Source: Thiohalomonadales bacterium (GTDB lineage: Bacteria > Pseudomonadota > Gammaproteobacteria > RBG-16-57-12). Taken from it: a stretch of DNA of 64,000 nucleotides. The stretch's first letter is position 1; each line of letters begins with the position of its first letter. The translations under genes were made by a program, and so were the position numbers. The DNA lies in contig JBNKQQ010000083.1 in NCBI GenBank assembly GCA_050295955.1, forward strand, positions 10,219 through 74,218. Reading direction: 5' to 3'. Below, piece by piece: positions 1 to 64,000 of this stretch. The notes beneath the pieces are model-generated. The model worked only from the letters and a program-made list of their open reading frames with translations. It made no database searches and was not told the origin of the DNA.

Positions 1-1248
1 TTGGTTTGGTATGACCTCAATTACCCGCACCTCCGCTTGGACAGAATTCGCAGCAATTTGTATCTGGTGTGATTGAATGGGATCCATATGGATATTTTGA
101 TCATCACTTTGATAAGCGCGTGCCTCAGCGGCTTTTTCCAAGGCATCAATCGTAATGGCCTTACCACTCTTGAATACCTGTGTAACCTTAAAACCCATCT
201 GCCAATTGTTTTGCTGGTTAAGTGATATCAGACAGAAATCTGCTTGATAACCTGGCGCAATAGCACCTCGGTCATTTAAGCCATAGATTTGCGCAGGCGC
301 GAAACTGGCAATACGGAAGATCTCTTCGGGCTTATGCCCTGCTTGCAAAGCAAGATTCAGAATGTAGTTAATGTGACCCTGTGCAGCGATATCCGCAGGG
401 TTGCGATCATCACTACATAGACTGAGCACGGATGACGTGTAAGCATTCAGCATTGGCAATAAGGTTTCCGCATTCTTGGCGCAAGAGCCTTCACGAATCA
501 ATACGTGTATCCCTTTACTAAGCTTTTCCTGAGCCTCCTTCAATGACGTAGATTCGTGGCAGCTATGAATCCCCGCGACACCATAAGCATTGAGATCTTT
601 ACCTGATAGTCCCGGACAATGGCCATCACGCTTCATGTCCGCGAAGCTGACCAGTTTATCCATTACATCCTGCTCACCGTGTAGCAAACCGGGAAAATTC
701 ATCATCTCTGCCAGCCCCAAAACGCGGGGATGATTACGAAAACCTTCGATATCAGCGGACTTTAACTCTGCACCACTGGACTCCAGCTGCATCTCTGGCG
801 TAGTGGATGGCACACAACTGGGGACCATCACAAATACATCCAAATCCAGGCCTTCTGAGGCATCCAACGCCCATTGGATACCCTCAGTCCCTTTCACATT
901 GGCAATCTCATGAGGGTCCCAAATAATGGAAGTGGTACCACAAGGCAGCACCGCCTGTTGAAAACGGGCTGGGGTCATCAGGCTGGACTCAACATGCACA
1001 TGGGAATCAATAAACCCCGGCACCAAAAACATACCGTTGCCATCAATAACTTGCTCCGCCTGGTACTCCTCGATAATCCCAACAATCTGGCCATTCTTAA
1101 CCGCTACATCACCTGCAATAAACTGCCCAGAGAAAACATCCAGGAATTTAACATTCTTGATTACCAAGTCAGCCTTATCGACGCCTCTGGCTGCATTAAT
1201 AGCTTGCTTGAGCTGGGCAGTATCTTGGAAGCGGGCTTTGGATTTCAT
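1..1248 (-). CDS. ade: Adenine deaminase, N-terminal ~416 aa; the 3' end runs off the window edge
   Basis: I translated the minus strand by hand. ATG is at 1248 with a GGAG RBS. Motifs VPGFIDSHVHVESS, DPHEIANVKG, GLAEMMNFPG and DGHCPGLSGKDLNAY match E. coli Ade. The ORF is absent from the track because it has no in-window stop. Confidence 0.8.
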   Translation of the reverse strand, partial: MKSKARFQDTAQLKQAINAARGVDKADLVIKNVKFLDVFSGQFIAGDVAVKNGQIVGIIEEYQAEQVIDGNGMFLVPGFIDSHVHVESSLMTPARFQQAVLPCGTTSIIWDPHEIANVKGTEGIQWALDASEGLDLDVFVMVPSCVPSTTPEMQLESSGAELKSADIEGFRNHPRVLGLAEMMNFPGLLHGEQDVMDKLVSFADMKRDGHCPGLSGKDLNAYGVAGIHSCHESTSLKEAQEKLSKGIHVLIREGSCAKNAETLLPMLNAYTSSVLSLCSDDRNPADIAAQGHINYILNLALQAGHKPEEIFRIASFAPAQIYGLNDRGAIAPGYQADFCLISLNQQNNWQMGFKVTQVFKSGKAITIDALEKAAEARAYQSDDQNIHMDPIQSHQIQIAANSVQAEVRVIEVIPNQ

Positions 1249-1330
1249 GGAGGACTCCTATGGTGGTAATCCTTAAAGAATAGCGGTAATTTGTAATAAC
1301 TCCTAGCGAGAGAAAATACAAAAAAGAAGT

Positions 1331-1429
1331 ATATTGATGGACAATTTTTTATTTGTTTTGTGTAGGAGCCTGCTTGCAGGCGATTTATTACTCAAGCTAT
1401 CGCCTGCAAGCAGGCTCCTACATCAATAT
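1331..1429. repeat. Inverted REP pair with outer inverted flanks (BIME-like palindromic unit) just upstream of the RAYT gene
   Basis: gtaggagcctgcttgcaggcgat at 1362-1384 and its exact reverse complement at 1399-1421. Outer atattgatg / catcaatat arms. The same REP recurs at 56975-57182. Confidence 0.75.
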
Positions 1430-1456
1430 AAAATATGATAGGGTTATTTTTCCAGG

Positions 1457-1909
1457 ATGGAAAAGGAGTCTACTATGGCAGAAGGGTACCGCCTAAGGAG
1501 AGGTCGCGTCTCGATACCCAACCAAATCTACAGCATAACTACGGTTACCAAAAATAGAGTACCCATTTTTCAGGACTTTTATCGAGCTAGAAAAGCGGTA
1601 CGTATCATTAAACGGCAGCACGATTCAGCATATTTTGATTGCCTCTGTTTTGTTGTCATGCCGGATCATCTACATCTGCTTATCCAGCTAAAAGAAACAA
1701 TCACTCTTGAAAAATCAGTTCAGCAAACTAAGGCGCTTATAAGTCAGCATTTGGGAATGCCTATTTGGCAGAAAGGTTTTTACGATAGAGCGATTCGTAA
1801 AGATGAGGATATTAAAGCTATTGCTCGTTATATCGTCGCTAATCCGCTACGTGCCGGTTTGGTGGGGAGTGTAAGAAAATATCCTCATTGGGATTGTATT
1901 TGGTTATAG
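1457..1909 (+). CDS. REP-associated tyrosine transposase (RAYT, IS200/IS605-like Y1 HUH transposase)
   Basis: HLHLL HUH motif, conserved Y near the C-terminus, ~150 aa. Overall similarity to E. coli RayT/YafM. The REP pair is immediately 5'. Confidence 0.8.
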   Translation: MEKESTMAEGYRLRRGRVSIPNQIYSITTVTKNRVPIFQDFYRARKAVRIIKRQHDSAYFDCLCFVVMPDHLHLLIQLKETITLEKSVQQTKALISQHLGMPIWQKGFYDRAIRKDEDIKAIARYIVANPLRAGLVGSVRKYPHWDCIWL

Positions 1910-2024
1910 GCGCCTTAAGGTCAGTGATCAGCATAAAGGTTGATGAGGTACTTGTGTATTAATTCCGCATCATCCCCCGCAATCAGGTAAAATCCCTCTT
2001 TTGCAACTCCAAAACGAGAGCAAC

Positions 2025-2888
2025 ATGGCGGTAAATTGGTATCCGGGCCATATGCATAAGGCTCAGAAAGAGATGAAGAAGGTGATGCCCAGCGTCGATC
2101 TTGTGATCGAGGTGATGGATGCGCGTATCCCCTATAGTAGTGAAAACCCGACGGTTTCCCGGTTACGGGAAAGTCGTCCCTGTATCAAAATCCTGAATAA
2201 AGAGGATTTGGCTGATCCCGCGGTGACCAAGCAGTGGCTGGCCTATTTTGAACAGGAGAAGGGGGTGAAGGCGATTGCTATGAGCTGTAATCAGCCTAAG
2301 CTGGTGCGGGGCAAGGTGATTGATCTGGCTCGCAAATTGTTACCTCACCGTAATGACGAGTTTCTCAAGCCAATCCGCGCTATGGTGATGGGAATTCCCA
2401 ATGTGGGAAAATCCACACTTATCAACGCATTGGCAGGAAAAAATATCGCCAAAGTGGGGGATGAGCCTGCCGTGACCAAGGCGCAGCAGAAGATTCATCT
2501 GGAGGGTGGAATTGTGCTCTCCGATACCCCTGGGATTCTCTGGCCACGAATGGGTAGTGAGGATTTCGGTTATCGCTTGGCAGTGTGTGGTTCGATCAAA
2601 AACACGGCGATTGAGTATGAAGATGTCGCCCTTTACGCTGCAGAGTATTTTCTTAAGGCCTATCCTGATGCGATCCGTGAACGCTATAAGTTGAAGCAAT
2701 TACCAGCAAATGATATTGCTTTACTTGAGGAGATCGGCCGTAAGCGTGGGGGCTTGCGCCCTGGTGGTCATATAGATCTACATAAGGCATCTGAGGTATT
2801 ACTGCACGATTTTCGCAGTGGGGCCATTGGTCGTCTGAGCCTGGAGACGCCAGCGATGATTCCGCAAAATGAGGCGGATGAAGAGTAA
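2025..2888 (+). CDS. rbgA: Ribosome biogenesis GTPase A (YlqF/RbgA)
   Basis: WYPGHM N-terminus. Circularly permuted GTPase motifs: NKEDL before GIPNVGKSTLIN, then DTPG. The track start at 2001 is probably upstream of the true ATG at 2025. Confidence 0.8.
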   Translation: MAVNWYPGHMHKAQKEMKKVMPSVDLVIEVMDARIPYSSENPTVSRLRESRPCIKILNKEDLADPAVTKQWLAYFEQEKGVKAIAMSCNQPKLVRGKVIDLARKLLPHRNDEFLKPIRAMVMGIPNVGKSTLINALAGKNIAKVGDEPAVTKAQQKIHLEGGIVLSDTPGILWPRMGSEDFGYRLAVCGSIKNTAIEYEDVALYAAEYFLKAYPDAIRERYKLKQLPANDIALLEEIGRKRGGLRPGGHIDLHKASEVLLHDFRSGAIGRLSLETPAMIPQNEADEE

Positions 2889-2915
2889 TGACAATATTTA
2901 TTATTGAGAGAGAAC

Positions 2916-3755
2916 ATGGCAGAAGCAGGTCAGTTTAATACCCTGAAGGTGGTTAAGGCGGTACCGTTTGGCCTCTATCTGGATGGTGGCGAGTGGGGCG
3001 AGATACTGCTGCCCAACAAGTTTGTGCCGCAGGGTACCCAGGTGGGGGATGAGGTAAGGGTCTTTCTCTATTTTGACTCAGAAGATGAGATTATTGCCAC
3101 CACTCAGCGACCCCGAGCGCGCTTGGGGCAGTTTGCCTATCTACAGGTGGTGGATATTAGCCGTCACGGCGCTTTTCTGGATTGGGGATTAGATAAGGAT
3201 TTGCTCTGCCCTAAAGGGGAGCAGCGTCGCCCGATGGAGAAAGACAAATCCTATATCGTTTATCTTAAACAGGATGGGGAAGGGCGTATCGTCGCCAGCT
3301 CCAAGATCGATCGCTTCCTGGATAAATATCGTTCGCGGGTGATGCCTGGGGATGAAGTGAGCCTGCTGATTGCCGAGAGTACCGAGTTGGGCAATAAAGT
3401 AATTATCAATGATGCCTACTGGGGGCTTATTCATAAGGCCGACATCTTCCAGGCACTCCGCTATGGTAAGCGGGTGAAGGGGTATATCAAGGCTGTACGG
3501 GAAGATGGTAAGATCGATGTAACACTGCGCAAAAAAGGTAAAGACAGAATCAGCGAATTGGCTGAACGTATCCTTGAAGAGCTAGAGAAAAAAGGTGGCT
3601 TTCTCCCTTTGCATGATAAGAGTGGTGCGGAGGAGATCAAGCGGGCCTTTGGCGAGAGTAAAAAGAGCTTTAAGAGCGCCATTGGTTACCTTTATAAGCA
3701 GAAGTTGATTACTATTGAAGAGAAGGGTGTACGCTTGGATAGGGGGAAATCATGA
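2916..3755 (+). CDS. S1-like RNA-binding protein, CvfB/YitL family
   Basis: Repeated S1-like segments and C-terminal winged-helix-like region typical of CvfB. The track start is a TTG at 2904. ATG at 2916 preferred. Confidence 0.6.
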   Translation: MAEAGQFNTLKVVKAVPFGLYLDGGEWGEILLPNKFVPQGTQVGDEVRVFLYFDSEDEIIATTQRPRARLGQFAYLQVVDISRHGAFLDWGLDKDLLCPKGEQRRPMEKDKSYIVYLKQDGEGRIVASSKIDRFLDKYRSRVMPGDEVSLLIAESTELGNKVIINDAYWGLIHKADIFQALRYGKRVKGYIKAVREDGKIDVTLRKKGKDRISELAERILEELEKKGGFLPLHDKSGAEEIKRAFGESKKSFKSAIGYLYKQKLITIEEKGVRLDRGKS

Positions 3756-4093
3756 AGATCTATATGCTGGCAGAGCAGAATGAACTCGATGAGATTGCTG
3801 CTGCTTTGGTGGAGCAGATCGAGAGTTGGTTACAGGCCAACCCGGGCCCATGTCAGTTAGTCTCCCCCGGCGATGAAGCTTTTGAAGTGGGACTGATACT
3901 GGAGACCAGTAAAAAAATCGCTTTGAAAGAGCCGGTGAACTTCCTTTATACCTTGGCCAAGGAGTATAAAGCAGAGTTTGTAGTAGGGATGATTAACGAG
4001 GATGGCAGTCGCGAAGATGTCTGCTTCTTCGGGTTCGAAGAGGGGCGGCCAGATATCAACGAGATTGGTCAGTATTTGGGCTTGAAGCGTTAG
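3752..4093 (+). CDS. Hypothetical protein (113 aa), translationally coupled to the upstream gene (ATGA overlap)
   Basis: ORF with 4-nt overlap to cvfB-like gene. No recognisable motif. Confidence 0.45.
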   Translation: MKIYMLAEQNELDEIAAALVEQIESWLQANPGPCQLVSPGDEAFEVGLILETSKKIALKEPVNFLYTLAKEYKAEFVVGMINEDGSREDVCFFGFEEGRPDINEIGQYLGLKR

Positions 4094-4183
4094 TCATCAG
4101 CGTTGTTGATTGGAGAATCTTATGGGGCCGGAATCAAGTTTAGGACGACAAGGTGTAGGAAAAAGGCGGTTCCAAGGGCTTGG

Positions 4184-4927
4184 TTAGCCATTCAGGCGCT
4201 GGATGTAGCGCATCCGCTTCCAAGCCAGTAGGTTGCGGTGTTTGTAAACCCACAGACAGCCTAGATCAAACAGAAAGTAGAACAGCGCGATGCCGATAGG
4301 TGGATTGCCACTGGGCATCCACTCAAAGACCCCAAACCATACCGCTGGCCACTGCCAGCAGCCGAAGTAAGTTCCCACTAACTCCAGATAGGCAACAATG
4401 CAGAACATTACCAGGTAGAAGGTACGATTCTCGCCACTGGCTCGATAAAAGGCCAAAAAGCCGAGAAAGCAGCAGAGACCAAACCAGTCGTTTTGGGTGA
4501 GCCACCAGAAGATGACCAAGCCGCTTGCCAGACTAAGTAACAATGGTTGTAGCGGATTCAGCTGTTTGATTCTGGGGCTACGCATCAGCAGATAGACGGA
4601 AGCGTAAACCACCGAATGCCCCAGGAAAACATAGAGTGGAATATTGCCCAGGCGATACTCATACATCCCCAAAATCAGTGAGAACAGTGTTTCACCAAAC
4701 ATGGCGATAGGGATGCCATAGAGCATCAGCTTGCGTAATCGTTGTGTCGCCTGGCGATAGATAAACAGGAAGAAGGTGAGGCAGATGCCGTTGGCCATCC
4801 ATTGGTTGTAGGTCACACGCTCACTAAGCCACTGACTATCCACCGCAAAGATGGTGGGGATGAACAGCAGAAAGATGGGAAAAACCCAATGGCTAAGTTG
4901 TTTTGGCTGTGAGCAGTTTTCCATCAT
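4184..4927 (-). CDS. Polytopic integral membrane protein of unknown function
   Basis: 247 aa with about 7 hydrophobic helices, W/F/Y rich. Confidence 0.55.
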   Translation of the reverse strand: MMENCSQPKQLSHWVFPIFLLFIPTIFAVDSQWLSERVTYNQWMANGICLTFFLFIYRQATQRLRKLMLYGIPIAMFGETLFSLILGMYEYRLGNIPLYVFLGHSVVYASVYLLMRSPRIKQLNPLQPLLLSLASGLVIFWWLTQNDWFGLCCFLGFLAFYRASGENRTFYLVMFCIVAYLELVGTYFGCWQWPAVWFGVFEWMPSGNPPIGIALFYFLFDLGCLWVYKHRNLLAWKRMRYIQRLNG

Positions 4928-5085
4928 TTTTGCGGTCTAGCTGATTTTTGTTAAGTGCCTGCAGGAGGCTTCTAGGATAGGATTGCTTATCCTACCACGC
5001 TCCATTATCCAGCACAGCTATTATCCAACCCCTCAATTGGTTATAATGCAGCCTATTTTTTCGTCATCTAACCAAAGGTTTTTTC

Positions 5086-6678
5086 ATGCTGACCACCGCC
5101 AATATCACCATGCAGTTTGGTGCCAAACCCCTTTTTGAAGATATCTCCGTCAAGTTTGGCGATGGTAATCGTTACGGCCTGATTGGTGCCAATGGTTGCG
5201 GTAAATCAACACTGATGAAGATTCTGGGCGGCGATCTGGAGCCTTCTGCCGGTAATGTCTCCCTGACCCCTAATGAGCGCTTGGGTAAGCTGAAACAGGA
5301 TCAGTTCGCGTATGAAGAGTACACGGTGCTGGATACGGTGATTATGGGGCACGCGGAACTGTGGGCGGTGAAGCAGGAGCGGGATCGTATCTACTCGCTA
5401 CCGGAGATGACGGAAGAGGATGGCATCAAGGTAGCCGAGCTGGAGGTGGAATTCGCAGAGATGGATGGCTATACCGCTGAATCTCGAGCGGGTGAGCTGC
5501 TGCTGGGGGTGGGGATTCCCATTGAGCAGCATGCTGGCCTGATGAAAGAGGTGGCGCCGGGTTGGAAGCTGCGTGTATTGCTGGCTCAGGCACTATTCTC
5601 TGATCCTGACATTCTTCTGCTGGACGAGCCCACCAATAACCTGGATATTAATACTATCCGTTGGTTGGAAGGGGTGTTGAACCAGCGTAACTCCACCATG
5701 ATTATCATCTCCCACGATCGTCACTTCTTGAACAGTGTCTGCACCCATATGGCGGATTTGGATTATGGTGAGCTGCGTATTTATCCCGGGAATTACGATG
5801 ACTATATGATCGCCTCGACCCAAGCCAGAGAGCGTCTGTTGTCAGACAATGCCAAGAAGAAGGCGCAGATTGCTGAACTACAGCAGTTTGTTAGCCGCTT
5901 CTCTGCCAATGCCTCTAAGGCAAAACAGGCCACCTCCCGTGCGAAGCAGATTGATAAGATCCAGCTGGAAGAGGTGAAGCCATCCAGCCGTGTTAATCCC
6001 TTTATCCGTTTTGATCAGGAGAAGAAGTTGCATCGCCTAGCTGTCGAGGTGACTGATCTGGCGAAAAGTTTTGATGATGAGACCCTGTTTAATAACCTCA
6101 ACCTGATGGTAGAGGCGGGTGAGCGTATTGCTATCATTGGACCTAATGGTATCGGTAAAACCACACTGTTGCGCTGCTTGGCCAGTGATCTGGAGAGTGA
6201 TAGCGGTGAGGTAAAGTGGGCCGAGAATGCCCAAGTAGGCTATTTTGCTCAGGATCATGCGGCGGATTTTGCTGAAGATAAAAATCTCACTGAATGGATG
6301 GTTCAGTGGAGCAAGGATGGGGATGATGATCAGGTGATTCGTGGGACCTTAGGCCGTATGCTATTTGGTCGTGATGAGCTGAATAAATCCGTGAAGGTGC
6401 TTTCCGGTGGTGAACAAGGGCGTATGCTGTTTGGTAAATTGATCCTGCAAAAGCCCAATGTCCTGCTAATGGATGAACCTACCAACCACTTGGATATGGA
6501 GTCTATTGAATCATTGAATATGGCACTGGAAAATTATCCTGGCACCTTGTTGTTTGTCAGCCACGACCGGGAGTTTGTCTCATCTATCGCGACGCGGATT
6601 ATTGAAATGTCGCCAGATGGTGTGAGGGACTTCCATGGCAGTTACGATGACTATCTGCGTAGCCAGGGCATCGAATAG
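5086..6678 (+). CDS. ybiT: ABC-F family ATPase YbiT (two ABC ATPase domains, no TMD)
   Basis: 530 aa. Near colinear with the E. coli YbiT N-terminus ([42 protein letters not shown]...). Two Walker A motifs and LSGG signatures. Confidence 0.85.
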
Positions 6679-6683
6679 GCTGA

Positions 6684-6724
6684 TAAAACAAACCCCGCTT
6701 GAGCGGGGTTTGTTGTTTTTGTTT
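6684..6724. terminator. Bidirectional rho-independent terminator between convergent ybiT and cytochrome c4
   Basis: aaccccgc-ttga-gcggggtt hairpin flanked by an A-run and a T-run. Confidence 0.7.
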
Positions 6725-6740
6725 GAGGAATTTTTCGTGT

Positions 6741-7343
6741 CTAGCGAGTGCTGAGATAAGCCGCCAGGGCTTCGAAATCTTCATCTGACATCATGCCAGT
6801 GATCATGTTCATCATATAGCCTTTTTCACTACGACGTATTCCTCCACGAAACTCGGCCATCTCTTTGACAAAGTAGGTGGTACTTAGCCCGATGACCATG
6901 GGGGAGACAACGCCTTCCGCATTGATGGTGCCTTTACCATCTACACCATGGCAAAAGTGGCATTTATAGGTACCGGTGTAGATTCTTTCACCCTCTTCGA
7001 TTAAGGCTTTATTGTTGTTTCGATAGCGTGCACGGGGCAACGTGCCATAGTAGGCTGCGACATCTTCAATTTTTTTCGGGTCGCTGATTAACATGGCCAG
7101 GCCATGCATTACGCTATCGTTTTGGTCTTCTTGGCGGAATTCCTTAATGCGACTGATGATATATTCAGGGATTTGCCCAGCGAGATTGGGGACCTCTGGA
7201 CTTGGACTGATTCCCGCATCTCCATGACAGGATACGCAGCTTTTGGCGACCTCTTTACCTGCGACGGGATCGCCTCCCGCAATAGCAAGGTGGCTGAAAG
7301 CAAGGCTAAGTGTGATTGCTAGTGCAAATTTCTTCTTAGTCAT
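6741..7343 (-). CDS. Diheme cytochrome c4
   Basis: Signal peptide and two CxxCH motifs (CVSCH, CHFCH), ~200 aa. Confidence 0.8.
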   Translation of the reverse strand: MTKKKFALAITLSLAFSHLAIAGGDPVAGKEVAKSCVSCHGDAGISPSPEVPNLAGQIPEYIISRIKEFRQEDQNDSVMHGLAMLISDPKKIEDVAAYYGTLPRARYRNNNKALIEEGERIYTGTYKCHFCHGVDGKGTINAEGVVSPMVIGLSTTYFVKEMAEFRGGIRRSEKGYMMNMITGMMSDEDFEALAAYLSTR

Positions 7344-7414
7344 AATGGGTATCTGTCCTAATTATTTTTGCTGATGATTATGCCTAAATATCCTGAAACA
7401 ACAAGAGGCTATTT

Positions 7415-7942
7415 TCACCTGATTGGTGTGGTATCCAGTTCTCCATCGAGTCCCAGCTGTTCACAATACTCGGTAAACTGGAGCTTGAGCTCATCGACGC
7501 TTTTCGTGCTGTTATTTTGTAGCTCAATATCCAGAGAAAACATTGGGCTGCCAGTATGAGGGGCTGGATAGGTATCGGTTTCCAGTGACTGTATGTTTAG
7601 CTGCTGCTGGGAAAAGAACTCGGTGACTTTGTGTACAATACCTGGGTGATCCAGTGCTTCAACATGGGCATGCAGTAGCGGTGTCGTGACAGATGCGGGT
7701 TGAGTAAGTTTGCTGGTGATGGTGAGCCCCATCGTTTGTGACAGCGATGGTAAATGGGATTGCAGTTGCTCAATGGCCTCTTTACCGCTGACTACTAATA
7801 GCATCAGTGCAAATTCACCGCCAAGGATACTCATTCGGCTCTCCTCGATATTACCTCCTTGGTCGAGTATTGCCTTGGATATACGCTCGACGATACCTGG
7901 ACGGTCTTGCCCCAGTGCACTGATTACAAGGTATTGATTCAC
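7415..7942 (-). CDS. gcvR: ACT-domain regulatory protein, glycine cleavage system repressor GcvR-like
   Basis: YLVISALGQDRPGIV and second ACT repeat DHPGIVHKVTEFF parallel E. coli GcvR (HYLVITALGADRPGIV). Confidence 0.65.
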   Translation of the reverse strand: MNQYLVISALGQDRPGIVERISKAILDQGGNIEESRMSILGGEFALMLLVVSGKEAIEQLQSHLPSLSQTMGLTITSKLTQPASVTTPLLHAHVEALDHPGIVHKVTEFFSQQQLNIQSLETDTYPAPHTGSPMFSLDIELQNNSTKSVDELKLQFTEYCEQLGLDGELDTTPIR

Positions 7943-7996
7943 GTTGCCATTCCATTCGTTGATTGCAGTTACTGTAAGGGATTGCCGTTGTGGAAT

Positions 7997-8974
7997 TCAA
8001 CCTTTTGAAATTAAACCCTCTTTCCCGAAGATCACTTCCACTCTCAAGAGAAAGCCCCAGTTGTCTTTAAAATTATTCTCACGATCAAAGGAGACGCGAG
8101 GAGAGAGTTCGTAAAATAACCATTCACGATGAATACGTTTACGATAGCGGATATCCAGAATATAGCTATCCACTTCATTACCGTGGTAGTCGCTGCCGTT
8201 AATACCCAAGGTATAGGCGAGACCCCGCCGTAGATCTAATTTTCGATATAGTGAGATATTTTGACTCCATAGGTAAGCTTGAAGTTCATCCCACCAAGTA
8301 CCGGTTGTGGAAAAGCGTAGCAGCCGTTGCTTTGCTAAGGGATGTTCGATATCCAGTATGCTGCGAGCGCCTGCTCCCGTGGATTTGAATTCAAATAGTG
8401 TCTGGGTAAAGCGTACCTGAAGGGAAGAGAACTGCCACTCTTTACGTCCCCTGACTCGTATAAATGGGTCTATCGGTGTATGCAGTTTAACACCCACATC
8501 GGTACTAAGCCGCCATGCCTCTGTCTCTTTAAGAATGGCTTCCAGCACGGCAGATTGCTGATTATCACCAGTGGGGTTTTCAATGGCAGAGTTTTCTTGT
8601 TCCTGCTGAGTGCTTTGAGTCTCTTCAGGGGTACTTTCAACGGTAAAGCGCAAACGTTCCTTGCTGTGGGGCATGATTAGCTTGGCACGAAAAGTCTGTT
8701 TAAAATCGACGACACCTCCCTCCTGAAAAAGAGTATCCAGTGAGAGGCGGAAGGTGCTCTTATTGGACTCTAATTCGCTACGCTCATCAGCAAAAAAGTT
8801 GTCGATAGTTCGTGGGAGGTAAAGTAGACCTTCACTAATGTAATCGTGGGTGGTGTTGAGTGTGCTGGAAAAGTAAAGGCTGTCCTCTTCTTCGGTGACA
8901 ACCGCCTCCGTTGCGACGGCATTAAGCGGTAGCAGTAGGAGGAGTACAGCCTTTAAGAAAATAGGTACCTTCAT
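7997..8974 (-). CDS. Secreted or outer-membrane-associated hypothetical protein
   Basis: N-terminal signal peptide. 325 aa. Amphipathic beta-like C-terminal segments ending in F. No known motif. Confidence 0.5.
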   Translation of the reverse strand: MKVPIFLKAVLLLLLPLNAVATEAVVTEEEDSLYFSSTLNTTHDYISEGLLYLPRTIDNFFADERSELESNKSTFRLSLDTLFQEGGVVDFKQTFRAKLIMPHSKERLRFTVESTPEETQSTQQEQENSAIENPTGDNQQSAVLEAILKETEAWRLSTDVGVKLHTPIDPFIRVRGRKEWQFSSLQVRFTQTLFEFKSTGAGARSILDIEHPLAKQRLLRFSTTGTWWDELQAYLWSQNISLYRKLDLRRGLAYTLGINGSDYHGNEVDSYILDIRYRKRIHREWLFYELSPRVSFDRENNFKDNWGFLLRVEVIFGKEGLISKG

Positions 8975-9006
8975 TTCGCCTTTATCGGCCGAAATGAAGG
9001 CGAGGA

Positions 9007-9813
9007 TTAGTGGTGATGGTGCTGAGAAGCATCTGGTGGCTGAGGTGCCTGCACTTCGGGAGCATGATGGTGTGACTCCATCTCCTGTTGCTGTGGCGAA
9101 GGGGTGGCCATCTCCATTACATGAGAGGCGTGCGCATTGCCATTGTCGTGACTGTGATCGCCATGGAGAAGGTGGCGGGTGGCGGTGAAAATCGCTAGGA
9201 TAATCAGGGCAATGGCCGCAACCTTAAGCAGAATACCACGAAGCTGCGGTGTCAGTTTCCGCATCAGATAGGGCGTGGCAAGCATTGATGGGATAGTTCC
9301 CAGACCAAAGGCAAACATGATCAGAGCCCCTTGCTCCAGGCTATTTGCTGTCAGGCTTAGCGCCAGAGCGGCATACACCAGTCCACAAGGAAGCAAGCCG
9401 TTCAGCCAACCCACCATCAACCAGGGGACCAAGCTCTCCTGCTGATGGGCTTGCTTGCTCCAACGTCCTAAGCCGCTGATACGCATGATGGTTGCAGTAA
9501 AGCGGCTCAGTGGATCGGGTAGCCAGCCTCCTAGATTCAGGGCAAACAGCACCATGACCGCTGCGGCGAAATAGCTCAACCAGACCTGTATATTCTGCAT
9601 CTCCCCACCGTGCAGGCTAAGTCCGATTGCGGCAATCAGTACGCCCAATAATACATAGCTGCTGACGCGAGCACCTTGATAGGCAATCAGCCCTGGCCAC
9701 CAGAGTTTTTCACGACTCATGGTGATGGCACTGACTAGGCCGCCACACATGCCAATGCAGTGCAGGCTGCCGAGAAGTCCGATGGTAAAGGCGCTGGCGA
9801 GCAGGCTATCCAC
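9007..9813 (-). CDS. DsbD_2/UreH-like polytopic membrane protein with His-rich C-terminal tail (possible Ni/Co or metal handling)
   Basis: LGSLHCIGMCGG motif characteristic of the UreH-like/DsbD_2 transmembrane family. C-terminus HGDHSHDNGNAHASH...HHHH. Confidence 0.55.
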   Translation of the reverse strand: MDSLLASAFTIGLLGSLHCIGMCGGLVSAITMSREKLWWPGLIAYQGARVSSYVLLGVLIAAIGLSLHGGEMQNIQVWLSYFAAAVMVLFALNLGGWLPDPLSRFTATIMRISGLGRWSKQAHQQESLVPWLMVGWLNGLLPCGLVYAALALSLTANSLEQGALIMFAFGLGTIPSMLATPYLMRKLTPQLRGILLKVAAIALIILAIFTATRHLLHGDHSHDNGNAHASHVMEMATPSPQQQEMESHHHAPEVQAPQPPDASQHHHH

Positions 9814-10544
9814 TATTGTACTACCTCTGGTTGTTGGGCCTGCATGCGGGCAGAGGCATCGGCCAGTGATTGACGGGTTAACCCTAATTTATCTAATACC
9901 AGGTCATAATGATCTGGGCGAATAAACTGCAACATTGCTTCCCCGCTTTGGTCGATGATGGCATCCAGTCCTAGCTCTGGATAAAGGAAATGCAGGATCT
10001 CATCCTGAGGGTGGACTAGGATTGGGTTGCCAAATTTGTTGGTAATATCCTCGGGAGAGAGGCGAATGCGGGGGATGGCGGTGATGGTGAGTAGTGCCAT
10101 GCCGTCAATCATTGATTGATGTTCATCTGCAACTTCCAGCTTGATATTGCCGGAAGGGAAGGCAATCGGCTTGTGTGCCTTTTCGCGAATGGCTTTTAGC
10201 TGTTCGTCACTGGCTTCCAGTCCCATCAACATCTTACTGTTATTGGGCATGTTGCCGATAAAAGCTTCGATGTTATGTTCAGGTGGAAGCTCGTTACCCT
10301 TTTCATCTTTTTCTGGCGGCATGATAAACAGCGCACGCTGGGAGCGGCTAGCGAGGATCTTTTCCGCCTCTTTCAGCGTGGTTTCGCCGAGTTTGATACC
10401 GCCAAACAGCAGTAAGTTGCCATCTTCCACTTTGGTGATTTGGGTGGCTTGGGCAAAGTGTTCGCTGGACTCTTCGGAGGGCCAGAAAGTCCAGGCCAGC
10501 AGAATGGCAAGAGTGAGATATAGCAGCTTGATTTGGGTACTCAT
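9813..10544 (-). CDS. Periplasmic or membrane-anchored hypothetical protein, translationally coupled to the downstream UreH-like gene
   Basis: Signal-anchor N-terminus. Its stop overlaps the start of the 9007-9813 gene (ATGA). Confidence 0.5.
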   Translation of the reverse strand: MSTQIKLLYLTLAILLAWTFWPSEESSEHFAQATQITKVEDGNLLLFGGIKLGETTLKEAEKILASRSQRALFIMPPEKDEKGNELPPEHNIEAFIGNMPNNSKMLMGLEASDEQLKAIREKAHKPIAFPSGNIKLEVADEHQSMIDGMALLTITAIPRIRLSPEDITNKFGNPILVHPQDEILHFLYPELGLDAIIDQSGEAMLQFIRPDHYDLVLDKLGLTRQSLADASARMQAQQPEVVQ

Positions 10545-10683
10545 AAGTTAACTTCTTTACTATTTGGCTATTCAGTTCACCCTATTGTACCTTAAGGAGT
10601 AGTGGAACGGACCACCAATCCACAAACCGCCTGGAGTATACCGGGATTTGTTGGGGAAATGAGTGTGACAAATTGTCGCAGAG

Positions 10684-11082
10684 GTGTTGGAGGCTATGCA
10701 TTTTCACTATCACAAAGCGCTACTCTTTCTGTTGTTGCTGGCTGAACTGTGGATGGCGTTCAATGCCGATGTGGAGCTACGTTATAACCTTCACCTGATC
10801 ATGGGTACAGTCTACTTTGGTGTTTCTTTCTGGTTTATCTTTGGTGAGCGGCAGTGGTGGCCTTATCTATTTGCCGGGGCTGCTTATGTCGCTTACATCA
10901 TTGTTTATCGAATACTGCTGGTGTTTGAGGTGCCCTTTGAAAGGGATCTTTACCATTTGGGCTTGGCGTTGCTGTGGGGCGGTGTGTTGGCGATCCATCT
11001 GTTTGTTGAGCGGGCTTTTGGGCCACCAATGGCCCGTCCTCCTAAAGACCGTAATAAGCGCTATTTCCCTGATGATGACTAG
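10684..11082 (+). CDS. Small integral membrane protein, hypothetical
   Basis: 132 aa with about 4 hydrophobic helices. Confidence 0.45.
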   Translation: MLEAMHFHYHKALLFLLLLAELWMAFNADVELRYNLHLIMGTVYFGVSFWFIFGERQWWPYLFAGAAYVAYIIVYRILLVFEVPFERDLYHLGLALLWGGVLAIHLFVERAFGPPMARPPKDRNKRYFPDDD

Positions 11083-11162
11083 CCATGAATTCACGGGCTG
11101 TTTGTGCGTATCGCACATTTAGTCTATTATTTGTGTAATGGTCACAAATTGAGGGTTGGCTG

Positions 11163-11534
11163 ATGTCAGCATTGGCGCAGCATACACCACTGCCTGAGGC
11201 GGTATTGGCGAAGGCAGTTTTAAAGGCGGCAGCACAGTTGGGCTTGAAGCAGGCTGAACTGGCTTCGGTATTGGGGATGCATCGTACCGCAATCAGTCGC
11301 TTGAAGAGTCATCCTACCCTGGATCCACAATCCAAGCAGGGGGAATTGGCGCTGCTACTGATCCGTATTGCCAGAGCACTATTTGCTTTGACGGGGGGGG
11401 ATAACGACTGGATCAAACATTTTATGCACACGCCTAATAAGGTCACTGGTGGTGTTCCAGCTGAGCAAATTACTAGTATTCAGGGGCTGATGCGGGTGCT
11501 GCAGTTTGTGGATGGGGTACGGGGCAAAGTGTAG
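11163..11534 (+). CDS. Xre-like antitoxin (MbcA/ParS family, DUF2384) of a RES toxin-antitoxin pair
   Basis: 123 aa. An HTH-like segment ELASVLGMHRTAISRLK. The C-terminal domain is typical of RES-partner antitoxins. Its stop overlaps the RES gene start. Confidence 0.65.
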   Translation: MSALAQHTPLPEAVLAKAVLKAAAQLGLKQAELASVLGMHRTAISRLKSHPTLDPQSKQGELALLLIRIARALFALTGGDNDWIKHFMHTPNKVTGGVPAEQITSIQGLMRVLQFVDGVRGKV

Positions 11535-12280
11535 TGATTTGGGAGAATTGCCAGGGAGAGCAGTATATTGGGCCCTTATCCGGTACACTTTATCGCTTGG
11601 TAGAGAGTCAGGAGCAGGTGGCTACCTTGGGTTATGTGGAGACCCTTGAGGAGCAGGCTTTGCTGGAAGAGCTTTTGGAAGGAGTGAAGCCTTCCTATCC
11701 CGAGCAGAGCGATGATCTTCATTACCTATTGAAAACACCGTTTCGTTACCCTCCATTGGCATGGGGATCGCGTTTTGGTAAAACCCATGAGCCAAGTCTC
11801 TTCTATGGTGGTTGCCATATTGACACTACCCTTGCTGAATCCGCCTATTATCGCTTTGTCTTTTGGTATTCAATGACAGAGAAACCGCCAAAACCCTCTA
11901 TTCGTAGCGAGCATACCCTTTTTTCGGTGGACTATCGCAGTCAGCGTGGCATCAGGCTGCAGCACCCTCCCTTTAATCAATATCACACACAACTTACTCA
12001 CCCGATAACGTATGCCATTACCCAACAACTTGGCGGGGCGATGCGTGAAGCCAAGGTTGAGGTCTTTGAATATGCTTCGGCCAGAGATCCTAAGCAGGGG
12101 CATTGTGTGGCTTTATTTGCACCCAGCGCGTTTCGTCAGAAACGTCCCAAGCAGATGAGCCAGTGGTTGTGTGAGCTAAGTGATTCAGAGGTTTCATTTA
12201 AGCAGTTGGCTTATAACGAAATTACCCACTTTCATCTGGAGCAGTTTCTCTATGAGGGGGAGTTACCAATGCCGGCATAA
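11534..12280 (+). CDS. RES-domain toxin (MbcT/ParT-like NAD+-targeting toxin)
   Basis: YRL...GSRFGKTHEPSLFYGGCHIDTTLAESAYY matches the R-E-S signature region. Coupled to the upstream DUF2384 antitoxin. GTG start. Confidence 0.65.
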   Translation: MIWENCQGEQYIGPLSGTLYRLVESQEQVATLGYVETLEEQALLEELLEGVKPSYPEQSDDLHYLLKTPFRYPPLAWGSRFGKTHEPSLFYGGCHIDTTLAESAYYRFVFWYSMTEKPPKPSIRSEHTLFSVDYRSQRGIRLQHPPFNQYHTQLTHPITYAITQQLGGAMREAKVEVFEYASARDPKQGHCVALFAPSAFRQKRPKQMSQWLCELSDSEVSFKQLAYNEITHFHLEQFLYEGELPMPA

Positions 12281-12364
12281 GGCAATATCCTTTCTGTCTA
12301 TGTGGACAATATTTTACCTCTCTTGTATGGTTGGCTGTTTTAGATTAAGTCAAATGAGAGATCG

Positions 12365-12667
12365 ATGGAAAACCTATCTGAATATCAATGTCGTCATTTC
12401 ACCAGTTATAGCGGTATCGCTTTACCCCTAAAACTGGTTAATGAATTGGATGAGGCTAGCCGTGATAACCGTAATACCTATTTCCGGGGTTATTACGATG
12501 ATGGTGGGCGGCTACACCTGTGTGAGAAGGTCGTGTATGGGGAGATTGAGCTGACCCATCGCTATGAATATGATGAGAATGGCGTGTTACGCAGCGCCGA
12601 AATTACCGATGTAGATGAAGAGCCAAAACGGATTCAATTTGATTGCAACGGTCGACCACAGCGTTAA
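12365..12667 (+). CDS. Hypothetical protein (100 aa)
   Basis: ORF only. Acidic, no motif. Confidence 0.35.
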   Translation: MENLSEYQCRHFTSYSGIALPLKLVNELDEASRDNRNTYFRGYYDDGGRLHLCEKVVYGEIELTHRYEYDENGVLRSAEITDVDEEPKRIQFDCNGRPQR

Positions 12668-12690
12668 AACCGTCAGTAAAAGGAGCTGCG

Positions 12691-13596
12691 ATGTCGAATT
12701 TTTCATTGACCCAACAACAGATTCACCATTTTGATGAACTGGGTTATACCGCGTTAAAAGGTGGCATATCGGTATCGCTGTTGCAGCGCTTGCGGGATGT
12801 AGCGGAAACATTGGAGCAGCGCGCCTCTTTGGATTATGCGAGAGGAAATGGGGCGGCGCTCCCAGGCTGTGCATTTGCCCCTACATCTACCGGATATGAG
12901 TTGATGCGCATAAATGATATTTATGCGCTGGCACCGGATGTAATTCTCGATATATTGGCATCTCCCTCTGTGATGGCGCTTTTCCGACAACTGGGGGGGC
13001 GTTTTGCGGTACCGCTTCAGGTGGATCTGTTGTTTAAGCGGCAGGCTCCACATCCCCCGGTTCTTTGGCATCAGGATGCGCCGGTTCCTCGTGAACACCC
13101 CTACTTCAATGTGGGTATCTATCTGGATGAAGCGGCAGAAGGAGATGGCTGTGTCCGTTATGTGCCGGGTAGTCAGCATGTCTTACAGGATATCGCTCCT
13201 CTGGCCAAAGAGCATGGCTGGGAAATCCCAGGTGTGAAAGAAGCATCTGCACAGCCAGGGGATATTCTGATTCACGATATGATGGTGCTGCATGGTTCGC
13301 CTGTAAAATGCCATCCAGGTGTGCGAAGAACACTTTATGTGGAGATTCGTGCTGTCGATGGGATTCTGGAGAGTGGCTCCCACTCACCGGAATGGGTGGC
13401 ACTACGTCGTCGTTTCATGGGATTAGTGTTGCGTCGAGCAGACCCGGCTTTATGGCCTCAAGCATGGCAGGATGAGATTCCTGGTGACCTGGTCAGCGAT
13501 GAGGAGGAGCTGGCGAAGATCGTGGCACAGCGCGAGCCACCTCTGCCTGCTAACTATGCGAGTGAGCAAGTAACGGTGGCCGGTTATCCTGTGTAG
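12691..13596 (+). CDS. Phytanoyl-CoA dioxygenase (PhyH) family Fe(II)/2-oxoglutarate oxygenase
   Basis: WHQDAP ... LHGS motif pattern of PhyH. RBS AAAGGAG before the ATG at 12691. The track start at 12643 is likely too far upstream. Confidence 0.65.
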   Translation: MSNFSLTQQQIHHFDELGYTALKGGISVSLLQRLRDVAETLEQRASLDYARGNGAALPGCAFAPTSTGYELMRINDIYALAPDVILDILASPSVMALFRQLGGRFAVPLQVDLLFKRQAPHPPVLWHQDAPVPREHPYFNVGIYLDEAAEGDGCVRYVPGSQHVLQDIAPLAKEHGWEIPGVKEASAQPGDILIHDMMVLHGSPVKCHPGVRRTLYVEIRAVDGILESGSHSPEWVALRRRFMGLVLRRADPALWPQAWQDEIPGDLVSDEEELAKIVAQREPPLPANYASEQVTVAGYPV

Positions 13597-13778
13597 TTAT
13601 GGTGTTTGATGACGGCTGGTCAAATTAAATTCATTTTTTTCTAAAGGATTTTGTGAAAGGTGCGCTACCTTCCTTGCTCTCATGTTGTGAAGTCTCAAGG
13701 AGAGGCAGAAGACCATTTGCATTAAGCAGTGGGCTTATTTTCTGAATACAACATTTTTGGTAACAAGGAGATACGACT

Positions 13779-14195
13779 ATGGAAAATGTAGCAGCTCAAA
13801 CTCCCGCATCACCCGTTCCATCAGAAGCCACTTTTACCCTGACTCTGTCACGTCTGATTCAAGGCGCAGAGCCAGTGATTGCCAATGCGCACTGTGTGTT
13901 TAGCTATCACTGGGACTTTTCCACCAACATGGGCGAGGCCAAGTTGGTCTCTATTAACAATTGTGAGCAGGATATCGTACTGCATCCACTCGGTATTTCC
14001 GGCGCGCTGGACTTTATGTCTGACATGGAGCCTCAACATGTGGTGATCAACGGCCAACGTGTGGTGCTATATCGCGTGATTTTGGATATTGATCTGGAAA
14101 GTGGCGAGCGTTCTGCAGCAATCATGTTTAATGAGGATGGCTCGGTAATCCAAGGCACTGAAAACTTTGGTCGTACCGACACACTGACCGCGTAG
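13779..14195 (+). CDS. Hypothetical protein (138 aa)
   Basis: ORF with RBS-like AAGGAG upstream. No motif. Confidence 0.4.
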   Translation: MENVAAQTPASPVPSEATFTLTLSRLIQGAEPVIANAHCVFSYHWDFSTNMGEAKLVSINNCEQDIVLHPLGISGALDFMSDMEPQHVVINGQRVVLYRVILDIDLESGERSAAIMFNEDGSVIQGTENFGRTDTLTA

Positions 14196-14205
14196 CTTTC
14201 ACTAA

Positions 14206-14243
14206 GGAGGATCGATCACTGTGCGTGGTCGATCCTCAGTGAC
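14206..14243. terminator. Hairpin between convergent genes (probable bidirectional terminator)
   Basis: ggaggatcgatcact ... agtgatcgatcctc inverted repeat. Weak T-run. Confidence 0.4.
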
Positions 14244-14248
14244 CAATC

Positions 14249-15916
14249 TTATTCTACTTTTGCTTCCCCAATGCCTCGGCGATCGCTGGCGGCAGTGACA
14301 ATACCCCTCTCTTTATTCCATAGCACTGCGTGCATTCCGCCGTAAGGGGAGTCCAACTCTTTTAATTTGTGTCCCATTGACTGCAGTTGCTGACTTACCC
14401 CCTCTGAAAATGCTTCTGGCTCATGCTGAATGAGGTCCGGCAGGTACTGGTGATGAAAGCGTGGTAGGTCTACCCAACGTTCAGCCCCTTCGCCTTTGGC
14501 AAACTCCAGGGTCGCTAGCAATAGCATGGTGATGATGCGACTACCGCCAGGAGTGCCAAGGATCGCGACACGCTCATCATTTTCCAAAAAAGTGGGGGTC
14601 ATGCTGGAGAGGGGGCGCTTGCCTGCTTTGATGGCATTTGCCTCTGCACCCACCAGCCCATAGGCATTGGGGGTGCCGGGTTTGCTGGAGAAGTCGTCCA
14701 TCTCATCATTCAGTAAGACGCCGGTGCCGGGGGCAACGAAGCCGGAGCCGAACGGGTAGTTGATACTCATAGTGGCAGCAACACGATTACCCTCTTTGTC
14801 CAGAATGGAGAAGTGGGTGGTATCTTGACCTTTAGGGGTACTGTCTACAATACCTGGGAGTAGATTGCTGGGAGTGGCTTTATTAGGATGGATAGAGGCC
14901 CTGAGTCCAGCGGCATACTGCTTGTCGGTAAGCCTTGCGAGGGGAATTGCTACGAAGTCGCTATCTCCCAGATACTGAGCTCGATCCCGGTAGGCCCGGC
15001 GCATCGCTTCAACAATTAAATGGATACGCAGGGCCTCACTCAACTGGTCGAGCTCATACCCTTCCAGAATATTCAGCATGGTGGTCAAAACAATACCGCC
15101 GGAGGAGGGGGGCGCTGCGGTAGTGATGGCGATATCGTGGTAGCGGGCACGAATCGGCTCCCGCTCTAATAGTTTATAGTTGCGAAGATCCTGATGAGTC
15201 CAGATGCCTCCTGCCTGCTGTACCCCCTGAATAAGTTTGTCTGCAATTGTCCCTTCATAGAAGCCCTTTGCCCCCTTTTCTGCAATAACTTTGAGCGTAT
15301 TGGCCAAGTCGGGCTGCTTAATAAAATAACCAACTGGAGGAACATTGCCATCATCAAGAAAAATTTGCGCTGCTGCAGGTGAGGCTTGTAGTGCTTTCAG
15401 GCGAAAACCTGCCATCCGTTGGTAGAGTTCATCCACTGCGAATCCCTGTTCTGCATAGCGAATGGCGGGTGCCAGAGAGTGGGTGAGGGGAAGCTTGCCA
15501 TAGTGAGAGGCCAGATGCTCTATTGCTGCTGGGGTGCCGGGAATACCTGCGGCTAATGGGCCATCCATAGAGGCACCGGCAATCACATTGCCCTTCTGGT
15601 CCAAATACATGTCTCGATGGGCTTTGCCTGGTGCCATTTCTCGGCCATCGATCATGGTCTGGCGCTGATTTTTCTCATCGTGTATCAGCCAGAAACCACC
15701 ACCACCTAGGCCTGAACCGGTAGGCTCCACAACGGCTAAGGCGGCAGTGACGGCGATTGCTGCATCAAAAGCATTACCGCCTTGTTGGAGAATCTCCATA
15801 CCTGCTTGTGTTGCCAGAGGATGGGCAGAGGCAACACTATTTTGCGGAGGTGTCTCAGTGGCAAGGGTAAAGGCACTATGGAGAAGTAGGGCAGTGGTAA
15901 TGATGAGGCGATACAT
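14249..15916 (-). CDS. ggt: Gamma-glutamyltranspeptidase
   Basis: 555 aa with signal peptide. Thr nucleophile context TTHFS. GGGGF motif. Confidence 0.85.
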   Translation of the reverse strand: MYRLIITTALLLHSAFTLATETPPQNSVASAHPLATQAGMEILQQGGNAFDAAIAVTAALAVVEPTGSGLGGGGFWLIHDEKNQRQTMIDGREMAPGKAHRDMYLDQKGNVIAGASMDGPLAAGIPGTPAAIEHLASHYGKLPLTHSLAPAIRYAEQGFAVDELYQRMAGFRLKALQASPAAAQIFLDDGNVPPVGYFIKQPDLANTLKVIAEKGAKGFYEGTIADKLIQGVQQAGGIWTHQDLRNYKLLEREPIRARYHDIAITTAAPPSSGGIVLTTMLNILEGYELDQLSEALRIHLIVEAMRRAYRDRAQYLGDSDFVAIPLARLTDKQYAAGLRASIHPNKATPSNLLPGIVDSTPKGQDTTHFSILDKEGNRVAATMSINYPFGSGFVAPGTGVLLNDEMDDFSSKPGTPNAYGLVGAEANAIKAGKRPLSSMTPTFLENDERVAILGTPGGSRIITMLLLATLEFAKGEGAERWVDLPRFHHQYLPDLIQHEPEAFSEGVSQQLQSMGHKLKELDSPYGGMHAVLWNKERGIVTAASDRRGIGEAKVE

Positions 15917-15997
15917 AGGGATTCCTTTTTACAATACTTGCTCGATGGTAACCAATTTTGGAGGGCCTCGGAACCATTGTGATGAATTATTCAGAGT

Positions 15998-16378
15998 GTG
16001 TGTTTTTTCACAGAAATTGTACAAATTTTGGGCTATTTTCTCGTTATTGGGAAACTGGAGACAAGAAGGGCGATGGCGAGACAGTTCTGTTTTTTGTTGG
16101 GCGATGAGGGAGGGGCTGCCGAGATGGTTGCTTTTGAGGTTCTGCGATGGTGGGAAGAGGAGCGCCCAGATGCCATGTACAATGAGTTGTCAGAGTGGTG
16201 GGTGTATAACCGAGGGACTCGTACCGATGAGGAATTTGCCCGCTTGCTAGGGCAGATTATTCGCCAGGATAACCTGATGGATAATGATAGTTCCGCTGAA
16301 TTGAATCAATTATTGGCCTCTACCACTTTGCAGCAATCTGTCGAGCGAACTTTGTTTAAGAGAAGTGCCGTGGCTTAG
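15998..16378 (+). CDS. Hypothetical protein
   Basis: ORF only. The true start may be internal (MARQF...). Confidence 0.3.
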   Translation: MCFFTEIVQILGYFLVIGKLETRRAMARQFCFLLGDEGGAAEMVAFEVLRWWEEERPDAMYNELSEWWVYNRGTRTDEEFARLLGQIIRQDNLMDNDSSAELNQLLASTTLQQSVERTLFKRSAVA

Positions 16379-16496
16379 TGTTATATCCCATGACTGATTT
16401 TCAATGAGCCCAGATTGATATCTGGGTTTTTTATTGGCTAAATTAATGATTGCACTCTATATTTCATCAGATGAAGAGGATTTTCAGGAGCATGGA

Positions 16497-17732
16497 ATGA
16501 AGCGTAAGGTTGACTGTTCAGACCTACAGATTGGCATGTATGTTGAAGAACTGGATCGCCCTTGGGTGGAGACTCACTTTCTGTTTCAAGGATTTAAGAT
16601 TGCCGATCTTAAGGATATCGAGTCTCTGAGCCAACTTTGCAAATATGTCTATATCGATACTGAACAGAGCGATATGACTAGCGACTCTTCATCGGTGTCT
16701 TCTGAGAATAATGTTTCACAGGCTCTTCATGCTCTACATGAGGGAGCAGAAGCGCAAGATCTCAATATCTCTGTTGTGGAAGAAGAGATTCACCATGCCA
16801 AAGCGATCCACTCGGTTGCGGCGAGTGCTTTGAAGCTGATGATGAGTGATTTACGCCTTGGGGTGAAGGTGAATGTCGAGACGGTAAAGTCTGCCGTCGA
16901 TGCATTGGTGAGTAGCATCGAACGTAACCCTGATGCGCTGATGCTATTGGGGAGATTGGAACAGAAGCATAATGATGCGGTTTCCCACTCTCTGGGTTGT
17001 GCCATTTTAGCACTGAATTTTGGTCGCTACATTGGCATTACAGGCGAGAGTCTAAAGATATTGGGCTTGGCAGCCCTTCTACACGATGTGGGTGAAACCA
17101 AGGTGCCGGATGAGGTGCTGAAACGCTCTAACCATAAAACCCGTAAAGAGGTATTGGAGTTTCATCGCCACCCGGAATATGGCAAAGAGATCCTCAGTCA
17201 GGTGGCGGGGATTTCCAAGGCGGTAGTGGATGTAGCATGGTGTCACCATGAGCGGGTGGACGGGAAAGGTTATCCTCGCCATCTGAAAGGGGATGAGATC
17301 CCGTTGTTTGCTCGTATGGTCTCCGTGGTGGACTTTTATGAGTGGCTTACCAGCGGCAGTGCTGGCCGGACACTTTCCAGTAGTGAAGCGGTGCGTTTTA
17401 TCTATCTTCACCGTAATGAGATATTTGATCCCAAATGTACTGAACAGTTTATCCAGTGTTTGGGAATCTATCCGGTCGGGAGTTTGGTGGAGTTGGCGAG
17501 TGGCTGTGTGGGGATTGTGGTGGGGATCTCGCCAGAAGCACGCCTTTATCCCCGTTTGATGCTGGTGATGGATGAAGATAAGCAGTACCTGCATCCGCCT
17601 CGCCTGATTAATCTGGCTCATTTCCAAGATAAAGCCAATGCCGCCGCACTACATATTGATAAGGTTCTGCCAGGGGATGCCTATGGCATCAATCTGCATG
17701 AATTTGTTCAGCGGGAGTTGGGAGCGGCTTAA
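16497..17732 (+). CDS. HD-GYP domain c-di-GMP phosphodiesterase with N-terminal DUF3391-like domain
   Basis: LLHDVGETKVP (HD) and HPEYG ... GKGYP (GYP) motifs. AGGAG RBS before the ATG at 16497. Confidence 0.75.
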   Translation: MKRKVDCSDLQIGMYVEELDRPWVETHFLFQGFKIADLKDIESLSQLCKYVYIDTEQSDMTSDSSSVSSENNVSQALHALHEGAEAQDLNISVVEEEIHHAKAIHSVAASALKLMMSDLRLGVKVNVETVKSAVDALVSSIERNPDALMLLGRLEQKHNDAVSHSLGCAILALNFGRYIGITGESLKILGLAALLHDVGETKVPDEVLKRSNHKTRKEVLEFHRHPEYGKEILSQVAGISKAVVDVAWCHHERVDGKGYPRHLKGDEIPLFARMVSVVDFYEWLTSGSAGRTLSSSEAVRFIYLHRNEIFDPKCTEQFIQCLGIYPVGSLVELASGCVGIVVGISPEARLYPRLMLVMDEDKQYLHPPRLINLAHFQDKANAAALHIDKVLPGDAYGINLHEFVQRELGAA

Positions 17733-17741
17733 TTTCTTTTC

Positions 17742-18161
17742 TTAGTATGTTCGCCTGGGGGCGTTCTCCTGACCTTTTTGATAGGCGCTAAACAGGGCGG
17801 CTTTCAGCTTGAGGTGTTGGTCAAGGTCGTCGATTCCCATCTCTTGCTTAGCGATCTCCCGCAGAGCAGACAGCTGTTGTTCCCGATACCAATGCGTAAT
17901 GAATCCATCTTGATCGAATCTACCATCATGCACGTATTCTGCGGCAATTCCTTGGGCATTGCTGAACTGCATTTCATAGGATTCCATGACATCAAATTCA
18001 TAAGAGTAAGTGTCAATGCCGTTCATATCGGCAAGGGCTTTATAGAGATCCGGTATGGAGCCGTTTTTGTGCATGATTTGGTCTAGATCAAATTCACCCG
18101 TGGGGCGGTAGGTCTGACCACGGAAATCAAATACAACACTGGCGGTGATGCTGTTGTTCAT
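17742..18161 (-). CDS. Hypothetical protein (139 aa)
   Basis: ORF only. Confidence 0.4.
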   Translation of the reverse strand: MNNSITASVVFDFRGQTYRPTGEFDLDQIMHKNGSIPDLYKALADMNGIDTYSYEFDVMESYEMQFSNAQGIAAEYVHDGRFDQDGFITHWYREQQLSALREIAKQEMGIDDLDQHLKLKAALFSAYQKGQENAPRRTY

Positions 18162-18209
18162 AATGCTTTTATTCCAAGTCGGTAATATGGCTGAGTATGT
18201 TATTAATGG

Positions 18210-18818
18210 TTAGCGATGACGCCAGACCAGAATGCGATTATTGACGGGCATTTCGATATCTTCATCGAGCTCAAGCCCATTTTTTGCGGCAACCTCTTTT
18301 AGCCACACAATATCCCGAATGCCTCGTGTAATCTCTTTGCTGTGTAGCCATTCATCAAAGCGTTCATTGCTCTCGCTGGTGTGTTTGCCATGATACATAA
18401 AAGGGCCGTATACCATGAATTCACCCTTTGGGGAGAGGTGTTTGGCGATATGTTGAAATAATTTCTCAACGCCTTCCTGGGCAATAATGTGAAGGGTATT
18501 GGCAGTGAAGATGGCATCGAAATGATCTATTGGCCACTGTTCCGCATAAGTGTCCAGTTCCAATGGCGGGAGTAAGTTCGGTAGTTTCGCTTCTTCTAGC
18601 CACATCAGAATACCTTCATGGGTGGCCTTCAGATCACTGGTTTGCCACTGAAGATGGGGCATTGCTTGACCAAAACTGACAGCATGCTGGCCTGTACCAC
18701 TCCCTATCTCCAGGACATTTTTACAGTGGCTCAGACGAGGCTGAATGATATTCAATATCGGCAGAGTGTTTTCATTACAGGATTCCGCGTGGGGTTTTGG
18801 GTTTTGATCATTGCTCAT
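18210..18818 (-). CDS. DUF938-family class I SAM-dependent methyltransferase
   Basis: LEIGSGTGQHAV, ANTLHI, YGPF...GKHTSESNERFD and MPVNNRILVW match the DUF938 family pattern. The track start at 18962 is probably upstream of the true start. Confidence 0.65.
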   Translation of the reverse strand: MSNDQNPKPHAESCNENTLPILNIIQPRLSHCKNVLEIGSGTGQHAVSFGQAMPHLQWQTSDLKATHEGILMWLEEAKLPNLLPPLELDTYAEQWPIDHFDAIFTANTLHIIAQEGVEKLFQHIAKHLSPKGEFMVYGPFMYHGKHTSESNERFDEWLHSKEITRGIRDIVWLKEVAAKNGLELDEDIEMPVNNRILVWRHR

Positions 18819-18984
18819 GGCAGTAAAGACCGTTGTAGGGACGATAATGCTCCATTCTACTGGAGCGATAAAAGGAAAAATAGAGGGGGAAGTGGGGCGT
18901 TTAATCGATGGATTGAATAGACATTCATTGATAATCCTTTTACATTGATTTTGATATATCACGCTAATAATGAAAGGGACTGTA

Positions 18985-19803
18985 ATGCAAGATGAAATCC
19001 AGCGTAAGCAAATGATTCAAAACACTTTTAATACCGTTGCGGATGCCTATGGGCAGGGAGCCAGCCATTTTTTTCACCTCAGTGGTGAGACCATGGCAGA
19101 GCTACTTGAGCTTGAGGGCCATGAATCCATACTGGATGTGGCCTCTGGCACCGGAGCGGCGGCGATTCCTACTGCAAAGCGGCTTACTCAAGGTAGTGTA
19201 ACAGCTGTTGATTTCTCGTCCGGGATGCTGGAGCAGGCGAGTAAGAGTGCTGAAAAGCTAGATCTGCAAAATCTCTCTTTCCACATAGGGGACATGACTC
19301 AGCTACCCTTTGGTAAGGCAGCTTTTGACCATGCGACCTGCGCTTTTGGGCTGTTCTTTGTCGATGACATGGGTGGTACCTTGCAGCACATTTCCAGTAC
19401 CGTTAAACCGGGTGGTAAAGTGATGATCAGCGGATTTTGTGGGGACTCTTTCCAGCCTATGGCTAAGTTATGTCTTGATCGCCTACGCGCATATGGTTTG
19501 GATGTACCGGAACAGATCGGCTGGCAGCGTATGTCTGAGCCTGAGCAGCTTCAGGAGATCTTTGATCAGGCCGGCTTGGAGAATATGCAGATTGATCGGC
19601 GCACCTTTGGTTACCATATTGACCTCGAGGGCTGGTGGGAGGTTGTGTGGAATGCGGGGTTCCGTGGTTTGGTGATGCAACTGGGTGAACAGTTGGAAGA
19701 ATTTAAGCAGGCGCATCTGGAGGAGTTAAAGCCTCTGTGCGATGAGCAGGGGCTTTGGCTGGAAATTGATGTGAATTTTACTCATGGCATAAGAGGTGAA
19801 TAA
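18985..19803 (+). CDS. Class I SAM-dependent methyltransferase (Methyltransf_11-like)
   Basis: ILDVASGTGAAA SAM-binding motif I. D-loop LDLQNLSFHIGD. Divergent from the DUF938 methyltransferase. Confidence 0.65.
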   Translation: MQDEIQRKQMIQNTFNTVADAYGQGASHFFHLSGETMAELLELEGHESILDVASGTGAAAIPTAKRLTQGSVTAVDFSSGMLEQASKSAEKLDLQNLSFHIGDMTQLPFGKAAFDHATCAFGLFFVDDMGGTLQHISSTVKPGGKVMISGFCGDSFQPMAKLCLDRLRAYGLDVPEQIGWQRMSEPEQLQEIFDQAGLENMQIDRRTFGYHIDLEGWWEVVWNAGFRGLVMQLGEQLEEFKQAHLEELKPLCDEQGLWLEIDVNFTHGIRGE

Positions 19804-19824
19804 CCTCTTCTTACATTAAATAAT

Positions 19825-19892
19825 AGCCATTTTAGGAGGCATGACTTAACAGGGAAAGGAGACACACTGTTAAGTCAAATGGCTCTTTTTTC
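19825..19892 (+). terminator. Rho-independent terminator (nested hairpin plus T-run)
   Basis: agccattt...gacttaacag-loop-ctgttaagtc...aaatggct followed by ctttttt. Confidence 0.65.
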
Positions 19893-20167
19893 TGCTAGAC
19901 ATGATTGTATCTATTTCGGGTACATGTTGCTCTTCACCTAATTCTTTAGTATCTCCGGCATTCAGGATGGTGTTACGGTATATCTGATACTTACCAAACT
20001 ATCCATTGATTTTTATATGGTTTCTACTGTGTGGCATCGCAGGCTGAAATCTTGGTTTTGTGTAATATTGTTTTTTTTATGTGCTATATATTGTTCTCAC
20101 TCTAGTAAAAATTTGACGCTCTCTAGGTAGTTGGGGGAGGTTACAAACGCAGAATGGAGCGCTCATC

Positions 20168-20902
20168 ATGGTTGATGAAGTAACCGACGGTACTGATTAT
20201 GACAGTAGTGATGTTCAACAACGGGCAACATCGATTTTAAATGGCTATGTACCACCGCTAAGCAGTCATGTGGCGAGCTGGGAAGTGACCAAAAATGAGA
20301 CAGGTCGATTGGAGATAAATCGAAAGTTTCTGAAAGTCCCTCTGCTCTCCGATATCGGCACCTATTCCCGGCAATTGCAGCAGCATCTCTTTTCCAAGAA
20401 TCAGGTAGACCTATCCGAGGATCCCAACCTTTCAATTATGGCGGATATTCCCGCATACCAGAAAAGCCTGGATGTTTTTAGGCGACTCAAAGATTGTCCA
20501 TTTAAGTTGCACTATTACAAGAAGGCAGTGCCACTTCCCCGGGATGATATCGAGAAAAACCATGTACTCACTCTCCTATCAGGGGAACTCTCAACTCAAT
20601 TGCATGACAGCGATATTGGCGTACCACAGCGGGGAGTGCCTGGAGAGATTATTGTTGGGCGCAAGCGGGGGGGCGGTGCAAAGCATACTACCACGGTAGA
20701 AAAAGGTTCGGCCATTTTGGTGAGAGTGGATGGTGATGACTGGAGTGCAGATCCACTTACATTTTGGCATGATCTTGCGTTCTTGTACGATTGGAAGGCA
20801 AAGCCGGAGTTGACTCCAAGTCATCGGCCAATGCCTGAAGGGATGTATGAATTTGATGTGGATTGGACGTACAATGGGCAGAGCCTGACGTCCCTGGTAT
20901 AG
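20168..20902 (+). CDS. Hypothetical protein (244 aa) preceded by an AT-rich leader
   Basis: ORF only, no motif. The upstream 360 bp is AT-rich. Confidence 0.4.
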   Translation: MVDEVTDGTDYDSSDVQQRATSILNGYVPPLSSHVASWEVTKNETGRLEINRKFLKVPLLSDIGTYSRQLQQHLFSKNQVDLSEDPNLSIMADIPAYQKSLDVFRRLKDCPFKLHYYKKAVPLPRDDIEKNHVLTLLSGELSTQLHDSDIGVPQRGVPGEIIVGRKRGGGAKHTTTVEKGSAILVRVDGDDWSADPLTFWHDLAFLYDWKAKPELTPSHRPMPEGMYEFDVDWTYNGQSLTSLV

Positions 20903-20967
20903 AGGGTACTGTCGTGTAAGGCACTGTTTTTAAATGGTCTATGGCAATCCAATAAATCGGAGCATTC

Positions 20968-21219
20968 ATGAAAATCGCGGGCTTTATTCTGTTGTTACTG
21001 CTGCTTCCCTCGCTAGTTCAAGCTGGCGAAGAGCGCTGCTTGGATGAGGAGAGTCGCTTGGACGATAAGGCTGTGTGTAAAAAACTGGCGCCTGAAGTGG
21101 ATAATACGGTATATCCCAATAATATCTCTTCCCGAGCTCAAGCGGTAGCCAGGGCTGAGGCTATTAGAGCTAAGCAGGCCGCGGAGCGCCAACAGGAAGA
21201 GGATAAAGGGCAGGAGTGA
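20968..21219 (+). CDS. Small secreted protein with signal peptide and Ala/Gln-rich tail
   Basis: MKIAGFILLLLLLPSLVQA signal. 83 aa. Confidence 0.45.
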   Translation: MKIAGFILLLLLLPSLVQAGEERCLDEESRLDDKAVCKKLAPEVDNTVYPNNISSRAQAVARAEAIRAKQAAERQQEEDKGQE

Positions 21220-21229
21220 GGTTGTCTGA

Positions 21230-21262
21230 AATAAAAAGGGCTCTAACAAGGAGCCCTTTTTA
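21230..21262. terminator. Bidirectional rho-independent terminator between convergent genes
   Basis: aagggctc-taacaag-gagccctt with an A-run before and a T-run after. Confidence 0.7.
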
Positions 21263-21279
21263 TGTGGAGTCAGTAGTGA

Positions 21280-23547
21280 TTATTTCGTCAGTGCCATAAA
21301 CAGTTCTGGCAGTTTTTCAGGTAATCGCTCTACTTTATCGATAACGGTGTATTGATTGCCAAAAATACCCTGTACGTACTCATCTGCCTTTGGATCCAGC
21401 GTGATACAGTAGCTGTAGATACCATCACGGTCGAGTTCATTTACCGCCTGATGTGCATCTTCGATCAGCATACGTTCATCTTTGGTATCAATATCCGCGG
21501 GCTCACCATCCGTCAGAATCAACATCAATTTTTTATCGGCTGGTTGTGACTTTAGATAGTGGCCAGCATGACGCATAGCGGCGCCCATACGGGTAGAGAA
21601 TCCAGCTTCCATCGCACCAATACGACCTTTAACGCTGTCATCCCAAGGCTCGTTGTAGCCTTTGATGTGATAGTAGCGGACATCGTGGCGGGTGTTGGAG
21701 TGGAAACCGGAGATGGCAAAGGGGTCTCCCAAATGACCGACAGCCCAGGCTAGTAAAGAGACCGCCTCTTGTGATAGCTCGAGAATGGTTTGGCCACATC
21801 CCGGGACCTTTTCATTCAACGATGCAGACAGATCGAGTACCAGTGATACGGCAATATTACGTCCATCGGTGCGGTGGCTCATATTGATACGAGGGTCTGG
21901 CTGAGAGCCCGCTTTGTAATCGATGAGCGAGCGAATCGCTACATCCAGATCCAGCTCTGAACCTTCCTCTTGATAACGAATACGCACTTTATCTTGAGGT
22001 TTGATCATGTCGAGAATGCGCTTCATTTGTTTCGCTAAGCCCGCATGTTTTTCAAGCAAGCTGTCTACTTTGGCGGCACTGCCACTGGGATGTTTCATTT
22101 CGTAGACGCTAGCCCAATCGGGGCGGTAACTCTTATTGGTGTAATCCCACTCATCATAATGACGTGGTGGCAGTGCATGGATCTCTTCTTCTTCCTTGCG
22201 CTTTTTATCAAGGTGCTCGAAGATTTCATCTTCGTCACTATTCTCGATATAGATCCACAGGTGGCGGTTATCATCGCGATATTCTACTTCGGTATCCTGG
22301 AAGTAAACCTTGGGTGAGAGATCTGACTGACGACGCATGCGGGCGATAAAGGAGAGTCCCAATCTCGACATTTCCGGGCTATTGCTTTCACCTTCTGCCA
22401 TGGCGGCCCGGAAGCGATCAGCAAACTCTCGGATATCGGTATTATCGTATTTATAGTCTGGGTCCAGCATGGCACGGGAGACCATGGCCAGCTTGATACG
22501 AATGGCAGATACTTCGGGATCATCCAGCAGGCTTTCATCTGGGATTGGGTGTAGCGCCAAAAACAGCGGTTTTAAACCAGGATAGCGCTGCATCGCCAAG
22601 TAATCGACACGGCAATCCTCGAATATTTCAACACCAAGGCGTTGGAAGGGACTCCAATTGTCCACTACCATACGGGTACTCCAGCGGCGGTGCGCTGCCA
22701 TGTGCGCCAGCGCAGCGCGATAGCGATTAATACCACTGATTTCATCCAGATCATCATAGACGTCAGGAAGGCGGATACCGTCCTCATCGAAATAGGGCAT
22801 GGGTTTGACGAGGTTGTCAAACGCGAGTGAATAGGGGATGAGTTGATCCCCATCCTTCCACAGGCCTTTCAAATAGAGTTCCAGCTTGCGTTCGTTGTCG
22901 ATCAACAGGGTACCGTGTCGCTCCCGCTGTAACACCGCTTTTGAGTCAGCAGATGCCAAGGAGAAGTATTCAATCTGGCGCTCTGGATGATCGTTGTAAT
23001 AGCGCACACCGTAATCAATCCAGTTCTTAAACCCTGCCAGTGGCACAAGAGATAAGATAATTGGTGCCTGTTTGAGCATCTCTGGCAAGCCGGGACTCGG
23101 GAAGGTGGTATGGTGGCCATGAACCGAGCCGGTGGTGCGATTCATCATGTCTCGCACGACTTCGATATAATGGCCAAACAGGTCCCGGCTATGCAGTCGG
23201 CTTGCAACGGCACCACTGGTTTGCAGGAATGGCACTATTGCTTTGAAGTTGGTGTGAGTTGACATGTAATGCGAAAACTCACGCAGCTCAATTAGAGCCT
23301 CTTCACCTGCGAATGCAGCAACACGTGGTGCCTCTTCCAAATAAATCAGTAGTGGCTCGGGCCCACGTCCCATCTTGCCGAGTGATCGGGCATTCTCTAG
23401 GTAAGCGTTTAGCCCATCGCTCGATAACAAGGAGATGGCTTCTTTGAGGCATTCATCGAAAACCTCATTGACCTGGGCAAATTTACAGCCCAGTTTTTCC
23501 CAATAGGCTTCAAACTCTTTACTTCGTTCGGTTGTGCTATCCATCAA
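21280..23547 (-). CDS. cbbO: CbbO, RuBisCO activation protein (C-terminal VWA domain)
   Basis: 755 aa. C-terminal VWA with DxSxS MIDAS (LDLSASLNE). Lies downstream of cbbQ in the cbbM cluster. Confidence 0.8.
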   Translation of the reverse strand: MMDSTTERSKEFEAYWEKLGCKFAQVNEVFDECLKEAISLLSSDGLNAYLENARSLGKMGRGPEPLLIYLEEAPRVAAFAGEEALIELREFSHYMSTHTNFKAIVPFLQTSGAVASRLHSRDLFGHYIEVVRDMMNRTTGSVHGHHTTFPSPGLPEMLKQAPIILSLVPLAGFKNWIDYGVRYYNDHPERQIEYFSLASADSKAVLQRERHGTLLIDNERKLELYLKGLWKDGDQLIPYSLAFDNLVKPMPYFDEDGIRLPDVYDDLDEISGINRYRAALAHMAAHRRWSTRMVVDNWSPFQRLGVEIFEDCRVDYLAMQRYPGLKPLFLALHPIPDESLLDDPEVSAIRIKLAMVSRAMLDPDYKYDNTDIREFADRFRAAMAEGESNSPEMSRLGLSFIARMRRQSDLSPKVYFQDTEVEYRDDNRHLWIYIENSDEDEIFEHLDKKRKEEEEIHALPPRHYDEWDYTNKSYRPDWASVYEMKHPSGSAAKVDSLLEKHAGLAKQMKRILDMIKPQDKVRIRYQEEGSELDLDVAIRSLIDYKAGSQPDPRINMSHRTDGRNIAVSLVLDLSASLNEKVPGCGQTILELSQEAVSLLAWAVGHLGDPFAISGFHSNTRHDVRYYHIKGYNEPWDDSVKGRIGAMEAGFSTRMGAAMRHAGHYLKSQPADKKLMLILTDGEPADIDTKDERMLIEDAHQAVNELDRDGIYSYCITLDPKADEYVQGIFGNQYTVIDKVERLPEKLPELFMALTK

Positions 23548-23598
23548 TCATGCCACCATGTCGCTAATCAGTTTGGTTTCGATACTCAGTTGTTGGCC

Positions 23599-24408
23599 TT
23601 AGCCAAACGACGCTTCAATTGCGTGATCCAGCGTATCGCGGATATCTGCATCATCCGTAATGGGGTGAACCAATGCCATGCGACAAGCATCCTTGGGCGC
23701 AACGCCATCTTTGATTAGGGTTGCTGCATAGACCAGCAGGCGGGTTGAGATGCCTTCATCCAAGCCGTGACCTTTAAGGTTACGAGCTGCTTGACCAATT
23801 TTCACCAGATTGCTGGCCAGGGCCGCTTCGACACCTGTTTCTTTGGCCAGAATTGAGGTCTCCGTCTCTTCCGTAGGATAGTCGAACTCAAATCCGGTAA
23901 AGCGCTGCTTGGTGGACTGTTTCAGATCCTTCATCAGGCTCTGGTAGCCAGGGTTATAGGAGATAACCAGTTGGAAGTCTGGGTGGGCTTCGATTAGCTC
24001 ACCTTTTTTATCCAGTGGTAGGGTGCGACGGTGGTCAGTTAGGGGGTGGATAACTACGGTAGTATCCTGACGAGCCTCTACTACTTCATCCAGATAGCAG
24101 ATAGCCCCCAAGCGCGCAGCGGTGGTCAATGGGCCATCTAACCAGCGTGTGCCGTTGGCATCCAGCAGGTAACGACCAACCAGATCAGAGGCAGTCATGT
24201 CTTCATTACAGGCAACAGTGATCAAAGGCTTACCCAGTTTCCACGCCATGTACTCTACAAAGCGTGATTTACCACAGCCTGTCGGGCCTTTTACCATTAC
24301 TGGCAGGCGTTTGTTGTAAGCGGCCTGATAGAGTTCTACCTCGTTACCTTGTGCTTGGTAGAAAGGCTCTTCTTTGATCATGTACTGCTGGATGTCCACC
24401 TGACTCAT
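23599..24408 (-). CDS. cbbQ: CbbQ, MoxR-type AAA+ ATPase (RuBisCO activase component)
   Basis: 269 aa. Walker A GPTGCGKS. Typical CbbQ/NirQ/NorQ length and context. Confidence 0.85.
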
Positions 24409-24763
24409 TGGATAACTCCTAGGGAATAGTTGATCTTAATTGAGGGTCATTATTATTGAGGTTAAGCATAAATAACAGTCAGGGTTTTTGATTGGTTGGA
24501 TAAGTAATCATTTATGTGTGGTTTGTTCTGGCGTTGGTCGTGGTAGGGGACTGCTTGCTGATGATTATTTATTGGGGTCCTCTACAAAAAAATGTGATTC
24601 AGTAAAAAAAAATTATTTTTCAATATATTGTGTATGTGTCAGTTCACTTTTTTTCAGTATGACAAATGAATGAGATGTTTTTTCGATGGCGCCGCGCCAA
24701 CAAAAAAGCCCCCACCCATGGTGGAGGCTTTAGGCTGATAGGCTAAAAGAAAATAAAAAGGGA

Positions 24764-25093
24764 TTAGTCTTCCGCTTCATCCTCTTTTACATCCATTTCT
24801 GGATCCCAGCCCATCTTTTTGGCCCGTTCAACGGCATCGTTCTGGATGCGGGTGAATTTCTCTTGTAGTTCAGGCGGAAGATTGCTAACTAGGAAGCCAT
24901 ATTTTTCCCATTCAGCACTGGTTTTTGCCCATAAATCTTGGATACCTTGAGGAAGCCATCCTTCGCAATCCTGATCCTCAGGGAGTAGTCCGAAGATCCA
25001 GGCGTCGCGGATGATCTTGCCGGTATCGGTCATGCCGCCAAAGTGGTCGTTATAGATGCCCACATACTTTTTAGTTTCTTTATTTATACGCAT
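24764..25093 (-). CDS. Hypothetical protein (109 aa) inserted between cbbM and cbbQ
   Basis: ORF with acidic C-terminus. Same strand as the cbb genes. A terminator-like hairpin lies just downstream at ~24700-24735. Confidence 0.45.
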   Translation of the reverse strand: MRINKETKKYVGIYNDHFGGMTDTGKIIRDAWIFGLLPEDQDCEGWLPQGIQDLWAKTSAEWEKYGFLVSNLPPELQEKFTRIQNDAVERAKKMGWDPEMDVKEDEAED

Positions 25094-25317
25094 AGCTTGT
25101 CCTGCCTAAAAAATGCTCGATGGCGCGAGTATAGCTCAATAGCTAGGTGCGAGGTCAACGGGGGAAGATAGTTGGAGTGGGGTTTAATTCACTGTTAATC
25201 TTGATTTGTCGCAGAGTTGGTTATTTTGAATGGATAAAATAGCAAGAAGCCCTTGCCAAAAGGCAAGGGCTTCTTAGTACTACAGCTTTTGCTGAGACTG
25301 GGGTGACACAAGTAATC

Positions 25318-26730
25318 TTACTTGTGTGAACCCAGTTGATCGCGCCAGCCTGGGAAGTACTTGTCAGCATCGTGAGGGAATGACTCGAATGCACGAGCAA
25401 ACTCAGGGTGAGTTTTTGCGTATTCGATTGGATCAGTACCGTCTTTCCAGCACTCGTATGCTTGACCCAGAGAAATACCACCCGCTGCTGGGCTGTCGAT
25501 GTGACCGAATGAGCCACCACCACAAGTGTTGATAACGTTACCGTGACCCAGGTTCTCGAAGAAGCCTGGCAGGCGCAGTGCGTTCATACCGCCAGAGATG
25601 ATTGGGGTACAAGCCTTCATGCCGTGCCACTTCTGGTAGAAGTAAGGACCTTGGCACTCATCACGCTCCAGCATGTAAGCCAGAACAGTCTCACCAGCGT
25701 GACCTTCCATCTTACCGTAACCCATGGTACCAGTGTGGATACCAGAAGCACCCATCAGACGAGCCAGCTTCATGTAGCACAGTGGATCCATACCCATTGG
25801 TGACTTGTAAGAAGTTACCGCACCGTGACCTGCGCGGTGGAAGTGCAGGAAGGTGTCTGGGAATGCGCGACGGCAAGTTGTTACACCAGCAGGGCCAGTT
25901 ACGAAGCCATCAACCAGGAAGGCAACGTGAGATTCACTGTTGTACTTCGCGAATTCACCCAGGATGTACTCACCACGACGGATCATTTCACCGTGGAAGT
26001 CAGCAGTTACGTTCGCAGAGAACAGTTTAGCTTGACCAGTTTCTTGCTGTGCACGGTCCATCGCTTCTGCAACCTTAGGAATAACCACTTCCATTGGGCA
26101 GAAAGGTTGGTTAGCTTGTGGCTCATCGTTCTTGATGAAGTCACCACCCAGCCAGAAGTCATAGCATGCCTTAGCGAAAGGATCAGGACGCAGACCCAGT
26201 TTAGGCTTGATGATGGTGCCCGCAATGTAACCACCGTCAACTTCTGGACGACCCAGAACTTTCCACAGATTAGAGATGTTGGCAGAAGGACCGTCGAACT
26301 TCTTAACCATGCACTCAGGTACCATGAAGTCCAGCATACGCAGGCCTTCGTGATCGCCCATACCTTGGTTGTTACCCAGGATCAGAGACCACATGTGAGA
26401 AACGTTGAAGATACCGTCAGTCAGGTTAGGATCAAACAGGTCAACAGGGTATGCGATCTTCATCAGGCCGCCACCTTTAACTGGATCGTCACCGAAAGCA
26501 GTTTCGTCGATTTCGTATACCAGTGCGTCAACACCGCGGGTGAAGTCGTCAGTGGTAGATACTTCTACGTTGGTACCAGTAGAAGATTCTGCTGCAACGT
26601 GTGCTGCAACTTCCAGGAAGCCGTAGCCTTTAGCAGGAATCAGCTTGTAGGCAACCAGCAGGTGCTTACCACCATCGATTAGATCCTGTTCGTTCAGGTC
26701 CAGTCTTGCGTAACGGTTGGATTGATCCAT
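25318..26730 (-). CDS. cbbM: Ribulose-1,5-bisphosphate carboxylase/oxygenase, form II large subunit
   Basis: 470 aa. Form II length and sequence (no small-subunit gene adjacent). Followed by cbbQ/cbbO with divergent cbbR. Confidence 0.9.
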
Positions 26731-27067
26731 TGTCGTCTCCTGTATTCAGGGGAGTCCCCTGAGGTTATGTTACCGGTCTGCCGAGGCTTGCCGGCGCTTT
26801 TCTTGGCTTTAGCGGTTAATGACTAATGCCCTCAAATTCGATGTGCGTACTTTACCCATGTTTAATCATAAATTAAATTCAAATTATATTATTATTACGA
26901 TAAGATTTACCTTATAGGTTATTGTGTATGGCGAGAAACCTATATATAGATATGATCTATGTTGGTGGAAAGAGTGTTTCGTCCTTGATGGGATTTTTTT
27001 GAGTATTTTTTGTTCATTTGTCGCTATTTTCATGTGGCATTCGATTTGGCTCTGATGAGGTGATGCT
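26731..27067. promoter_or_regulatory. Divergent cbbR/cbbM control region (AT-rich, expected CbbR binding sites)
   Basis: 337-bp AT-rich intergenic region between divergent LysR regulator and RuBisCO genes. Exact boxes not resolved. Confidence 0.4.
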
Positions 27068-27979
27068 ATGGCGCTGAATATTACGATTCGTCAATTGAAG
27101 GTTTTTCAGGCTGTGGCACGTCATAATGGTTTTACCCGGGCTGCGGAGGAGTTGCATCTTACGCAGCCGGCAGTTTCTATGCAGGTGAAGCAGTTGGAGG
27201 AGCAGGTAGGCTTGCCCCTTTTTGAGCAGGTAGGTAAGAAGATCTTCCTGACAGAGGCGGGGAGAGAGATGCAGCACTATGCCAAACAGTTCTCTAATTT
27301 GTTGCAGGAGGCAGAGGATGTGTTTGAGTCAATTAAAGGGGTTCAGCGAGGGAGCCTGGATATCTCGGTTGCTAGCACGGCTAATAATTTTGGCACTAAG
27401 CTTTTGGCCGCATTTAGTCGTGAGCACCCATCGGTAACAATCAAATTGGATGTGACCAATCGAGAAACTCTGCTGAAGCAATTGGCAGAGAACGAAAAAG
27501 ATTTGGTGATTATGGGGCGGCCCCCTAGCAATATGGAGTTGGAGGCCATCCCATTTCTTGATAACCCCCTTGTGGTGATCGCCCCGGCCGCACATCCTTG
27601 GGCGAAAGAGAAGGATATTGATCCTGAGCGGTTACGTGATCGTACCTTTGTGGTGAGGGAGAAGGGGTCTGGTACTCGCATGTTGATGGAGCGCTTTTTT
27701 GAGTCTCACGATATCCCTTTCGAGCCAGGCATGGAGATGACGAGTAATGAGGCGATTAAGCAAGCGGTAGAAGCAGGACTAGGCTTGGCCGTGGTCTCCA
27801 TGCATACACTCCGACTGGAGTTGGAGACCAGTCGCTTAGCGGTACTGGATGTGCAGGATTTTCCCATTATGCGCCATTGGTATCTGGTGCACCCCAAGAG
27901 CAAACGTTTATCTCCAGTTGCTTTGGCATTTCGGGAGTTTGTGTTGCAGCGGGCTGGTGAAATTCTATTGCAGACCTGA
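27068..27979 (+). CDS. cbbR: LysR-family transcriptional regulator CbbR
   Basis: N-terminal HTH (IRQLKVFQAVARHNGFTRAAEELHLTQPAVS). 303 aa. Divergent from cbbM. Confidence 0.85.
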   Translation: MALNITIRQLKVFQAVARHNGFTRAAEELHLTQPAVSMQVKQLEEQVGLPLFEQVGKKIFLTEAGREMQHYAKQFSNLLQEAEDVFESIKGVQRGSLDISVASTANNFGTKLLAAFSREHPSVTIKLDVTNRETLLKQLAENEKDLVIMGRPPSNMELEAIPFLDNPLVVIAPAAHPWAKEKDIDPERLRDRTFVVREKGSGTRMLMERFFESHDIPFEPGMEMTSNEAIKQAVEAGLGLAVVSMHTLRLELETSRLAVLDVQDFPIMRHWYLVHPKSKRLSPVALAFREFVLQRAGEILLQT

Positions 27980-27992
27980 TTTGTGCAGGGCC

Positions 27993-28898
27993 TTACTTAT
28001 TCTCCAGATCCCGGCCTTTTTCGATATCGTCCCAGGTCGTACCTTTGGGTGTGGTCAGCCAACGCATTAATTTATTGGTGAAGCTGGCATTGCGGGCTTT
28101 TTTCCGGATACTGGCATTAACGCTTGGCGGTGGTGGGGGGGCGGCAGATACCGTTGGGGCATGCTGGTGTTGCTCCCGACCGCTGTCCAAGTGAGTCACC
28201 TCATCCTCTGAAAGAATTACAATCTCGATGGGGACCGGCATGGTTTCGATGCTTTTTCCGCTCTCCACGTGCTCTAGATTTAGCCCCAGGCTGGCCACGG
28301 TATTTTCCATTACCTTACGCATGCCTTCGTTAAGGGTATCAGAGCTGAGCATCTCCTTGGTCTCTTCCATCATATTCATGATACTGAGTGAGACCCGTTT
28401 TCTGCAGGTTTTTTCCCGGGCACTGACCTCGGCCAGCTTTTTGACGATGATTTCACTACTGACGCTGAAGGGAGTCGGTTTGGTAACTTCGCCACGGGAG
28501 TGTAGGATACCTTTGATGGCAACCGCTGTTTGTGAGTTCTTGGAGTAGGTTTCCAGCAGGGCATCAATTTGCTCTTCGCCGACGGAAAGAGAGACCAATT
28601 GGTCATCGTTCATTTCGGCGATATCGAGAATAATTTCCAGTTTACCCTGTACCGATTTTTCGAGATGGGCGAGGGTTTCCCGTAGTTTTCCAGTGGGTTG
28701 TACGCGGACACTCTCTTCCAGGCTATCCATCAAGGCCTTGATTTTAGGGGCCGCACTGGAGACGGGTTTTCCCAGCATGACAATTGAGTGCAGGCTGTCA
28801 TTCAGGCGTTCAACCGCTAATGCTATTTGTACCACTTTCTCTAAAGTGGCACGCTTCTTTTGTAACGCGGTCAATTCATCTGTCGGGTTGCTGGTCAT
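27993..28898 (-). CDS. Hypothetical protein (301 aa) with poly-Pro segment
   Basis: ORF, coiled-coil-like N-terminus, PPPPPS tract. No assignable domain. Confidence 0.45.
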   Translation of the reverse strand: MTSNPTDELTALQKKRATLEKVVQIALAVERLNDSLHSIVMLGKPVSSAAPKIKALMDSLEESVRVQPTGKLRETLAHLEKSVQGKLEIILDIAEMNDDQLVSLSVGEEQIDALLETYSKNSQTAVAIKGILHSRGEVTKPTPFSVSSEIIVKKLAEVSAREKTCRKRVSLSIMNMMEETKEMLSSDTLNEGMRKVMENTVASLGLNLEHVESGKSIETMPVPIEIVILSEDEVTHLDSGREQHQHAPTVSAAPPPPPSVNASIRKKARNASFTNKLMRWLTTPKGTTWDDIEKGRDLENK

Positions 28899-28993
28899 TT
28901 ACTTCTCCGGTGAAAAAAACAAAACACTAATATTGTTATTTTTCGGTGATAAGCCAGATTACATGAGCGATATGGAAAAAGGCAAATAGTTAA

Positions 28994-30280
28994 TCAGGCG
29001 TTTGTTGGATTTGTTCTCCGAGGCGCGCTACGTCGCTTCCCAACGCTTTTCTTATCTCTTAGGCGTTTTTTCACTTTGCTCTTTTTCTTAGCTACTTTGG
29101 GTTTCTTGCTGCCATAGGCTTTTCCGGAAGCTTTTACCTTCTCAGGGCCTTTGTATTTTGCGGGTAAATCCTCGATTTCTCGCCGGACTAGCTTTTGTTT
29201 TAGGTAGCGTTCGATGCTGGCGGTCAGATTCCATTCTGAGGCATCAATCAGCGTGATGGCTAAGCCCTCTTTGCGTCCACGTCCGGTACGGCCAATACGG
29301 TGCAGATAAGTATCGCCACGGCGGGCCATTTCGTAGTTGATGACGAGATCAGTTCCTTCAATATCCAGGCCGCGGGCAGCCAGATCTGTTGCGACTAGGA
29401 TGTTGATTTTACCGTCCAGAAGCAGGCCCATAACGCGCTCACGTTCTTGCTGTTCCAAACGGCCATGCAAAACGCCTACTCGCAGTCTGCGGTGCATCAG
29501 GTAGCTGCCAACCTTTTCTGCTTTCTCTCGGCTGTTGGTGAAGATGATGGCTCGTTGGTATGTTTCTCGACGTAGCAGCCAATTTAGCAGTGCCTGCTTG
29601 TGTTGAGTGCCATCAGAAAGGATCAGTTGCTGCAGGATATTGGCGTGTTTATCCCAAACCGTGTTTAGTGAAACCAGCTCAGGCTGGTTCATGATCTCTT
29701 TGGCCAGAGTGCTGATGGTACCTTTGCTGGAGGCAGAAACCAGTAGGGTTTGGCGTGAGTCATTGCACTGCTTGATAATGGCTAGGACGTCATCCGCCAT
29801 ACTCATATCCAGCATACGGTCTACCTCATCCAGTACCAGCATCTCGATATCCATCAGGTCAGCTGCGCCGATCTTTAGAAGTTCCAGCAGGCGTCCAGGG
29901 GTGGCAATAATGACATCAGGCTGGTGTTGCAATACTTCAGCCTGTGCATTGATGTTGTCGCCACCACAGACCAAGTCTATTTTCAGGCGGGTGAATTTGG
30001 CTAGGTCACAACAGACACTGTATACCTGGGCAGCTAGCTCACGGGTCGGTAGTAGTACTAGAGCGCGACTGCCGCCACTGCTGGATTGGCTTAATAGGGT
30101 TTGCAGCATCGGGATGAGAAAGGCAATGGTCTTGCCGCTGCCGGTTTCGGCATTGATCTGCAGATCGATTTTATCCAGTGCCAGGGGAATTGCTTTGACC
30201 TGGACGGCTGTTGGGTCTTTCAGGCCCATTTCACTCAGGGCACGGGTCAGTGAACGGTGTAGATTGAAGTGTGCAAACAA
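28994..30280 (-). CDS. DEAD-box ATP-dependent RNA helicase (DEVD variant) with basic C-terminal tail
   Basis: Q-motif, AETGSGKT, DEVD, SAS and HRIGRTGR motifs. Lys/Arg-rich tail. Confidence 0.85.
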   Translation of the reverse strand: MFAHFNLHRSLTRALSEMGLKDPTAVQVKAIPLALDKIDLQINAETGSGKTIAFLIPMLQTLLSQSSSGGSRALVLLPTRELAAQVYSVCCDLAKFTRLKIDLVCGGDNINAQAEVLQHQPDVIIATPGRLLELLKIGAADLMDIEMLVLDEVDRMLDMSMADDVLAIIKQCNDSRQTLLVSASSKGTISTLAKEIMNQPELVSLNTVWDKHANILQQLILSDGTQHKQALLNWLLRRETYQRAIIFTNSREKAEKVGSYLMHRRLRVGVLHGRLEQQERERVMGLLLDGKINILVATDLAARGLDIEGTDLVINYEMARRGDTYLHRIGRTGRGRKEGLAITLIDASEWNLTASIERYLKQKLVRREIEDLPAKYKGPEKVKASGKAYGSKKPKVAKKKSKVKKRLRDKKSVGKRRSAPRRTNPTNA

Positions 30281-30406
30281 GGGGAGCCGCCTCTCTAAAT
30301 TTCAGCCGGGAATAGTAGCAGAAAAGCGCCGATACGCCTATGTTCAGAGGGAAGAGAGTGTTAGTCTTCCACTGAATGATAATAACAATATTCAAGGAGA
30401 GTCAGG

Positions 30407-31099
30407 ATGAAACCCACATCCCTATTTTATCCACTAGTTCTGGTGTTGGTGTTGTCGGGCTGTGCATCGACAGAATTGAAAGAACAGAATACCTCACTTC
30501 AGCAGCAAGTTACCGAGCTGGAGAGTGAGCAACAGCAGCAGCAAAAGGCTCATGAGCAGGAGGTTAAGCAGCTGCAACGGGATTATGCAGATAAGTTGCG
30601 CTCAGCAGAGAGCATGGCCGAGGGTGAGAAACTCTCCATGCGTAACGAGATGGCCAGCATGCGCCGTGAACTTTCCCAGGTGCTGTCAGAGAAAGAGGCG
30701 TTGATTAAGCAGGTTAATGATTTGACGGTCATTGATTTGAATCAAACCCTGTTGTTTGCCTCTGGCGGTGTGGAATTGACACCGGAAGGGAAGGGGGTGG
30801 TTAGGGAGCTGGCCAGTGCCCTGGTGGGGTATCCCGGTTATCATGTGCGTATTGAGGGGCACACTGATAATTTGCCATTAAATGAGGAGCTGAAAGCGCA
30901 GTTCATCTCCAACTGGGAACTCTCCGCAATGCGGGCTAGCAATGTGGCAAAGTATTTGGTGTATGGTTTGGGATCTGATAAGAAGCACATTTCGATTGCC
31001 GGTTTTGCCGATACCCGGCCGGTGGCAGATAACTCGACTCCCCAGGGACGTGCGGAAAATCGTCGTGTCAGGGTGGTGGTTTTCAAAGAGCTGGATTAA
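30407..31099 (+). CDS. OmpA/MotB-domain lipoprotein with coiled-coil linker
   Basis: Lipobox LVLSGC. Gln-rich coiled coil. C-terminal OmpA-like motifs (TDNLP ... NRRV). Confidence 0.75.
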   Translation: MKPTSLFYPLVLVLVLSGCASTELKEQNTSLQQQVTELESEQQQQQKAHEQEVKQLQRDYADKLRSAESMAEGEKLSMRNEMASMRRELSQVLSEKEALIKQVNDLTVIDLNQTLLFASGGVELTPEGKGVVRELASALVGYPGYHVRIEGHTDNLPLNEELKAQFISNWELSAMRASNVAKYLVYGLGSDKKHISIAGFADTRPVADNSTPQGRAENRRVRVVVFKELD

Positions 31100-31104
31100 T
31101 TAAC

Positions 31105-31135
31105 AAAAAGGCGCTGAGGGATCAGCGCCTTTTTG
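31105..31135. terminator. Bidirectional rho-independent terminator
   Basis: aaaaaggcgctga-ggga-tcagcgccttttt. Confidence 0.75.
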
Positions 31136-31150
31136 CATCATTCTTGATAT

Positions 31151-32851
31151 TTATTGATTCGATTTTTTGCCCTTCTCATCCTGAAGCATCTGTACAAGAT
31201 TAGAGGCACCAAGGATGGCTGCAGCGCCTTCATACCCACCTGTTGTGCCGTTGACTTGTACAGTGGGGATCTTGATGATATCTGGATTCTCAGCGGCCAC
31301 GGCCAGTACCTCTTTGAGCATTTGGAGCTGTAAGGTGCGCTCTTCACCCAGGACTTTTACCTGAGCTTTTTGACCAGCGGCGATTTCGATCAGCTTAAGC
31401 TTCTCCCCCTCGCCCTCCAGTTGCAGGCGGGTTTTGGTGTGTTCGGCTGCCTGCTTTTCAATCTCCGCTTTAACCAAGATGCTTTGTTGGTTAGCCGTTG
31501 CACGGTCACGTTCTACCTTGATGCGCTCGGATTGAGCCGCCTGTTCCTTACGGTAGGTCTCCTGTAGCTGGTCTGCCAGTTGCTCCCGTAATTTGGCTAC
31601 CAACAACTCCGGTGGAATGGCGGGCTCTCCCAGGCGAACTTCTTGGATGGAGACACCCGCCTTGGCGGCTTCTACAATGATGGTTTCTTCCACCGCAGAG
31701 GCGATCTCGTCACGTTTTTCGATGAAGTCCAGTACCCTGCGCTCAGCATGGCCACCGATGGTGCGCAGGACATCACGGATGACCGGTGTGACGATGCGAT
31801 TCTCTACGTCTTCGATGGTGCCTACGGAAGCCACTACTTTGGCGGCATCCTTGGGATACACCTGTGTAACAACACGCATCTCTACTGGGATGGTCCACCC
31901 TTCAACCCGCACGTTAATGGCCTGATCTGCGGCATCTTCCGGTACGGGAATCTCCTTAGAGGACTCTACCTGACGAATCGTGCCGTTGTCTTCAACTCGC
32001 AAGTTGATGGTACGTTGTGTGTAGCCACCTTTATAAGACCAAGTCTGAACCCTTGTGGGAATGATGGTGGGGACGTAGGCCTTGGGATTCAGGTAGTAGC
32101 GCCCAGGGGAGAGCGGGGTATCCCATACACCGATGCATCCTTTGGGAACAATGGGGGTTGCCACATTAGCTCCTGAGGAGCCTTGTGCAGTATCAATGGC
32201 ATCCGGGCAGTCGGTGCGACTGGCGACGTTGGAGCGAATAACGGCTACGTGACCCGTCTCAACGTCGAGAGCACGAGCGGGTTTGATGTCGTAAAGATAA
32301 TGATTGATACGGTATTTACCAGGACGAAGCACCGTCAGCTGTGGGCCTTTTTGCCCACTACCCTCTGAGAGGAAATAGCTGGCATCCAGCATCTGTTCAA
32401 ATTGTTTTTCTGGCCACTCATCGGCAATAAATTGCCCATCACGCAGCGGGGAGCCATCTTTAGTGGTGATGAAACCGAGACTACCTTCGGGTATCTCAAC
32501 AACCGGCAACTCCTCCAATTCATAGAGTACCTGAACGAAGGGGATGAAGTGGAAACCAGGGCCGAGAATTTCAGCTTGAGGTCCTTTCTCACCATTTACC
32601 GCAATGATCTTGCCGGGGGGGAGGTCAGAGGCAAAATAGATGCGTTTGAGGTGACCTGTGCCTTCACTATCGATGATGACGAAGGAGCGGGTGATGACGC
32701 CAAGAATACCTGCAACAATCAATAACTTGCCCAGTAGGCTAGGCGGTAGGGCAGGGATTCTCTGGCGTAAAAAGGCAACAATAGGCCCAATGCCAGAGAG
32801 TGCCATTAGGCCGATGATGATGGCAGCAAGGGAGATTGCAACGGTGAGCAT
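31151..32851 (-). CDS. SPFH/Band-7 (flotillin-like, YqiK-type) membrane protein
   Basis: N-terminal TM segments. SPFH core. Long Glu/Ala/Gln-rich coiled coil. 566 aa. Confidence 0.7.
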   Translation of the reverse strand: MLTVAISLAAIIIGLMALSGIGPIVAFLRQRIPALPPSLLGKLLIVAGILGVITRSFVIIDSEGTGHLKRIYFASDLPPGKIIAVNGEKGPQAEILGPGFHFIPFVQVLYELEELPVVEIPEGSLGFITTKDGSPLRDGQFIADEWPEKQFEQMLDASYFLSEGSGQKGPQLTVLRPGKYRINHYLYDIKPARALDVETGHVAVIRSNVASRTDCPDAIDTAQGSSGANVATPIVPKGCIGVWDTPLSPGRYYLNPKAYVPTIIPTRVQTWSYKGGYTQRTINLRVEDNGTIRQVESSKEIPVPEDAADQAINVRVEGWTIPVEMRVVTQVYPKDAAKVVASVGTIEDVENRIVTPVIRDVLRTIGGHAERRVLDFIEKRDEIASAVEETIIVEAAKAGVSIQEVRLGEPAIPPELLVAKLREQLADQLQETYRKEQAAQSERIKVERDRATANQQSILVKAEIEKQAAEHTKTRLQLEGEGEKLKLIEIAAGQKAQVKVLGEERTLQLQMLKEVLAVAAENPDIIKIPTVQVNGTTGGYEGAAAILGASNLVQMLQDEKGKKSNQ

Positions 32852-33005
32852 GGAGAAGTCCTTTTTTAGTGATATGTGGGGTTATCGTGGCTATTTTTTC
32901 CTATATCGTCAAGGGGTTGTGGGTTCAGTATTGATCCAGATCTGCCTTTGCTGGGCAAAAAGGCGTATAATGCAATTTTAATGTTATTGGAGCCAGGAAT
33001 AGAGC

Positions 33006-33344
33006 ATGAGCAACCTACCTAATTGCCCGAAATGCGGATCGGAATATACCTATGAAGATGGCGCGATGTATATCTGCCCAGAGTGCGCCCATGAATGGTC
33101 TCAGGATGCTGCTGCGGAGGCAGATGAGCAGGACGTGATTAAGGATGCTAATGGCAATGTACTGCAGGATGGCGATACAGTAACTGTTATTAAGGACCTT
33201 AAGGTGAAGGGCTCCTCATCAGTGGTTAAGGTGGGCACCAAGGTGAAGAATATCCGTTTGGTTGGCGGTGATCACGATATTGATTGTAAGATTGATGGTT
33301 TTGGCCAGATGTCGCTGAAGTCGGAGTTTGTCAAAAAGGTTTAA
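33006..33344 (+). CDS. phnA: PhnA/YjdC zinc-ribbon protein
   Basis: Near colinear with E. coli PhnA ([30 protein letters not shown] ... [17 protein letters not shown]). Confidence 0.9.
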
Positions 33345-33375
33345 TCCTTTTCTTACCAAAACGACGCAGTCAAAA

Positions 33376-33410
33376 AAGCCTGGATGGGTTGCCATCTGGG
33401 CTTTTTTATT
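33376..33410 (+). terminator. Rho-independent terminator after phnA
   Basis: agcctggatgg-gtt-gccatctgggct (with G-U pairs) followed by tttttt. Confidence 0.65.
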
Positions 33411-33563
33411 GCCGATCCGCTTTGCAAGGGGATGCGTCATTTAGATGTAGTCTATTTCAAATAATCATACTATCTGTTAAAAACATTAAAAAAAATATTA
33501 AAATTTGATTAGAAGAGAACGATATAAAGGGCGTGGATAAAATAAATATGAAGGGTATCAGTC

Positions 33564-33734
33564 ATGGAACAATTCACTCTCGGTAAGCGGATTCTTGTCA
33601 CCTTTTTTATTTTAATGTTTGCATCCCCTGCCTTTGCTTGCACTCTCAGTGATGAAGTAAAGGGCTTCTCTGATACGGAATCTATTCATAACGCTGTTGT
33701 TACTTGTTTATCCGCTCTCTATAGCGAGGAATAG
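33564..33734 (+). CDS. Small secreted peptide, paralog 1 (56 aa). Not in the ORF track
   Basis: MEQFTLGKRILVTFFILMFASPAFA-CTLSDEVKGFSDTESIHNAVVTCLSALYSEE. Signal peptide with AxA-C cleavage. Confidence 0.4.
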   Translation: MEQFTLGKRILVTFFILMFASPAFACTLSDEVKGFSDTESIHNAVVTCLSALYSEE

Positions 33735-33768
33735 ACGATTTAATCAAATAGAATAGAAGGGTTTTCTT

Positions 33769-33939
33769 ATGAAGAAGAGTTTATTGGCGAAATTACTAAT
33801 GAGTGGTGTTGTTGCTCTACTCGTTTCTATCCCTGCATTGGCATGCTCATTGGAGCCTGCTGGGCAAAGTTACAGTGATACGGACTTTGTCGATGTGGAA
33901 ACAATTCACTTGCTGTCTAAGCTGTACATCGAAGAGTAG
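33769..33939 (+). CDS. Small secreted peptide, paralog 2 (56 aa). Not in the ORF track
   Basis: MKKSLLAKLLMSGVVALLVSIPALA-CSLEPAGQSYSDTDFVDVETIHLLSKLYIEE. Shares C-[TS]-L, SDT, IH and LY-x-EE with paralog 1. Confidence 0.4.
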   Translation: MKKSLLAKLLMSGVVALLVSIPALACSLEPAGQSYSDTDFVDVETIHLLSKLYIEE

Positions 33940-33978
33940 TCAATGATAGCGCCCCCTGTTGGGGGCGCAGGCTGTTTT

Positions 33979-34416
33979 TCAAATGGAGCGTGTCATTTTC
34001 TGATGTGGAATGCCGGCATCAAGGAATTCATCGCTCGCTATCGTAAAACCATGGCGTTGGTAAAAACTGATTGCATGACATTGAGCATCAAGCTCAATGG
34101 TTTTGATAGCGTGCTTTGCCGCCAGTTCTATCATCTGGGTGAGCAGACAGCTTCCTACTCCCTGCTGGCGCCATGGCTTGATGACTGCCATGCGGCCAAT
34201 ATGGCCATCTTTTAACATTCTGACACAGCCTATCGGATTACTATGATGATCAACGGCTAAAAGATGAAAGGCGTTGTTGTCTTCACCATCCCACTCCAGT
34301 GATTCTGGTACATTCTGCTCTTCGATAAAGACCTGCCGCCGAATAGTGGCGAGAGCTTGTTGCTGCTGCTGCCAGCTAACCTGCTGAACGGTATAGTTTG
34401 ATCTATTCATCTTCAA
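33979..34416 (-). CDS. GNAT family N-acetyltransferase
   Basis: RQQGVGSCLL acetyl-CoA binding motif. 145 aa. Confidence 0.75.
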   Translation of the reverse strand: MKMNRSNYTVQQVSWQQQQQALATIRRQVFIEEQNVPESLEWDGEDNNAFHLLAVDHHSNPIGCVRMLKDGHIGRMAVIKPWRQQGVGSCLLTQMIELAAKHAIKTIELDAQCHAISFYQRHGFTIASDEFLDAGIPHQKMTRSI

Positions 34417-35578
34417 AATAGAGCATTCCCAGATTTACCCAGTGCAATAGCAATTGACCGCACTCTTCATCTTGAATGTAGGGGGTGAGTTGCTCGTGGG
34501 TTAGAGTGAAGTGGTCGCAGAGTAATATGCCCAGTTTGGCCTGGTTGCCGTCCAATAGATGGGGCTCCCCATCGATAAACAGCTGGATGTGCTGTTTGTC
34601 TTGCCTGAAAAAGTGAAAGCGGCATTGCTCGTTACGCCTTAATGGTTGGTATGCGATATGGTCCCGTAGCTCTTGGGTGGTGAACGGTTGTTCTGGGAGT
34701 AATGGGGTTAAGGGATTTCGGGGCTCGCTGATAAAGCGACCGAACCACTCACCGACACTTTTTTCATCCAGAGGCAGTTGTTGTAGCAATTGAGTAAGTT
34801 TATTGATGGTATCCGAGCTGATTTCTCCCGGGTGCTGCTGGGGCTGGAGCTGAGTGTCTGTAAAGTAGGTCGATAGAGATCCGTGCTCCAGAAGGTAATC
34901 CATAAAGCTTGTTTGTAGTTCGCTCTGGGATAAGGCGCGATAGCCGATGGAGAAGGTCAAGCTATCTCCCTGTGCAACACCATAATGGGCCACACCTGGG
35001 GGAAGATAGAGCATATCTCCCGGTTCCAGCACCCAGTCATGCTCCGCCTCGAATGTTTTCATGATGCGTAACGGCACATCTTCCAGGTAGTTATCTTTGG
35101 CAACCTGATTGGTATCAATGCGCCAGCGCTTTTGTCCCTCAACCTGTAGCAGGAAGACGTCGTAAAGGTCGTAATGAGGGCCGACGGTACCTTGATCAGG
35201 TGAGTAGCTGATCATGATGTCATCGAACCACCAGCTGGGGATAAAACTGAACTGCTCCAGCAGTGATGAGAGTTCAGGTATATGGCGATTGGCTTCCTGA
35301 ACCAGCAGGCTCCAGTGAGTGGAAGGTAGTTTGCTGAAGGTGGATTCATTGAATGGGCCACAAAGCAATTCCCATGGGGTGCTACCTCCTTGCTCAATGA
35401 CTAAGCGAGATTCCACTTCCTCTTCACAGGCGAGCCCGGCAAGCTCTTCTGCGGCAATAGGGGAGTGATAATCCGCTAGCGCATTACGAATCAAGAGAGG
35501 CTTTTTTTGCCAATATTGATCAAAAAATTGTTGGGGGGTAATACCGCCAAGAAGAGGGAGCTGAGTTGCATTTTTCAT
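34403..35578 (-). CDS. roxA: Ribosomal protein L16 arginine hydroxylase RoxA/YcfD (JmjC/cupin)
   Basis: Colinear with E. coli YcfD: WQKKP, GPHYDLYDVFLLQVEGQKRWRI, LYLPPGVAHYGVA. Confidence 0.8.
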   Translation of the reverse strand: MKNATQLPLLGGITPQQFFDQYWQKKPLLIRNALADYHSPIAAEELAGLACEEEVESRLVIEQGGSTPWELLCGPFNESTFSKLPSTHWSLLVQEANRHIPELSSLLEQFSFIPSWWFDDIMISYSPDQGTVGPHYDLYDVFLLQVEGQKRWRIDTNQVAKDNYLEDVPLRIMKTFEAEHDWVLEPGDMLYLPPGVAHYGVAQGDSLTFSIGYRALSQSELQTSFMDYLLEHGSLSTYFTDTQLQPQQHPGEISSDTINKLTQLLQQLPLDEKSVGEWFGRFISEPRNPLTPLLPEQPFTTQELRDHIAYQPLRRNEQCRFHFFRQDKQHIQLFIDGEPHLLDGNQAKLGILLCDHFTLTHEQLTPYIQDEECGQLLLHWVNLGMLYFEDE

Positions 35579-35599
35579 GACCTAAGGATACCCCAATGG

Positions 35600-35632
35600 T
35601 AAAAAAAATGCCCGCACAAGGCGGGCTAATGT
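35600..35632 (-). terminator. Rho-independent terminator on the minus strand upstream of roxA
   Basis: gcccgc-cttgt-gcgggc followed by an 8-T run on the minus strand. Confidence 0.55.
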
Positions 35633-35827
35633 TTCGGAAGGGTAGATTAGACATCTTGTCCAATGGGGTAAAAGCAACTATAGGGCTCTTTAAGCAGAGA
35701 AACTGAGAGGCGGATCACAAAAGGGCTAAGTGATTTTTAAAATTGATAATAAATCTTGTAGGAGGGGGGATAGATAGCAGCAGCCTTGTGGACTTGGGCT
35801 GCTGCTTAGTTTAATGCGAGAGGGGGC

Positions 35828-36067
35828 TTATTGGGGCGAATGGGGGGCATTGTCCCCCCCTTCTTCTTTGCCTTCTTCTTTAGGTGGCGTGGCGCAGGTT
35901 TTGATTCCAGTGATGGTATAGAGCGGGCACCAGCCAATGGCCGCGGTAATCAGAGGAATCAATCCTATCCACCCCCACGGAGTTTGGGGGCCAATAAAGA
36001 CCAGAGATAGTAGTGCCAGGCCGATAATGGCGCGCACCAAGCGATCAATTAATCCGACATTGCACAT
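35828..36067 (-). CDS. DUF2892 (YgaP-like) small membrane protein
   Basis: GWCPLY...G..TC motif and two TM helices. Confidence 0.6.
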   Translation of the reverse strand: MCNVGLIDRLVRAIIGLALLSLVFIGPQTPWGWIGLIPLITAAIGWCPLYTITGIKTCATPPKEEGKEEGGDNAPHSPQ

Positions 36068-36132
36068 TTCATATCTCCTTGTCTTTAATGGTCTCTCCTA
36101 ATGAATAGACTAAACCTGTGTGACAGACAAGG

Positions 36133-37020
36133 TTAATTGCCGTAGCGTTTGGTCAGGTCGTCATAGGCATCGATACGGCGGTCACGGAAGTAAGGCCAGA
36201 TTCGGCGTACTTGTTCAGTGCGTCCCTTATCGATAGTTGCAACCAAAATTTGGGGCTCGTCATTGCTGGCAACTTCAAGGAACTCTCCCTGAGGACCGCA
36301 GATGAAGCTATTTCCCCAGAATTGAATGCCTAGGCTTTGTCCGCTTGGATCGGCTTCATGTCCGGTACGATTGGCAGAGATCACAGGCAGGCCATTCGCA
36401 ATGGCATGGCTGCGTTGGATGGTGATCCAGGCATTGAGCTGGCGTTGCTGCTCTGCTTCATCGTCGCTAGGATCCCAGCCGATAGCGGTGGGATAGAGCA
36501 GGATTTCTGCCCCGTTCATGGCCATCAGCCTGGCGGCTTCTGGATACCACTGGTCCCAACATACCAATACGCCCAGTTTGCCAACAGAGGTTTCAATGGG
36601 TTGAAAGCCCAAGTCGCCAGGGGTGAAGTAGAACTTCTCGTAGAAACCGGGATCATCCGGGATATGCATTTTGCGGTACTTTCCGGCCAATGAGCCATCA
36701 CTCTCCAGAACCACCGCTGTGTTGTGGTAGAGGCCAGGGGCGCGGCGCTCAAAGAGTGAGGCAACAATCACGATGCCCAACTCTGCCGCCAGATCACCAA
36801 GCTGATGGGTGGTAGGGCCTGGGATGGTCTCTGCCAAGTCAAAGTGGCTGGTATCCTCGGTCTGGCAGAAGTAAGGGCCGGTATGGAGCTCTTGTAGCAG
36901 TACTAGCTCTGCGCCTTCGGCATGAGCTTCACGAATCGCCTCTATGCTGAGGTCAAGATTGGCCTCACGGTTTTCGGCAAGTTGTTGTTGAACCAGGGCA
37001 ACAGTCAATTGTGTATTCAT
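36133..37020 (-). CDS. aguB: N-carbamoylputrescine amidase (CN hydrolase)
   Basis: CN-hydrolase E-K-C triad context (LVCWDQWYPE). 295 aa. Adjacent to agmatine deiminase. Confidence 0.8.
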   Translation of the reverse strand: MNTQLTVALVQQQLAENREANLDLSIEAIREAHAEGAELVLLQELHTGPYFCQTEDTSHFDLAETIPGPTTHQLGDLAAELGIVIVASLFERRAPGLYHNTAVVLESDGSLAGKYRKMHIPDDPGFYEKFYFTPGDLGFQPIETSVGKLGVLVCWDQWYPEAARLMAMNGAEILLYPTAIGWDPSDDEAEQQRQLNAWITIQRSHAIANGLPVISANRTGHEADPSGQSLGIQFWGNSFICGPQGEFLEVASNDEPQILVATIDKGRTEQVRRIWPYFRDRRIDAYDDLTKRYGN

Positions 37021-37038
37021 GATGTGAAGCTCTCTGAA

Positions 37039-38088
37039 TTATTGGGGGAGTACGCCGGCAGGCAGTTGCATGGTAACGCAGTGCAGGCTGCCATATTGCC
37101 AAATCAGTGGTAGACAGTTGATACCTATAATCTCTTTGTCTGGGAAGCCGGTTTTTAGTTGCTCAAGGGCCAGGGCATCCTGTGGATCGTCATAGGTCGG
37201 GGCCAGTACAGCGCCGTTAATAATGAGAAAGTTAGCATAGCTTGCGGGCAGTTTTTTACCCTCCTCATTATATTTAACTCCCGGCCATGGAAGAGGGATT
37301 AATTTATACGGATTGCCAGCACTGGTAGTCATGGCCTGAAGTTGCTGCTCCATCGCCTTGAGAGCCGGATAGTGCTCATCTTCAGGATCATCACAACTAA
37401 CATAGATTATGGTCTCTTCATTGCAAAAGCGGGCCAGGGTATCGATATGGCTGTCAGTATCATCCCCAGCCAGGTAGCCGTGATCCAGCCAAAGCACTCG
37501 TTTTAGGCCGAATAGCTCGCATAACTGTTTTTCAATCTGTTGTTTATCCATCTCTGGATTGCGGGTGTCCGACAGCAGACAGGCAGAGGTAGTAAGTAGG
37601 GTATCTTTGCCATCAGACTCGATACCACCACCCTCCAGCACCATGTTGATTACTTGGCGTGGCGTACTGCCAAAGGCGCCAAGCTCATGGAGCTTTCCGG
37701 TGATTAGATTGTCCAGGTTGGACTCAAACTTGTCGCCCCAGGCGTTAAAGGTGAAATCCAGTAGGGTAGGCTGGCCGTTTACCAATATGGTGATTGGGCC
37801 GTGATCACGAGCCCAACTGTCATCGCTACTCACTTGGTAAAAGGTAATCTTTTGCAGGGCGACACCGGCTTGTTCCAGCTGCTGTTGAATATGGGCGAGG
37901 TGTGTATTATCGAAAGCACTAATTAATAGGGGTTCACGTAGCGTTACTTGCTTGGCGATCTCGATAAAGACCGGCTCCACTTCAGCGAGGTAGGGAGCCC
38001 AGTCGGTTTGGGGGTGAGGCCAGGTTAACATTACGCCGCTTTGTGGAGCCCACTCGGCGGGCAGAATCACAGCAGACGCATTGGTCAT
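37039..38088 (-). CDS. aguA: Agmatine deiminase
   Basis: PAD_porph family features. C-terminal GSLHCVTMQ with catalytic Cys. 349 aa. Confidence 0.8.
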   Translation of the reverse strand: MTNASAVILPAEWAPQSGVMLTWPHPQTDWAPYLAEVEPVFIEIAKQVTLREPLLISAFDNTHLAHIQQQLEQAGVALQKITFYQVSSDDSWARDHGPITILVNGQPTLLDFTFNAWGDKFESNLDNLITGKLHELGAFGSTPRQVINMVLEGGGIESDGKDTLLTTSACLLSDTRNPEMDKQQIEKQLCELFGLKRVLWLDHGYLAGDDTDSHIDTLARFCNEETIIYVSCDDPEDEHYPALKAMEQQLQAMTTSAGNPYKLIPLPWPGVKYNEEGKKLPASYANFLIINGAVLAPTYDDPQDALALEQLKTGFPDKEIIGINCLPLIWQYGSLHCVTMQLPAGVLPQ

Positions 38089-38102
38089 AGATTGCCCTCA
38101 AA

Positions 38103-39368
38103 TCAGGTTTTACGAAGGTGTGGATAGATGCGTGCGGATTTTACCGTATTATCCTTGGTTTGCAGAATATCTATTGGATAGCCGGCCAAACGTAGGCTGG
38201 TGCCGGCTTCGGGAATGTCCTCCAGATATTCGATAATCAGTCCACTCAATGTTTTTGGACCGTCAGTGGGAAGCTCCCAATGCATCAGCTTATTGATTTG
38301 ACGGATATTTAGGCCACCATCCAGAATGAAGCAGCCGTCAGCTTCTTTATGAATGCCTTTGTGGGTGGCTGACGGGTCAGAGGTGAACTCACCCACAATC
38401 TCTTCCAAAATGTCTTCCAAGGTGACCAGCCCCAGCATCTCACCATATTCATCCACCACGACACCGATACGGCGACGGTTACGCTGCATATCCTGTAGCA
38501 CATTGTGTAGCTGGGAACCTTCATGGACGAAGTAAGGTTCACGCATCAGGTTGCGGATGCTTTCTTGATTCAGATTGCCTCTTTGTTGCTGGTGAAAGAC
38601 ATTCTTCAGATGCAGCATACCTACCACATTATTAATATCGCCTTCATACACTAGGATCCGGGTGTGCTGGCTGTGGGTCAGCTGTTTGACGATCTTCTCT
38701 TCATCCTGCTCAAGATCGATGGCAAACACCTCATTACGAGGGATCATGATGTCCTCGACTGTGACCTGCTCCAGATCAATGATGCTTAGCAACATCGCTT
38801 GGTGGCGTCGTGGAATCATTGCGCCCGCCTCATTAACCACAGTACGCAGCTCCTCGCGGGAAAGCGTGTCGTTGCTATTCTGGCTAAGGGGGACGCCCAG
38901 TAGTCGCAGCACTGAGTTTGCCATTAAATTGGTCAGCCATACCAGAGGGTAGAGCAGGGTTAGCAGTGGCTTGAGTAGTAGGCTTACCGGAAAGGCGAAG
39001 CGCTCTGGGTGGAGAGCTGCAATGGTCTTAGGCGCCACTTCGGAGAATATCAGTACCAAGAAGGTGAGAACGCCGGTAGCAATGGCAATACCAGCCTCTC
39101 CATAGAGTCGCATACCGATAATGGTCGCCAGGGCTGAAGCCGCGATATTAACGAAGTTATTGCCCAGCAGAATCAGGCCGATCAGGCGTTCAGGGCGCTG
39201 CAGCAGCTCCTGAGAGCGCTTGGCGCCGCGGTGTCCTGATTTGGCCAGATGTTTGAGGCGATAACGGTTGAGGCTCATCAGACTGGTTTCAGAGCCTGAG
39301 AAAAAGCCGGAGAGGACCAATAAAAATGCCAGGGCGCCAAATAGCGCCCCTAGGGGTATCTCATCCAA
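38103..39368 (-). CDS. corB: CNNM/CorC-HlyC family transporter (DUF21-CBS-CorC, YfjD/CorB-like)
   Basis: N-terminal DUF21 TM domain, paired CBS and C-terminal CorC_HlyC. Adjacent to ypjD and ffh as in E. coli. Confidence 0.8.
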   Translation of the reverse strand: MDEIPLGALFGALAFLLVLSGFFSGSETSLMSLNRYRLKHLAKSGHRGAKRSQELLQRPERLIGLILLGNNFVNIAASALATIIGMRLYGEAGIAIATGVLTFLVLIFSEVAPKTIAALHPERFAFPVSLLLKPLLTLLYPLVWLTNLMANSVLRLLGVPLSQNSNDTLSREELRTVVNEAGAMIPRRHQAMLLSIIDLEQVTVEDIMIPRNEVFAIDLEQDEEKIVKQLTHSQHTRILVYEGDINNVVGMLHLKNVFHQQQRGNLNQESIRNLMREPYFVHEGSQLHNVLQDMQRNRRRIGVVVDEYGEMLGLVTLEDILEEIVGEFTSDPSATHKGIHKEADGCFILDGGLNIRQINKLMHWELPTDGPKTLSGLIIEYLEDIPEAGTSLRLAGYPIDILQTKDNTVKSARIYPHLRKT

Positions 39369-39440
39369 GGATGAATCCTTTTGCAGTTACGATGTTTACT
39401 TTCTACGGATTGTGGTACCGGATGTCAACCAGTCCCATTA

Positions 39441-40259
39441 CTAGGAAAGGATCATCTCCAATACCACCTTGGTGCCGAAATAGGCCAGAAACAGCAAGAC
39501 AAAGCCAGAGAGTGTCCAGCGAATTGCAGTGCGTCCCCGCCAGCCATGGTAGTAACGACCCCAAAGCAGGGTGGCAAAAGTAAGCCAGGCGATAATGGAT
39601 AAAGTGGTTTTATGAACCAGTTGCTGGGCAAACAGGTTCTCTACATAGAGCAACCCTGTGGCCAGCGCAATGGTATGTAGAACAAAGCCCGCTGCAATAA
39701 ATTGGAACAACAATGTTTCCATGGTTTGTAGGGGAGGCAGCGATCGGATGAGACCGCCTGGGTGGCGGGAGCGCAGATGACGATCCTGTAGCGCCACAAT
39801 CAGGGATTGGATCGCCGCCACAGTCAGAGCGCTATAGGCCAGAATGGAGGTCAGGATATGAAACTTGATCTCTCTGGATACTTCTGCAGCCACAATGTGC
39901 GAGCTGGGAAATATCTGTTCCACCAATAGGGTGAGTCCAGCGGCAGGGAGGAAGATCACAACCAGGCTTTCCAGAGGTAGCTTGATGGTGGCTAAGACCA
40001 GTATCAAAGCGATCAGCCAGGTGATCAATGATGCAGCATTTGTTACCCCGAGATTAAGGCCTGGAGCCAGAAATAGGTCCTGAGAGAGCACGACAGCATG
40101 AAACGCGGCACCAAGTAGCGCCAGGGCAATGATGCTGCTTTTGCTTAGATAAGAGGCCAGGGTATTGCCCTGACGTTGGGAATTGAAGCGTAAGAACAAC
40201 AACATAGTTGCTGTTAAGTAAAACAGGATGGCACCGATACTAGTAAGCGATGAACTCAT
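39441..40259 (-). CDS. ypjD: Cytochrome c assembly family inner membrane protein YpjD
   Basis: 272 aa polytopic membrane protein, CcsA/CcmC-like. Conserved position next to ffh. Confidence 0.7.
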   Translation of the reverse strand: MSSSLTSIGAILFYLTATMLLFLRFNSQRQGNTLASYLSKSSIIALALLGAAFHAVVLSQDLFLAPGLNLGVTNAASLITWLIALILVLATIKLPLESLVVIFLPAAGLTLLVEQIFPSSHIVAAEVSREIKFHILTSILAYSALTVAAIQSLIVALQDRHLRSRHPGGLIRSLPPLQTMETLLFQFIAAGFVLHTIALATGLLYVENLFAQQLVHKTTLSIIAWLTFATLLWGRYYHGWRGRTAIRWTLSGFVLLFLAYFGTKVVLEMILS

Positions 40260-40461
40260 AAGGATATTTTCTTATTGGTTAACTATATGTGTGAATAATG
40301 GCACAACTGGGCGTTGCATAGAAGTGTTAGCGCCGCTATGAATGATTTTTTTACCCCAGCCTTCCATTATAACTATTTATATTATATATATTTAATGATG
40401 GCTGGGCGGCTATGGATAAAGATAACAACAATGTCTGCCGGCAAGAGCGAACTGGTGAACT

Positions 40462-41229
40462 ATGAATTTGAGAATACTGGGTTGTAGCGGAGGGATCGGC
40501 GGAGAGCTGCGTACCACATCTTTGATGTTGGACGATGATATCCTGATTGACGCCGGTACCGGAATCGGTTCGCTCTCTTTGCAGGAGATGGCCAAGCTGC
40601 AGCATGTTTTTCTTACTCACTCTCATTTGGACCATATTGCTAACCTTCCTCTGCTAATTGACAGTATATTCGAAAAAAAAATTGGTCATCCCATTATTGT
40701 GCATGCCCAGCCGGCAACAATTAAGGCGTTGAAAGAGCATATTTTCAACTGGGTGATTTGGCCTGATTTCAGTCGTTTGCCAGAGGAGGATAACCCGGTA
40801 TTGGTATTTAATGAGATGACCCCGGGTGATCTAGTAAGTATTGGGGACCGGGAGTTCGAAATGATTCCCGTTAATCATGCCGTTCCCAGTGTGGGCTATT
40901 ACATTCGTCAGAATGATCGGGCGATGGCTTTTAGTGGTGATACCACGACTAACGATACTTTTTGGGATGGACTCAATCTGAGGGATAAGCTTGACGTGCT
41001 GATTATTGAGGTGGCTTTTCCTAATGCCCAGCTGGAGCTCTCTAAGGCAGCTTTCCACTACTGTCCAAGCCTGTTGGCTGCCGACATTGTCAAATTAGAG
41101 CACACGCCCAAAATCTATATTTCCCACCCCAAACCCGGCCAGGAAGCTGAGATCGCTCAAGAGCTGAAAGCCTGCGGAGTATGTGGCGAATTCACCTGCT
41201 TGCGCGGAGATGAAATTTTTCAGGTATAA
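40462..41229 (+). CDS. Metallo-beta-lactamase-fold hydrolase, class II 3',5'-cyclic-nucleotide phosphodiesterase-like
   Basis: HSHLDH metal-binding motif close to the class II PDE signature. 255 aa, no signal peptide. Confidence 0.5.
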   Translation: MNLRILGCSGGIGGELRTTSLMLDDDILIDAGTGIGSLSLQEMAKLQHVFLTHSHLDHIANLPLLIDSIFEKKIGHPIIVHAQPATIKALKEHIFNWVIWPDFSRLPEEDNPVLVFNEMTPGDLVSIGDREFEMIPVNHAVPSVGYYIRQNDRAMAFSGDTTTNDTFWDGLNLRDKLDVLIIEVAFPNAQLELSKAAFHYCPSLLAADIVKLEHTPKIYISHPKPGQEAEIAQELKACGVCGEFTCLRGDEIFQV

Positions 41230-41272
41230 TCCCCCGCCAATTGATCCGTAAATTGCAAGGTCCGACATTCCC

Positions 41273-42652
41273 ATGTTTGAAAATTTGACCGAACGCCTTG
41301 GACGCACGTTAAAAACGTTACGCGGCCAGGGGCGTCTTACCGAAGAGAATATCAAAGACTCGTTACGTGAAGTACGTATGGCGCTACTGGAGGCCGATGT
41401 GGCTTTGCCTGTGGTGCGAGAGTTCGTCAATCATGTCAAAGAGCGGGCTGTCGGGGAAGAGGTGCATAAGAGCCTGACACCAGGGCAAGCTCTAATCAAG
41501 ATCGTAAATGAAGAGCTTACCGCTCTGATGGGGGAGAAGTGTGAAGAGCTGAATTTGGCTGCTCGTCCCCCTGCTATTGTGCTGATGGCGGGTCTGCAAG
41601 GCTCGGGTAAAACCACTTCCGTAGGTAAACTCTCCCGCTGGTTGAAAGAACAAAAGAAAAAATCCGTATTGGTGGTGAGTGCCGACATCTATCGTCCTGC
41701 AGCGATTGACCAATTGGAAACCCTGGCTAAAGAGGTGGGGGTTGAATTCTTCCCCAGTACAACTGATCAGGATCCGGTGGATATCGCTCAAGGGGCAATT
41801 CAACACGCCAAGATCAAAGCTATTGACGTGGTATTGGTGGATACCGCCGGTCGCTTGCACATCGACGGGGAGATGATGGATGAGATCAAGCGCCTGCATG
41901 GGGCAATTGATCCCGTTGAAACGCTATTTGTTGTGGACTCCATGACGGGTCAGGATGCGGCCAATACTGCCAAGGCATTTAATGAAGCGCTACCCCTGAC
42001 GGGGGTGGTACTTACCAAAACCGATGGTGATGCACGTGGTGGTGCCGCCTTGTCTGTGCGCCAGATTACCGGTAAGCCTATTAAATTCCTGGGTGTTGGG
42101 GAAAAGAGTACCGCGCTAGAGCCCTTCCACCCTGACCGCGTTGCTTCACGCATCCTCGGTATGGGTGATGTACTTTCGCTGATTGAGGAAGCCCAGCAGA
42201 AGGTTGACCATAAAGAGGCTGAGAAGCTTGCCAAGAAGCTGAAAAAGGGCAAGGGCTTTGATCTAGAAGATTTTCGTACCCAACTGCGTCAGATGCAGAA
42301 GATGGGCGGTCTCACCAGTCTGATGGATAAGCTCCCCGGTATATCAGATATCCCCAAGGATGTGAAAAGCCAAGTCAATGACAAGGAGCTGGTGCGTTTG
42401 GAAGCGATTATCAATTCGATGACCCCAGGTGAACGGGCTAATCCCGATATCATCAAAGGCTCTCGTAAGAAGCGGATTGCCGCAGGCTGTGGAATGCAGA
42501 TCCAAGATGTAAATCGTCTTTTAAAGCAGTTTTCGCAGATGCAGAAGATGATGAAAAAACTCACAGGAAAAGGCGGTATGGCCAGAATGCTTCGTGGCAT
42601 GGGAGGGCGTATGCCGCCCGGTGGAATGCCCCCGGGAGGATTTCCTTTTTAA
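41273..42652 (+). CDS. ffh: Signal recognition particle protein Ffh
   Basis: SRP54 N, G (GLQGSGKTT) and M domains. Met-rich C-terminus. Confidence 0.95.
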
Positions 42653-42795
42653 TTGAAGAAGGCTTGGGAAATACAGTTTTTTCACATTTAGGCTTTCCCT
42701 TTCAAATATTGTTGGGTATAATTCGCGCCCAAATTGATCACGACTCGGCCAGTATCGAGTCGTTTACTTTTGTACAGATAGAGGATTTAGAGTTC

Positions 42796-43041
42796 ATGGT
42801 AACTATTCGTTTGGCTCGTGGCGGTTCTAAAAAGCGTCCATTCTACAACGTTGTTGTAAAAGATAGCCGCGCTAGGCGTGACGGTCGTTTCATCGAGCGC
42901 GTAGGTTTCTTTAACCCAAGTGCACAAGGTAACGAAGAGCGTCTGCGTCTTGACAACGAGCGCATCGATTACTGGCTGGGCCAGGGCGCACAGACTTCAG
43001 ATCGCGTTGCCAACTTGATTAAGACTGCTGCAAACGCCTAA
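42796..43041 (+). CDS. rpsP: 30S ribosomal protein S16
   Basis: [17 protein letters not shown]. The track ORF extends upstream. The true start is the internal M. Confidence 0.95.
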
Positions 43042-43084
43042 TTTGGCGTTGCCCGCTATCAGTCATTCAGAAAGGCACTGATTT

Positions 43085-43600
43085 ATGCAGGGCGAGCAGG
43101 AATTAATCCATGTGGGCCGGATCTCCGGCCTTTATGGTGTTAAGGGGTGGGTTAAAATCTATTCCTACACCGATCCGCGGGATGGCATACTCAAATATAA
43201 CCCTTGGTTGGTTAAAATTGGTGGCCAGTGGCGTCAGCTCCATTTAAAAGGGGGGCGGGCCCAAGGTAAAGGCGTTGTCGCTTACCTTGAGGGTTATGAT
43301 GATCGTGATTTATCTGCAACACTGATGAATTGCGATGTTGCCATTTCCCGCGAGCAGTTACCTAAGGCGCGAAAAGGCGAGTACTACTGGATCGACTTGG
43401 TTGGTCTAAATGTAGTGAATCCCGAAGGGGATAGCTTGGGGACAGTGCAGAAGATGATGTCTACCGGTGCCAATGATGTATTGGTGGTGGACGGTGTGAA
43501 CGGTGAAGAGTTGTTGATTCCTTTCGTTAAGGATATCTATGTTTTGAATGTAGATATTGAAGGACAAACAATCACCGTTGATTGGCAGCTTGATTACTGA
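43085..43600 (+). CDS. rimM: Ribosome maturation factor RimM
   Basis: Conserved position and RimM N-terminal GxxxGxxGxxG-like motif ([12 protein letters not shown]). Confidence 0.9.
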
Positions 43601-44343
43601 TGCGTATTGAGCTGATAACGCTCTTTCCAGAGATGTTTGATGCCATAATAGATCATGGCGTGAGTGGAAGAGCGGTTGATCGGGGTATACTGCAATTGGG
43701 TTTTGAAAACCCGCGGGATTATACTCAGGATCGCCATCGCACCGTGGATGACCGCCCTTATGGCGGTGGGCCAGGTATGGTGATGATGGTAGAGCCATTA
43801 AAGGCGGCTATCCAGGCAGCTAAAGGCAAACTGGAGGGTGACGCTAAAGTGCTTTACATGTCCCCCCAAGGGCGGGTGCTGGATCAGCAGGGTGTGGTGG
43901 AACTCTCGCAATGCGAGAATTTGATCATTCTCTCTGGGCGCTATGAGGGCGTGGACGAACGATTGATCCAGTCGCAAGTGGATGAGGAGTGGTCGATAGG
44001 TGACTACGTACTGAGTGGCGGCGAATTGGCTGCCATGGTGATGATTGATAGTGTCGCTCGGCTGCTGCCTGGTGTGCTGGGTCATCAAGAATCAGCGGTT
44101 CAGGACTCCTTTTATCAAGGTTTGCTGGACCATCCCCACTATACGCGGCCTGAGCAGATGGTCGAGGGGGATGTGCCTAAGGTGCTGCTTAGCGGCGATC
44201 ACAAGGCGATAGAGCGCTGGCGGCACAAGCAGGCGCTGGGAAGAACCTGGCTTAGACGCCCGGATTTGTTGCAAAATCGCCCGCTGAGTGATGAGCAGCA
44301 GAAGCTTTTGCAAGAATTTTTGCAAGAAAATGAGCAGAATTGA
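43600..44343 (+). CDS. trmD: tRNA (guanine37-N1)-methyltransferase
   Basis: SPOUT knot motifs ([17 protein letters not shown]). Operon position. Confidence 0.95.
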
Positions 44344-44387
44344 GATTTTTAGCGTATAATACGCGCACAATTTTTGGGAGCAGGTAA

Positions 44388-44744
44388 ATGAGCAACATTA
44401 TCGATCAATTGAATGCGGAGCAAATGACCCGCGAGGTACCAGAATTCGGTCCAGGTGATACCGTTGTGGTACAGGTTAAAGTAACAGAAGGTAACCGTGA
44501 GCGTCTGCAGGCATACGAAGGTGTATGTATCGCTAAGCGTAACCGCGGCCTGAACTCCTCTTTCACCGTTCGTAAAATCTCTCACGGTGAAGGTGTTGAG
44601 CGTGTATTCCAAACCTACAGCCCAACTGTAGCGGAAGTCCAGGTTAAGCGTCGTGGTGACGTTCGTCGTGCTAAGCTGTACTACCTGCGTGGTCTGGAAG
44701 GTAAAGCTGCACGTATTAAAGAGAAGCTGGTTAGCAAGAAGTAA
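44388..44744 (+). CDS. rplS: 50S ribosomal protein L19
   Basis: [14 protein letters not shown]-terminus and operon position. Confidence 0.95.
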
Positions 44745-44786
44745 ACCTTCTCTTTCCTGGGGTGTAATGCCTCAGCAAGCTCTCAG

Positions 44787-44823
44787 AAACAGGCGTTATG
44801 GCGACATAACGCCTGTTTTTTTA
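44787..44823 (+). terminator. Rho-independent terminator of the rpsP-rimM-trmD-rplS operon
   Basis: aaacaggcgttatg-gcgac-ataacgcctgttt followed by a T-run. Confidence 0.8.
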
Positions 44824-44848
44824 TGTCCGCAGGCGCCATAATCAACTA

Positions 44849-45331
44849 ATGAATAGCACCAACCCACTGATTTTTGACTGTCGGCCCTATGGCCTCGATC
44901 CTTCTTTATCCGTTGATATTGAGGAGGGGGAGATTCATGGTGTCGATTTTCAGCAGCCTGCTGAACAAGAGGCATATGATCCAGATGATGGATTGCAGCA
45001 GGATATTATGCAGCAGCTCCGACAATATATGATTGGTCAGCGTCGGGATTTTGATTTGCCCTTGAAACCCTCTGGAACGCCCTTCCAATTGAAGGTCTGG
45101 CACCAGATGCAGGATATTCCTTGTGGTGAGGTGTTGAGTTACGGGACTGTGGCAGCACGCCTAAAGAGTAGCGCTAGGGCCGTAGGCGGCGCTTGTCGAG
45201 CTAATCCCATACCACTCTTTATCCCTTGTCACCGAATTGTTGCAGCCAATGGTATCGGTGGCTTTGCTGGTGATCGCCAAGGAGGGCGAGTTGAAATTAA
45301 GCAGTGGTTATTGAATCATGAGCAAGGTTGA
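44849..45331 (+). CDS. ogt: Methylated-DNA--protein-cysteine methyltransferase
   Basis: Active-site PCHRIV motif. 160 aa. Overlaps the xerD start. Confidence 0.75.
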   Translation: MNSTNPLIFDCRPYGLDPSLSVDIEEGEIHGVDFQQPAEQEAYDPDDGLQQDIMQQLRQYMIGQRRDFDLPLKPSGTPFQLKVWHQMQDIPCGEVLSYGTVAARLKSSARAVGGACRANPIPLFIPCHRIVAANGIGGFAGDRQGGRVEIKQWLLNHEQG

Positions 45332-46235
45332 TCATCTTCCTCTCCAACAACAGTCGCTTATCGAGCAGTTTATTGATGCACTATGGATGGAGCGGGGATT
45401 AAGTGAGAATACCCTTAACGCGTATCGGACAGATTTGGCCAATTTAGCTCAATGGCTGGAGCAGCATGATTCTGTTGGGTTGCTGGAGGTGCGCCGTGAT
45501 CAACTGCTGGCTTTTTTAGCCCATCGTGTTCAGTTGGGGAATAGTCCCCGCTCCAGTGCGAGGTTGCTCTCCTCGATTCGTCGCTTCTATCAATATCAGG
45601 TTCGAGAGAAACGGCTGGTGGAAGATCCCAGTGCACGTATCGAGGCGCCAAAGATCGGTCGCTCTTTACCCAAGGCACTGACTGAAATAGAGGTAGAAGC
45701 ACTACTGGATGCACCCAATATTGAAGAGTCTAATGAGCTGCGGGATCGCGCCATGCTGGAGCTGATGTATGCGTCCGGTTTGCGGGTCTCGGAGTTAGTA
45801 GGTTTGCAGCAATCCCAGGTAAATCTTCGCCAGGGGGTGGCCCGTATTTTGGGCAAAGGCGCCAAGGAGCGCATCGTTCCTCTGGGGGAGGAGGCGGTCG
45901 AATGGTTGCAAACCTATCTCAAGGTGGCAAGACCCGAGCTGGCAAAGGGAAATGCTAGCGAAGTATTGTTTATCTCCTCCCGGGGGACTCAGATTACCCG
46001 CCAAGCGTTTTGGTATGCGATTAAGCGCTATGCGCTACGTGTAGGAATTCAAAAGCATCTGTCACCTCATACATTACGCCACTCTTTTGCCACTCATCTT
46101 TTAAACCATGGTGCAGATTTGCGTGTGGTGCAGATGTTATTGGGGCATAGTGATCTCTCTACCACGCAGATTTATACCCATATCGCAAAGGCTCGCCTAC
46201 AGTCACTTCATGCCCAGCACCATCCGCGAGGATAA
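45318..46235 (+). CDS. xerD: Site-specific tyrosine recombinase XerD
   Basis: R-K-H-R-H-Y catalytic residues. C-terminal LLGHSDLSTTQIYTH. Followed by dsbC as in E. coli. Confidence 0.9.
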   Translation: MSKVDHLPLQQQSLIEQFIDALWMERGLSENTLNAYRTDLANLAQWLEQHDSVGLLEVRRDQLLAFLAHRVQLGNSPRSSARLLSSIRRFYQYQVREKRLVEDPSARIEAPKIGRSLPKALTEIEVEALLDAPNIEESNELRDRAMLELMYASGLRVSELVGLQQSQVNLRQGVARILGKGAKERIVPLGEEAVEWLQTYLKVARPELAKGNASEVLFISSRGTQITRQAFWYAIKRYALRVGIQKHLSPHTLRHSFATHLLNHGADLRVVQMLLGHSDLSTTQIYTHIAKARLQSLHAQHHPRG

Positions 46236-46329
46236 GCGGTTAGAAACTGAATCTAAACTATGGCATAGTTAGCGTGTCAAAGGGCGAGGCCACTGATGGC
46301 CATCCATTTATAACCTAGTGAGTAAGAGA

Positions 46330-47046
46330 ATGAAAAAATTATTTGTGGCTCTACTGGCCATGTTTATCTCTGCAGCGGCAGTCGCGGAGGATACAGAGAA
46401 GAATATTCGTGATGCTTTGGCTAAATTGGCTCCAGATTTGAAAGTTGATTCCATTAAGGAGTCTCCGATTTCCGGTGTTTATGAGGTCGTATTTGGTGCT
46501 GAAGTGATCTATCTCTCCGCCGATGGCAAATACCTGATCCAGGGTAGTGTGGTGGACACAGAAAGTCGTGAAAATCTTACTGAAGCCGCACGTAGTGCTG
46601 GCCGCACGAAAATCATGGAGGGCCTGAAAGAGGAGGATATGGTGGTATTTGCTCCGAAAGAGACGAAATATACTGTGACGGTGTTCACAGATATTGATTG
46701 TGGTTACTGCCGTAAACTGCATGGTGAAATTGATAAATATAACGAGCTGGGCATTAAGATTCGTTACGCAGCCTATCCTCGTGCGGGAATTGGCTCTGAC
46801 TCTTTTAAGAAAGCGGAAACTGTTTGGTGTGCTCAGAACCAGCAGGAGGCGATGACTACGGCTAAGGCTGGTGAGTCTCTGGCCGATATAAAGACCAAAG
46901 AGGGGTGCAATAGCCCAGTTCGTGACCAATATATGACAGCTAGGGCATTAGGCTTAAGTGGCACCCCTGCGCTGTTTTTGGAGAGCGGTGAACTGATACC
47001 AGGCTACGTACCTGCTGACCGACTGATCCAGAATCTCGAAAAATAA
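46330..47046 (+). CDS. dsbC: Thiol:disulfide interchange protein DsbC
   Basis: Signal peptide, dimerisation domain and CGYC active site. ATG at 46330 preferred over the track GTG at 46318. Confidence 0.85.
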   Translation: MKKLFVALLAMFISAAAVAEDTEKNIRDALAKLAPDLKVDSIKESPISGVYEVVFGAEVIYLSADGKYLIQGSVVDTESRENLTEAARSAGRTKIMEGLKEEDMVVFAPKETKYTVTVFTDIDCGYCRKLHGEIDKYNELGIKIRYAAYPRAGIGSDSFKKAETVWCAQNQQEAMTTAKAGESLADIKTKEGCNSPVRDQYMTARALGLSGTPALFLESGELIPGYVPADRLIQNLEK

Positions 47047-47064
47047 CTCTCTTTTCAGATGACT

Positions 47065-47099
47065 GAAAACAGCGGTGCAGGTCACCGCTGTTTTCGTTT
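47065..47099 (+). terminator. Rho-independent terminator after dsbC
   Basis: gaaaacagcggtg-caggt-caccgctgttttc plus T-run. Confidence 0.8.
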
Positions 47100-47125
47100 A
47101 TGCAATAAGAAAAATGGATAGGGAA

Positions 47126-48166
47126 ATGGGACAATACAAGATTGTTGTAGATGGCACTGTCCTTGATGGGTTTGATGAGGCTCACGTAAAAGAGGAGGTT
47201 GCTCGGCTGTTTAAGCTTACGGATCGACCGGATAAGCTTGAAAAACTGTTTAGTGGAAAATCGGTTGTAGCCAAGCGGGGACAGGATCATGATAGTGCTG
47301 AGCGCTATGTCAACACGCTGCGAAAAGCGGGTTTGGCCTGCCATATGGAGCTGGAAGAGCCCATCGTTGTTTCAGCTCAATCCAGTAATGCTGTGATCTC
47401 ACCAGACTCTCAGGATTCATCTCTATTCGATTCCCAGCAACATAGCGCGTCTAGTAGTGGATGCGAGCTTCATCGCCTGGGAATTGCTGAAGGATGGCAC
47501 TGGGTTCCCCAAGGGTTTGCCTATTTTAAGCAGCAGCCTTGGCATTGGATCGGTGCCGTTGTAGTGATGATGTTGATTTACATGGTGCTGGGAATGGTAC
47601 CTATTATGCAACTCTTGAGTGTGATTGTTACCTGTTTGATGACAGGTGGATTGATGATCGCCTGTTATAAGCAGATGCAGGGAGAGCACTTTAGTGTTGC
47701 CGTGTTATTCGATGGTTTTCGCTACAAATTAAAACCCCTGGCCCTGTTGGGATTGCTCAATCTTCTTGTCAGCATCGTGGGGATTATCTTAACCGTGATG
47801 GTGTTCTTATCTATGTTAGGCTCTTTGGATGGCCTCCAGCAGATGGCGGAGGCGGGTACCGCTCCAGACCCCATTATGGGATTGATCCTGCTATTGATCA
47901 TCATGTTGATCTGGACACCCATCATCATGATGACATGGTTTGCTCCGGCTTTGGTAACACTAAATAGCCAAGGTCCATGGAGTGCAATGAAGCTTAGCTT
48001 TAAGGGGAGCCTTAAAAATATTCTTCCCCTCAGCCTGTTTGGTTTGGTGATGACGCTGCTAGCGATTGTCGCCTCAATTCCCTTATTCTTGGGCTGGTTA
48101 GTACTGCTTCCAATGCTTTATACCACGATGTTTGCAGCGTATCGCCAGATCTATTGTGAGGCGTAA
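47126..48166 (+). CDS. Membrane protein of unknown function (soluble N-domain plus polytopic C-terminal domain)
   Basis: The track ORF starts inside the dsbC terminator. ATG at 47126 (or 47114) more plausible. 5-6 TM helices. Confidence 0.5.
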   Translation: MGQYKIVVDGTVLDGFDEAHVKEEVARLFKLTDRPDKLEKLFSGKSVVAKRGQDHDSAERYVNTLRKAGLACHMELEEPIVVSAQSSNAVISPDSQDSSLFDSQQHSASSSGCELHRLGIAEGWHWVPQGFAYFKQQPWHWIGAVVVMMLIYMVLGMVPIMQLLSVIVTCLMTGGLMIACYKQMQGEHFSVAVLFDGFRYKLKPLALLGLLNLLVSIVGIILTVMVFLSMLGSLDGLQQMAEAGTAPDPIMGLILLLIIMLIWTPIIMMTWFAPALVTLNSQGPWSAMKLSFKGSLKNILPLSLFGLVMTLLAIVASIPLFLGWLVLLPMLYTTMFAAYRQIYCEA

Positions 48167-48169
48167 GCC

Positions 48170-49027
48170 TCACATCAGGTATTTGGCCATCTGCATTCGG
48201 TATTTGTGAACCAGCTCGCCACTGTTGCCGAGGATTTCAAAAATTTTCAGCATACGTTTTCGGGCTGCTCCTTCGCGGAATTTGGGGTCTTGTTTGATAA
48301 TCTCCAGTAGGCTCTCCATGGCCTGCTCAATCTCACCTTTTAACACTTGATAAGCGGCTAGCTGAAATCGTTCCTCCTGACTCTCTGGTTGCTTGGATTT
48401 CAGCTGTTCCAGCTGCTCTTTGGATAGCCCTTCAATCTGTTCGACAAAGCTAAGGCGAGCCAAGAGTGGTGCAATCTTGGCATCCGTTTGTAGATTGATG
48501 GGAAGGTGTTCCAGATGTTGGGCTGCCAATTGGAAGTCCCCGTTATCAATCAAAAGGCCACAGGCTTGTGCAATGATGCGTACCGATTCAGGCATTTCCT
48601 TAATGGCCTGTTCCACCAATGCTGTTGCTTTTGAATTCTCGGCACTTTGATAGGCGCTACGGGCTTGGGAGAGAAGATCATCTGCTACACCAGGGAGATA
48701 GTTGTCGATGAAAAGGCGGATTTCCGATTCAGGTAGTGCGCCGCTGAAACTATCCACCATCTCACCATCTTTGAATAGCATCACATGGGGAATACTGCGG
48801 ATGGCAAACTGTTCAGCAAGGCTACGCTGCTGCTCGGTATCAACCTTGGCCAGCAGGAACTTGCCCTGATATGCCTGCGCCAGTTGAGTCAGAATGGGAA
48901 GGAGTATTTTGCAGGGATTGCACCAGGTAGCCCAAAAGTCCACTAACACCGGTTGTTGATGGGAGGCCTCAATGACCTGTTGCTGAAAATTTTCACTGGT
49001 TGCTTCGAAGATAATCTCACGACTCAT
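48170..49027 (-). CDS. cnoX: Thioredoxin-domain/TPR chaperedoxin YbbN/CnoX-like
   Basis: N-terminal thioredoxin fold with WCNPC. C-terminal TPR-like helical domain. 285 aa like E. coli YbbN. Confidence 0.7.
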   Translation of the reverse strand: MSREIIFEATSENFQQQVIEASHQQPVLVDFWATWCNPCKILLPILTQLAQAYQGKFLLAKVDTEQQRSLAEQFAIRSIPHVMLFKDGEMVDSFSGALPESEIRLFIDNYLPGVADDLLSQARSAYQSAENSKATALVEQAIKEMPESVRIIAQACGLLIDNGDFQLAAQHLEHLPINLQTDAKIAPLLARLSFVEQIEGLSKEQLEQLKSKQPESQEERFQLAAYQVLKGEIEQAMESLLEIIKQDPKFREGAARKRMLKIFEILGNSGELVHKYRMQMAKYLM

Positions 49028-49200
49028 GGCTTTGCCTTATTGATTCTATTTTCAACATCTTAGCATCCATAGGCGGTGTGTCGAGGTGCAAAACGGCTAA
49101 AACCTACTATTATTATAGGAATAATACACACAATAAGTGTGGGCTAAGTGGTGGCTGAGAGGGTGGCTTGGTGAATCAAATCTAGCGAGGTAGTAGTGCG

Positions 49201-50253
49201 ATGGATGATCAAAGCAATCCAATGGGAACTGATGGTTTCGAGTTCATCGAATATACCGCTGCTGATACCCGGGCATTGGAAGCGCTATTTCAGCAGATGG
49301 GCTTTTCTGCCGTGGCGCGGCATCGCTCCAAAGATGTGGTGCTCTACCGCCAGGGTGATATCAACTTTGTGATTAATCATGAGCCAAACAGCTTTGCTCA
49401 GAGTTTTGCTGATGTGCATGGTCCCTCCTGCTGCGCCTTTGCGATTCGTGTGAAGGATGCCGCCAAGGCCTATCAGCGTGCACTGAAGCTGGGGGCTGAG
49501 CCTTTCAATGGCAAAGTCGGGCCTATGGAACTGAATATCCCCGCTATCCGAGGTATTGGCCGAAGCCTGCTCTATCTGGTGGATCGCTACGAGCATGGCT
49601 CTATCTATGATGTGGATTTTGTTCCTATTGAGGGGGCTGATCTGAATCCTAAAGGGGTGGGGCTGATGCAGATTGATCATCTGACCCATAATGTGCACAA
49701 GGGGCGAATGGATCAGTGGGCCCACTTCTATGAAACCCTGTTTAATTTTAAAGAGATTCGCTATTTCGATATCCATGGTAAGGCGACTGGCCTGAAATCC
49801 CGGGCAATGACCAGCCCTTGTGGGAAGATTCGTATTCCCATTAATGAACCATCAGATGCCAAGTCGCAGATTCAAGAATACCTGGATGCCTATCACGGTG
49901 AGGGAATACAGCATATCGCCCTGACGACTAATGACATTTATGAGAGCATCGAGATGTTGAGGTCAAATGGGGTGGAGCTGATGGATGTGCCGGACACCTA
50001 TTATGAGATGGTGGATAAGCGCCTGCCAGGCCATGGGGAGGATCTGGGGCGTTTGAGTAAGAATCGTATTCTGATTGATGGTGATCCTGCCAATCAAAAG
50101 GGGTTGCTGCTACAGATCTTTACCCAAACGGTGATCGGTCCCATCTTCTTTGAGATTATCCAGCGTAAGGGTAACGAAGGGTTTGGTGAGGGTAACTTCC
50201 GTGCACTGTTTGAATCCATCGAATTGGATCAAATGCGCAGAGGAGTGCTGTAA
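49201..50253 (+). CDS. hppD: 4-hydroxyphenylpyruvate dioxygenase
   Basis: Colinear with Pseudomonas HPPD (NPMG..GFEFIE, HRSK.V.LYRQG.IN, GEGIQH, FFEFIQRKG..GFGEGNF.ALFESIE.DQ.RRGVL). Confidence 0.9.
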   Translation: MDDQSNPMGTDGFEFIEYTAADTRALEALFQQMGFSAVARHRSKDVVLYRQGDINFVINHEPNSFAQSFADVHGPSCCAFAIRVKDAAKAYQRALKLGAEPFNGKVGPMELNIPAIRGIGRSLLYLVDRYEHGSIYDVDFVPIEGADLNPKGVGLMQIDHLTHNVHKGRMDQWAHFYETLFNFKEIRYFDIHGKATGLKSRAMTSPCGKIRIPINEPSDAKSQIQEYLDAYHGEGIQHIALTTNDIYESIEMLRSNGVELMDVPDTYYEMVDKRLPGHGEDLGRLSKNRILIDGDPANQKGLLLQIFTQTVIGPIFFEIIQRKGNEGFGEGNFRALFESIELDQMRRGVL

Positions 50254-51386
50254 TGGCCAAGAACTGGATCAATTTTCCGCGCAGTGAAGGGGAGAGCAGC
50301 GGACAGGCCCATGCAGATCTTCCGGCTGGCAGTTACGAGCGGGAACTGGGACGTGAAGGTTTTTTTGGTCCCGCAACCCAGATGTATCATCGTCATCCCC
50401 CCACTGGCTGGAGCCATTTTAACGGCCCTGTTCGCCCTCGTGCCATCGATACCTGCAAACTTACCCGTACAGTTAACTCGCCCTGGCAGGCAACCCCATT
50501 ATTGGGCAATGCCCATGTGAAGATTCGTCTGTGGCGCAATAGCGGTAATATGGACCACTTGATACGAAACAGCGATGGGGATGAGTTGCTGTTTATCCAC
50601 CAGGGGAAGGGGGAGCTGTTTTGCGACTATGGCCACCTAAGCTTCACCGAAGGGGACTACATTCTGCTGCCACGAGGCACTATGTGGCGAATCGAGAGTC
50701 AGGATGAGCTGAGTGTATTGATGATTGAGGCCACTAACGAGGCCTATTATCTACCAGAGAAGGGGATTGTTGGACAGCACGCGATTTTTGATCCGGCAAT
50801 GCTGGACACACCAAAGATCGATGGGGCATTTCTACAGCAGCAGGATGAAAACCCCTGGCAGGTGGTGGTCAAACGGGCCAATCAACTGACAACCATTGAG
50901 TATCCCTACAATCCGCTAGATGCCATTGGCTGGCATGGCGATCTAACCACGGTGAGAATTAACTGGCGGGATATCCGGCCATTGATGAGCCACCGTTATC
51001 ATCTGCCTCCATCCGCCCACTCCACCTTTGTGGCACCACGCTTCGTGGTCTGTACCTTTTGTCCCCGGCCCATGGAGAGTGATCCTGGCGCTTTGAAGGT
51101 ACCGTTTTTCCATAGTAATGACGATTTTGACGAGGTGATCTTTTATCACATGGGAGAGTTCTTCTCCCGGGACAATATCCACCCCGGCATGATTACCTTC
51201 CATCCCTGCGGATTCCCCCATGGTCCTCATCCCAAGGCGTTGGCCGCCGGAATTCAGGCAAAGCGTCAGGATACCAATGAGGTGGCGGTGATGATTGATA
51301 CGCGGGATGGTTTGGAGTTGGCACTGCTTCCAGATGGGGTGGAATGGCAAGGCTATGTTGATTCCTGGAAAGGGGAGAGTAAATGA
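50253..51386 (+). CDS. hmgA: Homogentisate 1,2-dioxygenase (short form)
   Basis: Lies between hppD and fahA. Cupin architecture with WHG and FHSND/FHPCGFPHGPHP segments resembling HmgA. 377 aa, shorter than ~430-aa forms. Confidence 0.6.
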   Translation: MAKNWINFPRSEGESSGQAHADLPAGSYERELGREGFFGPATQMYHRHPPTGWSHFNGPVRPRAIDTCKLTRTVNSPWQATPLLGNAHVKIRLWRNSGNMDHLIRNSDGDELLFIHQGKGELFCDYGHLSFTEGDYILLPRGTMWRIESQDELSVLMIEATNEAYYLPEKGIVGQHAIFDPAMLDTPKIDGAFLQQQDENPWQVVVKRANQLTTIEYPYNPLDAIGWHGDLTTVRINWRDIRPLMSHRYHLPPSAHSTFVAPRFVVCTFCPRPMESDPGALKVPFFHSNDDFDEVIFYHMGEFFSRDNIHPGMITFHPCGFPHGPHPKALAAGIQAKRQDTNEVAVMIDTRDGLELALLPDGVEWQGYVDSWKGESK

Positions 51387-52363
51387 AGCTGGCATCACTA
51401 AAAACAGGCTCTCGAGATGGTACGCTGATTGTGGTTAGTCGTGACCTGGAGCGTTATACACCAGTACCACTGCCAGAAACTCTACAGCAGGCGCTAGAGG
51501 CGTGGAGTGATAACCAACCATTATTGGAAACGCTCTACCAGCAACTCAATGAGGGTGAGATTAGCGGTCTGCCGCTGGAGGTGAATGAGTTGGCTTCACC
51601 CCTACCCAGGGCCTACCAATGGTTGGATGGTAGTGCCTACCTCAGTCATGTGGAGAGGGTGAGGCGTGCCCGTGGTGCAGAGATGCCACCCAGCTTTCTT
51701 CATGATCCTTTGATGTACCAGGGAGGATCGGATACCTTCTTAGGGCCTCGGGATGAGATTGTTGCCCAAGAGGCTTGGGGCATTGACCTGGAAGCGGAAG
51801 TGGCAGTCATCACTGATGATGTGCCCATGGGGGTGAGCGTGGATGAGGCAGGAACCCATATTCGCCTGGTGATGTTGGTGAATGATGTCTCACTACGCAA
51901 CCTGATTCCCAATGAGTTAGCCAAGGGATTTGGCTTTCTCCATGGCAAGCCGCCTAGCGCCTTTTCCCCGGTAGCCGTTACACCCAATGAATTGGGTGAG
52001 GCGTGGCGTGATCATAAATTACATCTGCCTCTGTTAGCCCGGCTCAATGGCCAGCTATTGGGTCATCCCAATGCAGGGGTGGACATGCAGTTCAGCTTTG
52101 CTCAACTAATTGCCCATGCCGCGACCACCCGTCCTCTGGCCGCAGGTACAATTATTGGTTCCGGCACGGTCTCTAACCAAGATCAGGACAAAGGGGTCTG
52201 TTGTTTAGCGGAGCGTCGGGTGCTGGAGATTATCGAAAAGGGTGAAGCGAAGACACCTTTCCTCAAACACGCTGATGAGGTGATGATTGAGATGGAGAAT
52301 GAAAGAGGGGAAAATCTATTCGGAGCCATTGTGCAACGGATTAACTGCCAGGAGTCAGACTGA
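51383..52363 (+). CDS. fahA: Fumarylacetoacetate hydrolase family protein (fumarylacetoacetase)
   Basis: FAH-fold motifs. Operon position between hmgA and maiA. Confidence 0.7.
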   Translation: MKLASLKTGSRDGTLIVVSRDLERYTPVPLPETLQQALEAWSDNQPLLETLYQQLNEGEISGLPLEVNELASPLPRAYQWLDGSAYLSHVERVRRARGAEMPPSFLHDPLMYQGGSDTFLGPRDEIVAQEAWGIDLEAEVAVITDDVPMGVSVDEAGTHIRLVMLVNDVSLRNLIPNELAKGFGFLHGKPPSAFSPVAVTPNELGEAWRDHKLHLPLLARLNGQLLGHPNAGVDMQFSFAQLIAHAATTRPLAAGTIIGSGTVSNQDQDKGVCCLAERRVLEIIEKGEAKTPFLKHADEVMIEMENERGENLFGAIVQRINCQESD

Positions 52364-53026
52364 GTGTCTTCCTATATCCTTTATACCTATTTTCGTAGTA
52401 GTGCCGCTTATCGGGTTCGCATTGCCTTAAATCTCAAAGGGATCGAATACCATCCCCACTATGTTCACCTAAAGAGAGGGGAGGATAAGCAGCAGGCTTA
52501 TCGCAATATCAACCCACTGGGGCTGGTACCCACCTTACAGGTACAGGGGCATCACAACGATGTGGTGATTACCCAATCAATGGCAGCTATCGAATACCTG
52601 GAAGAGACACACCCTGAACCGAGCTTACTGCCGGGCTCAGCAGCCCTGCGGGCGCAGATCCGCGCCTTTGCCCAGAGCATCTGCTGCGATATTCACCCAC
52701 TCAATAATCTTCGGGTGCTCAATTATCTGGAACATCCCATGGGGATCAGCGAGACCCCACGCAAACTCTGGTATTGCAACTGGATTGATACTGGCCTGAG
52801 CGCCTTGGAAGAGATCATGCGGCGGCGGGATGAGAATACACCATATTGTTTTGGGGAGGCGCCCACCATGGCGGATGTATGCCTGATTCCCCAGCTCTAC
52901 AATGCCAAACGTTTTGACTGTGATACCAAAGCCTATCCTATTTTGACCCAGATCTATGACAACTGCCTGCAGCTGGAAGCGTTCCAGCGGGCAGCGCCTG
53001 AAAACCAGGCAGACTGGGAGGATTAG
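52364..53026 (+). CDS. maiA: Maleylacetoacetate isomerase (GST zeta class)
   Basis: LYTYFRSSAAYRVRIALNLKGI ... SMAAIEYLEE typical of GST zeta/MaiA. Confidence 0.85.
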   Translation: MSSYILYTYFRSSAAYRVRIALNLKGIEYHPHYVHLKRGEDKQQAYRNINPLGLVPTLQVQGHHNDVVITQSMAAIEYLEETHPEPSLLPGSAALRAQIRAFAQSICCDIHPLNNLRVLNYLEHPMGISETPRKLWYCNWIDTGLSALEEIMRRRDENTPYCFGEAPTMADVCLIPQLYNAKRFDCDTKAYPILTQIYDNCLQLEAFQRAAPENQADWED

Positions 53027-53048
53027 GCAACGGATCAGGAGGTATGTG

Positions 53049-53942
53049 ATGAGTGAACAAGATCTTCAGCAATTTGCTACACAGCATCAGTTACAGGGGC
53101 TGAGCCCTACTTCACTACAAGCCCTGGTAGACAATGAGCCTGGTTATAACATTGAGAAAGCCCAGCATTTTCTGCGGTTTCAGCGGCGTATTAATGAAGA
53201 GCTGCTGACCCATCGGGTGATTCTGGATAACGCCTTCTGTAACTGGTTTGAAAAAGGGGCGCTAAGCGAGGAGCAGGTAAAGGCCTTTGTGATACAGTTC
53301 TCTGTCTTTTCCAACCTGTTCCTGTTTGCTCAGCTGCATAAGACCATTAATGCCGATACGCTGGAGGGGATGCGGGCCTCCAAAGAGATACTGGCTAATG
53401 AAATCGGGGTAATTTTTCGTACTGATAAGGGGCGAGGCAGCGAATCAGAACTGGTCTCCAGCGAAGGTACCGTAGAGGGAGGCGAGTTCCGCTTTGCAGC
53501 AGCTCACTTCGAGTGGTTACTGTTGTTGGCGGAAAAATTGGGGTTGGGGTTTAACGATGTCGGTAAACGGCGCCACGGTACGGCATCTACACTGTTTTTC
53601 TGTGATGAACTGAATCGTCTCTATGGTAGCGAAGATTATATGATCTCCCAGGCTGCCAGTTATGCGGTAGAGAACTGGGCTGCCGCGGGCTTCTGGGATC
53701 AACTGGTAGAAGGCTTCACTCTCTTTAACGAGCAGCATGGTAAGCAACTTCCCCTGGGGTTTTTCACCTGGCACGCCATGATTGAGGCGCAACATGCTGC
53801 GCATACTCAGGAGGAACTGGAAGAGCTCTACTTCAGTCGTGATATCAATGAAGATGACTTCATTCGTTATGGTAATGAAATGTTAGATGGCGTTGCCGCT
53901 TTCTGGGATGGGCTGGATGAGCAGCGTAAAACATTAGGATAA
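53049..53942 (+). CDS. Hypothetical protein, possibly heme-oxygenase-like (TenA/PqqC/CADD) fold, co-transcribed with the tyrosine catabolism genes
   Basis: AGGAGG RBS 7 nt before the ATG at 53049. Helical, His/Glu/Trp-rich. Fold call is tentative. Confidence 0.4.
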   Translation: MSEQDLQQFATQHQLQGLSPTSLQALVDNEPGYNIEKAQHFLRFQRRINEELLTHRVILDNAFCNWFEKGALSEEQVKAFVIQFSVFSNLFLFAQLHKTINADTLEGMRASKEILANEIGVIFRTDKGRGSESELVSSEGTVEGGEFRFAAAHFEWLLLLAEKLGLGFNDVGKRRHGTASTLFFCDELNRLYGSEDYMISQAASYAVENWAAAGFWDQLVEGFTLFNEQHGKQLPLGFFTWHAMIEAQHAAHTQEELEELYFSRDINEDDFIRYGNEMLDGVAAFWDGLDEQRKTLG

Positions 53943-54045
53943 GATTAATCTCTGTCGATCAGGAAATTAATTTCTAGTCTAAATTGTATTGTTTTTTAAG
54001 GGCATAGCAGTGGTATGATGAAGAGCCTTAGGGGGGTGATTCATC

Positions 54046-54612
54046 ATGATTAGAGTTCTCAGTATTCTTTCTATCTTGCTAATCTCATTACAGACAGCAG
54101 GGGCGGCATTTGATGTCGAATCCAAAGCAAGCCTCTGTGCTATCTGCCATGAACATAGCGGTGATGCCTTGGTGCCAACGCTATCCGGCCAATCCAAAGC
54201 TTATCTTCTACAACAGCTAAAACGCTACCAAAGCGGCGAGCGGGAGAGCAGCGTGATGTCCGCGGTAGTGAAATCTTTCAGTAACGATCAGGAGATGGCA
54301 GCGGTAGCGGAGTATTTCTCCAAGCAAGAGGCGAAGGGAGGCACGGTGGCTGACAGTGAGCAGTTCTATGTGGGTAAACATATCTTTGAACAGAAGCTTG
54401 CTTGTGTCAGCTGTCATGGATTTGATGGGCAGGGTAAGTCTGGCAAGAATTTAATTGTGCCTAATTTAGTAGGGCAAAAATCAGAATATATTATCCAGCG
54501 CCTCAAGGACTTTCGGGAATCACAACAAAAAGAGAACCCCATGGTTCAGGTGGCAGAAAAGTTGGAGGATAGCGAGATTGAGAGCATCGCTAGCTATCTG
54601 AGCGGTATGTAG
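54046..54612 (+). CDS. Diheme c-type cytochrome (c4-like)
   Basis: Signal peptide. CAICH and CVSCH heme-binding motifs. Confidence 0.75.
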   Translation: MIRVLSILSILLISLQTAGAAFDVESKASLCAICHEHSGDALVPTLSGQSKAYLLQQLKRYQSGERESSVMSAVVKSFSNDQEMAAVAEYFSKQEAKGGTVADSEQFYVGKHIFEQKLACVSCHGFDGQGKSGKNLIVPNLVGQKSEYIIQRLKDFRESQQKENPMVQVAEKLEDSEIESIASYLSGM

Positions 54613-54682
54613 CAACGGCTCACTCGCAATCCCGGAGCAACAAGCGCATAATGGGCGAAATTTCCAAAACCCATGTGTGATT

Positions 54683-54934
54683 ATGACCAACAACGAAATT
54701 ATCAAAAAGCTGCGCATCGCTCTGGACCTGAAAGAGCTGGATATGATTGAGATCTTCGAACTCTCTGGATATGAGATCAACAAATCAGAACTCTCCGGCA
54801 TCTTTCGCAAAGAGGGGCACAAAAATTACCGCGAGTGCAGCGACAAAGTGCTGAACCATTTTCTCAATGGTTATATTGTCTACAGGCGGGGCTTGGAAGA
54901 GGAAGAGGCTGTGATAGAAGTAACCGACCAATAA
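54683..54934 (+). CDS. DUF1456 (YehS-like) single-domain protein
   Basis: EIIKKLRIALDLKELDMIEIFELSGYEI ... similar to the YehS repeat unit. Confidence 0.5.
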   Translation: MTNNEIIKKLRIALDLKELDMIEIFELSGYEINKSELSGIFRKEGHKNYRECSDKVLNHFLNGYIVYRRGLEEEEAVIEVTDQ

Positions 54935-55018
54935 AAGCCCCCAGTTCACTTGTTCCCCCACACAAACCCCCGTACAATCCGGCTATATAGTTAGCCGCCT
55001 CCGGAGTAAGAACGAGGA

Positions 55019-55774
55019 ATGTCTCAAAAAGTGATGTCATCACAGTCCCTATTAAAAGAACCCGTTGTCGAGTTCAAGGGCTCCAGCTTTACCCTTACCA
55101 TCCTGGTAATCTCCAGCTTCGATCTTGATACCATTGTTGAAGATATCAAAAAGCGCCTTGCTCAGGCGCCACGCTTTTTCCTGCACGCCCCGGTGGTGGT
55201 GGACCTCAATCCGCTGAAAGAGCAGCAGGGAGAACTGGACTTTGCCGCATTAGCAGAGCAGTTGCGAGCGCTGGAACTGGTACCCGTTGGCGTTTGCAAT
55301 GGCAATCCCTGCTTCTATGAAGCTGCCGTAGCCGCTGGCTTCGCTGTACTGCAGTCTGGTCCACAGCCACGCGCAGTCCAGCGGGAAGAGCCCAAGCCAG
55401 CCCCACAGCCTGAGCCTAAAGTGGTTGAGCAGCCCAAGGCGGAACCACTGGTGATCCACAAACCAGTACGCTCTGGCCAACAGATCTACGCCAGAGGCCG
55501 AGACCTGATCCTGATGGCCCAGGTGAATGCTGGGGCTGAAGTGATTGCCGATGGCAACATCCACGTCTATGCTCCTTTGCGAGGCCGAGCGCTGGCTGGT
55601 GTTCAAGGGGATACCAATGCCCGTATTTTCACCCTTAATTTCGGCGCTGAAATGGTGGCAATTGCTGGCAACTACCGTGTATTTGAAGAGCAGCCCGCCA
55701 CCGATGTGGCAGGCAAAACCAGTCAAGTTTATCTCGATGGCGAACAACTGATTGTTGCGCCATTGGTTTCATAA
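55019..55774 (+). CDS. minC: Septum site-determining protein MinC
   Basis: MinC N- and C-domains (C-terminal beta-helix GNIHVYAPLRG). Followed by minD and minE. Confidence 0.9.
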   Translation: MSQKVMSSQSLLKEPVVEFKGSSFTLTILVISSFDLDTIVEDIKKRLAQAPRFFLHAPVVVDLNPLKEQQGELDFAALAEQLRALELVPVGVCNGNPCFYEAAVAAGFAVLQSGPQPRAVQREEPKPAPQPEPKVVEQPKAEPLVIHKPVRSGQQIYARGRDLILMAQVNAGAEVIADGNIHVYAPLRGRALAGVQGDTNARIFTLNFGAEMVAIAGNYRVFEEQPATDVAGKTSQVYLDGEQLIVAPLVS

Positions 55775-55796
55775 AATTCCTAGGGGAGGTTAAGCC

Positions 55797-56606
55797 TTGT
55801 CAAAGGTAATCGTTGTAACATCCGGAAAAGGTGGCGTAGGCAAGACCACCAGTAGCGCCAGTATCGCGACCGGTCTGGCGATGAAAGGCCACAAGACTGC
55901 AGTCATCGACTTCGACGTGGGCCTAAGAAACCTGGATCTGATAATGGGGTGTGAGCGCCGCGTGGTATACGATCTGGTTAATGTTATCCACGAAGAGGCA
56001 ACACTTAAACAAGCCCTGATTCGTGACAAGCGCTGTGATCAACTCTACATCCTGCCAGCCTCACAAACCCGCGACAAAGATGCTCTGACCACTGAAGGGG
56101 TTGAGCGGGTGCTGGAAGAGCTGAAAAAAGAGTTCGACTACATCGTTTGTGATTCACCTGCCGGTATCGAGCAGGGCGCTGTGATGGCACTCTACTTTGC
56201 CGATGAAGCCTTCATCGTCACCAACCCAGAAGTCTCCTCGGTGCGTGACTCTGACCGCATACTTGGCATCCTGAATGCTAAATCCAAGCGTGCCCAAGAG
56301 GGCGCAGAGCCTATTAAAGAGCACCTGCTCATCACCCGCTACTCACCTAACCGTGTTGAAACCGGTGAGATGCTGAGCATTGATGACATCAAAGAGCTGC
56401 TGGGTATCGATCTGATTGGTGTGATTCCTGAATCAGAAGCCGTACTACAAGCTTCCAACTCCGGCACCCCAGTGATCCATGATCAACAGAGCACCAGTGG
56501 CCAAGCCTACGCTGATGTTGTGGATCGCTTCCTGGGAGAGGAACGCCCGCTACGCTTTATCGAGCCTGAGAAGAAGGGCCTGTTGAAACGACTGTTTGGG
56601 ACCTAA
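55797..56606 (+). CDS. minD: Septum site-determining ATPase MinD
   Basis: VVTSGKGGVGKTT deviant Walker A. C-terminal amphipathic helix. TTG start. Confidence 0.95.
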   Translation: MSKVIVVTSGKGGVGKTTSSASIATGLAMKGHKTAVIDFDVGLRNLDLIMGCERRVVYDLVNVIHEEATLKQALIRDKRCDQLYILPASQTRDKDALTTEGVERVLEELKKEFDYIVCDSPAGIEQGAVMALYFADEAFIVTNPEVSSVRDSDRILGILNAKSKRAQEGAEPIKEHLLITRYSPNRVETGEMLSIDDIKELLGIDLIGVIPESEAVLQASNSGTPVIHDQQSTSGQAYADVVDRFLGEERPLRFIEPEKKGLLKRLFGT

Positions 56607-56608
56607 CC

Positions 56609-56869
56609 ATGTCACTACTCGATTATCTATTGCGAAAAAAGAAAAAGCCCAGCGCCTCGGTCGCCAAAGAGCGTCTACAGATCATCCTGGCCCGAGAGCA
56701 CGGTAATGACGAACCAGACTTCCTGCCAGAACTTAAACGGGAACTGCTGGAAGTGATCAGCAAATACACCAACATTGATTTGGATGAGATCAGCGTCAAT
56801 CTGGATAAAGAGGACGACTGCGAAATCCTTGAAGTCAACGTAGTGTTGAATAAGAAGGATGCGGCGTAA
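56609..56869 (+). CDS. minE: Cell division topological specificity factor MinE
   Basis: MSLLDYLLRKKKK N-terminus. 86 aa. Confidence 0.95.
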   Translation: MSLLDYLLRKKKKPSASVAKERLQIILAREHGNDEPDFLPELKRELLEVISKYTNIDLDEISVNLDKEDDCEILEVNVVLNKKDAA

Positions 56870-56893
56870 ATTCACGCAGTGCATCACTTCATG

Positions 56894-56922
56894 AAAAGGC
56901 GGCCAATGGTCGCCTTTTTTAT
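56894..56922 (+). terminator. Probable rho-independent terminator after minE
   Basis: aaggcggcc-aat-ggtcgcctt (one mismatch) plus T-run. Confidence 0.5.
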
Positions 56923-56960
56923 TTGGTAGGTGCGCGCCCTGCAAAAGTAAATTCATCCAA

Positions 56961-57200
56961 TTCTAAAAGTGTGTGTAGGAGCCTGCTTGCAGGCGATGGG
57001 CTTTTATATCGCTATTGCTGTAGGAGCTTGCCCTGCAAGCGAACCCACTCAATTCTAATAAGCGTGTGTAGGAGCCTGCTTGCAGGCGATGGGTTTTTAT
57101 ATCGCTACTGCTGTAGGGGCTTGCCCTGCAAGCGAACCCACTCAATTCTAATAAGCGTGTGTAGGAGCCTGCTTGCAGGCGATGGGTTTTCATATCGCTA
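56961..57200 (+). repeat. Tandem BIME-like array: ~91-bp units each containing REP (gtaggagcctgcttgcaggcgat) and variant REP' (gtagg[a/g]gcttgccctgcaagcga)
   Basis: Units begin at ~56961, 57051 and 57143. REP is identical to the pair at 1362-1421. A further REP variant lies at 57528-57550. Confidence 0.8.
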
Positions 57201-57204
57201 CCGC

Positions 57205-57571
57205 GATGAAGTGGATATCACTTCGTGAGGTTTTATTGGCATCGGGATTCCGTCCCGATAGCCGGGTCACTTTTTTACCGTAAAAAAGTAACCAAAAAAG
57301 CTCTCCCGAAAAATGCGGTCGCCAACAACGCGACTTCCCTCGGTTCTCACTATGAACAGCACTCCTGGCAACTCGCTTCGCTCAAACATGCCATCCGCTT
57401 AATCTGTTCATCGCTGCGAGCCTCGGCACATTTGAACGGGGATGAAAGGCATGGCATATTCCGCTAACGCGGAAGAAAAAGTCATTCTGCACTTGATTCA
57501 GAATCCAGGCTAATTCTAAAAAGCGTATGTGGGAGCCTACTTGCTGGCGATGGGTTTTATATCGCTACCGC
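57205..57571 (+). repeat. Structured repeat element, copy L1 (hairpin-rich, ~200-bp conserved core)
   Basis: Hairpins gaagtg-gatat-cacttc, atcggga-ttccg-tcccgat, cttttttac-c-gtaaaaaag. Core ggtcgccaacaacgcgacttccctcggttctcac...caaacatgccatccgc...gcgagcctcggc...catttgaacgg. Confidence 0.75.
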
Positions 57572-57900
57572 GATGAAGTGGATATCACTTCGTGAGGTTT
57601 TGTTGGCATCGGGATTCCGTCCCGATAGCCGGGTCACTTTTTTACCGTAAAAAAGTAACCCAAAAAACTCCCCCGAAATATGGTCGCCAACACCGAGACT
57701 TCCCTCGGCTCTCGCTACGAATGGCGCTACTGGCAACTCGCAAACTACGCTCAAACATGCCATCCGCTCTTTCCGTTCGTAGCTACGAGCCTCGGCAGTA
57801 TTTGAACGGGAATGAACGGCGTTTATATATTTCGCTAACGCGAAAGATGAAGAGCCGCTTCGCGGAGTAATTGAATGGGTGCTTGCGACCCGTTGTAGCC
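57572..57900 (+). repeat. Structured repeat element, copy L2
   Basis: Same architecture as L1 with indels and paired substitutions. Putative ORF frames differ between copies, so noncoding. Confidence 0.75.
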
Positions 57901-58090
57901 ATTGGCAGGCAGCTAATTGAACGTCAGCCATTGGTAAAAATTAACAATCAATATATACATTCAAATAGATTGGGTTGACTAGGTATCCCATGCAAGCAAA
58001 GTTGCAAATTGGCTTAATGATCAATAGTGCTCTTGGAAGGAACCTCCTTCCGATAACACTACTTGCACCGGATTGCTGTTGGTGAATGAA

Positions 58091-59173
58091 TTACGAATGG
58101 GGGGGCTCAAGTCTAGGTGAACAAACCCCTGATGTAGGCATCGTAATTCCCCATGGATAAGCCGGAGTTTCTCCTCGTTGATACTGGTAAACTGTTACCT
58201 TAGGTAAATTTCGTTTGTCATAAAGTGTTCCAAAGCGGAATACCAAACTGCTCGGCCCAGCGATAAAAAGGTGGATGTGGTTAATTCCGTAACTGTCCAA
58301 TTTAGTGAGCATTTCAAGAAATTGCCTGCCTAATGCTCGCTGCTTGTCTTCTGACCAGTGAGAGTCTGGCCCAGCATTCTGCAATTCGAGATGAATTAAT
58401 GGAATATTAGGTAGTTTCTTCTGAATCTCAGGTAAATTGGCTATGTATGATATAGAAATGGCTAAGACTGCCTCTGTTGATTCTTGGTCAAGTTGTGTCC
58501 CAAGATATTTAGTATCAAAGCGATTTCCATCGTCAGCTTTTTCAAGCTGCTGCCATCTTTTTTTATGTCGCTCCCAATCAAAGATATGAATTTCCGATTC
58601 ATCATCTAGAATTGTCCCTGCTAGAAAAGTTAGAGGAACAGGGGCCAGTCCTCCAAATACAGTTGTAATATCATTTCTATTGTTTCCAGCTTCATATTGG
58701 TCAAGCTGATAAGTGATATGTACTAATTTATCTAGAGCAACTTGAGGTTCAACGATATAGCCATCTCTAATATTTTGCCTGAGATCTACTAGTATGCTAT
58801 TACGTCTTCCCTCAAAGTAGGGGGGGAGCGATTCATTTAAAGGAGTACCGGCTGAATCGCGAAGCCCTCTTACTTCAATAACATTTACTCTTTTGCGCGA
58901 TAACGCTCGATATTCCATGGTATGTCTAATTATTTCCCATGGTATGGCTATTGATATTAATGCAATACCGAGGAAGTAAGTTGTATAGATCAAGAGTGAA
59001 GGAATATTTCCCTCAATATCGATATCTAATTTGAAAGAGTCTCCACTTTCAACAGAAAAGGTAATATCTGCAGCAGCAGCTAGAGTGAGTAGAAATACCC
59101 CTGCTCTTAGAAAATACAATGCAGGTGACTTTTTACGAATAATCCAGTATATGATTTGTTTAATTATTGTCAC
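58091..59173 (-). CDS. CBASS-like effector: N-terminal 2-TM domain fused to a SAVED-like (CARF-related) sensor domain
   Basis: Two N-terminal TM helices. C-terminal ~270 aa ending HIHLFIAGPSSLVFRFGTLYD, resembling the SAVED C-terminal motif. Immediately downstream of the nucleotidyltransferase. Confidence 0.5.
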   Translation of the reverse strand: MTIIKQIIYWIIRKKSPALYFLRAGVFLLTLAAAADITFSVESGDSFKLDIDIEGNIPSLLIYTTYFLGIALISIAIPWEIIRHTMEYRALSRKRVNVIEVRGLRDSAGTPLNESLPPYFEGRRNSILVDLRQNIRDGYIVEPQVALDKLVHITYQLDQYEAGNNRNDITTVFGGLAPVPLTFLAGTILDDESEIHIFDWERHKKRWQQLEKADDGNRFDTKYLGTQLDQESTEAVLAISISYIANLPEIQKKLPNIPLIHLELQNAGPDSHWSEDKQRALGRQFLEMLTKLDSYGINHIHLFIAGPSSLVFRFGTLYDKRNLPKVTVYQYQRGETPAYPWGITMPTSGVCSPRLEPPHS

Positions 59174-59195
59174 GTCTTTAGTTACCTCCCCGCTT

Positions 59196-60710
59196 CTATT
59201 GGATATTCACTATAAATTGCCCACTACGCGCTGCTAGCAGTCCATCTTTTACTATAAAGCATTCTATGCTGTGCATACCTTTATAGGAGGTGGACTCCTG
59301 TCTTGTTAATGAGTTGCAGTCTCTAGAAAAGTCACCCCGTAATCCACAAGCCAATTTAGCTTCGTTACCAGTATTTACCACCTGCCAGTGTACTTTATAT
59401 GGAGGTGGAATATTTGTTGTAGCCTCAAACTTTAAATCGCAGTTTTTCGGCAAGGCTTCACCGTTGCTATCAAATCGGTATGGCCCATATTTATTCTTTC
59501 TATATGTAGCCTTTGCAATTTGAACATTCCCTTGTACTGAAGTCTTCCAAGGGGGAGTTTGTTTATGGGGAGGATTTAGAGCTAACTGTTTGCTTGAATG
59601 ATGGTGTATGTCACTGTAATTTACGTTGTTCTTTGAAAGTGATGCATCGATTAGTTTTTTTCCTAATCTAGGTGTGAGGGTATTAGCTGCAGATTCCTCA
59701 TTTAGTGCATTAGCTGCACTGTAGAAATCTTCTCTCGCTTGGGCGAGCCACTCATAGAATGCACCTTTCCTTTCAGGATATTGTTGCCAGCGGTCAGAAA
59801 AATTTTCAGCCGGGTCCGTCGGGTTGGGTATCCATGACACTCCATTACGTGTCTCTATAAAGCTATCCATGCGTTGAAGAATACTATACAGTGCCCCTGA
59901 TATAGTCGGTTCTTGCTGGTATGCATGACCTGCCAATGTGGTTAAAATAATGGATATGGGCTTTTCATCCAATCGTTTAGCAAACATAGTATTCCTATGA
60001 TGCTTGAGAAGTTGAATAGCTGACTGTAGTGGTGTACGAACCTTATAGTCTGGTATATCTTCAACGCTAGCATTAATTGCATAAGCAAGTTCCTTTTTTC
60101 TCTGCTCAAAAATCACAGTCATTCGGGATTTGAACCAGTCGCTATATCCCTTAGGGTTGCTATGTGGCCAATAAGAAGTGATGCATTTGTAATATGGGTG
60201 ATCCCTATCAGTAATGGCGATTGCAGATTCAGACCATTTCGAAGAAAATCCTCTGCTAGCAAGAAGATATCTCATATCCTCCCCGTCAGGGATTGCAGGC
60301 AGTGTATCCAAATGAAATTGTGCACCATCAGCATAGTTTTGGGTCCAACAGCGTCTGCCTTCATCAGGTATTTTCATTTCATGTGCTTTCGCATACTCCT
60401 TTAACTCAAAACCCAAGGCTTCCTTCAATTGATGTTGTGTTAATGAGCTTTTTGACAAAGTCAGTTCACAAACTAGATCAATGTCATAATCGTCATCACC
60501 TGAGTGGGGTTTAATGACTGTTCCTAAACGAAATGATCCTTGAACGTATACCTGTGGATTTGCATCTTTAAGCTTGGAGCTATCTCTGTTTAGCCATTTA
60601 CCAACTGATGTATAGCTGCGCTCTGCTGCTTCATATCTGCTGGGAGATATTTGTAGTGCTTCTACTGCATTTTCAAGTAGCTTTTCAGTGTGTTTCTTAA
60701 TGTTTGTCAT
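59196..60710 (-). CDS. SMODS/CD-NTase-type (cGAS/DncV-like) nucleotidyltransferase with ~300-aa C-terminal extension (possible AGS-C sensor)
   Basis: QGSFRLGTVIKPHSGDDDYDIDLV = GS...[DE]x[DE] Pol-beta NTase motif, in SMODS-like N-terminal context (..Y..V..WL). 504 aa. Confidence 0.6.
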   Translation of the reverse strand: MTNIKKHTEKLLENAVEALQISPSRYEAAERSYTSVGKWLNRDSSKLKDANPQVYVQGSFRLGTVIKPHSGDDDYDIDLVCELTLSKSSLTQHQLKEALGFELKEYAKAHEMKIPDEGRRCWTQNYADGAQFHLDTLPAIPDGEDMRYLLASRGFSSKWSESAIAITDRDHPYYKCITSYWPHSNPKGYSDWFKSRMTVIFEQRKKELAYAINASVEDIPDYKVRTPLQSAIQLLKHHRNTMFAKRLDEKPISIILTTLAGHAYQQEPTISGALYSILQRMDSFIETRNGVSWIPNPTDPAENFSDRWQQYPERKGAFYEWLAQAREDFYSAANALNEESAANTLTPRLGKKLIDASLSKNNVNYSDIHHHSSKQLALNPPHKQTPPWKTSVQGNVQIAKATYRKNKYGPYRFDSNGEALPKNCDLKFEATTNIPPPYKVHWQVVNTGNEAKLACGLRGDFSRDCNSLTRQESTSYKGMHSIECFIVKDGLLAARSGQFIVNIQ

Positions 60711-60729
60711 ATATTCTTAACCTCTCCAA

Positions 60730-60963
60730 TCAATCTTTAGGTGGATATGGGTCATTGCCATGACTATCGCTACTGGCAATACGTCCATTTTTATTGTGAA
60801 TGCGCAATTCAGTGCCTTGATTGCGACTGGTTTCACGCCCTTTGCTGATAGCATCAGCTTTTGTTTTATGGTGGCTGCTTGCCCGTTGAGCTTCACCACG
60901 TTTAACATCCCAGCCACCTTGAGGGTTGGATACGATGTGATGCGTTTTAGGACCTTTTGGCAT
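60730..60963 (-). CDS. DUF2188 small protein, immediately upstream of and co-oriented with the nucleotidyltransferase
   Basis: KGPKTHHIV.NP.GGWDVKR...RASSHH.TKADAI..GRE.SRNQGTEL.IH.K.GRI...DSHGNDP.PPKD matches DUF2188 consensus. Confidence 0.65.
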   Translation of the reverse strand: MPKGPKTHHIVSNPQGGWDVKRGEAQRASSHHKTKADAISKGRETSRNQGTELRIHNKNGRIASSDSHGNDPYPPKD

Positions 60964-61269
60964 AATAATGCTCCTTTGCTTTATATATTTAACTAATTTT
61001 TAATCGATTATTAAGGGTTTCCTCAATTGCATACCTAATAGCAATTAGAGATAAATATCCCCTAGTGCTTATATATACTGCTGAGAATAAAAAAGTGGCG
61101 ATTTTTTGTAAAAACTTATAAGTCACTGTTAATGAAGGATAAAATTTTGTGCCGAATTCATTTTGTTAATTTGGCCTGTTGTAGATATAATTATTCTTAT
61201 ATAAATTTTATGGTGAATTTTTTCTCCACTTTTGCATTTTGAACAGTATTAGGGATATAGGAGGAAGTT

Positions 61270-61842
61270 TTGAGCGACCAAGCACATTACACTGAAATTG
61301 AGGTTGAGGAACTTATTCAAGGGCTTACTGATTCTCAAATAGCCAAGATGCTGCATGTTTATCGAAATAAGGGATGTCAGCAAAGGGCGGGACTATCAGG
61401 GCATGATGTTTTTCAAAATGCTGTAATGAAAGCTTTATCAAAAAAGAATTGCTGGAAAAAGGGAATCCCTGCTGAAGCTTATCTAATTATGCTAGGAAAA
61501 AATTATATAAGTAATGAGGAGAAAAAATATTCACGGAATGTTTATGAATCACAATCTGATAATTTACAGATTGAGGCACTTCCTATAACAGCTGTAGACT
61601 GCTCTGAACACACTCATGAGTTCATAATTCAGGAATGGGTTGGTAAAATTGTTAGCCTCTTTGCTGATGATAAAGATGCTTCTTGTTTTTTGAAAAGCAA
61701 GTTGGCACAGGCCAAAAAAGCTAAAATACTCGCTTTATGTAGATTTACAGATCAGGCATATCGAAATGTTGAAAAAAGGATTAAAGATAAGGCAAGGAAG
61801 AGATTTCCTGGTGGTGTGCCGTTTAATGAGGCAACGCTATGA
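61270..61842 (+). CDS. Hypothetical protein (190 aa), first gene of a divergent tri-cistronic operon
   Basis: TTG start with GGAGGA RBS. No recognisable domain. Its stop overlaps the next start. Confidence 0.4.
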   Translation: MSDQAHYTEIEVEELIQGLTDSQIAKMLHVYRNKGCQQRAGLSGHDVFQNAVMKALSKKNCWKKGIPAEAYLIMLGKNYISNEEKKYSRNVYESQSDNLQIEALPITAVDCSEHTHEFIIQEWVGKIVSLFADDKDASCFLKSKLAQAKKAKILALCRFTDQAYRNVEKRIKDKARKRFPGGVPFNEATL

Positions 61843-62276
61843 GTGCTGAATTTCTTAAAATGATCAATGAGTACATTATCGATTCAATTATTGAATGTGA
61901 TGATGATGAGTATTTGTCAAATATAGGAAAGGATGGTTATTCATCTCAAGAGGACATTGACTTTGCTAGATCATTTATCCAAGCCACTGTTAGGGAGCTA
62001 AGGCAAGAGCGCTTAAATGCTAGTAGAGAGCGTTATGCTCAATCAAAAAGCCAAAAAAGTGGTGTATTAGATACCATTTCTACAACAAAGCCTCTCCAAG
62101 AGATGCTTACTCAGATTATTTCAGTGATGCAAAGTGAAGAGCAGGTGCCTGATGGGTTACTTATCGCTTTTAGGGAACAAGGGAAAACTGGTAGTGAAGA
62201 GGGTATTCGCAATATATGGAAATCTCTCGTTGAGCTTGGATTAATTGATCCTGAGAAGGATGAAAATTCGAAATGA
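61839..62276 (+). CDS. Hypothetical acidic protein (145 aa), second gene of the operon
   Basis: ATGA overlaps on both sides. No recognisable domain. Confidence 0.4.
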   Translation: MSAEFLKMINEYIIDSIIECDDDEYLSNIGKDGYSSQEDIDFARSFIQATVRELRQERLNASRERYAQSKSQKSGVLDTISTTKPLQEMLTQIISVMQSEEQVPDGLLIAFREQGKTGSEEGIRNIWKSLVELGLIDPEKDENSK

Positions 62277-63040
62277 GGTTCAAGCAACAACCCAATGATA
62301 TTTTGAAAAGGCTTGGCATGTATGAGCCTGAAGATATTGATTTGGATTTAATTGCATTTGATTTGGGTGCTGAGGTGAAAAGAGCATCGTTGAATGATTG
62401 TGAAGGGAATATCCTAGGAACGTCAACGAAGGCAATTATTACAATTAATAAGATTTCTAGAATTGAAAGGCAGCGTTTTTCATTAGGACATGAGTTGGGA
62501 CACTGGGTAAATGATCGGGGAAAAAATTTAACTTATCGTTGTACTACGGACGATATGCGGCAACGCTCTATGATTCAAGAAGATTTTCGCCAAAATAAAG
62601 AAGTGCGTGCAAATCAATTTTCAGCAGAGCTCCTTATGCCTGACTTCATATTCAAAAGGTATGCTGAAAATTTGGATATTATCCTAAAGACAGCAAGATA
62701 CCTTGCAAATACTTTTAATGTGTCACTCACAAGTACCGTTATAAGGCTTGTTGAGTTATCTGAGAGGCCATGCATGATTATTTGCTGGGACAAGATGGGT
62801 AAACGGCGCTGGTTCTCACGTAACGATATTATTCCTGAAAAAATATGGCCACATGAAAGAATTTTTCATCCTCAAGAAGTATTCAAGCTTTCAGATGGAG
62901 TAGAGGTGGATGCTGATAAATGGATCAACTTGGCAGGATCAGAGAATTACACCGTAATCGAAAGTATATTTTCAAATACATATGACTTTTTATCACTCAT
63001 TTGGTGGAAGGATGAAGAGCAGCTAGCTCACTATCTATGA
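62273..63040 (+). CDS. ImmA/IrrE-family zinc metallopeptidase (CapP-like) with C-terminal Cys/His-containing domain
   Basis: HELGHW (HExxH) at the N-terminal peptidase core. Downstream E in QFSAELLMP. C-terminal CMIIC ... HERIFH. Confidence 0.6.
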   Translation: MRFKQQPNDILKRLGMYEPEDIDLDLIAFDLGAEVKRASLNDCEGNILGTSTKAIITINKISRIERQRFSLGHELGHWVNDRGKNLTYRCTTDDMRQRSMIQEDFRQNKEVRANQFSAELLMPDFIFKRYAENLDIILKTARYLANTFNVSLTSTVIRLVELSERPCMIICWDKMGKRRWFSRNDIIPEKIWPHERIFHPQEVFKLSDGVEVDADKWINLAGSENYTVIESIFSNTYDFLSLIWWKDEEQLAHYL

Positions 63041-63084
63041 GCTGCTACCTCAGATGATTCTCTACCTATAGCTATGACTACTTA

Positions 63085-63420
63085 GTACCGCATGCGGCCA
63101 TCCAATTTTTCCTACAAAGCGGTTCTTTTTCTTTTGCGTTAGCAAAACATAAAATGCTTTTCACATCCCGTTCAAATGCAGCCGAGGCTCGCAGCTGTGG
63201 ACGGATAGAGCGGATGGCATGTTTGAGCGTAGTTTGCGAGTTGCCAGGAGCACCGTTCGCAGTGAGAACCGAGGGAAGTCGCGTTGTTGGCGACCGGTAT
63301 TTTCGGGCCTTCTCTTTGATTACTTTCTCTTGGCCGTTCAAGAGAAAGTCATTAGCTGTCGGGCTACCCCCGACATCTCATTAATCGTCACGCAGTGACA
63401 CATAATCTTACCGCAGAGCC
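63085..63420 (-). repeat. Structured repeat element, copy R1 (inverted relative to L1/L2)
   Basis: The reverse complement matches the L-copy core (ggtcgccaacaacgcgacttccctcggttctcac...). Hairpins actttctcttg-aacggc-caagagaaagt and tgtcggg-ggtag-cccgaca replace the L-copy hairpins at the same positions. Confidence 0.75.
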
Positions 63421-63489
63421 AGTAGGGCAGGCTCACTACAGTGATAGTGATATAAAAATCGCGACTCGATTACTGTATTGCATTTCTGT

Positions 63490-63835
63490 GAGTTGAAGCC
63501 TGGATTCTGAATCAAGTTCAGAATGACTTTTTCTTTCGCGTTAGCGAAACATTAAATGCAGTTAATTCCCGTTCAAATACAGCCGAGGCTCGCAGCTGTG
63601 GACGGATAGAGCGGATGGCATGTTTGAGCGTAGTTTGCGAGTTTCCAGGAGCACCGTTCGCAGTGAGAACCGAGGGAAGTCGCGTTGTTTGCGACCTGTA
63701 TTTTCGGGCGGCCTTCTCTTTGATGACTTTCTCTTGGCCGTTCAAGAGAAAGTCATTAGCTGTCGGGTTACCCCCGACATCTCATTAATCGTCACGCAGT
63801 GACACATAATCTTACCGCAGAGCCAGTAGGATGCG
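63490..63835 (-). repeat. Structured repeat element, copy R2
   Basis: Near identical to R1. Confidence 0.75.
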
Positions 63836-63939
63836 GTGATAACCGCATCGATCGAGACAGAATCATTACACGACTGATGCGGTTCGTTCCTCACCACATC
63901 CTACATTGAATGACCGCTCCAGCCGCTTTTGGCCATCTA

Positions 63940-64000
63940 ATTTATCTCGCGTAGCGGTTCTTCTTTTTTCGCGTTAGCGGAATATAAAATGCCTTTCCTA
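63940..64000 (-). repeat. Structured repeat element, copy R3 (partial, truncated by window end)
   Basis: cttcttttttcgcgttagcggaatataaaatgc parallels the R1/R2 starts. Confidence 0.5.

What the first reader, a model, noticed from the sequence alone, without database searches (positions are those of the whole stretch)
61270..63040. Divergent three-gene operon ending in an ImmA/IrrE (CapP-like) metallopeptidase but lacking an obvious HTH partner
Three ORFs with ATGA stop-start overlaps are transcribed divergently from the CBASS-like genes across a 300-bp AT-rich region. The last has HELGHW (HExxH) and a downstream Glu, as in ImmA/IrrE/CapP peptidases, plus a C-terminal segment with CMIIC...HERIFH (possible Zn or DNA-binding module). 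In known systems the peptidase partner is an XRE-type HTH repressor (CapH/ImmR). Neither upstream protein (190 aa, 145 aa) shows a clear HTH. They may be divergent repressor or sensor components, or this is a distinct ImmA-based defence or regulatory triad.
Basis: partly seen in the sequence, partly recalled or inferred. Interest (0 to 1): 0.7.

Follow-up and report, generated by a model that had tools for sequence, protein, structure and literature searches.

The report
Sigma factor, partner and CapP switch
The three genes form a portable on-switch for bacterial anti-phage operons: a divergent ECF-type sigma factor, a small acidic protein that is probably its anti-sigma factor, and the DNA-damage-sensing protease CapP, a layout noted only in passing in the literature I searched.

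Summary
Three translationally coupled ORFs (61270-61842, 61839-62276, 62273-63040; ATGA overlaps) run divergently from a type I CBASS operon across a 306-bp, 27.5% GC spacer.

- **ORF3** is a full-length CapP: HExxH, Glu110 and the cysteine-switch Cys90.
- **ORF1** is a divergent ECF-type sigma factor. This rests on transitive profile homology to Mtb SigH and E. coli sigmaE and on a two-domain AlphaFold model. The "missing HTH" is therefore sigma region 4.
- **ORF2** belongs to a family of about 126 small acidic all-helical proteins with no HTH and no known fold. Ala110 and Arg112 are invariant, with Phe111 between them in 60 of 70 members. CapP cuts CapH at a Phe|Arg bond.
- **Conservation:** the triad keeps its order in every context examined, in Gamma- and Alphaproteobacteria. 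Its cargo varies: type I and II CBASS, Bub/6A ubiquitin-like operons, DUF2188 and DUF3892 operons.
- **Promoters:** the spacer carries two divergent copies of GCCACTTTT-N10-CAGTAT, one facing the cargo and one facing the sigma gene. Distant clades carry their own duplicated bipartite motif.

Best model: ssDNA-activated CapP cleaves ORF2, which frees the sigma factor to transcribe the cargo operon and its own operon. I rate it a new variant of the CapH+CapP system. Lau et al. 2022 recorded "Sigma-70 present" in 24 systems without analysing it.

The parts
61270..61842 (+). ORF1, 190 aa: divergent ECF-type (group IV) sigma factor. The sigma-2-like domain spans about residues 9-93, a disordered linker spans 82-112, and the sigma-4-like domain spans 113-178 with the invariant basic helix YRNVEKRIKDKxRKRFP.
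   Evidence: NCBIfam gives weak ECF sigma hits over residues 45-105. The AlphaFold2 model has two helical domains. The top Foldseek PDB hits are ECF sigmas but with E>0.3. An HMMER profile search finds 453 relatives, and 19 of 59 distant ones hit Pfam Sigma70_r2. hhalign of A1 against A5 gives probability 99.9, E 5e-37. The A5 profile hits Mtb SigH at 6e-07 and E. coli sigmaE at 4e-03. The Azospirillum plasmid homologue is annotated by NCBI as a sigma-70 family sigma factor.
61839..62276 (+). ORF2, 145 aa: small acidic all-helical protein of an unnamed family and the putative anti-sigma factor and CapP substrate. Ala110 and Arg112 are invariant and flank Phe111.
62273..63040 (+). ORF3, 255 aa: CapP, an ImmA/IrrE-family M78 Zn-metallopeptidase. 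It carries H73-E74-xx-H77, Glu110 and the cysteine-switch Cys90, and the C-terminal part falls within the full-length capP model.
   Evidence: PADLOC capP 6.4e-50 full length and Pfam Peptidase_M78 2.8e-16. PDB 7T5T CapP 2.8e-08, with the Cys aligned to the switch Cys113. Invariant residues come from alignment A6.
61223..61249 (+). Putative sigma-dependent promoter of the triad (autoregulation): tCTCCACTTTT-N10-CAGTAT, ending 20 nt before the TTG start.
   Evidence: Exact-pattern search finds 3 hits in 64 kb against 0.21 expected, and 2 of them lie in this spacer. The extended pattern gives 3 hits against 0.14 expected. It forms an inverted repeat with 61075-61101. The same motif lies at the same position upstream of the sigma gene in L001-L005, L010-L012, L018 and L020.
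61075..61101 (-). Putative sigma-dependent promoter of the cargo operon (DUF2188, CD-NTase, 2TM-SAVED): tCGCCACTTTT-N10-CAGTAT, 111 nt upstream of the DUF2188 ATG.
   Evidence: The equivalent minus-strand copy is present in the related loci.
61163..61191 (+). Candidate sigma-70-type promoter TTGTTA-17-TATAAT, lying between the two motif copies and pointing at the triad. It may give basal expression.
   Evidence: The consensus scan scores it 10 of 12. The number of such sites in the region is no higher than in shuffles, so this is only a candidate.
60730..60963 (-). DUF2188 (PADLOC PDC-S16) small protein, the first gene of the cargo operon.
   Evidence: Pfam DUF2188 5.8e-21 and PADLOC PDC-S16 4.9e-34. 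It recurs next to the triad in L006-L012 and X9P1.
59196..60710 (-). CBASS CD-NTase with a C-terminal AGS_C sensor domain.
   Evidence: PADLOC Cyclase 2.4e-208. Pfam AGS_C 5.4e-29, plus SMODS and DncV-like NTase.
58091..59173 (-). CBASS effector: an N-terminal 2TM (Saf_2TM) domain fused to a SAVED sensor.
   Evidence: Pfam SAVED 1.8e-43 and Saf_2TM 4.4e-22. PADLOC 2TM effector 9.7e-124.

Best explanation
The triad is a portable transcriptional activator cassette for abortive-infection and immune operons. ORF1 is a divergent ECF-type sigma factor. ORF2, translationally coupled to it, holds the sigma factor inactive as a cytoplasmic anti-sigma factor of a new sequence family. CapP is an ssDNA/DNA-damage-activated metallopeptidase with a cysteine switch. 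When activated it cleaves ORF2, with Phe111|Arg112 as the candidate site. The freed sigma factor directs RNA polymerase to two divergent cognate promoters in the spacer (GCCACTTTT-N10-CAGTAT). One drives DUF2188, the CD-NTase and the 2TM-SAVED effector. The other drives the triad itself, giving positive feedback. Shown by computation: the gene structure; the CapP identity and catalytic and switch residues; the sigma-factor homology of ORF1; conservation of the triad with swapped cargo; and the duplicated divergent bipartite motifs. Inferred: that ORF2 binds the sigma factor; that CapP cleaves ORF2, and where; that ssDNA is the signal (by analogy with the characterised CapP); and that the motifs are functional promoters.
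For: CapP identity comes, and its published biochemistry (ssDNA activation, cleavage of CapH at F82|R83, cysteine switch) from Lau et al. 2022. ORF1 as a sigma factor rests. The triad keeps its order, and in most loci 4-nt overlaps, in 12 distinct loci or locus groups besides the window, spanning Gamma- and Alphaproteobacteria. The cargo is different each time: type II CBASS, type II-short CBASS, Bub/6A, DUF2188 with small ORFs, DUF3892, or others. The divergent duplicated bipartite motif occurs in the window at a frequency above chance. It sits at a fixed 20-26 nt from the sigma start codon, while the distance between the two copies varies from about 11 to 146 bp. Within a locus the two copies can share the same variant; in L019 both carry GGCA and GAGTA. 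Distant clades have a different duplicated motif of the TGTCCG...GCGC(C/A)TAA type. Position 6 of a would-be sigma-70 -10 hexamer is not conserved, which argues against a housekeeping promoter. ORF2 is acidic and HTH-free, with an invariant A-[F/A]-R motif.
Against: ORF1 itself does not reach any Pfam or NCBIfam sigma threshold, and Foldseek E-values are above 0.3. The sigma assignment therefore depends on transitive profile homology. ORF2 resembles no known anti-sigma domain, and I obtained no direct evidence that it contacts ORF1, because no complex prediction was available. Five of 70 ORF2 relatives give weak RPA_C (winged-helix) hits, so a cryptic wH domain is not excluded. Per-locus shuffle tests of plus/minus 30-mer similarity are only marginal for the AT-rich window spacer (17 of 200). 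The motif pattern was also partly derived from the sequences it was then scored on. Lau et al. list the middle gene of 'Sigma-70 present' systems as capH, and I could not inspect those proteins.
Confidence: 0.55

Rival explanations
1. ORF2 is a divergent CapH-type repressor. In this reading it is a DNA-binding protein with a cryptic C-terminal winged helix that sits on the inverted repeat in the spacer and is cleaved by CapP. The sigma factor would be an extra downstream layer or an unrelated passenger.
For: Lau et al. 2022 list a 'capH' between the extra gene and capP in 'Sigma-70 present' systems. Five of 70 members give weak RPA_C (winged-helix) hits, and ORF2 carries an LxxLVELGLI-type motif. 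The spacer contains a 27-nt inverted repeat.
Against: No HTH family hits in 70 members. There is no PDB similarity to any repressor or CapH chain at E<=10. The family is acidic, with median pI 4.8, and the putative recognition helix carries a net charge of -5. The distance between the repeat arms varies from about 11 to 146 bp, while each arm keeps a fixed distance and orientation to its gene. That fits two promoters better than one operator.
Confidence: 0.13
2. CapP acts directly on the sigma factor, either destroying it or maturing it as with the pro-sigma factors of Bacillus sporulation. ORF2 would then be an adaptor, chaperone or CapP inhibitor and not an anti-sigma factor.
For: All three proteins are strictly co-inherited, which is compatible with any pairwise wiring. 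The ORF1 N-terminus (residues 9-33) is well conserved and confidently folded.
Against: ORF1 has the normal ECF length with no long pro-sequence; the profile alignment to SigH starts near residue 40. The best conserved motif resembling the mapped CapP site (hydrophobic|Arg) is in ORF2, not ORF1.
Confidence: 0.12
3. The triad is not a regulator of the neighbouring operon. It would instead be a self-contained defence or toxin-antitoxin-like element, such as an ImmA-based abortive system, that simply co-localises with other systems in defence islands.
For: The locus lies in a low-GC island flanked by repeats. The neighbours in other genomes are typical defence-island genes: BrxL, RnlAB, restriction-modification genes and Tn3.
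Against: The triad is always directly adjacent to and divergent from a cargo operon. The same bipartite motif faces both operons. None of the three proteins shows a toxin or effector domain. The CapP family is experimentally a regulator.
Confidence: 0.05

Closest known systems
CapH+CapP (CBASS-associated HTH repressor plus metallopeptidase; Lau et al. 2022), and its relatives DdrO/IrrE of Deinococcus and ImmR/ImmA of ICEBs1
   Same: The CapP orthologue is full length, with HExxH, Glu and the cysteine switch. The module sits upstream of and divergent from an immune operon, with the same kinds of cargo: CBASS, Bub/6A, DUF2188 and DUF3892. The likely signal is ssDNA or DNA damage. The candidate hydrophobic|Arg cleavage motif resembles CapH F82|R83.
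   Different: There is no XRE-type HTH repressor. Instead there are two proteins, an ECF-like sigma factor and an acidic helical protein. The predicted logic is activation by release of a sigma factor with positive autoregulation, not de-repression. The spacer carries duplicated promoter-like bipartite motifs and no repressor operator.
ECF sigma / anti-sigma pairs controlled by regulated proteolysis (E. coli sigmaE-RseA with DegS/RseP). For immune control, the M. xanthus DdvS/DdvA pair, which regulates a CBASS-CRISPR-Cas island (Bernal-Bernal et al. 2024, cited).
   Same: A two-domain sigma factor, a co-transcribed downstream partner, a putative autoregulated promoter and proteolysis as the release signal. 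The DdvS precedent shows that an ECF sigma factor can drive CBASS expression.
   Different: The partner is soluble, has no known anti-sigma domain and no transmembrane segment. The protease is a cytoplasmic M78/ImmA-family enzyme encoded in the same operon, and the signal is presumably intracellular ssDNA, not envelope stress. ORF1 is too divergent to reach the Pfam sigma thresholds.
CapW/BrxR and CapK+CapS (other DNA-damage-responsive 'controller of adjacent pathway' modules)
   Same: The same genomic niche, upstream of interchangeable immune operons, and a presumed ssDNA trigger.
   Different: The proteins and chemistry are unrelated: a WYL repressor, and a kinase with a STAS-wHTH repressor. 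Both of those work by de-repression.

Membership tests
CapP (ImmA/IrrE M78 metallopeptidase of Cap regulators) | M78 peptidase domain with HExxH and a downstream Glu as the third Zn ligand | tested here: met
   H73, E74, H77 and E110 are invariant in A6. Pfam Peptidase_M78 2.8e-16. PDB 7T5T CapP 2.8e-08, with the motifs aligned.
CapP (ImmA/IrrE M78 metallopeptidase of Cap regulators) | Full-length architecture including the C-terminal (HTH-like plus GAF-like) region | tested here: met
   The PADLOC capP model is matched over positions 5-241 of 242 by residues 3-245, at 6.4e-50. I did not examine the domain folds by structure.
CapP (ImmA/IrrE M78 metallopeptidase of Cap regulators) | Internal cysteine-switch loop (present in about a third of CBASS CapPs) | tested here: met
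   Cys90 aligns with the switch Cys113 of Thauera CapP and is invariant in triad CapPs.
CapP (ImmA/IrrE M78 metallopeptidase of Cap regulators) | Activation by ssDNA and cleavage of the partner protein | not testable with these tools
   This needs biochemistry. It is inferred from Lau et al. 2022.
CapH+CapP two-gene regulator | Partner gene encodes an XRE-type HTH repressor with a C-terminal oligomerisation domain (CapH) | tested here: not met
   ORF2 and 69 relatives give no HTH family hit. The A4 profile finds no CapH or repressor chain in the PDB at E<=10. The fold searches are negative. The family is acidic.
CapH+CapP two-gene regulator | Located upstream of, and on the opposite strand to, an immune operon | tested here: met
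   Window and all related loci.
ECF (group IV) sigma-70 family sigma factor | Sigma-2 and sigma-4 domains only, joined by a flexible linker, with detectable homology to known ECF sigmas | tested here: met
   The homology is transitive: A1 to A5 gives hhalign probability 99.9, E 5e-37, and A5 to Mtb SigH gives 6e-07 across r2-r4 and to sigmaE 4e-03. 19 of 59 A5 members hit Sigma70_r2. The AlphaFold2 model has two helical domains and a disordered linker at 82-112. The top Foldseek hits are ECF sigmas, though E>0.3.
ECF (group IV) sigma-70 family sigma factor | The protein itself passes the curated Pfam or NCBIfam sigma thresholds | tested here: not met
   The best NCBIfam hit scores 19.4 bits against a cut-off of 130. 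Pfam Sigma70_r2 appears only at E=0.09, in one of 19 family members.
ECF (group IV) sigma-70 family sigma factor | Cognate bipartite promoter upstream of its own operon (autoregulation) and of its target genes | tested here: met
   At sequence level only. GCCACTTTT-N10-CAGTAT lies on both strands of the spacer and is conserved in related loci, with clade-specific variants. Function was not tested.
ECF (group IV) sigma-70 family sigma factor | Binds core RNA polymerase and initiates transcription | not testable with these tools
   Needs in vitro transcription or pull-down.
Known anti-sigma factor classes (class I ASD/ZAS, class II CnrY-like, NepR-like) | Recognisable anti-sigma domain or HxxxCxxC zinc motif | tested here: not met
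Known anti-sigma factor classes (class I ASD/ZAS, class II CnrY-like, NepR-like) | Encoded immediately downstream of, and co-transcribed with, its sigma factor | tested here: met
   There is a 4-nt ATGA overlap with ORF1 in the window. The same order holds in every related locus, with overlapping or near-abutting genes.
Type I CBASS (the cargo) | A CD-NTase plus a cyclic-nucleotide-sensing effector, without Cap2/Cap3 or HORMA/TRIP13 genes | tested here: met
   CD-NTase with AGS_C and a 2TM-SAVED effector. No E1/E2/JAB or HORMA ORFs lie between 58091 and 60963.

The most novel reading that the evidence does not exclude
ORF2 founds a new class of soluble anti-sigma factor that is destroyed by an ssDNA-activated ImmA/CapP protease. 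CapP-family sensors would then have been wired at least twice to transcription: once to an HTH repressor (CapH, DdrO, ImmR) and once to a sigma/anti-sigma pair. The second design is a self-amplifying switch, because the sigma factor drives its own operon. It would commit a cell to expressing abortive-infection systems after DNA damage, and it comes with a dedicated, clade-specific promoter code that could serve as an orthogonal, damage-inducible expression system.
Probability: 0.45. Interest if true: 0.75.

Novelty: new variant of a known kind. Interest (0 to 1): 0.6.

Why it matters
CapH+CapP, CapW/BrxR and CapK+CapS are all described as de-repression modules. A CapP module built on a sigma/anti-sigma pair would be an activation-type controller with positive feedback, and the same cassette sits in front of type I and II CBASS, Bub/6A ubiquitin-like, DUF2188 and DUF3892 operons. 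It would assign roles to two unnamed protein families: about 450 sigma-like representatives and about 126 clusters of ORF2-like proteins. It predicts the promoters and therefore the regulon. It also gives a directly testable candidate CapP cleavage site. Operons counted in the literature as "CapH+CapP-associated" may include this different mechanism.

Tried and rejected
- **Single-sequence family scans of ORF1 and ORF2** (Pfam, PADLOC, NCBIfam, PHROGs) gave only sub-threshold hits.
- **The A1 profile against the PDB** gave only SigH, at E=1.1. I needed the large representative search to bridge to recognised sigma factors.
- **Foldseek of the ORF1 model** ranked ECF sigmas on top but without significance. 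The arbitrary orientation of the two domains probably explains this.
- **tblastn of ORF1 and ORF2 against plasmids and phages, and an IMG/VR scan with A4,** found no relatives.
- **Rfam on 56800-64000** found nothing relevant.
- **The sigma-70 reading of the motifs** (TTGCCA-N18-TATTTA) was considered and rejected. The positions that are invariant here (CCAC, CAGTA) are not the ones sigma-70 needs. The -7 T is not conserved, and the GC-rich clades carry TGTCCG...GCGCCTAA instead.
- **Extra motif matches** at 12656-12678 and 59350-59374 lie inside coding sequence and lack the T-tract, so they are probably chance.
- **Literature searches** for a described sigma/anti-sigma/CapP mechanism found only the one-line note in Lau et al. 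2022.
Full report
**Observation.** The three + strand ORFs are real: 61270-61842 (190 aa, TTG start preceded by GGAGG), 61839-62276 (145 aa) and 62273-63040 (255 aa). Both junctions read ATGA, so the genes are translationally coupled. They run divergently from a - strand operon across a 306-bp spacer of 27.5% GC. That operon is a type I CBASS system preceded by a small gene:
- DUF2188 / PADLOC PDC-S16, 60730-60963;
- a CD-NTase with an AGS_C domain, 59196-60710;
- a Saf_2TM-SAVED effector, 58091-59173.

**ORF3 is CapP.** It matches the PADLOC capP model end to end at 6.4e-50, Pfam Peptidase_M78 at 2.8e-16, and, as its only PDB relative, the Thauera CapP structure 7T5T at 2.8e-08. H73-E74-xx-H77 and Glu110 are invariant among triad CapPs, and so is Cys90, which aligns with the cysteine-switch Cys113 of Thauera CapP. 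Only Cys171 is invariant there, and the segment lies inside the part covered by the capP model.

**ORF1 is a divergent ECF-type sigma factor.** On its own it gives only sub-threshold hits to ECF sigma region 2 (NCBIfam, E 6.5e-04 to 0.1), and its close family is small, with 21 proteins.
- The alignment shows a region-2-like block and an invariant basic C-terminal helix, YRNVEKRIKDKxRKRFP.
- AlphaFold2 (pLDDT 73.7) gives two helical domains joined by a disordered linker at residues 82-112.
- Eight of the ten top-ranked Foldseek PDB hits are ECF sigma entries (RpoE/NepR, Mtb SigL and SigH, E. coli sigmaE/RseA), but none is individually significant; the best E is 0.34.
- The decisive step was an exhaustive HMMER search with the family profile, which found 453 representatives at E<=1e-3.
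- A sample of 59 distant representatives (A5) aligns to the ORF1 family over its full length (hhalign probability 99.9, E 5e-37).
- 19 of those 59 hit Pfam Sigma70_r2.
- The A5 profile hits Mtb SigH at 6e-07 from region 2 through region 4.2, and E. coli sigmaE at 4e-03.
- A homologue on an Azospirillum plasmid is annotated by NCBI as a "sigma-70 family RNA polymerase sigma factor" (hhalign to A1 probability 97.1). Another triad sigma (L014) hits TIGR02937 sigma70-ECF at 2e-08.

**ORF2 is a new family and not CapH.** A profile search finds 126 homologues, all 140-150 aa and none with a Pfam domain.
- The AlphaFold2 model (pLDDT 80) is all-helical, with a long central helix spanning residues 37-83.
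- None of 70 members hits an HTH family. Five give weak RPA_C hits.
- The family is acidic, with median pI 4.8. The N- and C-terminal parts carry net charges of about -6 and -7. That argues against DNA binding and fits a protein that binds the basic sigma-4 domain.
- The only invariant residues are Ala110, Arg112 and Leu133. Phe111 is present in 60 of 70 members and Ala in the other 10.
- Lau et al. mapped CapP cleavage of CapH between Phe82 and Arg83 and found that the R83A mutant is not cleaved. I therefore treat A-F|R112 as a candidate cleavage site. This is an inference.

**The triad is a portable module.** In every context I examined, the order is sigma-like, ORF2-like, CapP, with overlapping or abutting genes, divergent from a different cargo:

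| Locus | Source | Cargo |
|---|---|---|
| L001-L005 | Amphritea, Porticoccaceae, Pseudomaricurvus, Dasania and a Gammaproteobacteria MAG | MBL-like + E2/E1/JAB + 250-aa protein (6A / Bub ubiquitin-like) |
| L018, L019 | Leucothrix mucor; a metagenome contig | Bub |
| L010-L012 | metagenome contigs | DUF2188 + type II CBASS |
| L020 | an NCBI assembly, organism not shown | type II-short CBASS |
| L006-L009, X9P1 | metagenome contigs | DUF2188 + two small ORFs; ORF2 only 17-23% identical |
| L014 | metagenome contig | two small ORFs |
| L016 | Azospirillum plasmid | a 393-aa hypothetical protein |
| L017 | Bradyrhizobium plasmid | DUF3892 |

The Azospirillum middle protein is homologous to the ORF2 family (probability 95, E 3.7e-08) and retains the A-A-R motif. 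I found no relatives of ORF1 or ORF2 in the phage or plasmid collections by tblastn, nor in IMG/VR. The Azospirillum plasmid copies were detectable only by profile comparison.

**Promoter-like motifs.**
- The window spacer holds a 27-nt inverted repeat, 61075-61101 and 61223-61249.
- Read in the direction of the gene each arm faces, both arms are (T/C)GCCACTTTT-N10-CAGTAT or a close variant.
- The core pattern CCAC-N14-CAGTA occurs 3 times in 64 kb against 0.21 expected, and two of those occurrences are here. The extended pattern gives the same two sites plus one weak match, against 0.14 expected.
- The same pair is present in L001-L004, L010-L012 and L018. One copy carries a one-base variant in L005 and L020. 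L019 carries a matched variant on both strands, GGCA(C/T)...GAGTA.
- The sigma-proximal copy always ends 20-26 nt before the sigma start codon. The distance between the two copies ranges from about 11 bp (L001-type) to 121-146 bp (window, L010). That fits two independent directional promoters better than one operator.
- Distant clades carry a different motif, again duplicated and divergent: TGTCCG-N15-GAGTAT in L006, GATGTCCGAG-N13-GGCGCAT in L014, TGTCCGCG-N13-GCGCCTAA in L016, and a weaker version in L017.
- Per-locus shuffle controls are strong for L010, L016, L005 and L014 (0-1 of 200). They are marginal for the AT-rich window (17 of 200) and L001 (12 of 200), and not significant for L006 and L017.
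- A sigma-70 reading is unlikely. The invariant bases are not the ones sigma-70 needs, and the -7 T is not conserved.
- A separate sigma-70-like site, TTGTTA-17-TATAAT at 61163-61191, could provide basal triad expression, but such sites are no more frequent here than in shuffles.

**Mechanism.** Putting this together, the most likely mechanism runs as follows. ORF1 and ORF2 are made in a 1:1 ratio and form an inactive sigma/anti-sigma complex. CapP is activated by ssDNA from phage replication or DNA damage, as shown for E. coli CapP, and cleaves ORF2. Free sigma then drives the cargo promoter and its own operon. The gene structure, protein identities, module conservation and motifs are shown by computation. 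The ORF1-ORF2 contact, the CapP substrate and site, the signal and promoter function are inferred.

The rivals are ORF2 as a cryptic CapH-like repressor, CapP acting on the sigma factor itself, and a self-contained defence element. They are less consistent with ORF2's acidity, with the motif geometry and with the strict adjacency to variable cargo, but none is excluded.

**Comparison with what is known.** The system works like CapH+CapP, DdrO/IrrE and ImmR/ImmA on the sensor side, and like proteolytically controlled ECF sigma/anti-sigma pairs on the output side. [quoted passage not shown]

The triad fails the CapH+CapP membership test on its defining partner, an XRE-type HTH repressor. ORF1 meets ECF membership only through transitive homology. 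Lau et al. [quoted passage not shown] Their Table S1 shows the gene order CD-NTase, one unlisted gene, "capH", capP. This suggests the arrangement was seen but not analysed. I could not check whether those systems are homologous to this triad. Later papers count such operons as CapH+CapP-associated. I found no paper describing a sigma/anti-sigma/CapP mechanism. I therefore rate it a new variant of a known kind.

**Genomic setting.** The CBASS-plus-triad block (58091-63040) has 38.8% GC against 49.3% for the rest of the window. It lies just downstream of ORFs whose translations look like minC, minD and minE; I did not test that identification. It is bracketed by inverted, tandemly duplicated repeats of about 370-400 bp (57185-57931 and 63078-64000). 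That pattern fits a horizontally acquired defence islet.

Noticed in passing
window 57185-57931 and 63078-64000: The low-GC CBASS-plus-triad block (38.8% GC against 49.3% elsewhere) is bracketed by two tandem copies on each side of a repeat of about 370-400 bp, in inverted orientation (82-94% identity). No further copy was found elsewhere in the window and there is no Rfam match. It could be a MITE-like or insertion-hotspot element that delimits the island.
   Followed up: partly
window 56967-57200 (and 57521-57568): Three head-to-tail copies of a 93-bp unit lie just downstream of the minE-like ORF, and a fourth, partial and diverged, copy of its first 48 nt lies further on. Only a weak, sub-threshold Rfam hit (Brucella sRNA CI337, E=0.03) overlaps it.
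   Followed up: no
window 60730-60963 (-), plus L006-L012 and X9P1: A DUF2188 / PDC-S16 gene is the first cargo gene next to the triad in the window and in two other clades, ahead of different downstream genes. It also has PHROG relatives (phrog_3220, 8e-25). Its role is unknown. Lau et al. also noted DUF2188 operons next to CapH/CapP.
   Followed up: partly
L006-L009, about 8193-9188 (+): In the distant triad clade, a 331-aa TIR-domain protein (TIR, TIR_2, Y4lF) is encoded immediately downstream of CapP on the same strand. There the triad operon itself may carry an effector.
   Followed up: no
L019 5195-5389: Both divergent promoter-like copies in this locus carry the same variant (GGCA(C/T) in place of GCCAC, and GAGTA in place of CAGTA). 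This looks like within-locus co-variation of the two sites and suggests locus-specific sigma/promoter matching.
   Followed up: partly
window 61099-61222: In the window and in L010-L012 the two promoter-like motifs are separated by 121-146 bp of AT-rich DNA, which is absent from the Bub-associated loci, where the -35-like elements are back to back. In the window this insert contains a 10-of-12 sigma-70-like site (61163-61191).
   Followed up: partly
window 12656-12678 (+) and 59350-59374 (+): These are additional matches to the promoter pattern, exact for the core pattern and with two mismatches for the extended one. Both lie inside coding sequence and lack the T-tract, so they are probably chance.
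   Followed up: partly
L013 6255-7000: In this GC-rich contig the sigma-like gene upstream of the ORF2 homologue was not called by the source annotation, although the DNA appears to encode it. No CapP gene is called downstream; a 378-aa gene on the opposite strand starts about 180 bp after the ORF2 homologue. This may be a decayed or rearranged copy of the triad.
   Followed up: no

What the first reader, a model, noticed from the sequence alone, without database searches (positions are those of the whole stretch)
63085..64000. Inverted arrays of the same structured repeat bracket the defence island (composite-transposon-like or recombination hotspot architecture)
Two-plus direct copies on the left (57205-57900, plus strand) face at least 2.5 copies on the right (63085-64000, minus strand), with the AT-rich island exactly between them. 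Inverted terminal repeats around cargo, with no integrase, are reminiscent of composite or MITE-mediated mobilisation. Alternatively, repeated structured elements may form a hotspot where defence cassettes are exchanged by homologous recombination.
Basis: partly seen in the sequence, partly recalled or inferred. Interest (0 to 1): 0.7.

Follow-up and report, generated by a model that had tools for sequence, protein, structure and literature searches.

The report
Structured repeat arms flanking CBASS cassette
Two facing sets of a ~320-base, hairpin-rich, non-coding repeat really do bracket a foreign CBASS anti-phage cassette. The repeat belongs to an apparently undescribed family that in other bacteria occurs as the same inverted pair with nothing in between, so the cassette sits at the centre of a palindromic intergenic element.

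Summary
Units L1 and L2 (+ strand) face R2, R1 and a cut-off R0 (- strand) around a 5.15-kb AT-rich CBASS cassette. No other copy lies in the 64 kb.

The unit is non-coding and structured, with compensatory pairs, and matches no Rfam family. It has host-like G+C (0.48-0.50; island 0.39). It is interleaved with REPs that match those beside a RAYT gene at 1457-1909.

A profile of spurious translations found relatives in other proteobacteria:
- In a MAG (nuoC/nuoD spacer), Ralstonia (after cphA) and Pasteurella (dapF/yigA spacer), two units lie heads-out and tails-in as one uninterrupted 425-500-nt palindrome.
- On an ENA contig, one unit follows purL, and its tail faces a lower-GC stretch holding a candidate defence gene.

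All relatives share hairpin H3, and all but the Pasteurella copy also an invariant apical loop AACTCGC..GCTCAAACA.

So the arrays are the two arms of a MITE-like palindromic element family, here split by cargo. Arguments against a recently active composite transposon:
- The cores differ by 16-19%.
- No transposase, terminal inverted repeat or target duplication was found.
- Related CBASS cassettes elsewhere lack the repeats.

Whether the arms move the cargo or only mark an insertion site is open. The functional strand is also unresolved.

The parts
56958..57201 (+). Tandem array (2.6 x 93 nt) of GTAG-tagged REP doublets directly after the minE terminator. Exact REP copies at 56975, 57068 and 57161.
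   Evidence: TRF, the repeat finder D2/D5, REP pattern search.
57202..57511 (+). Unit L1, with tail type A. Order: hairpins H1-H2-H3, A-rich linker, P1-closed core (57303-57481) holding hairpin hp4 and a long hairpin, then hairpin hp5. Preceded by ..CTAC.
   Evidence: (204 bits).
57529..57550 (+). REP copy (3 mismatches) between L1 and L2.
57569..57891 (+). Unit L2, with tail type B, abutting the island. Core 57668-57852.
   Evidence: (207 bits).
57892..63088 (.). Foreign AT-rich cassette (G+C 0.39). Genes: SAVED-2TM effector 58091-59173(-), CD-NTase 59196-60710(-), DUF2188 60730-60963(-), 190-aa weakly ECF-sigma-like 61270-61842(+), 145-aa unknown 61839-62276(+), CapP M78 peptidase 62273-63040(+).
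   Evidence: Pfam and PADLOC, NCBIfam, composition, Logan contig L018.
63089..63421 (-). Unit R2, with tail type B, abutting the island. Core 63125-63309.
   Evidence: (225 bits).
63497..63825 (-). Unit R1, with tail type A. Core 63527-63710.
   Evidence: (228 bits).
63826..63904 (.). Inverted pair (REPIN-like) of a second REP type, GTAGGATGCGGTGA, between R1 and R0.
   Evidence: sequence.
63923..64000 (-). Partial unit R0 (tail B plus hp5), cut by the window end. The right array continues beyond the window.
   Evidence: D7, D8; 21 bits, E 0.001.
1362..1909 (+). REPtron: a REPIN made of two inverted copies of the same 22-nt REP (1362-1421), followed by the RAYT gene (1457-1909).
   Evidence: Pfam Y1_Tnp, NCBIfam NF047646 at 131 bits against a cut-off of 80, REP search, sequence.

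Best explanation
The two arrays are the two arms of one palindromic, non-coding, hairpin-rich intergenic element. It belongs to a family that appears undescribed and is present at low copy number in beta- and gamma-proteobacteria.

The family unit has these parts:
- a conserved hairpin H3 (ACTTTYYYTTG-loop-CAARRRAAAGT);
- an A-rich linker;
- a stem-closed domain whose long hairpin carries the invariant apical loop AACTCGC..GCTCAAACA.

Elsewhere two units lie heads-out and tails-in as an uninterrupted 425-500-nt palindrome in gene spacers, which is MITE-like. In this genome a 5.15-kb foreign CBASS cassette lies at the centre of symmetry, tail B to tail B. Each arm has also been amplified in tandem together with the host's RAYT-cognate REPs.

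Shown: the anatomy, the structure conservation, the family relationship, the empty pairs elsewhere, the host-like G+C of the arms and the foreign G+C of the cargo.

Inferred: the arms are old resident DNA, and the cassette arrived later at or through the tail-to-tail centre. It could have come by insertion at a fragile quasi-palindrome centre, or by exchange using the arms. The arms would act as single-stranded hairpin structures, either in transcripts reading out of or into the cassette or in DNA. They do not look like the ends of a recently active transposon.
For: Anatomy and copy number.

Non-coding:
- Indels are not multiples of 3.
- No conserved small ORF.
- No homologue of the 124-aa ORF.
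- None of the ten repeat ORFs is in the protein collection.

Structure:
- Within the window, 49 pairs are 97% paired and 7 are compensatory; 0 of 500 shuffles reach this, and slid controls pair at about 40%.
- Across three genomes, 40 pairs are 94% paired and 23 are compensatory, with slid controls at 37-47%.
- Fold z-scores are -2.0 to -3.2.

Family:
- A profile search of 1.84 billion proteins found three spurious ORFs at E 1e-5 to 5e-4.
- The covariance model hits L042 at E 6.5e-8 and both arms of the Ralstonia element on opposite strands at E 4e-4 and 1e-3.
- Alignments A6 and A7 show invariant AACTCG and H3 columns.

Empty inverted pairs: L043 10138-10635 between nuoC and nuoD; L054 6977-7472 after cphA; L056 about 6996-7420 between dapF and DUF484/xerC.

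Second cargo-facing case: L042 runs purL, unit, then a lower-GC stretch with a PDC-S35/CAP12-TIR gene.

Arms resident, cargo foreign: G+C 0.50 and 0.48 against 0.39. The host REPs are identical to those beside the RAYT gene. Cores differ by 16-19%.

The cassette is found without the arms elsewhere.

Literature: ordered REP/REPIN clusters are reiterated in tandem with their flanking DNA (PMC3116915, PMC3733652).
Against: - Only one locus of one organism shows cargo between two arms, and the right array runs off the window.
- The L042 contig ends before a second arm could be seen, and its gene is only a candidate defence gene.
- No same-locus empty site is available.
- The cross-genome structure alignment was fitted to the model, so its pair counts lean towards the structure.
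- The functional strand is unresolved. G.T against A.C counts favour the forward strand 12 to 2, but from a forward-built model. Consensus folding energy favours the reverse strand, -59 against -44 kcal/mol. A terminator-like hairpin with a T-run and the neighbouring TwoAYGGAY RNA in Pseudoalteromonas also lie on the reverse strand.
- Tandem amplification of arms is not seen in the other instances.
Confidence: 0.45

Rival explanations
1. Non-autonomous transposon. The units are the structured ends, heads outward, of a mobile element whose transposase is encoded elsewhere. The 425-500-nt palindromes are its MITE form. The CBASS cassette is cargo that travels with the arms.
For: - Empty heads-out pairs lie inside operon spacers in unrelated genomes.
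- TA flanks both ends of the L043 element, and every unit head in the window is preceded by ..TA-C.
- The family is patchy, at low copy number, across classes.
- A Y1 (RAYT) transposase is present in the genome.
Against: - No transposase lies between or near any arms seen.
- The arms differ by 16-19% while the cargo still has foreign G+C.
- Target duplication is unclear in L054 and L056.
- Several tandem heads on each side are untypical for transposon ends.
- CBASS relatives at 64-85% identity lie in other contexts without arms.
- The RAYT's cognate sequence is the GTAG REP, not the unit.
Confidence: 0.22
2. Tandem small-RNA genes. Each unit is an independently transcribed sRNA of about 170 nt on the reverse-of-unit strand, so transcription runs outward from the island on both sides. 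It ends at the hp4 hairpin plus U-run. The island merely landed between two divergent sRNA arrays.
For: - A terminator-like GTCGCGTTGTTGGCGAC followed by a T-run lies on that strand in three of the four copies.
- An AT-rich TAWAAT box lies just upstream of the P1 stem in all copies.
- The reverse strand folds better in the consensus.
- In Pseudoalteromonas an Rfam sRNA (TwoAYGGAY, 56.7 bits) occupies the equivalent position and strand next to an H3-like hairpin.
- The invariant 20-nt loop could be a seed.
Against: - There is no convincing -35 box, and promoter-like sites are not enriched (12 found, 17.8 expected).
- The loop has no complement of 11 nt or more elsewhere in the window.
- G.T against A.C counts favour the other strand.
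- Single units elsewhere are co-oriented, in the forward sense, with the upstream gene.
- The window units do not match TwoAYGGAY or any other Rfam family.
Confidence: 0.18
3. Passive REP-cluster amplification. The units are just flanking DNA carried along when the RAYT-associated REPs were reiterated, and they have no role in the island's presence.
For: - Ordered REP/REPIN clusters include reiterated flanking DNA (PMC3116915, PMC3733652).
- REPs sit at the unit boundaries, and the RAYT is present.
Against: - Units are conserved across genera that lack these REPs, with compensatory changes and an invariant loop.
- The same heads-out pairing recurs in three other genomes without REPs.
Confidence: 0.08
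4. Assembly artefact. The inverted arrangement or the copy number results from misassembled repeats in a metagenome-assembled contig.
For: - The short-read Logan contigs break at the repeats.
- R1 and R2 are 94-98% identical.
Against: - Both inner junctions are reproduced at 100% identity in an independent assembly.
- L1, L2 and the R units are diverged enough to be assembled uniquely.
Confidence: 0.04

Closest known systems
Palindromic MITE-like intergenic elements of proteobacteria (ERIC/IRU, Correia, YPAL). Comparison from my own knowledge, not tested here.
   Same: - Non-coding imperfect palindromes found in gene and operon spacers.
- Able to fold as long hairpins in transcripts.
- Patchy distribution.
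- TA next to the ends in at least one copy (L043).
   Different: - The unit is much larger (about 230-330 nt per arm, 425-500 nt per pair).
- Each arm has its own multi-hairpin domain and an invariant loop.
- Copy number per genome is very low (1-3 places).
- Here the two arms are 5 kb apart with cargo between them and are tandemly amplified.
REP/REPIN ordered clusters and BIMEs, with their RAYT (a REPtron)
   Same: - GTAG-tagged REPs identical to those beside the RAYT gene are reiterated in tandem with flanking DNA at this locus.
- The literature describes such clusters (PMC3116915, PMC3733652).
   Different: - The roughly 320-nt unit is not a REP. It has no GTAG plus short palindrome of its own.
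- It is conserved in genera without these REPs.
- It pairs heads-out independently of REPs.
MITE-flanked or IS-flanked composite elements, such as integron mobilisation units and composite transposons. Comparison from my own knowledge.
   Same: Inverted copies of a non-coding repeat bracket a cargo that lacks its own recombinase.
   Different: - No terminal inverted repeats within the units and no target duplication found.
- The arms differ by 16-19%.
- The cargo is found elsewhere without the arms.
TwoAYGGAY RNA (Rfam RF01731)
   Same: In Pseudoalteromonas a TwoAYGGAY RNA sits next to an H3-like hairpin, in the position of the unit core and within a small tandem and inverted array. Both are stem-closed two-hairpin domains of about 165 nt with unknown function.
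   Different: - The window units do not match the model even at E up to 10.
- They lack AYGGAY hairpin loops.
- Their conserved loop is AACTCGC..GCTCAAACA.
Neisseria intergenic mosaic elements and 'minimal mobile elements'. Comparison from my own knowledge.
   Same: Arrays of repeat units interleaved with short inverted repeats flank variable cassettes that lack mobility genes. Exchange is proposed to go through flanking homology.
   Different: The sequences are unrelated. Exchange of alternative cargo at this locus could not be tested.

Membership tests
IS-flanked composite transposon | Flanking copies encode a transposase. | tested here: not met
   No conserved ORF. The 124-aa ORF has no homologue. 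None of ten repeat ORFs is in the protein collection. Indels break all frames.
IS-flanked composite transposon | Near-identical flanking copies. | tested here: not met
   L against R cores are 82-84% identical, and the heads are largely not alignable.
MITE | Terminal inverted repeats at the ends of each unit. | tested here: not met
   The longest head-to-tail inverted match within a single unit is 5-6 nt. However, a pair of units forms full-length inverted arms in L043, L054 and L056.
MITE | Target-site duplication. | tested here: inconclusive
   TA..TA flanks the L043 pair. L054 and L056 are ambiguous. The outer right end of the window copy lies beyond the window. The island junctions carry no repeat of 8 nt or more.
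MITE | Multiple dispersed copies in a genome. | tested here: inconclusive
   One locus in the 64 kb. One to three places per replicon in Aeromonas, Ralstonia and Pseudoalteromonas. The whole source genome was not available.
REP/REPIN cluster with RAYT | GTAG-tagged short palindromes, extragenic, and the same sequence flanking a RAYT gene. | tested here: met
   Six copies of GTAGGAGCCTGCTTGCAGGCGA: two form an inverted pair upstream of the RAYT gene and four lie in the left array, against 0 expected. RAYT matches NF047646 at 131 bits, cut-off 80. This holds for the REPs, not for the 320-nt unit.
REP/REPIN cluster with RAYT | The repeated unit itself is a REP or REPIN. | tested here: not met
   The unit has a different multi-hairpin architecture. 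It occurs in loci of other genera with no such REP.
Any Rfam 15 RNA family, including TwoAYGGAY | Match to the covariance model at the gathering score. | tested here: not met
   No match at the gathering score in the window. Nothing meaningful at E up to 10 on the arrays. Homologues L042, L043, L053, L054 and L056 are also unmatched. Only the Pseudoalteromonas neighbour matches TwoAYGGAY.
Type I toxin-antitoxin tandem repeats (ldr, sib/ibs, hok/sok) | A conserved small hydrophobic ORF in every unit. | tested here: not met
   No small ORF is conserved across the four copies, and none has a conserved hydrophobic stretch.
Integron cassette array (attC) | Direct orientation of sites, an integrase, and R''/R' core sites. 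| tested here: not met
   The two sides are inverted. There is no integron integrase; the only tyrosine recombinase in the window is a XerD-like gene about 11 kb away, identified by synteny with L012.
CBASS with CapH/CapP regulation (the cargo) | CD-NTase, effector and CapP peptidase. | tested here: met
   PADLOC cyclase at 2.4e-208, SAVED-2TM effector at 1e-123, capP at 6.4e-50. Pfam results agree.
CBASS with CapH/CapP regulation (the cargo) | A CapH helix-turn-helix repressor next to CapP. | tested here: not met
   Relatives L035 and L036 have a 106-107-aa HTH protein there. Here that position holds a 190-aa weakly ECF-sigma-like protein and a 145-aa protein with no match.

The most novel reading that the evidence does not exclude
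The unit defines a new class of structured nucleic-acid element, widespread at low copy number in beta- and gamma-proteobacteria. Its heads-out inverted pair would be a cargo-accepting or cargo-moving module. Defence cassettes would be captured at the tail-to-tail centre, and might be mobilised in trans, for example by a single-strand (HUH/Y1-type) enzyme that recognises hairpin H3 and the invariant AACTCGC..GCTCAAACA loop. That would be a transposase-free vehicle for defence islands.
Probability: 0.12. Interest if true: 0.8.

Novelty: new variant of a known kind. Interest (0 to 1): 0.5.

Why it matters
Many defence islands have no recognisable mobility genes, and how they arrive is an open question.

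Here a complete CBASS cassette sits exactly at the centre of a palindromic, structured element. The empty form of that element exists in unrelated bacteria. This gives a concrete, searchable signature: hairpin H3 plus the invariant loop, heads-out arms, and the distance between the arms. A survey for that signature would show whether such elements regularly hold variable cargo.

Independently of the cargo, the unit is a conserved structured element with strong covariation and no Rfam family. It also causes spurious ORF calls in public databases.

Tried and rejected
- Rfam at the gathering score and at lax E-values on the window and both arrays: nothing.
- tRNA and tmRNA search: none.
- blastn of both arrays against the plasmid and phage collections: nothing.
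- The 19-mer GCTCAAACATGCCATCCGC in genome contigs and metagenome contigs: only chance singletons. In hindsight the 19-mer was too lineage-specific.
- Viral scans with core patterns: nothing.
- Same-locus comparative genomics failed. The organism has no relative above 90% protein identity. MinE relatives at 77-87% each have a different downstream gene and neither the unit nor the REP.
- Protein-coding reading rejected.
- Type I toxin-antitoxin reading rejected.
- Retron, integron, IS200/IS605-end and bridge-RNA readings were considered and dropped. No reverse transcriptase, integrase, TnpB or IS110 recombinase is nearby, and the head and tail hairpins are unlike each other.
- Csr/Rsm sponge reading: 5 GGA in 110 nt by eye, but only two fall in internal loops. 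Not pursued.
- Search for a target of the conserved loop in the window: no complement of 11 nt or more.
- E. coli genomes hold no copy. The L048 element has no plasmid match.
- A sequence-only MAFFT alignment of 10 family members gave a consensus structure for H3 only. A model-guided alignment was needed.
- TRF does not report the 370-400-nt arrays themselves.

Full report
**Observation.**
- The repeat finder and blastn and a MAFFT alignment define units of about 310-330 nt.
- The copies are L1 57202-57511 and L2 57569-57891 on the + strand, and R2 63089-63421 and R1 63497-63825 on the - strand. A third right-hand copy, R0 (63923-64000), is cut by the window end.
- A covariance model of the 184-nt core, run with filters off, scores the four copies at 204-228 bits. 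It finds nothing else in the 64 kb except R0.
- Between the inner unit ends lies a 5.15-kb segment of G+C 0.39. The rest of the window is 0.49 and the arrays are 0.48-0.50.
- The segment is a complete CBASS operon: SAVED-2TM effector, CD-NTase, DUF2188, two unknown proteins and a CapP peptidase.
- A Logan assembly of the same organism reproduces both inner junctions.

**What the unit is.** It is non-coding.
- Copies differ by 1-, 2- and 4-nt indels.
- No small ORF is conserved.
- The longest ORF has no homologue, and none of ten ORFs in the repeats is in a 15-billion-protein collection.

It is also structured. From head to tail it has hairpins H1, H2 and H3, an A-rich linker, and a CCCG/CGGG stem (P1). 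P1 encloses a short hairpin (hp4) and a roughly 90-nt long hairpin with a 22-nt apical loop. Then follow hairpin hp5 and one of two alternative tails, A or B.
- On the four copies, 49 pairs are 97% paired and 7 have compensatory changes. No shuffle out of 500 reaches this, and slid controls pair at about 40%.
- Fold z-scores are -2.0 to -3.2 on both strands.
- No Rfam family matches.

**Local context.**
- The left array continues a 2.6 x 93-nt tandem of GTAG-tagged REP doublets that begins right after the minE terminator. A further REP separates L1 from L2.
- The same 22-nt REP occurs only once elsewhere in the window. There it forms an inverted pair just upstream of a 150-aa gene, which is a REP-associated tyrosine transposase (Pfam Y1_Tnp; NCBIfam NF047646 at 131 bits, cut-off 80).
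- A second REP type forms an inverted pair between R1 and R0.
- So the arrays are resident, REP-laden host DNA. Tandem reiteration of REPs together with flanking DNA is documented (PMC3116915 and PMC3733652).
- Both sides have the same order, read inward: a unit with tail A, then a unit with tail B, then the island.
- Core identities are L1-L2 81%, L-R 82-84% and R1-R2 94%, whereas the L1 and L2 heads are 95% identical (D3). The arrays are therefore old and partly homogenised, not recent copies.

**Tests of the transposon reading.**
- Single units have no terminal inverted repeats; the longest match is 5-6 nt.
- The island junctions share no direct or inverted repeat of 8 nt or more.
- No transposase or integrase lies in the island.
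- The longest exact L-R matches are 41, 36 and 36 nt. That is enough for rare RecA-dependent inversion, but not for excision.
- The closest CD-NTase relatives (85%, 66% and 64% identity) carry the same CapP / DUF2188 / CD-NTase / SAVED-2TM module. They lie next to Zorya, or in a BREX-and-integrase island, and have no trace of the unit.
- Same-locus comparison was impossible. All proteins tested are singletons at 90% identity. The nearest MinE relatives each have a different gene after minE.

**Relatives of the unit.**
- DNA scans with a 19-mer of the core found only chance matches.
- I then aligned the translations of the reverse frame of three units and searched the profile against 1.84 billion protein representatives. 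Three short arginine-rich ORFs matched at E 1e-5 to 5e-4. They are evidently spurious translations of homologous DNA.
- Two of their contigs could be read.
- On L042 the unit follows the purL stop codon directly (covariance model E 6.5e-8). Its tail faces a stretch of lower and uneven G+C that holds a CAP12/TIR protein matching PADLOC candidate PDC-S35.
- On L043 a 498-nt element (10138-10635) lies between nuoC and nuoD. It consists of two units, heads-out and tails-in, with TA on either side.
- Searching with these sequences found the H3-plus-linker motif in Ralstonia wenshanensis, Pasteurella multocida, Aeromonas caviae, Pseudoalteromonas and several IMG/VR contigs.
- In Ralstonia (after cphA, 6977-7472) and Pasteurella (between dapF and DUF484-xerC, about 6996-7420), the element is again an uninterrupted heads-out pair. 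In Ralstonia the model hits both arms on opposite strands.
- In an alignment of ten units from four genomes and one IMG/VR contig, the H3 core columns and AACTCG of the apical loop AACTCGC..GCTCAAACA are invariant, although the stems below the loop differ completely.
- A model-guided alignment of six sequences from three genomes gives 94% paired cells and 23 of 40 pairs with compensatory changes. Slid controls pair at 37-47%. That alignment leans towards the model.

**Interpretation.** The window's two arrays are the two arms of a member of this family. The CBASS cassette occupies the position that in the other genomes is the tail-to-tail junction. It does not show that the arms moved this cassette.

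Three facts argue against recent mobilisation: the divergence of the arms, their host-like composition, and the arm-free relatives of the cassette. I therefore favour old resident arms with a later arrival of the cargo at the centre. The cargo may have arrived because a long quasi-palindrome centre is breakage-prone, or because the arms provide homology; both mechanisms are inferred. I keep trans-mobilisation as the main rival.

**Unresolved: the strand.**
- For the forward strand: 12 G.T against 2 A.C pairs, though from a forward-built model. Single units elsewhere are also co-oriented with the upstream gene.
- For the reverse strand: better consensus energy and a terminator-like hp4 with a T-run. 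In Pseudoalteromonas a TwoAYGGAY RNA (RF01731, 56.7 bits) occupies the core position on that strand beside an H3-like hairpin.

**Novelty.** Palindromic intergenic elements and REP clusters are known kinds. New here are this unit family (not in Rfam 15, and not found in the literature I could search) and its split-by-cargo form. I rate it a new variant of a known kind, of moderate interest. The interest would rise sharply if a family-wide survey showed cargo between arms to be recurrent.

Noticed in passing
window 1362-1909: A REPtron: a REP-associated tyrosine transposase gene (RAYT, NF047646 at 131 bits) preceded by an inverted pair of the same 22-nt GTAG REP that is tandemly reiterated after minE. 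These are the only two REP sites in the 64 kb.
   Followed up: yes
window 61270-63040: The CBASS regulatory module is unusual. Relatives have a roughly 106-aa HTH CapH next to CapP. Here CapP follows a 190-aa protein with weak ECF-sigma-like similarity (NF058625 E 6.5e-4; PDB 5uxx E 0.06) and a 145-aa protein with no match. This may be a sigma/anti-sigma variant of CapH/CapP control.
   Followed up: partly
window 56869 onward; loci L012, L013, L016, L038, L040: Every relative with MinE at 77-87% identity has a different gene right after minE (folE2, an hslV-like gene, a SEC-C protein, a 157-aa ORF, a rhodanese). The 3' flank of minCDE is therefore a synteny break point in this clade. L012 keeps the upstream synteny (ffh to minE) but has only 86 bp after minE.
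   Followed up: partly
window 57892-57898 and 63041-63088: GTAG tetranucleotides face inward at both island edges: GTTGTAG right after the L2 tail, and three GTAG within 48 nt on the minus strand after capP. The statistics are weak. This could hint at REP/RAYT-type processing at the junctions.
   Followed up: no
L055 (Pseudoalteromonas sp. NC201, NZ_CP022523.1) 6840-7650: A small tandem and inverted array holds two TwoAYGGAY RNA matches (RF01731, 56.7 and 43.1 bits). One lies directly beside an H3-like hairpin. This suggests H3-type hairpins accompany different stem-closed RNA-like domains.
   Followed up: partly
L043 (GCA_027449605.1, DAIDLH010000131.1) 10001-10693: The 498-nt palindromic element sits inside the nuo operon between nuoC and nuoD and has been annotated as a 230-aa protein. 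About 30 nt resembling the nuoD start are present on both sides of the insertion.
   Followed up: partly
P0247-P0250 (public protein collections): Arginine-rich 'hypothetical proteins' containing FSL[VL]TFSW..KRK are spurious translations of this element family. They could serve as a handle for finding more copies, and they are annotation artefacts worth flagging.
   Followed up: partly
L042 (ENA ERZ27256875 k141_4409760) 1-3800: Downstream of purL and the unit lies a stretch of G+C 0.37-0.59. It holds a CAP12/PCTIR TIR-domain protein (PADLOC PDC-S35, 9e-21) and four unknown ORFs. This may be a second defence cargo next to a unit tail. The contig ends before a second arm could appear.
   Followed up: partly
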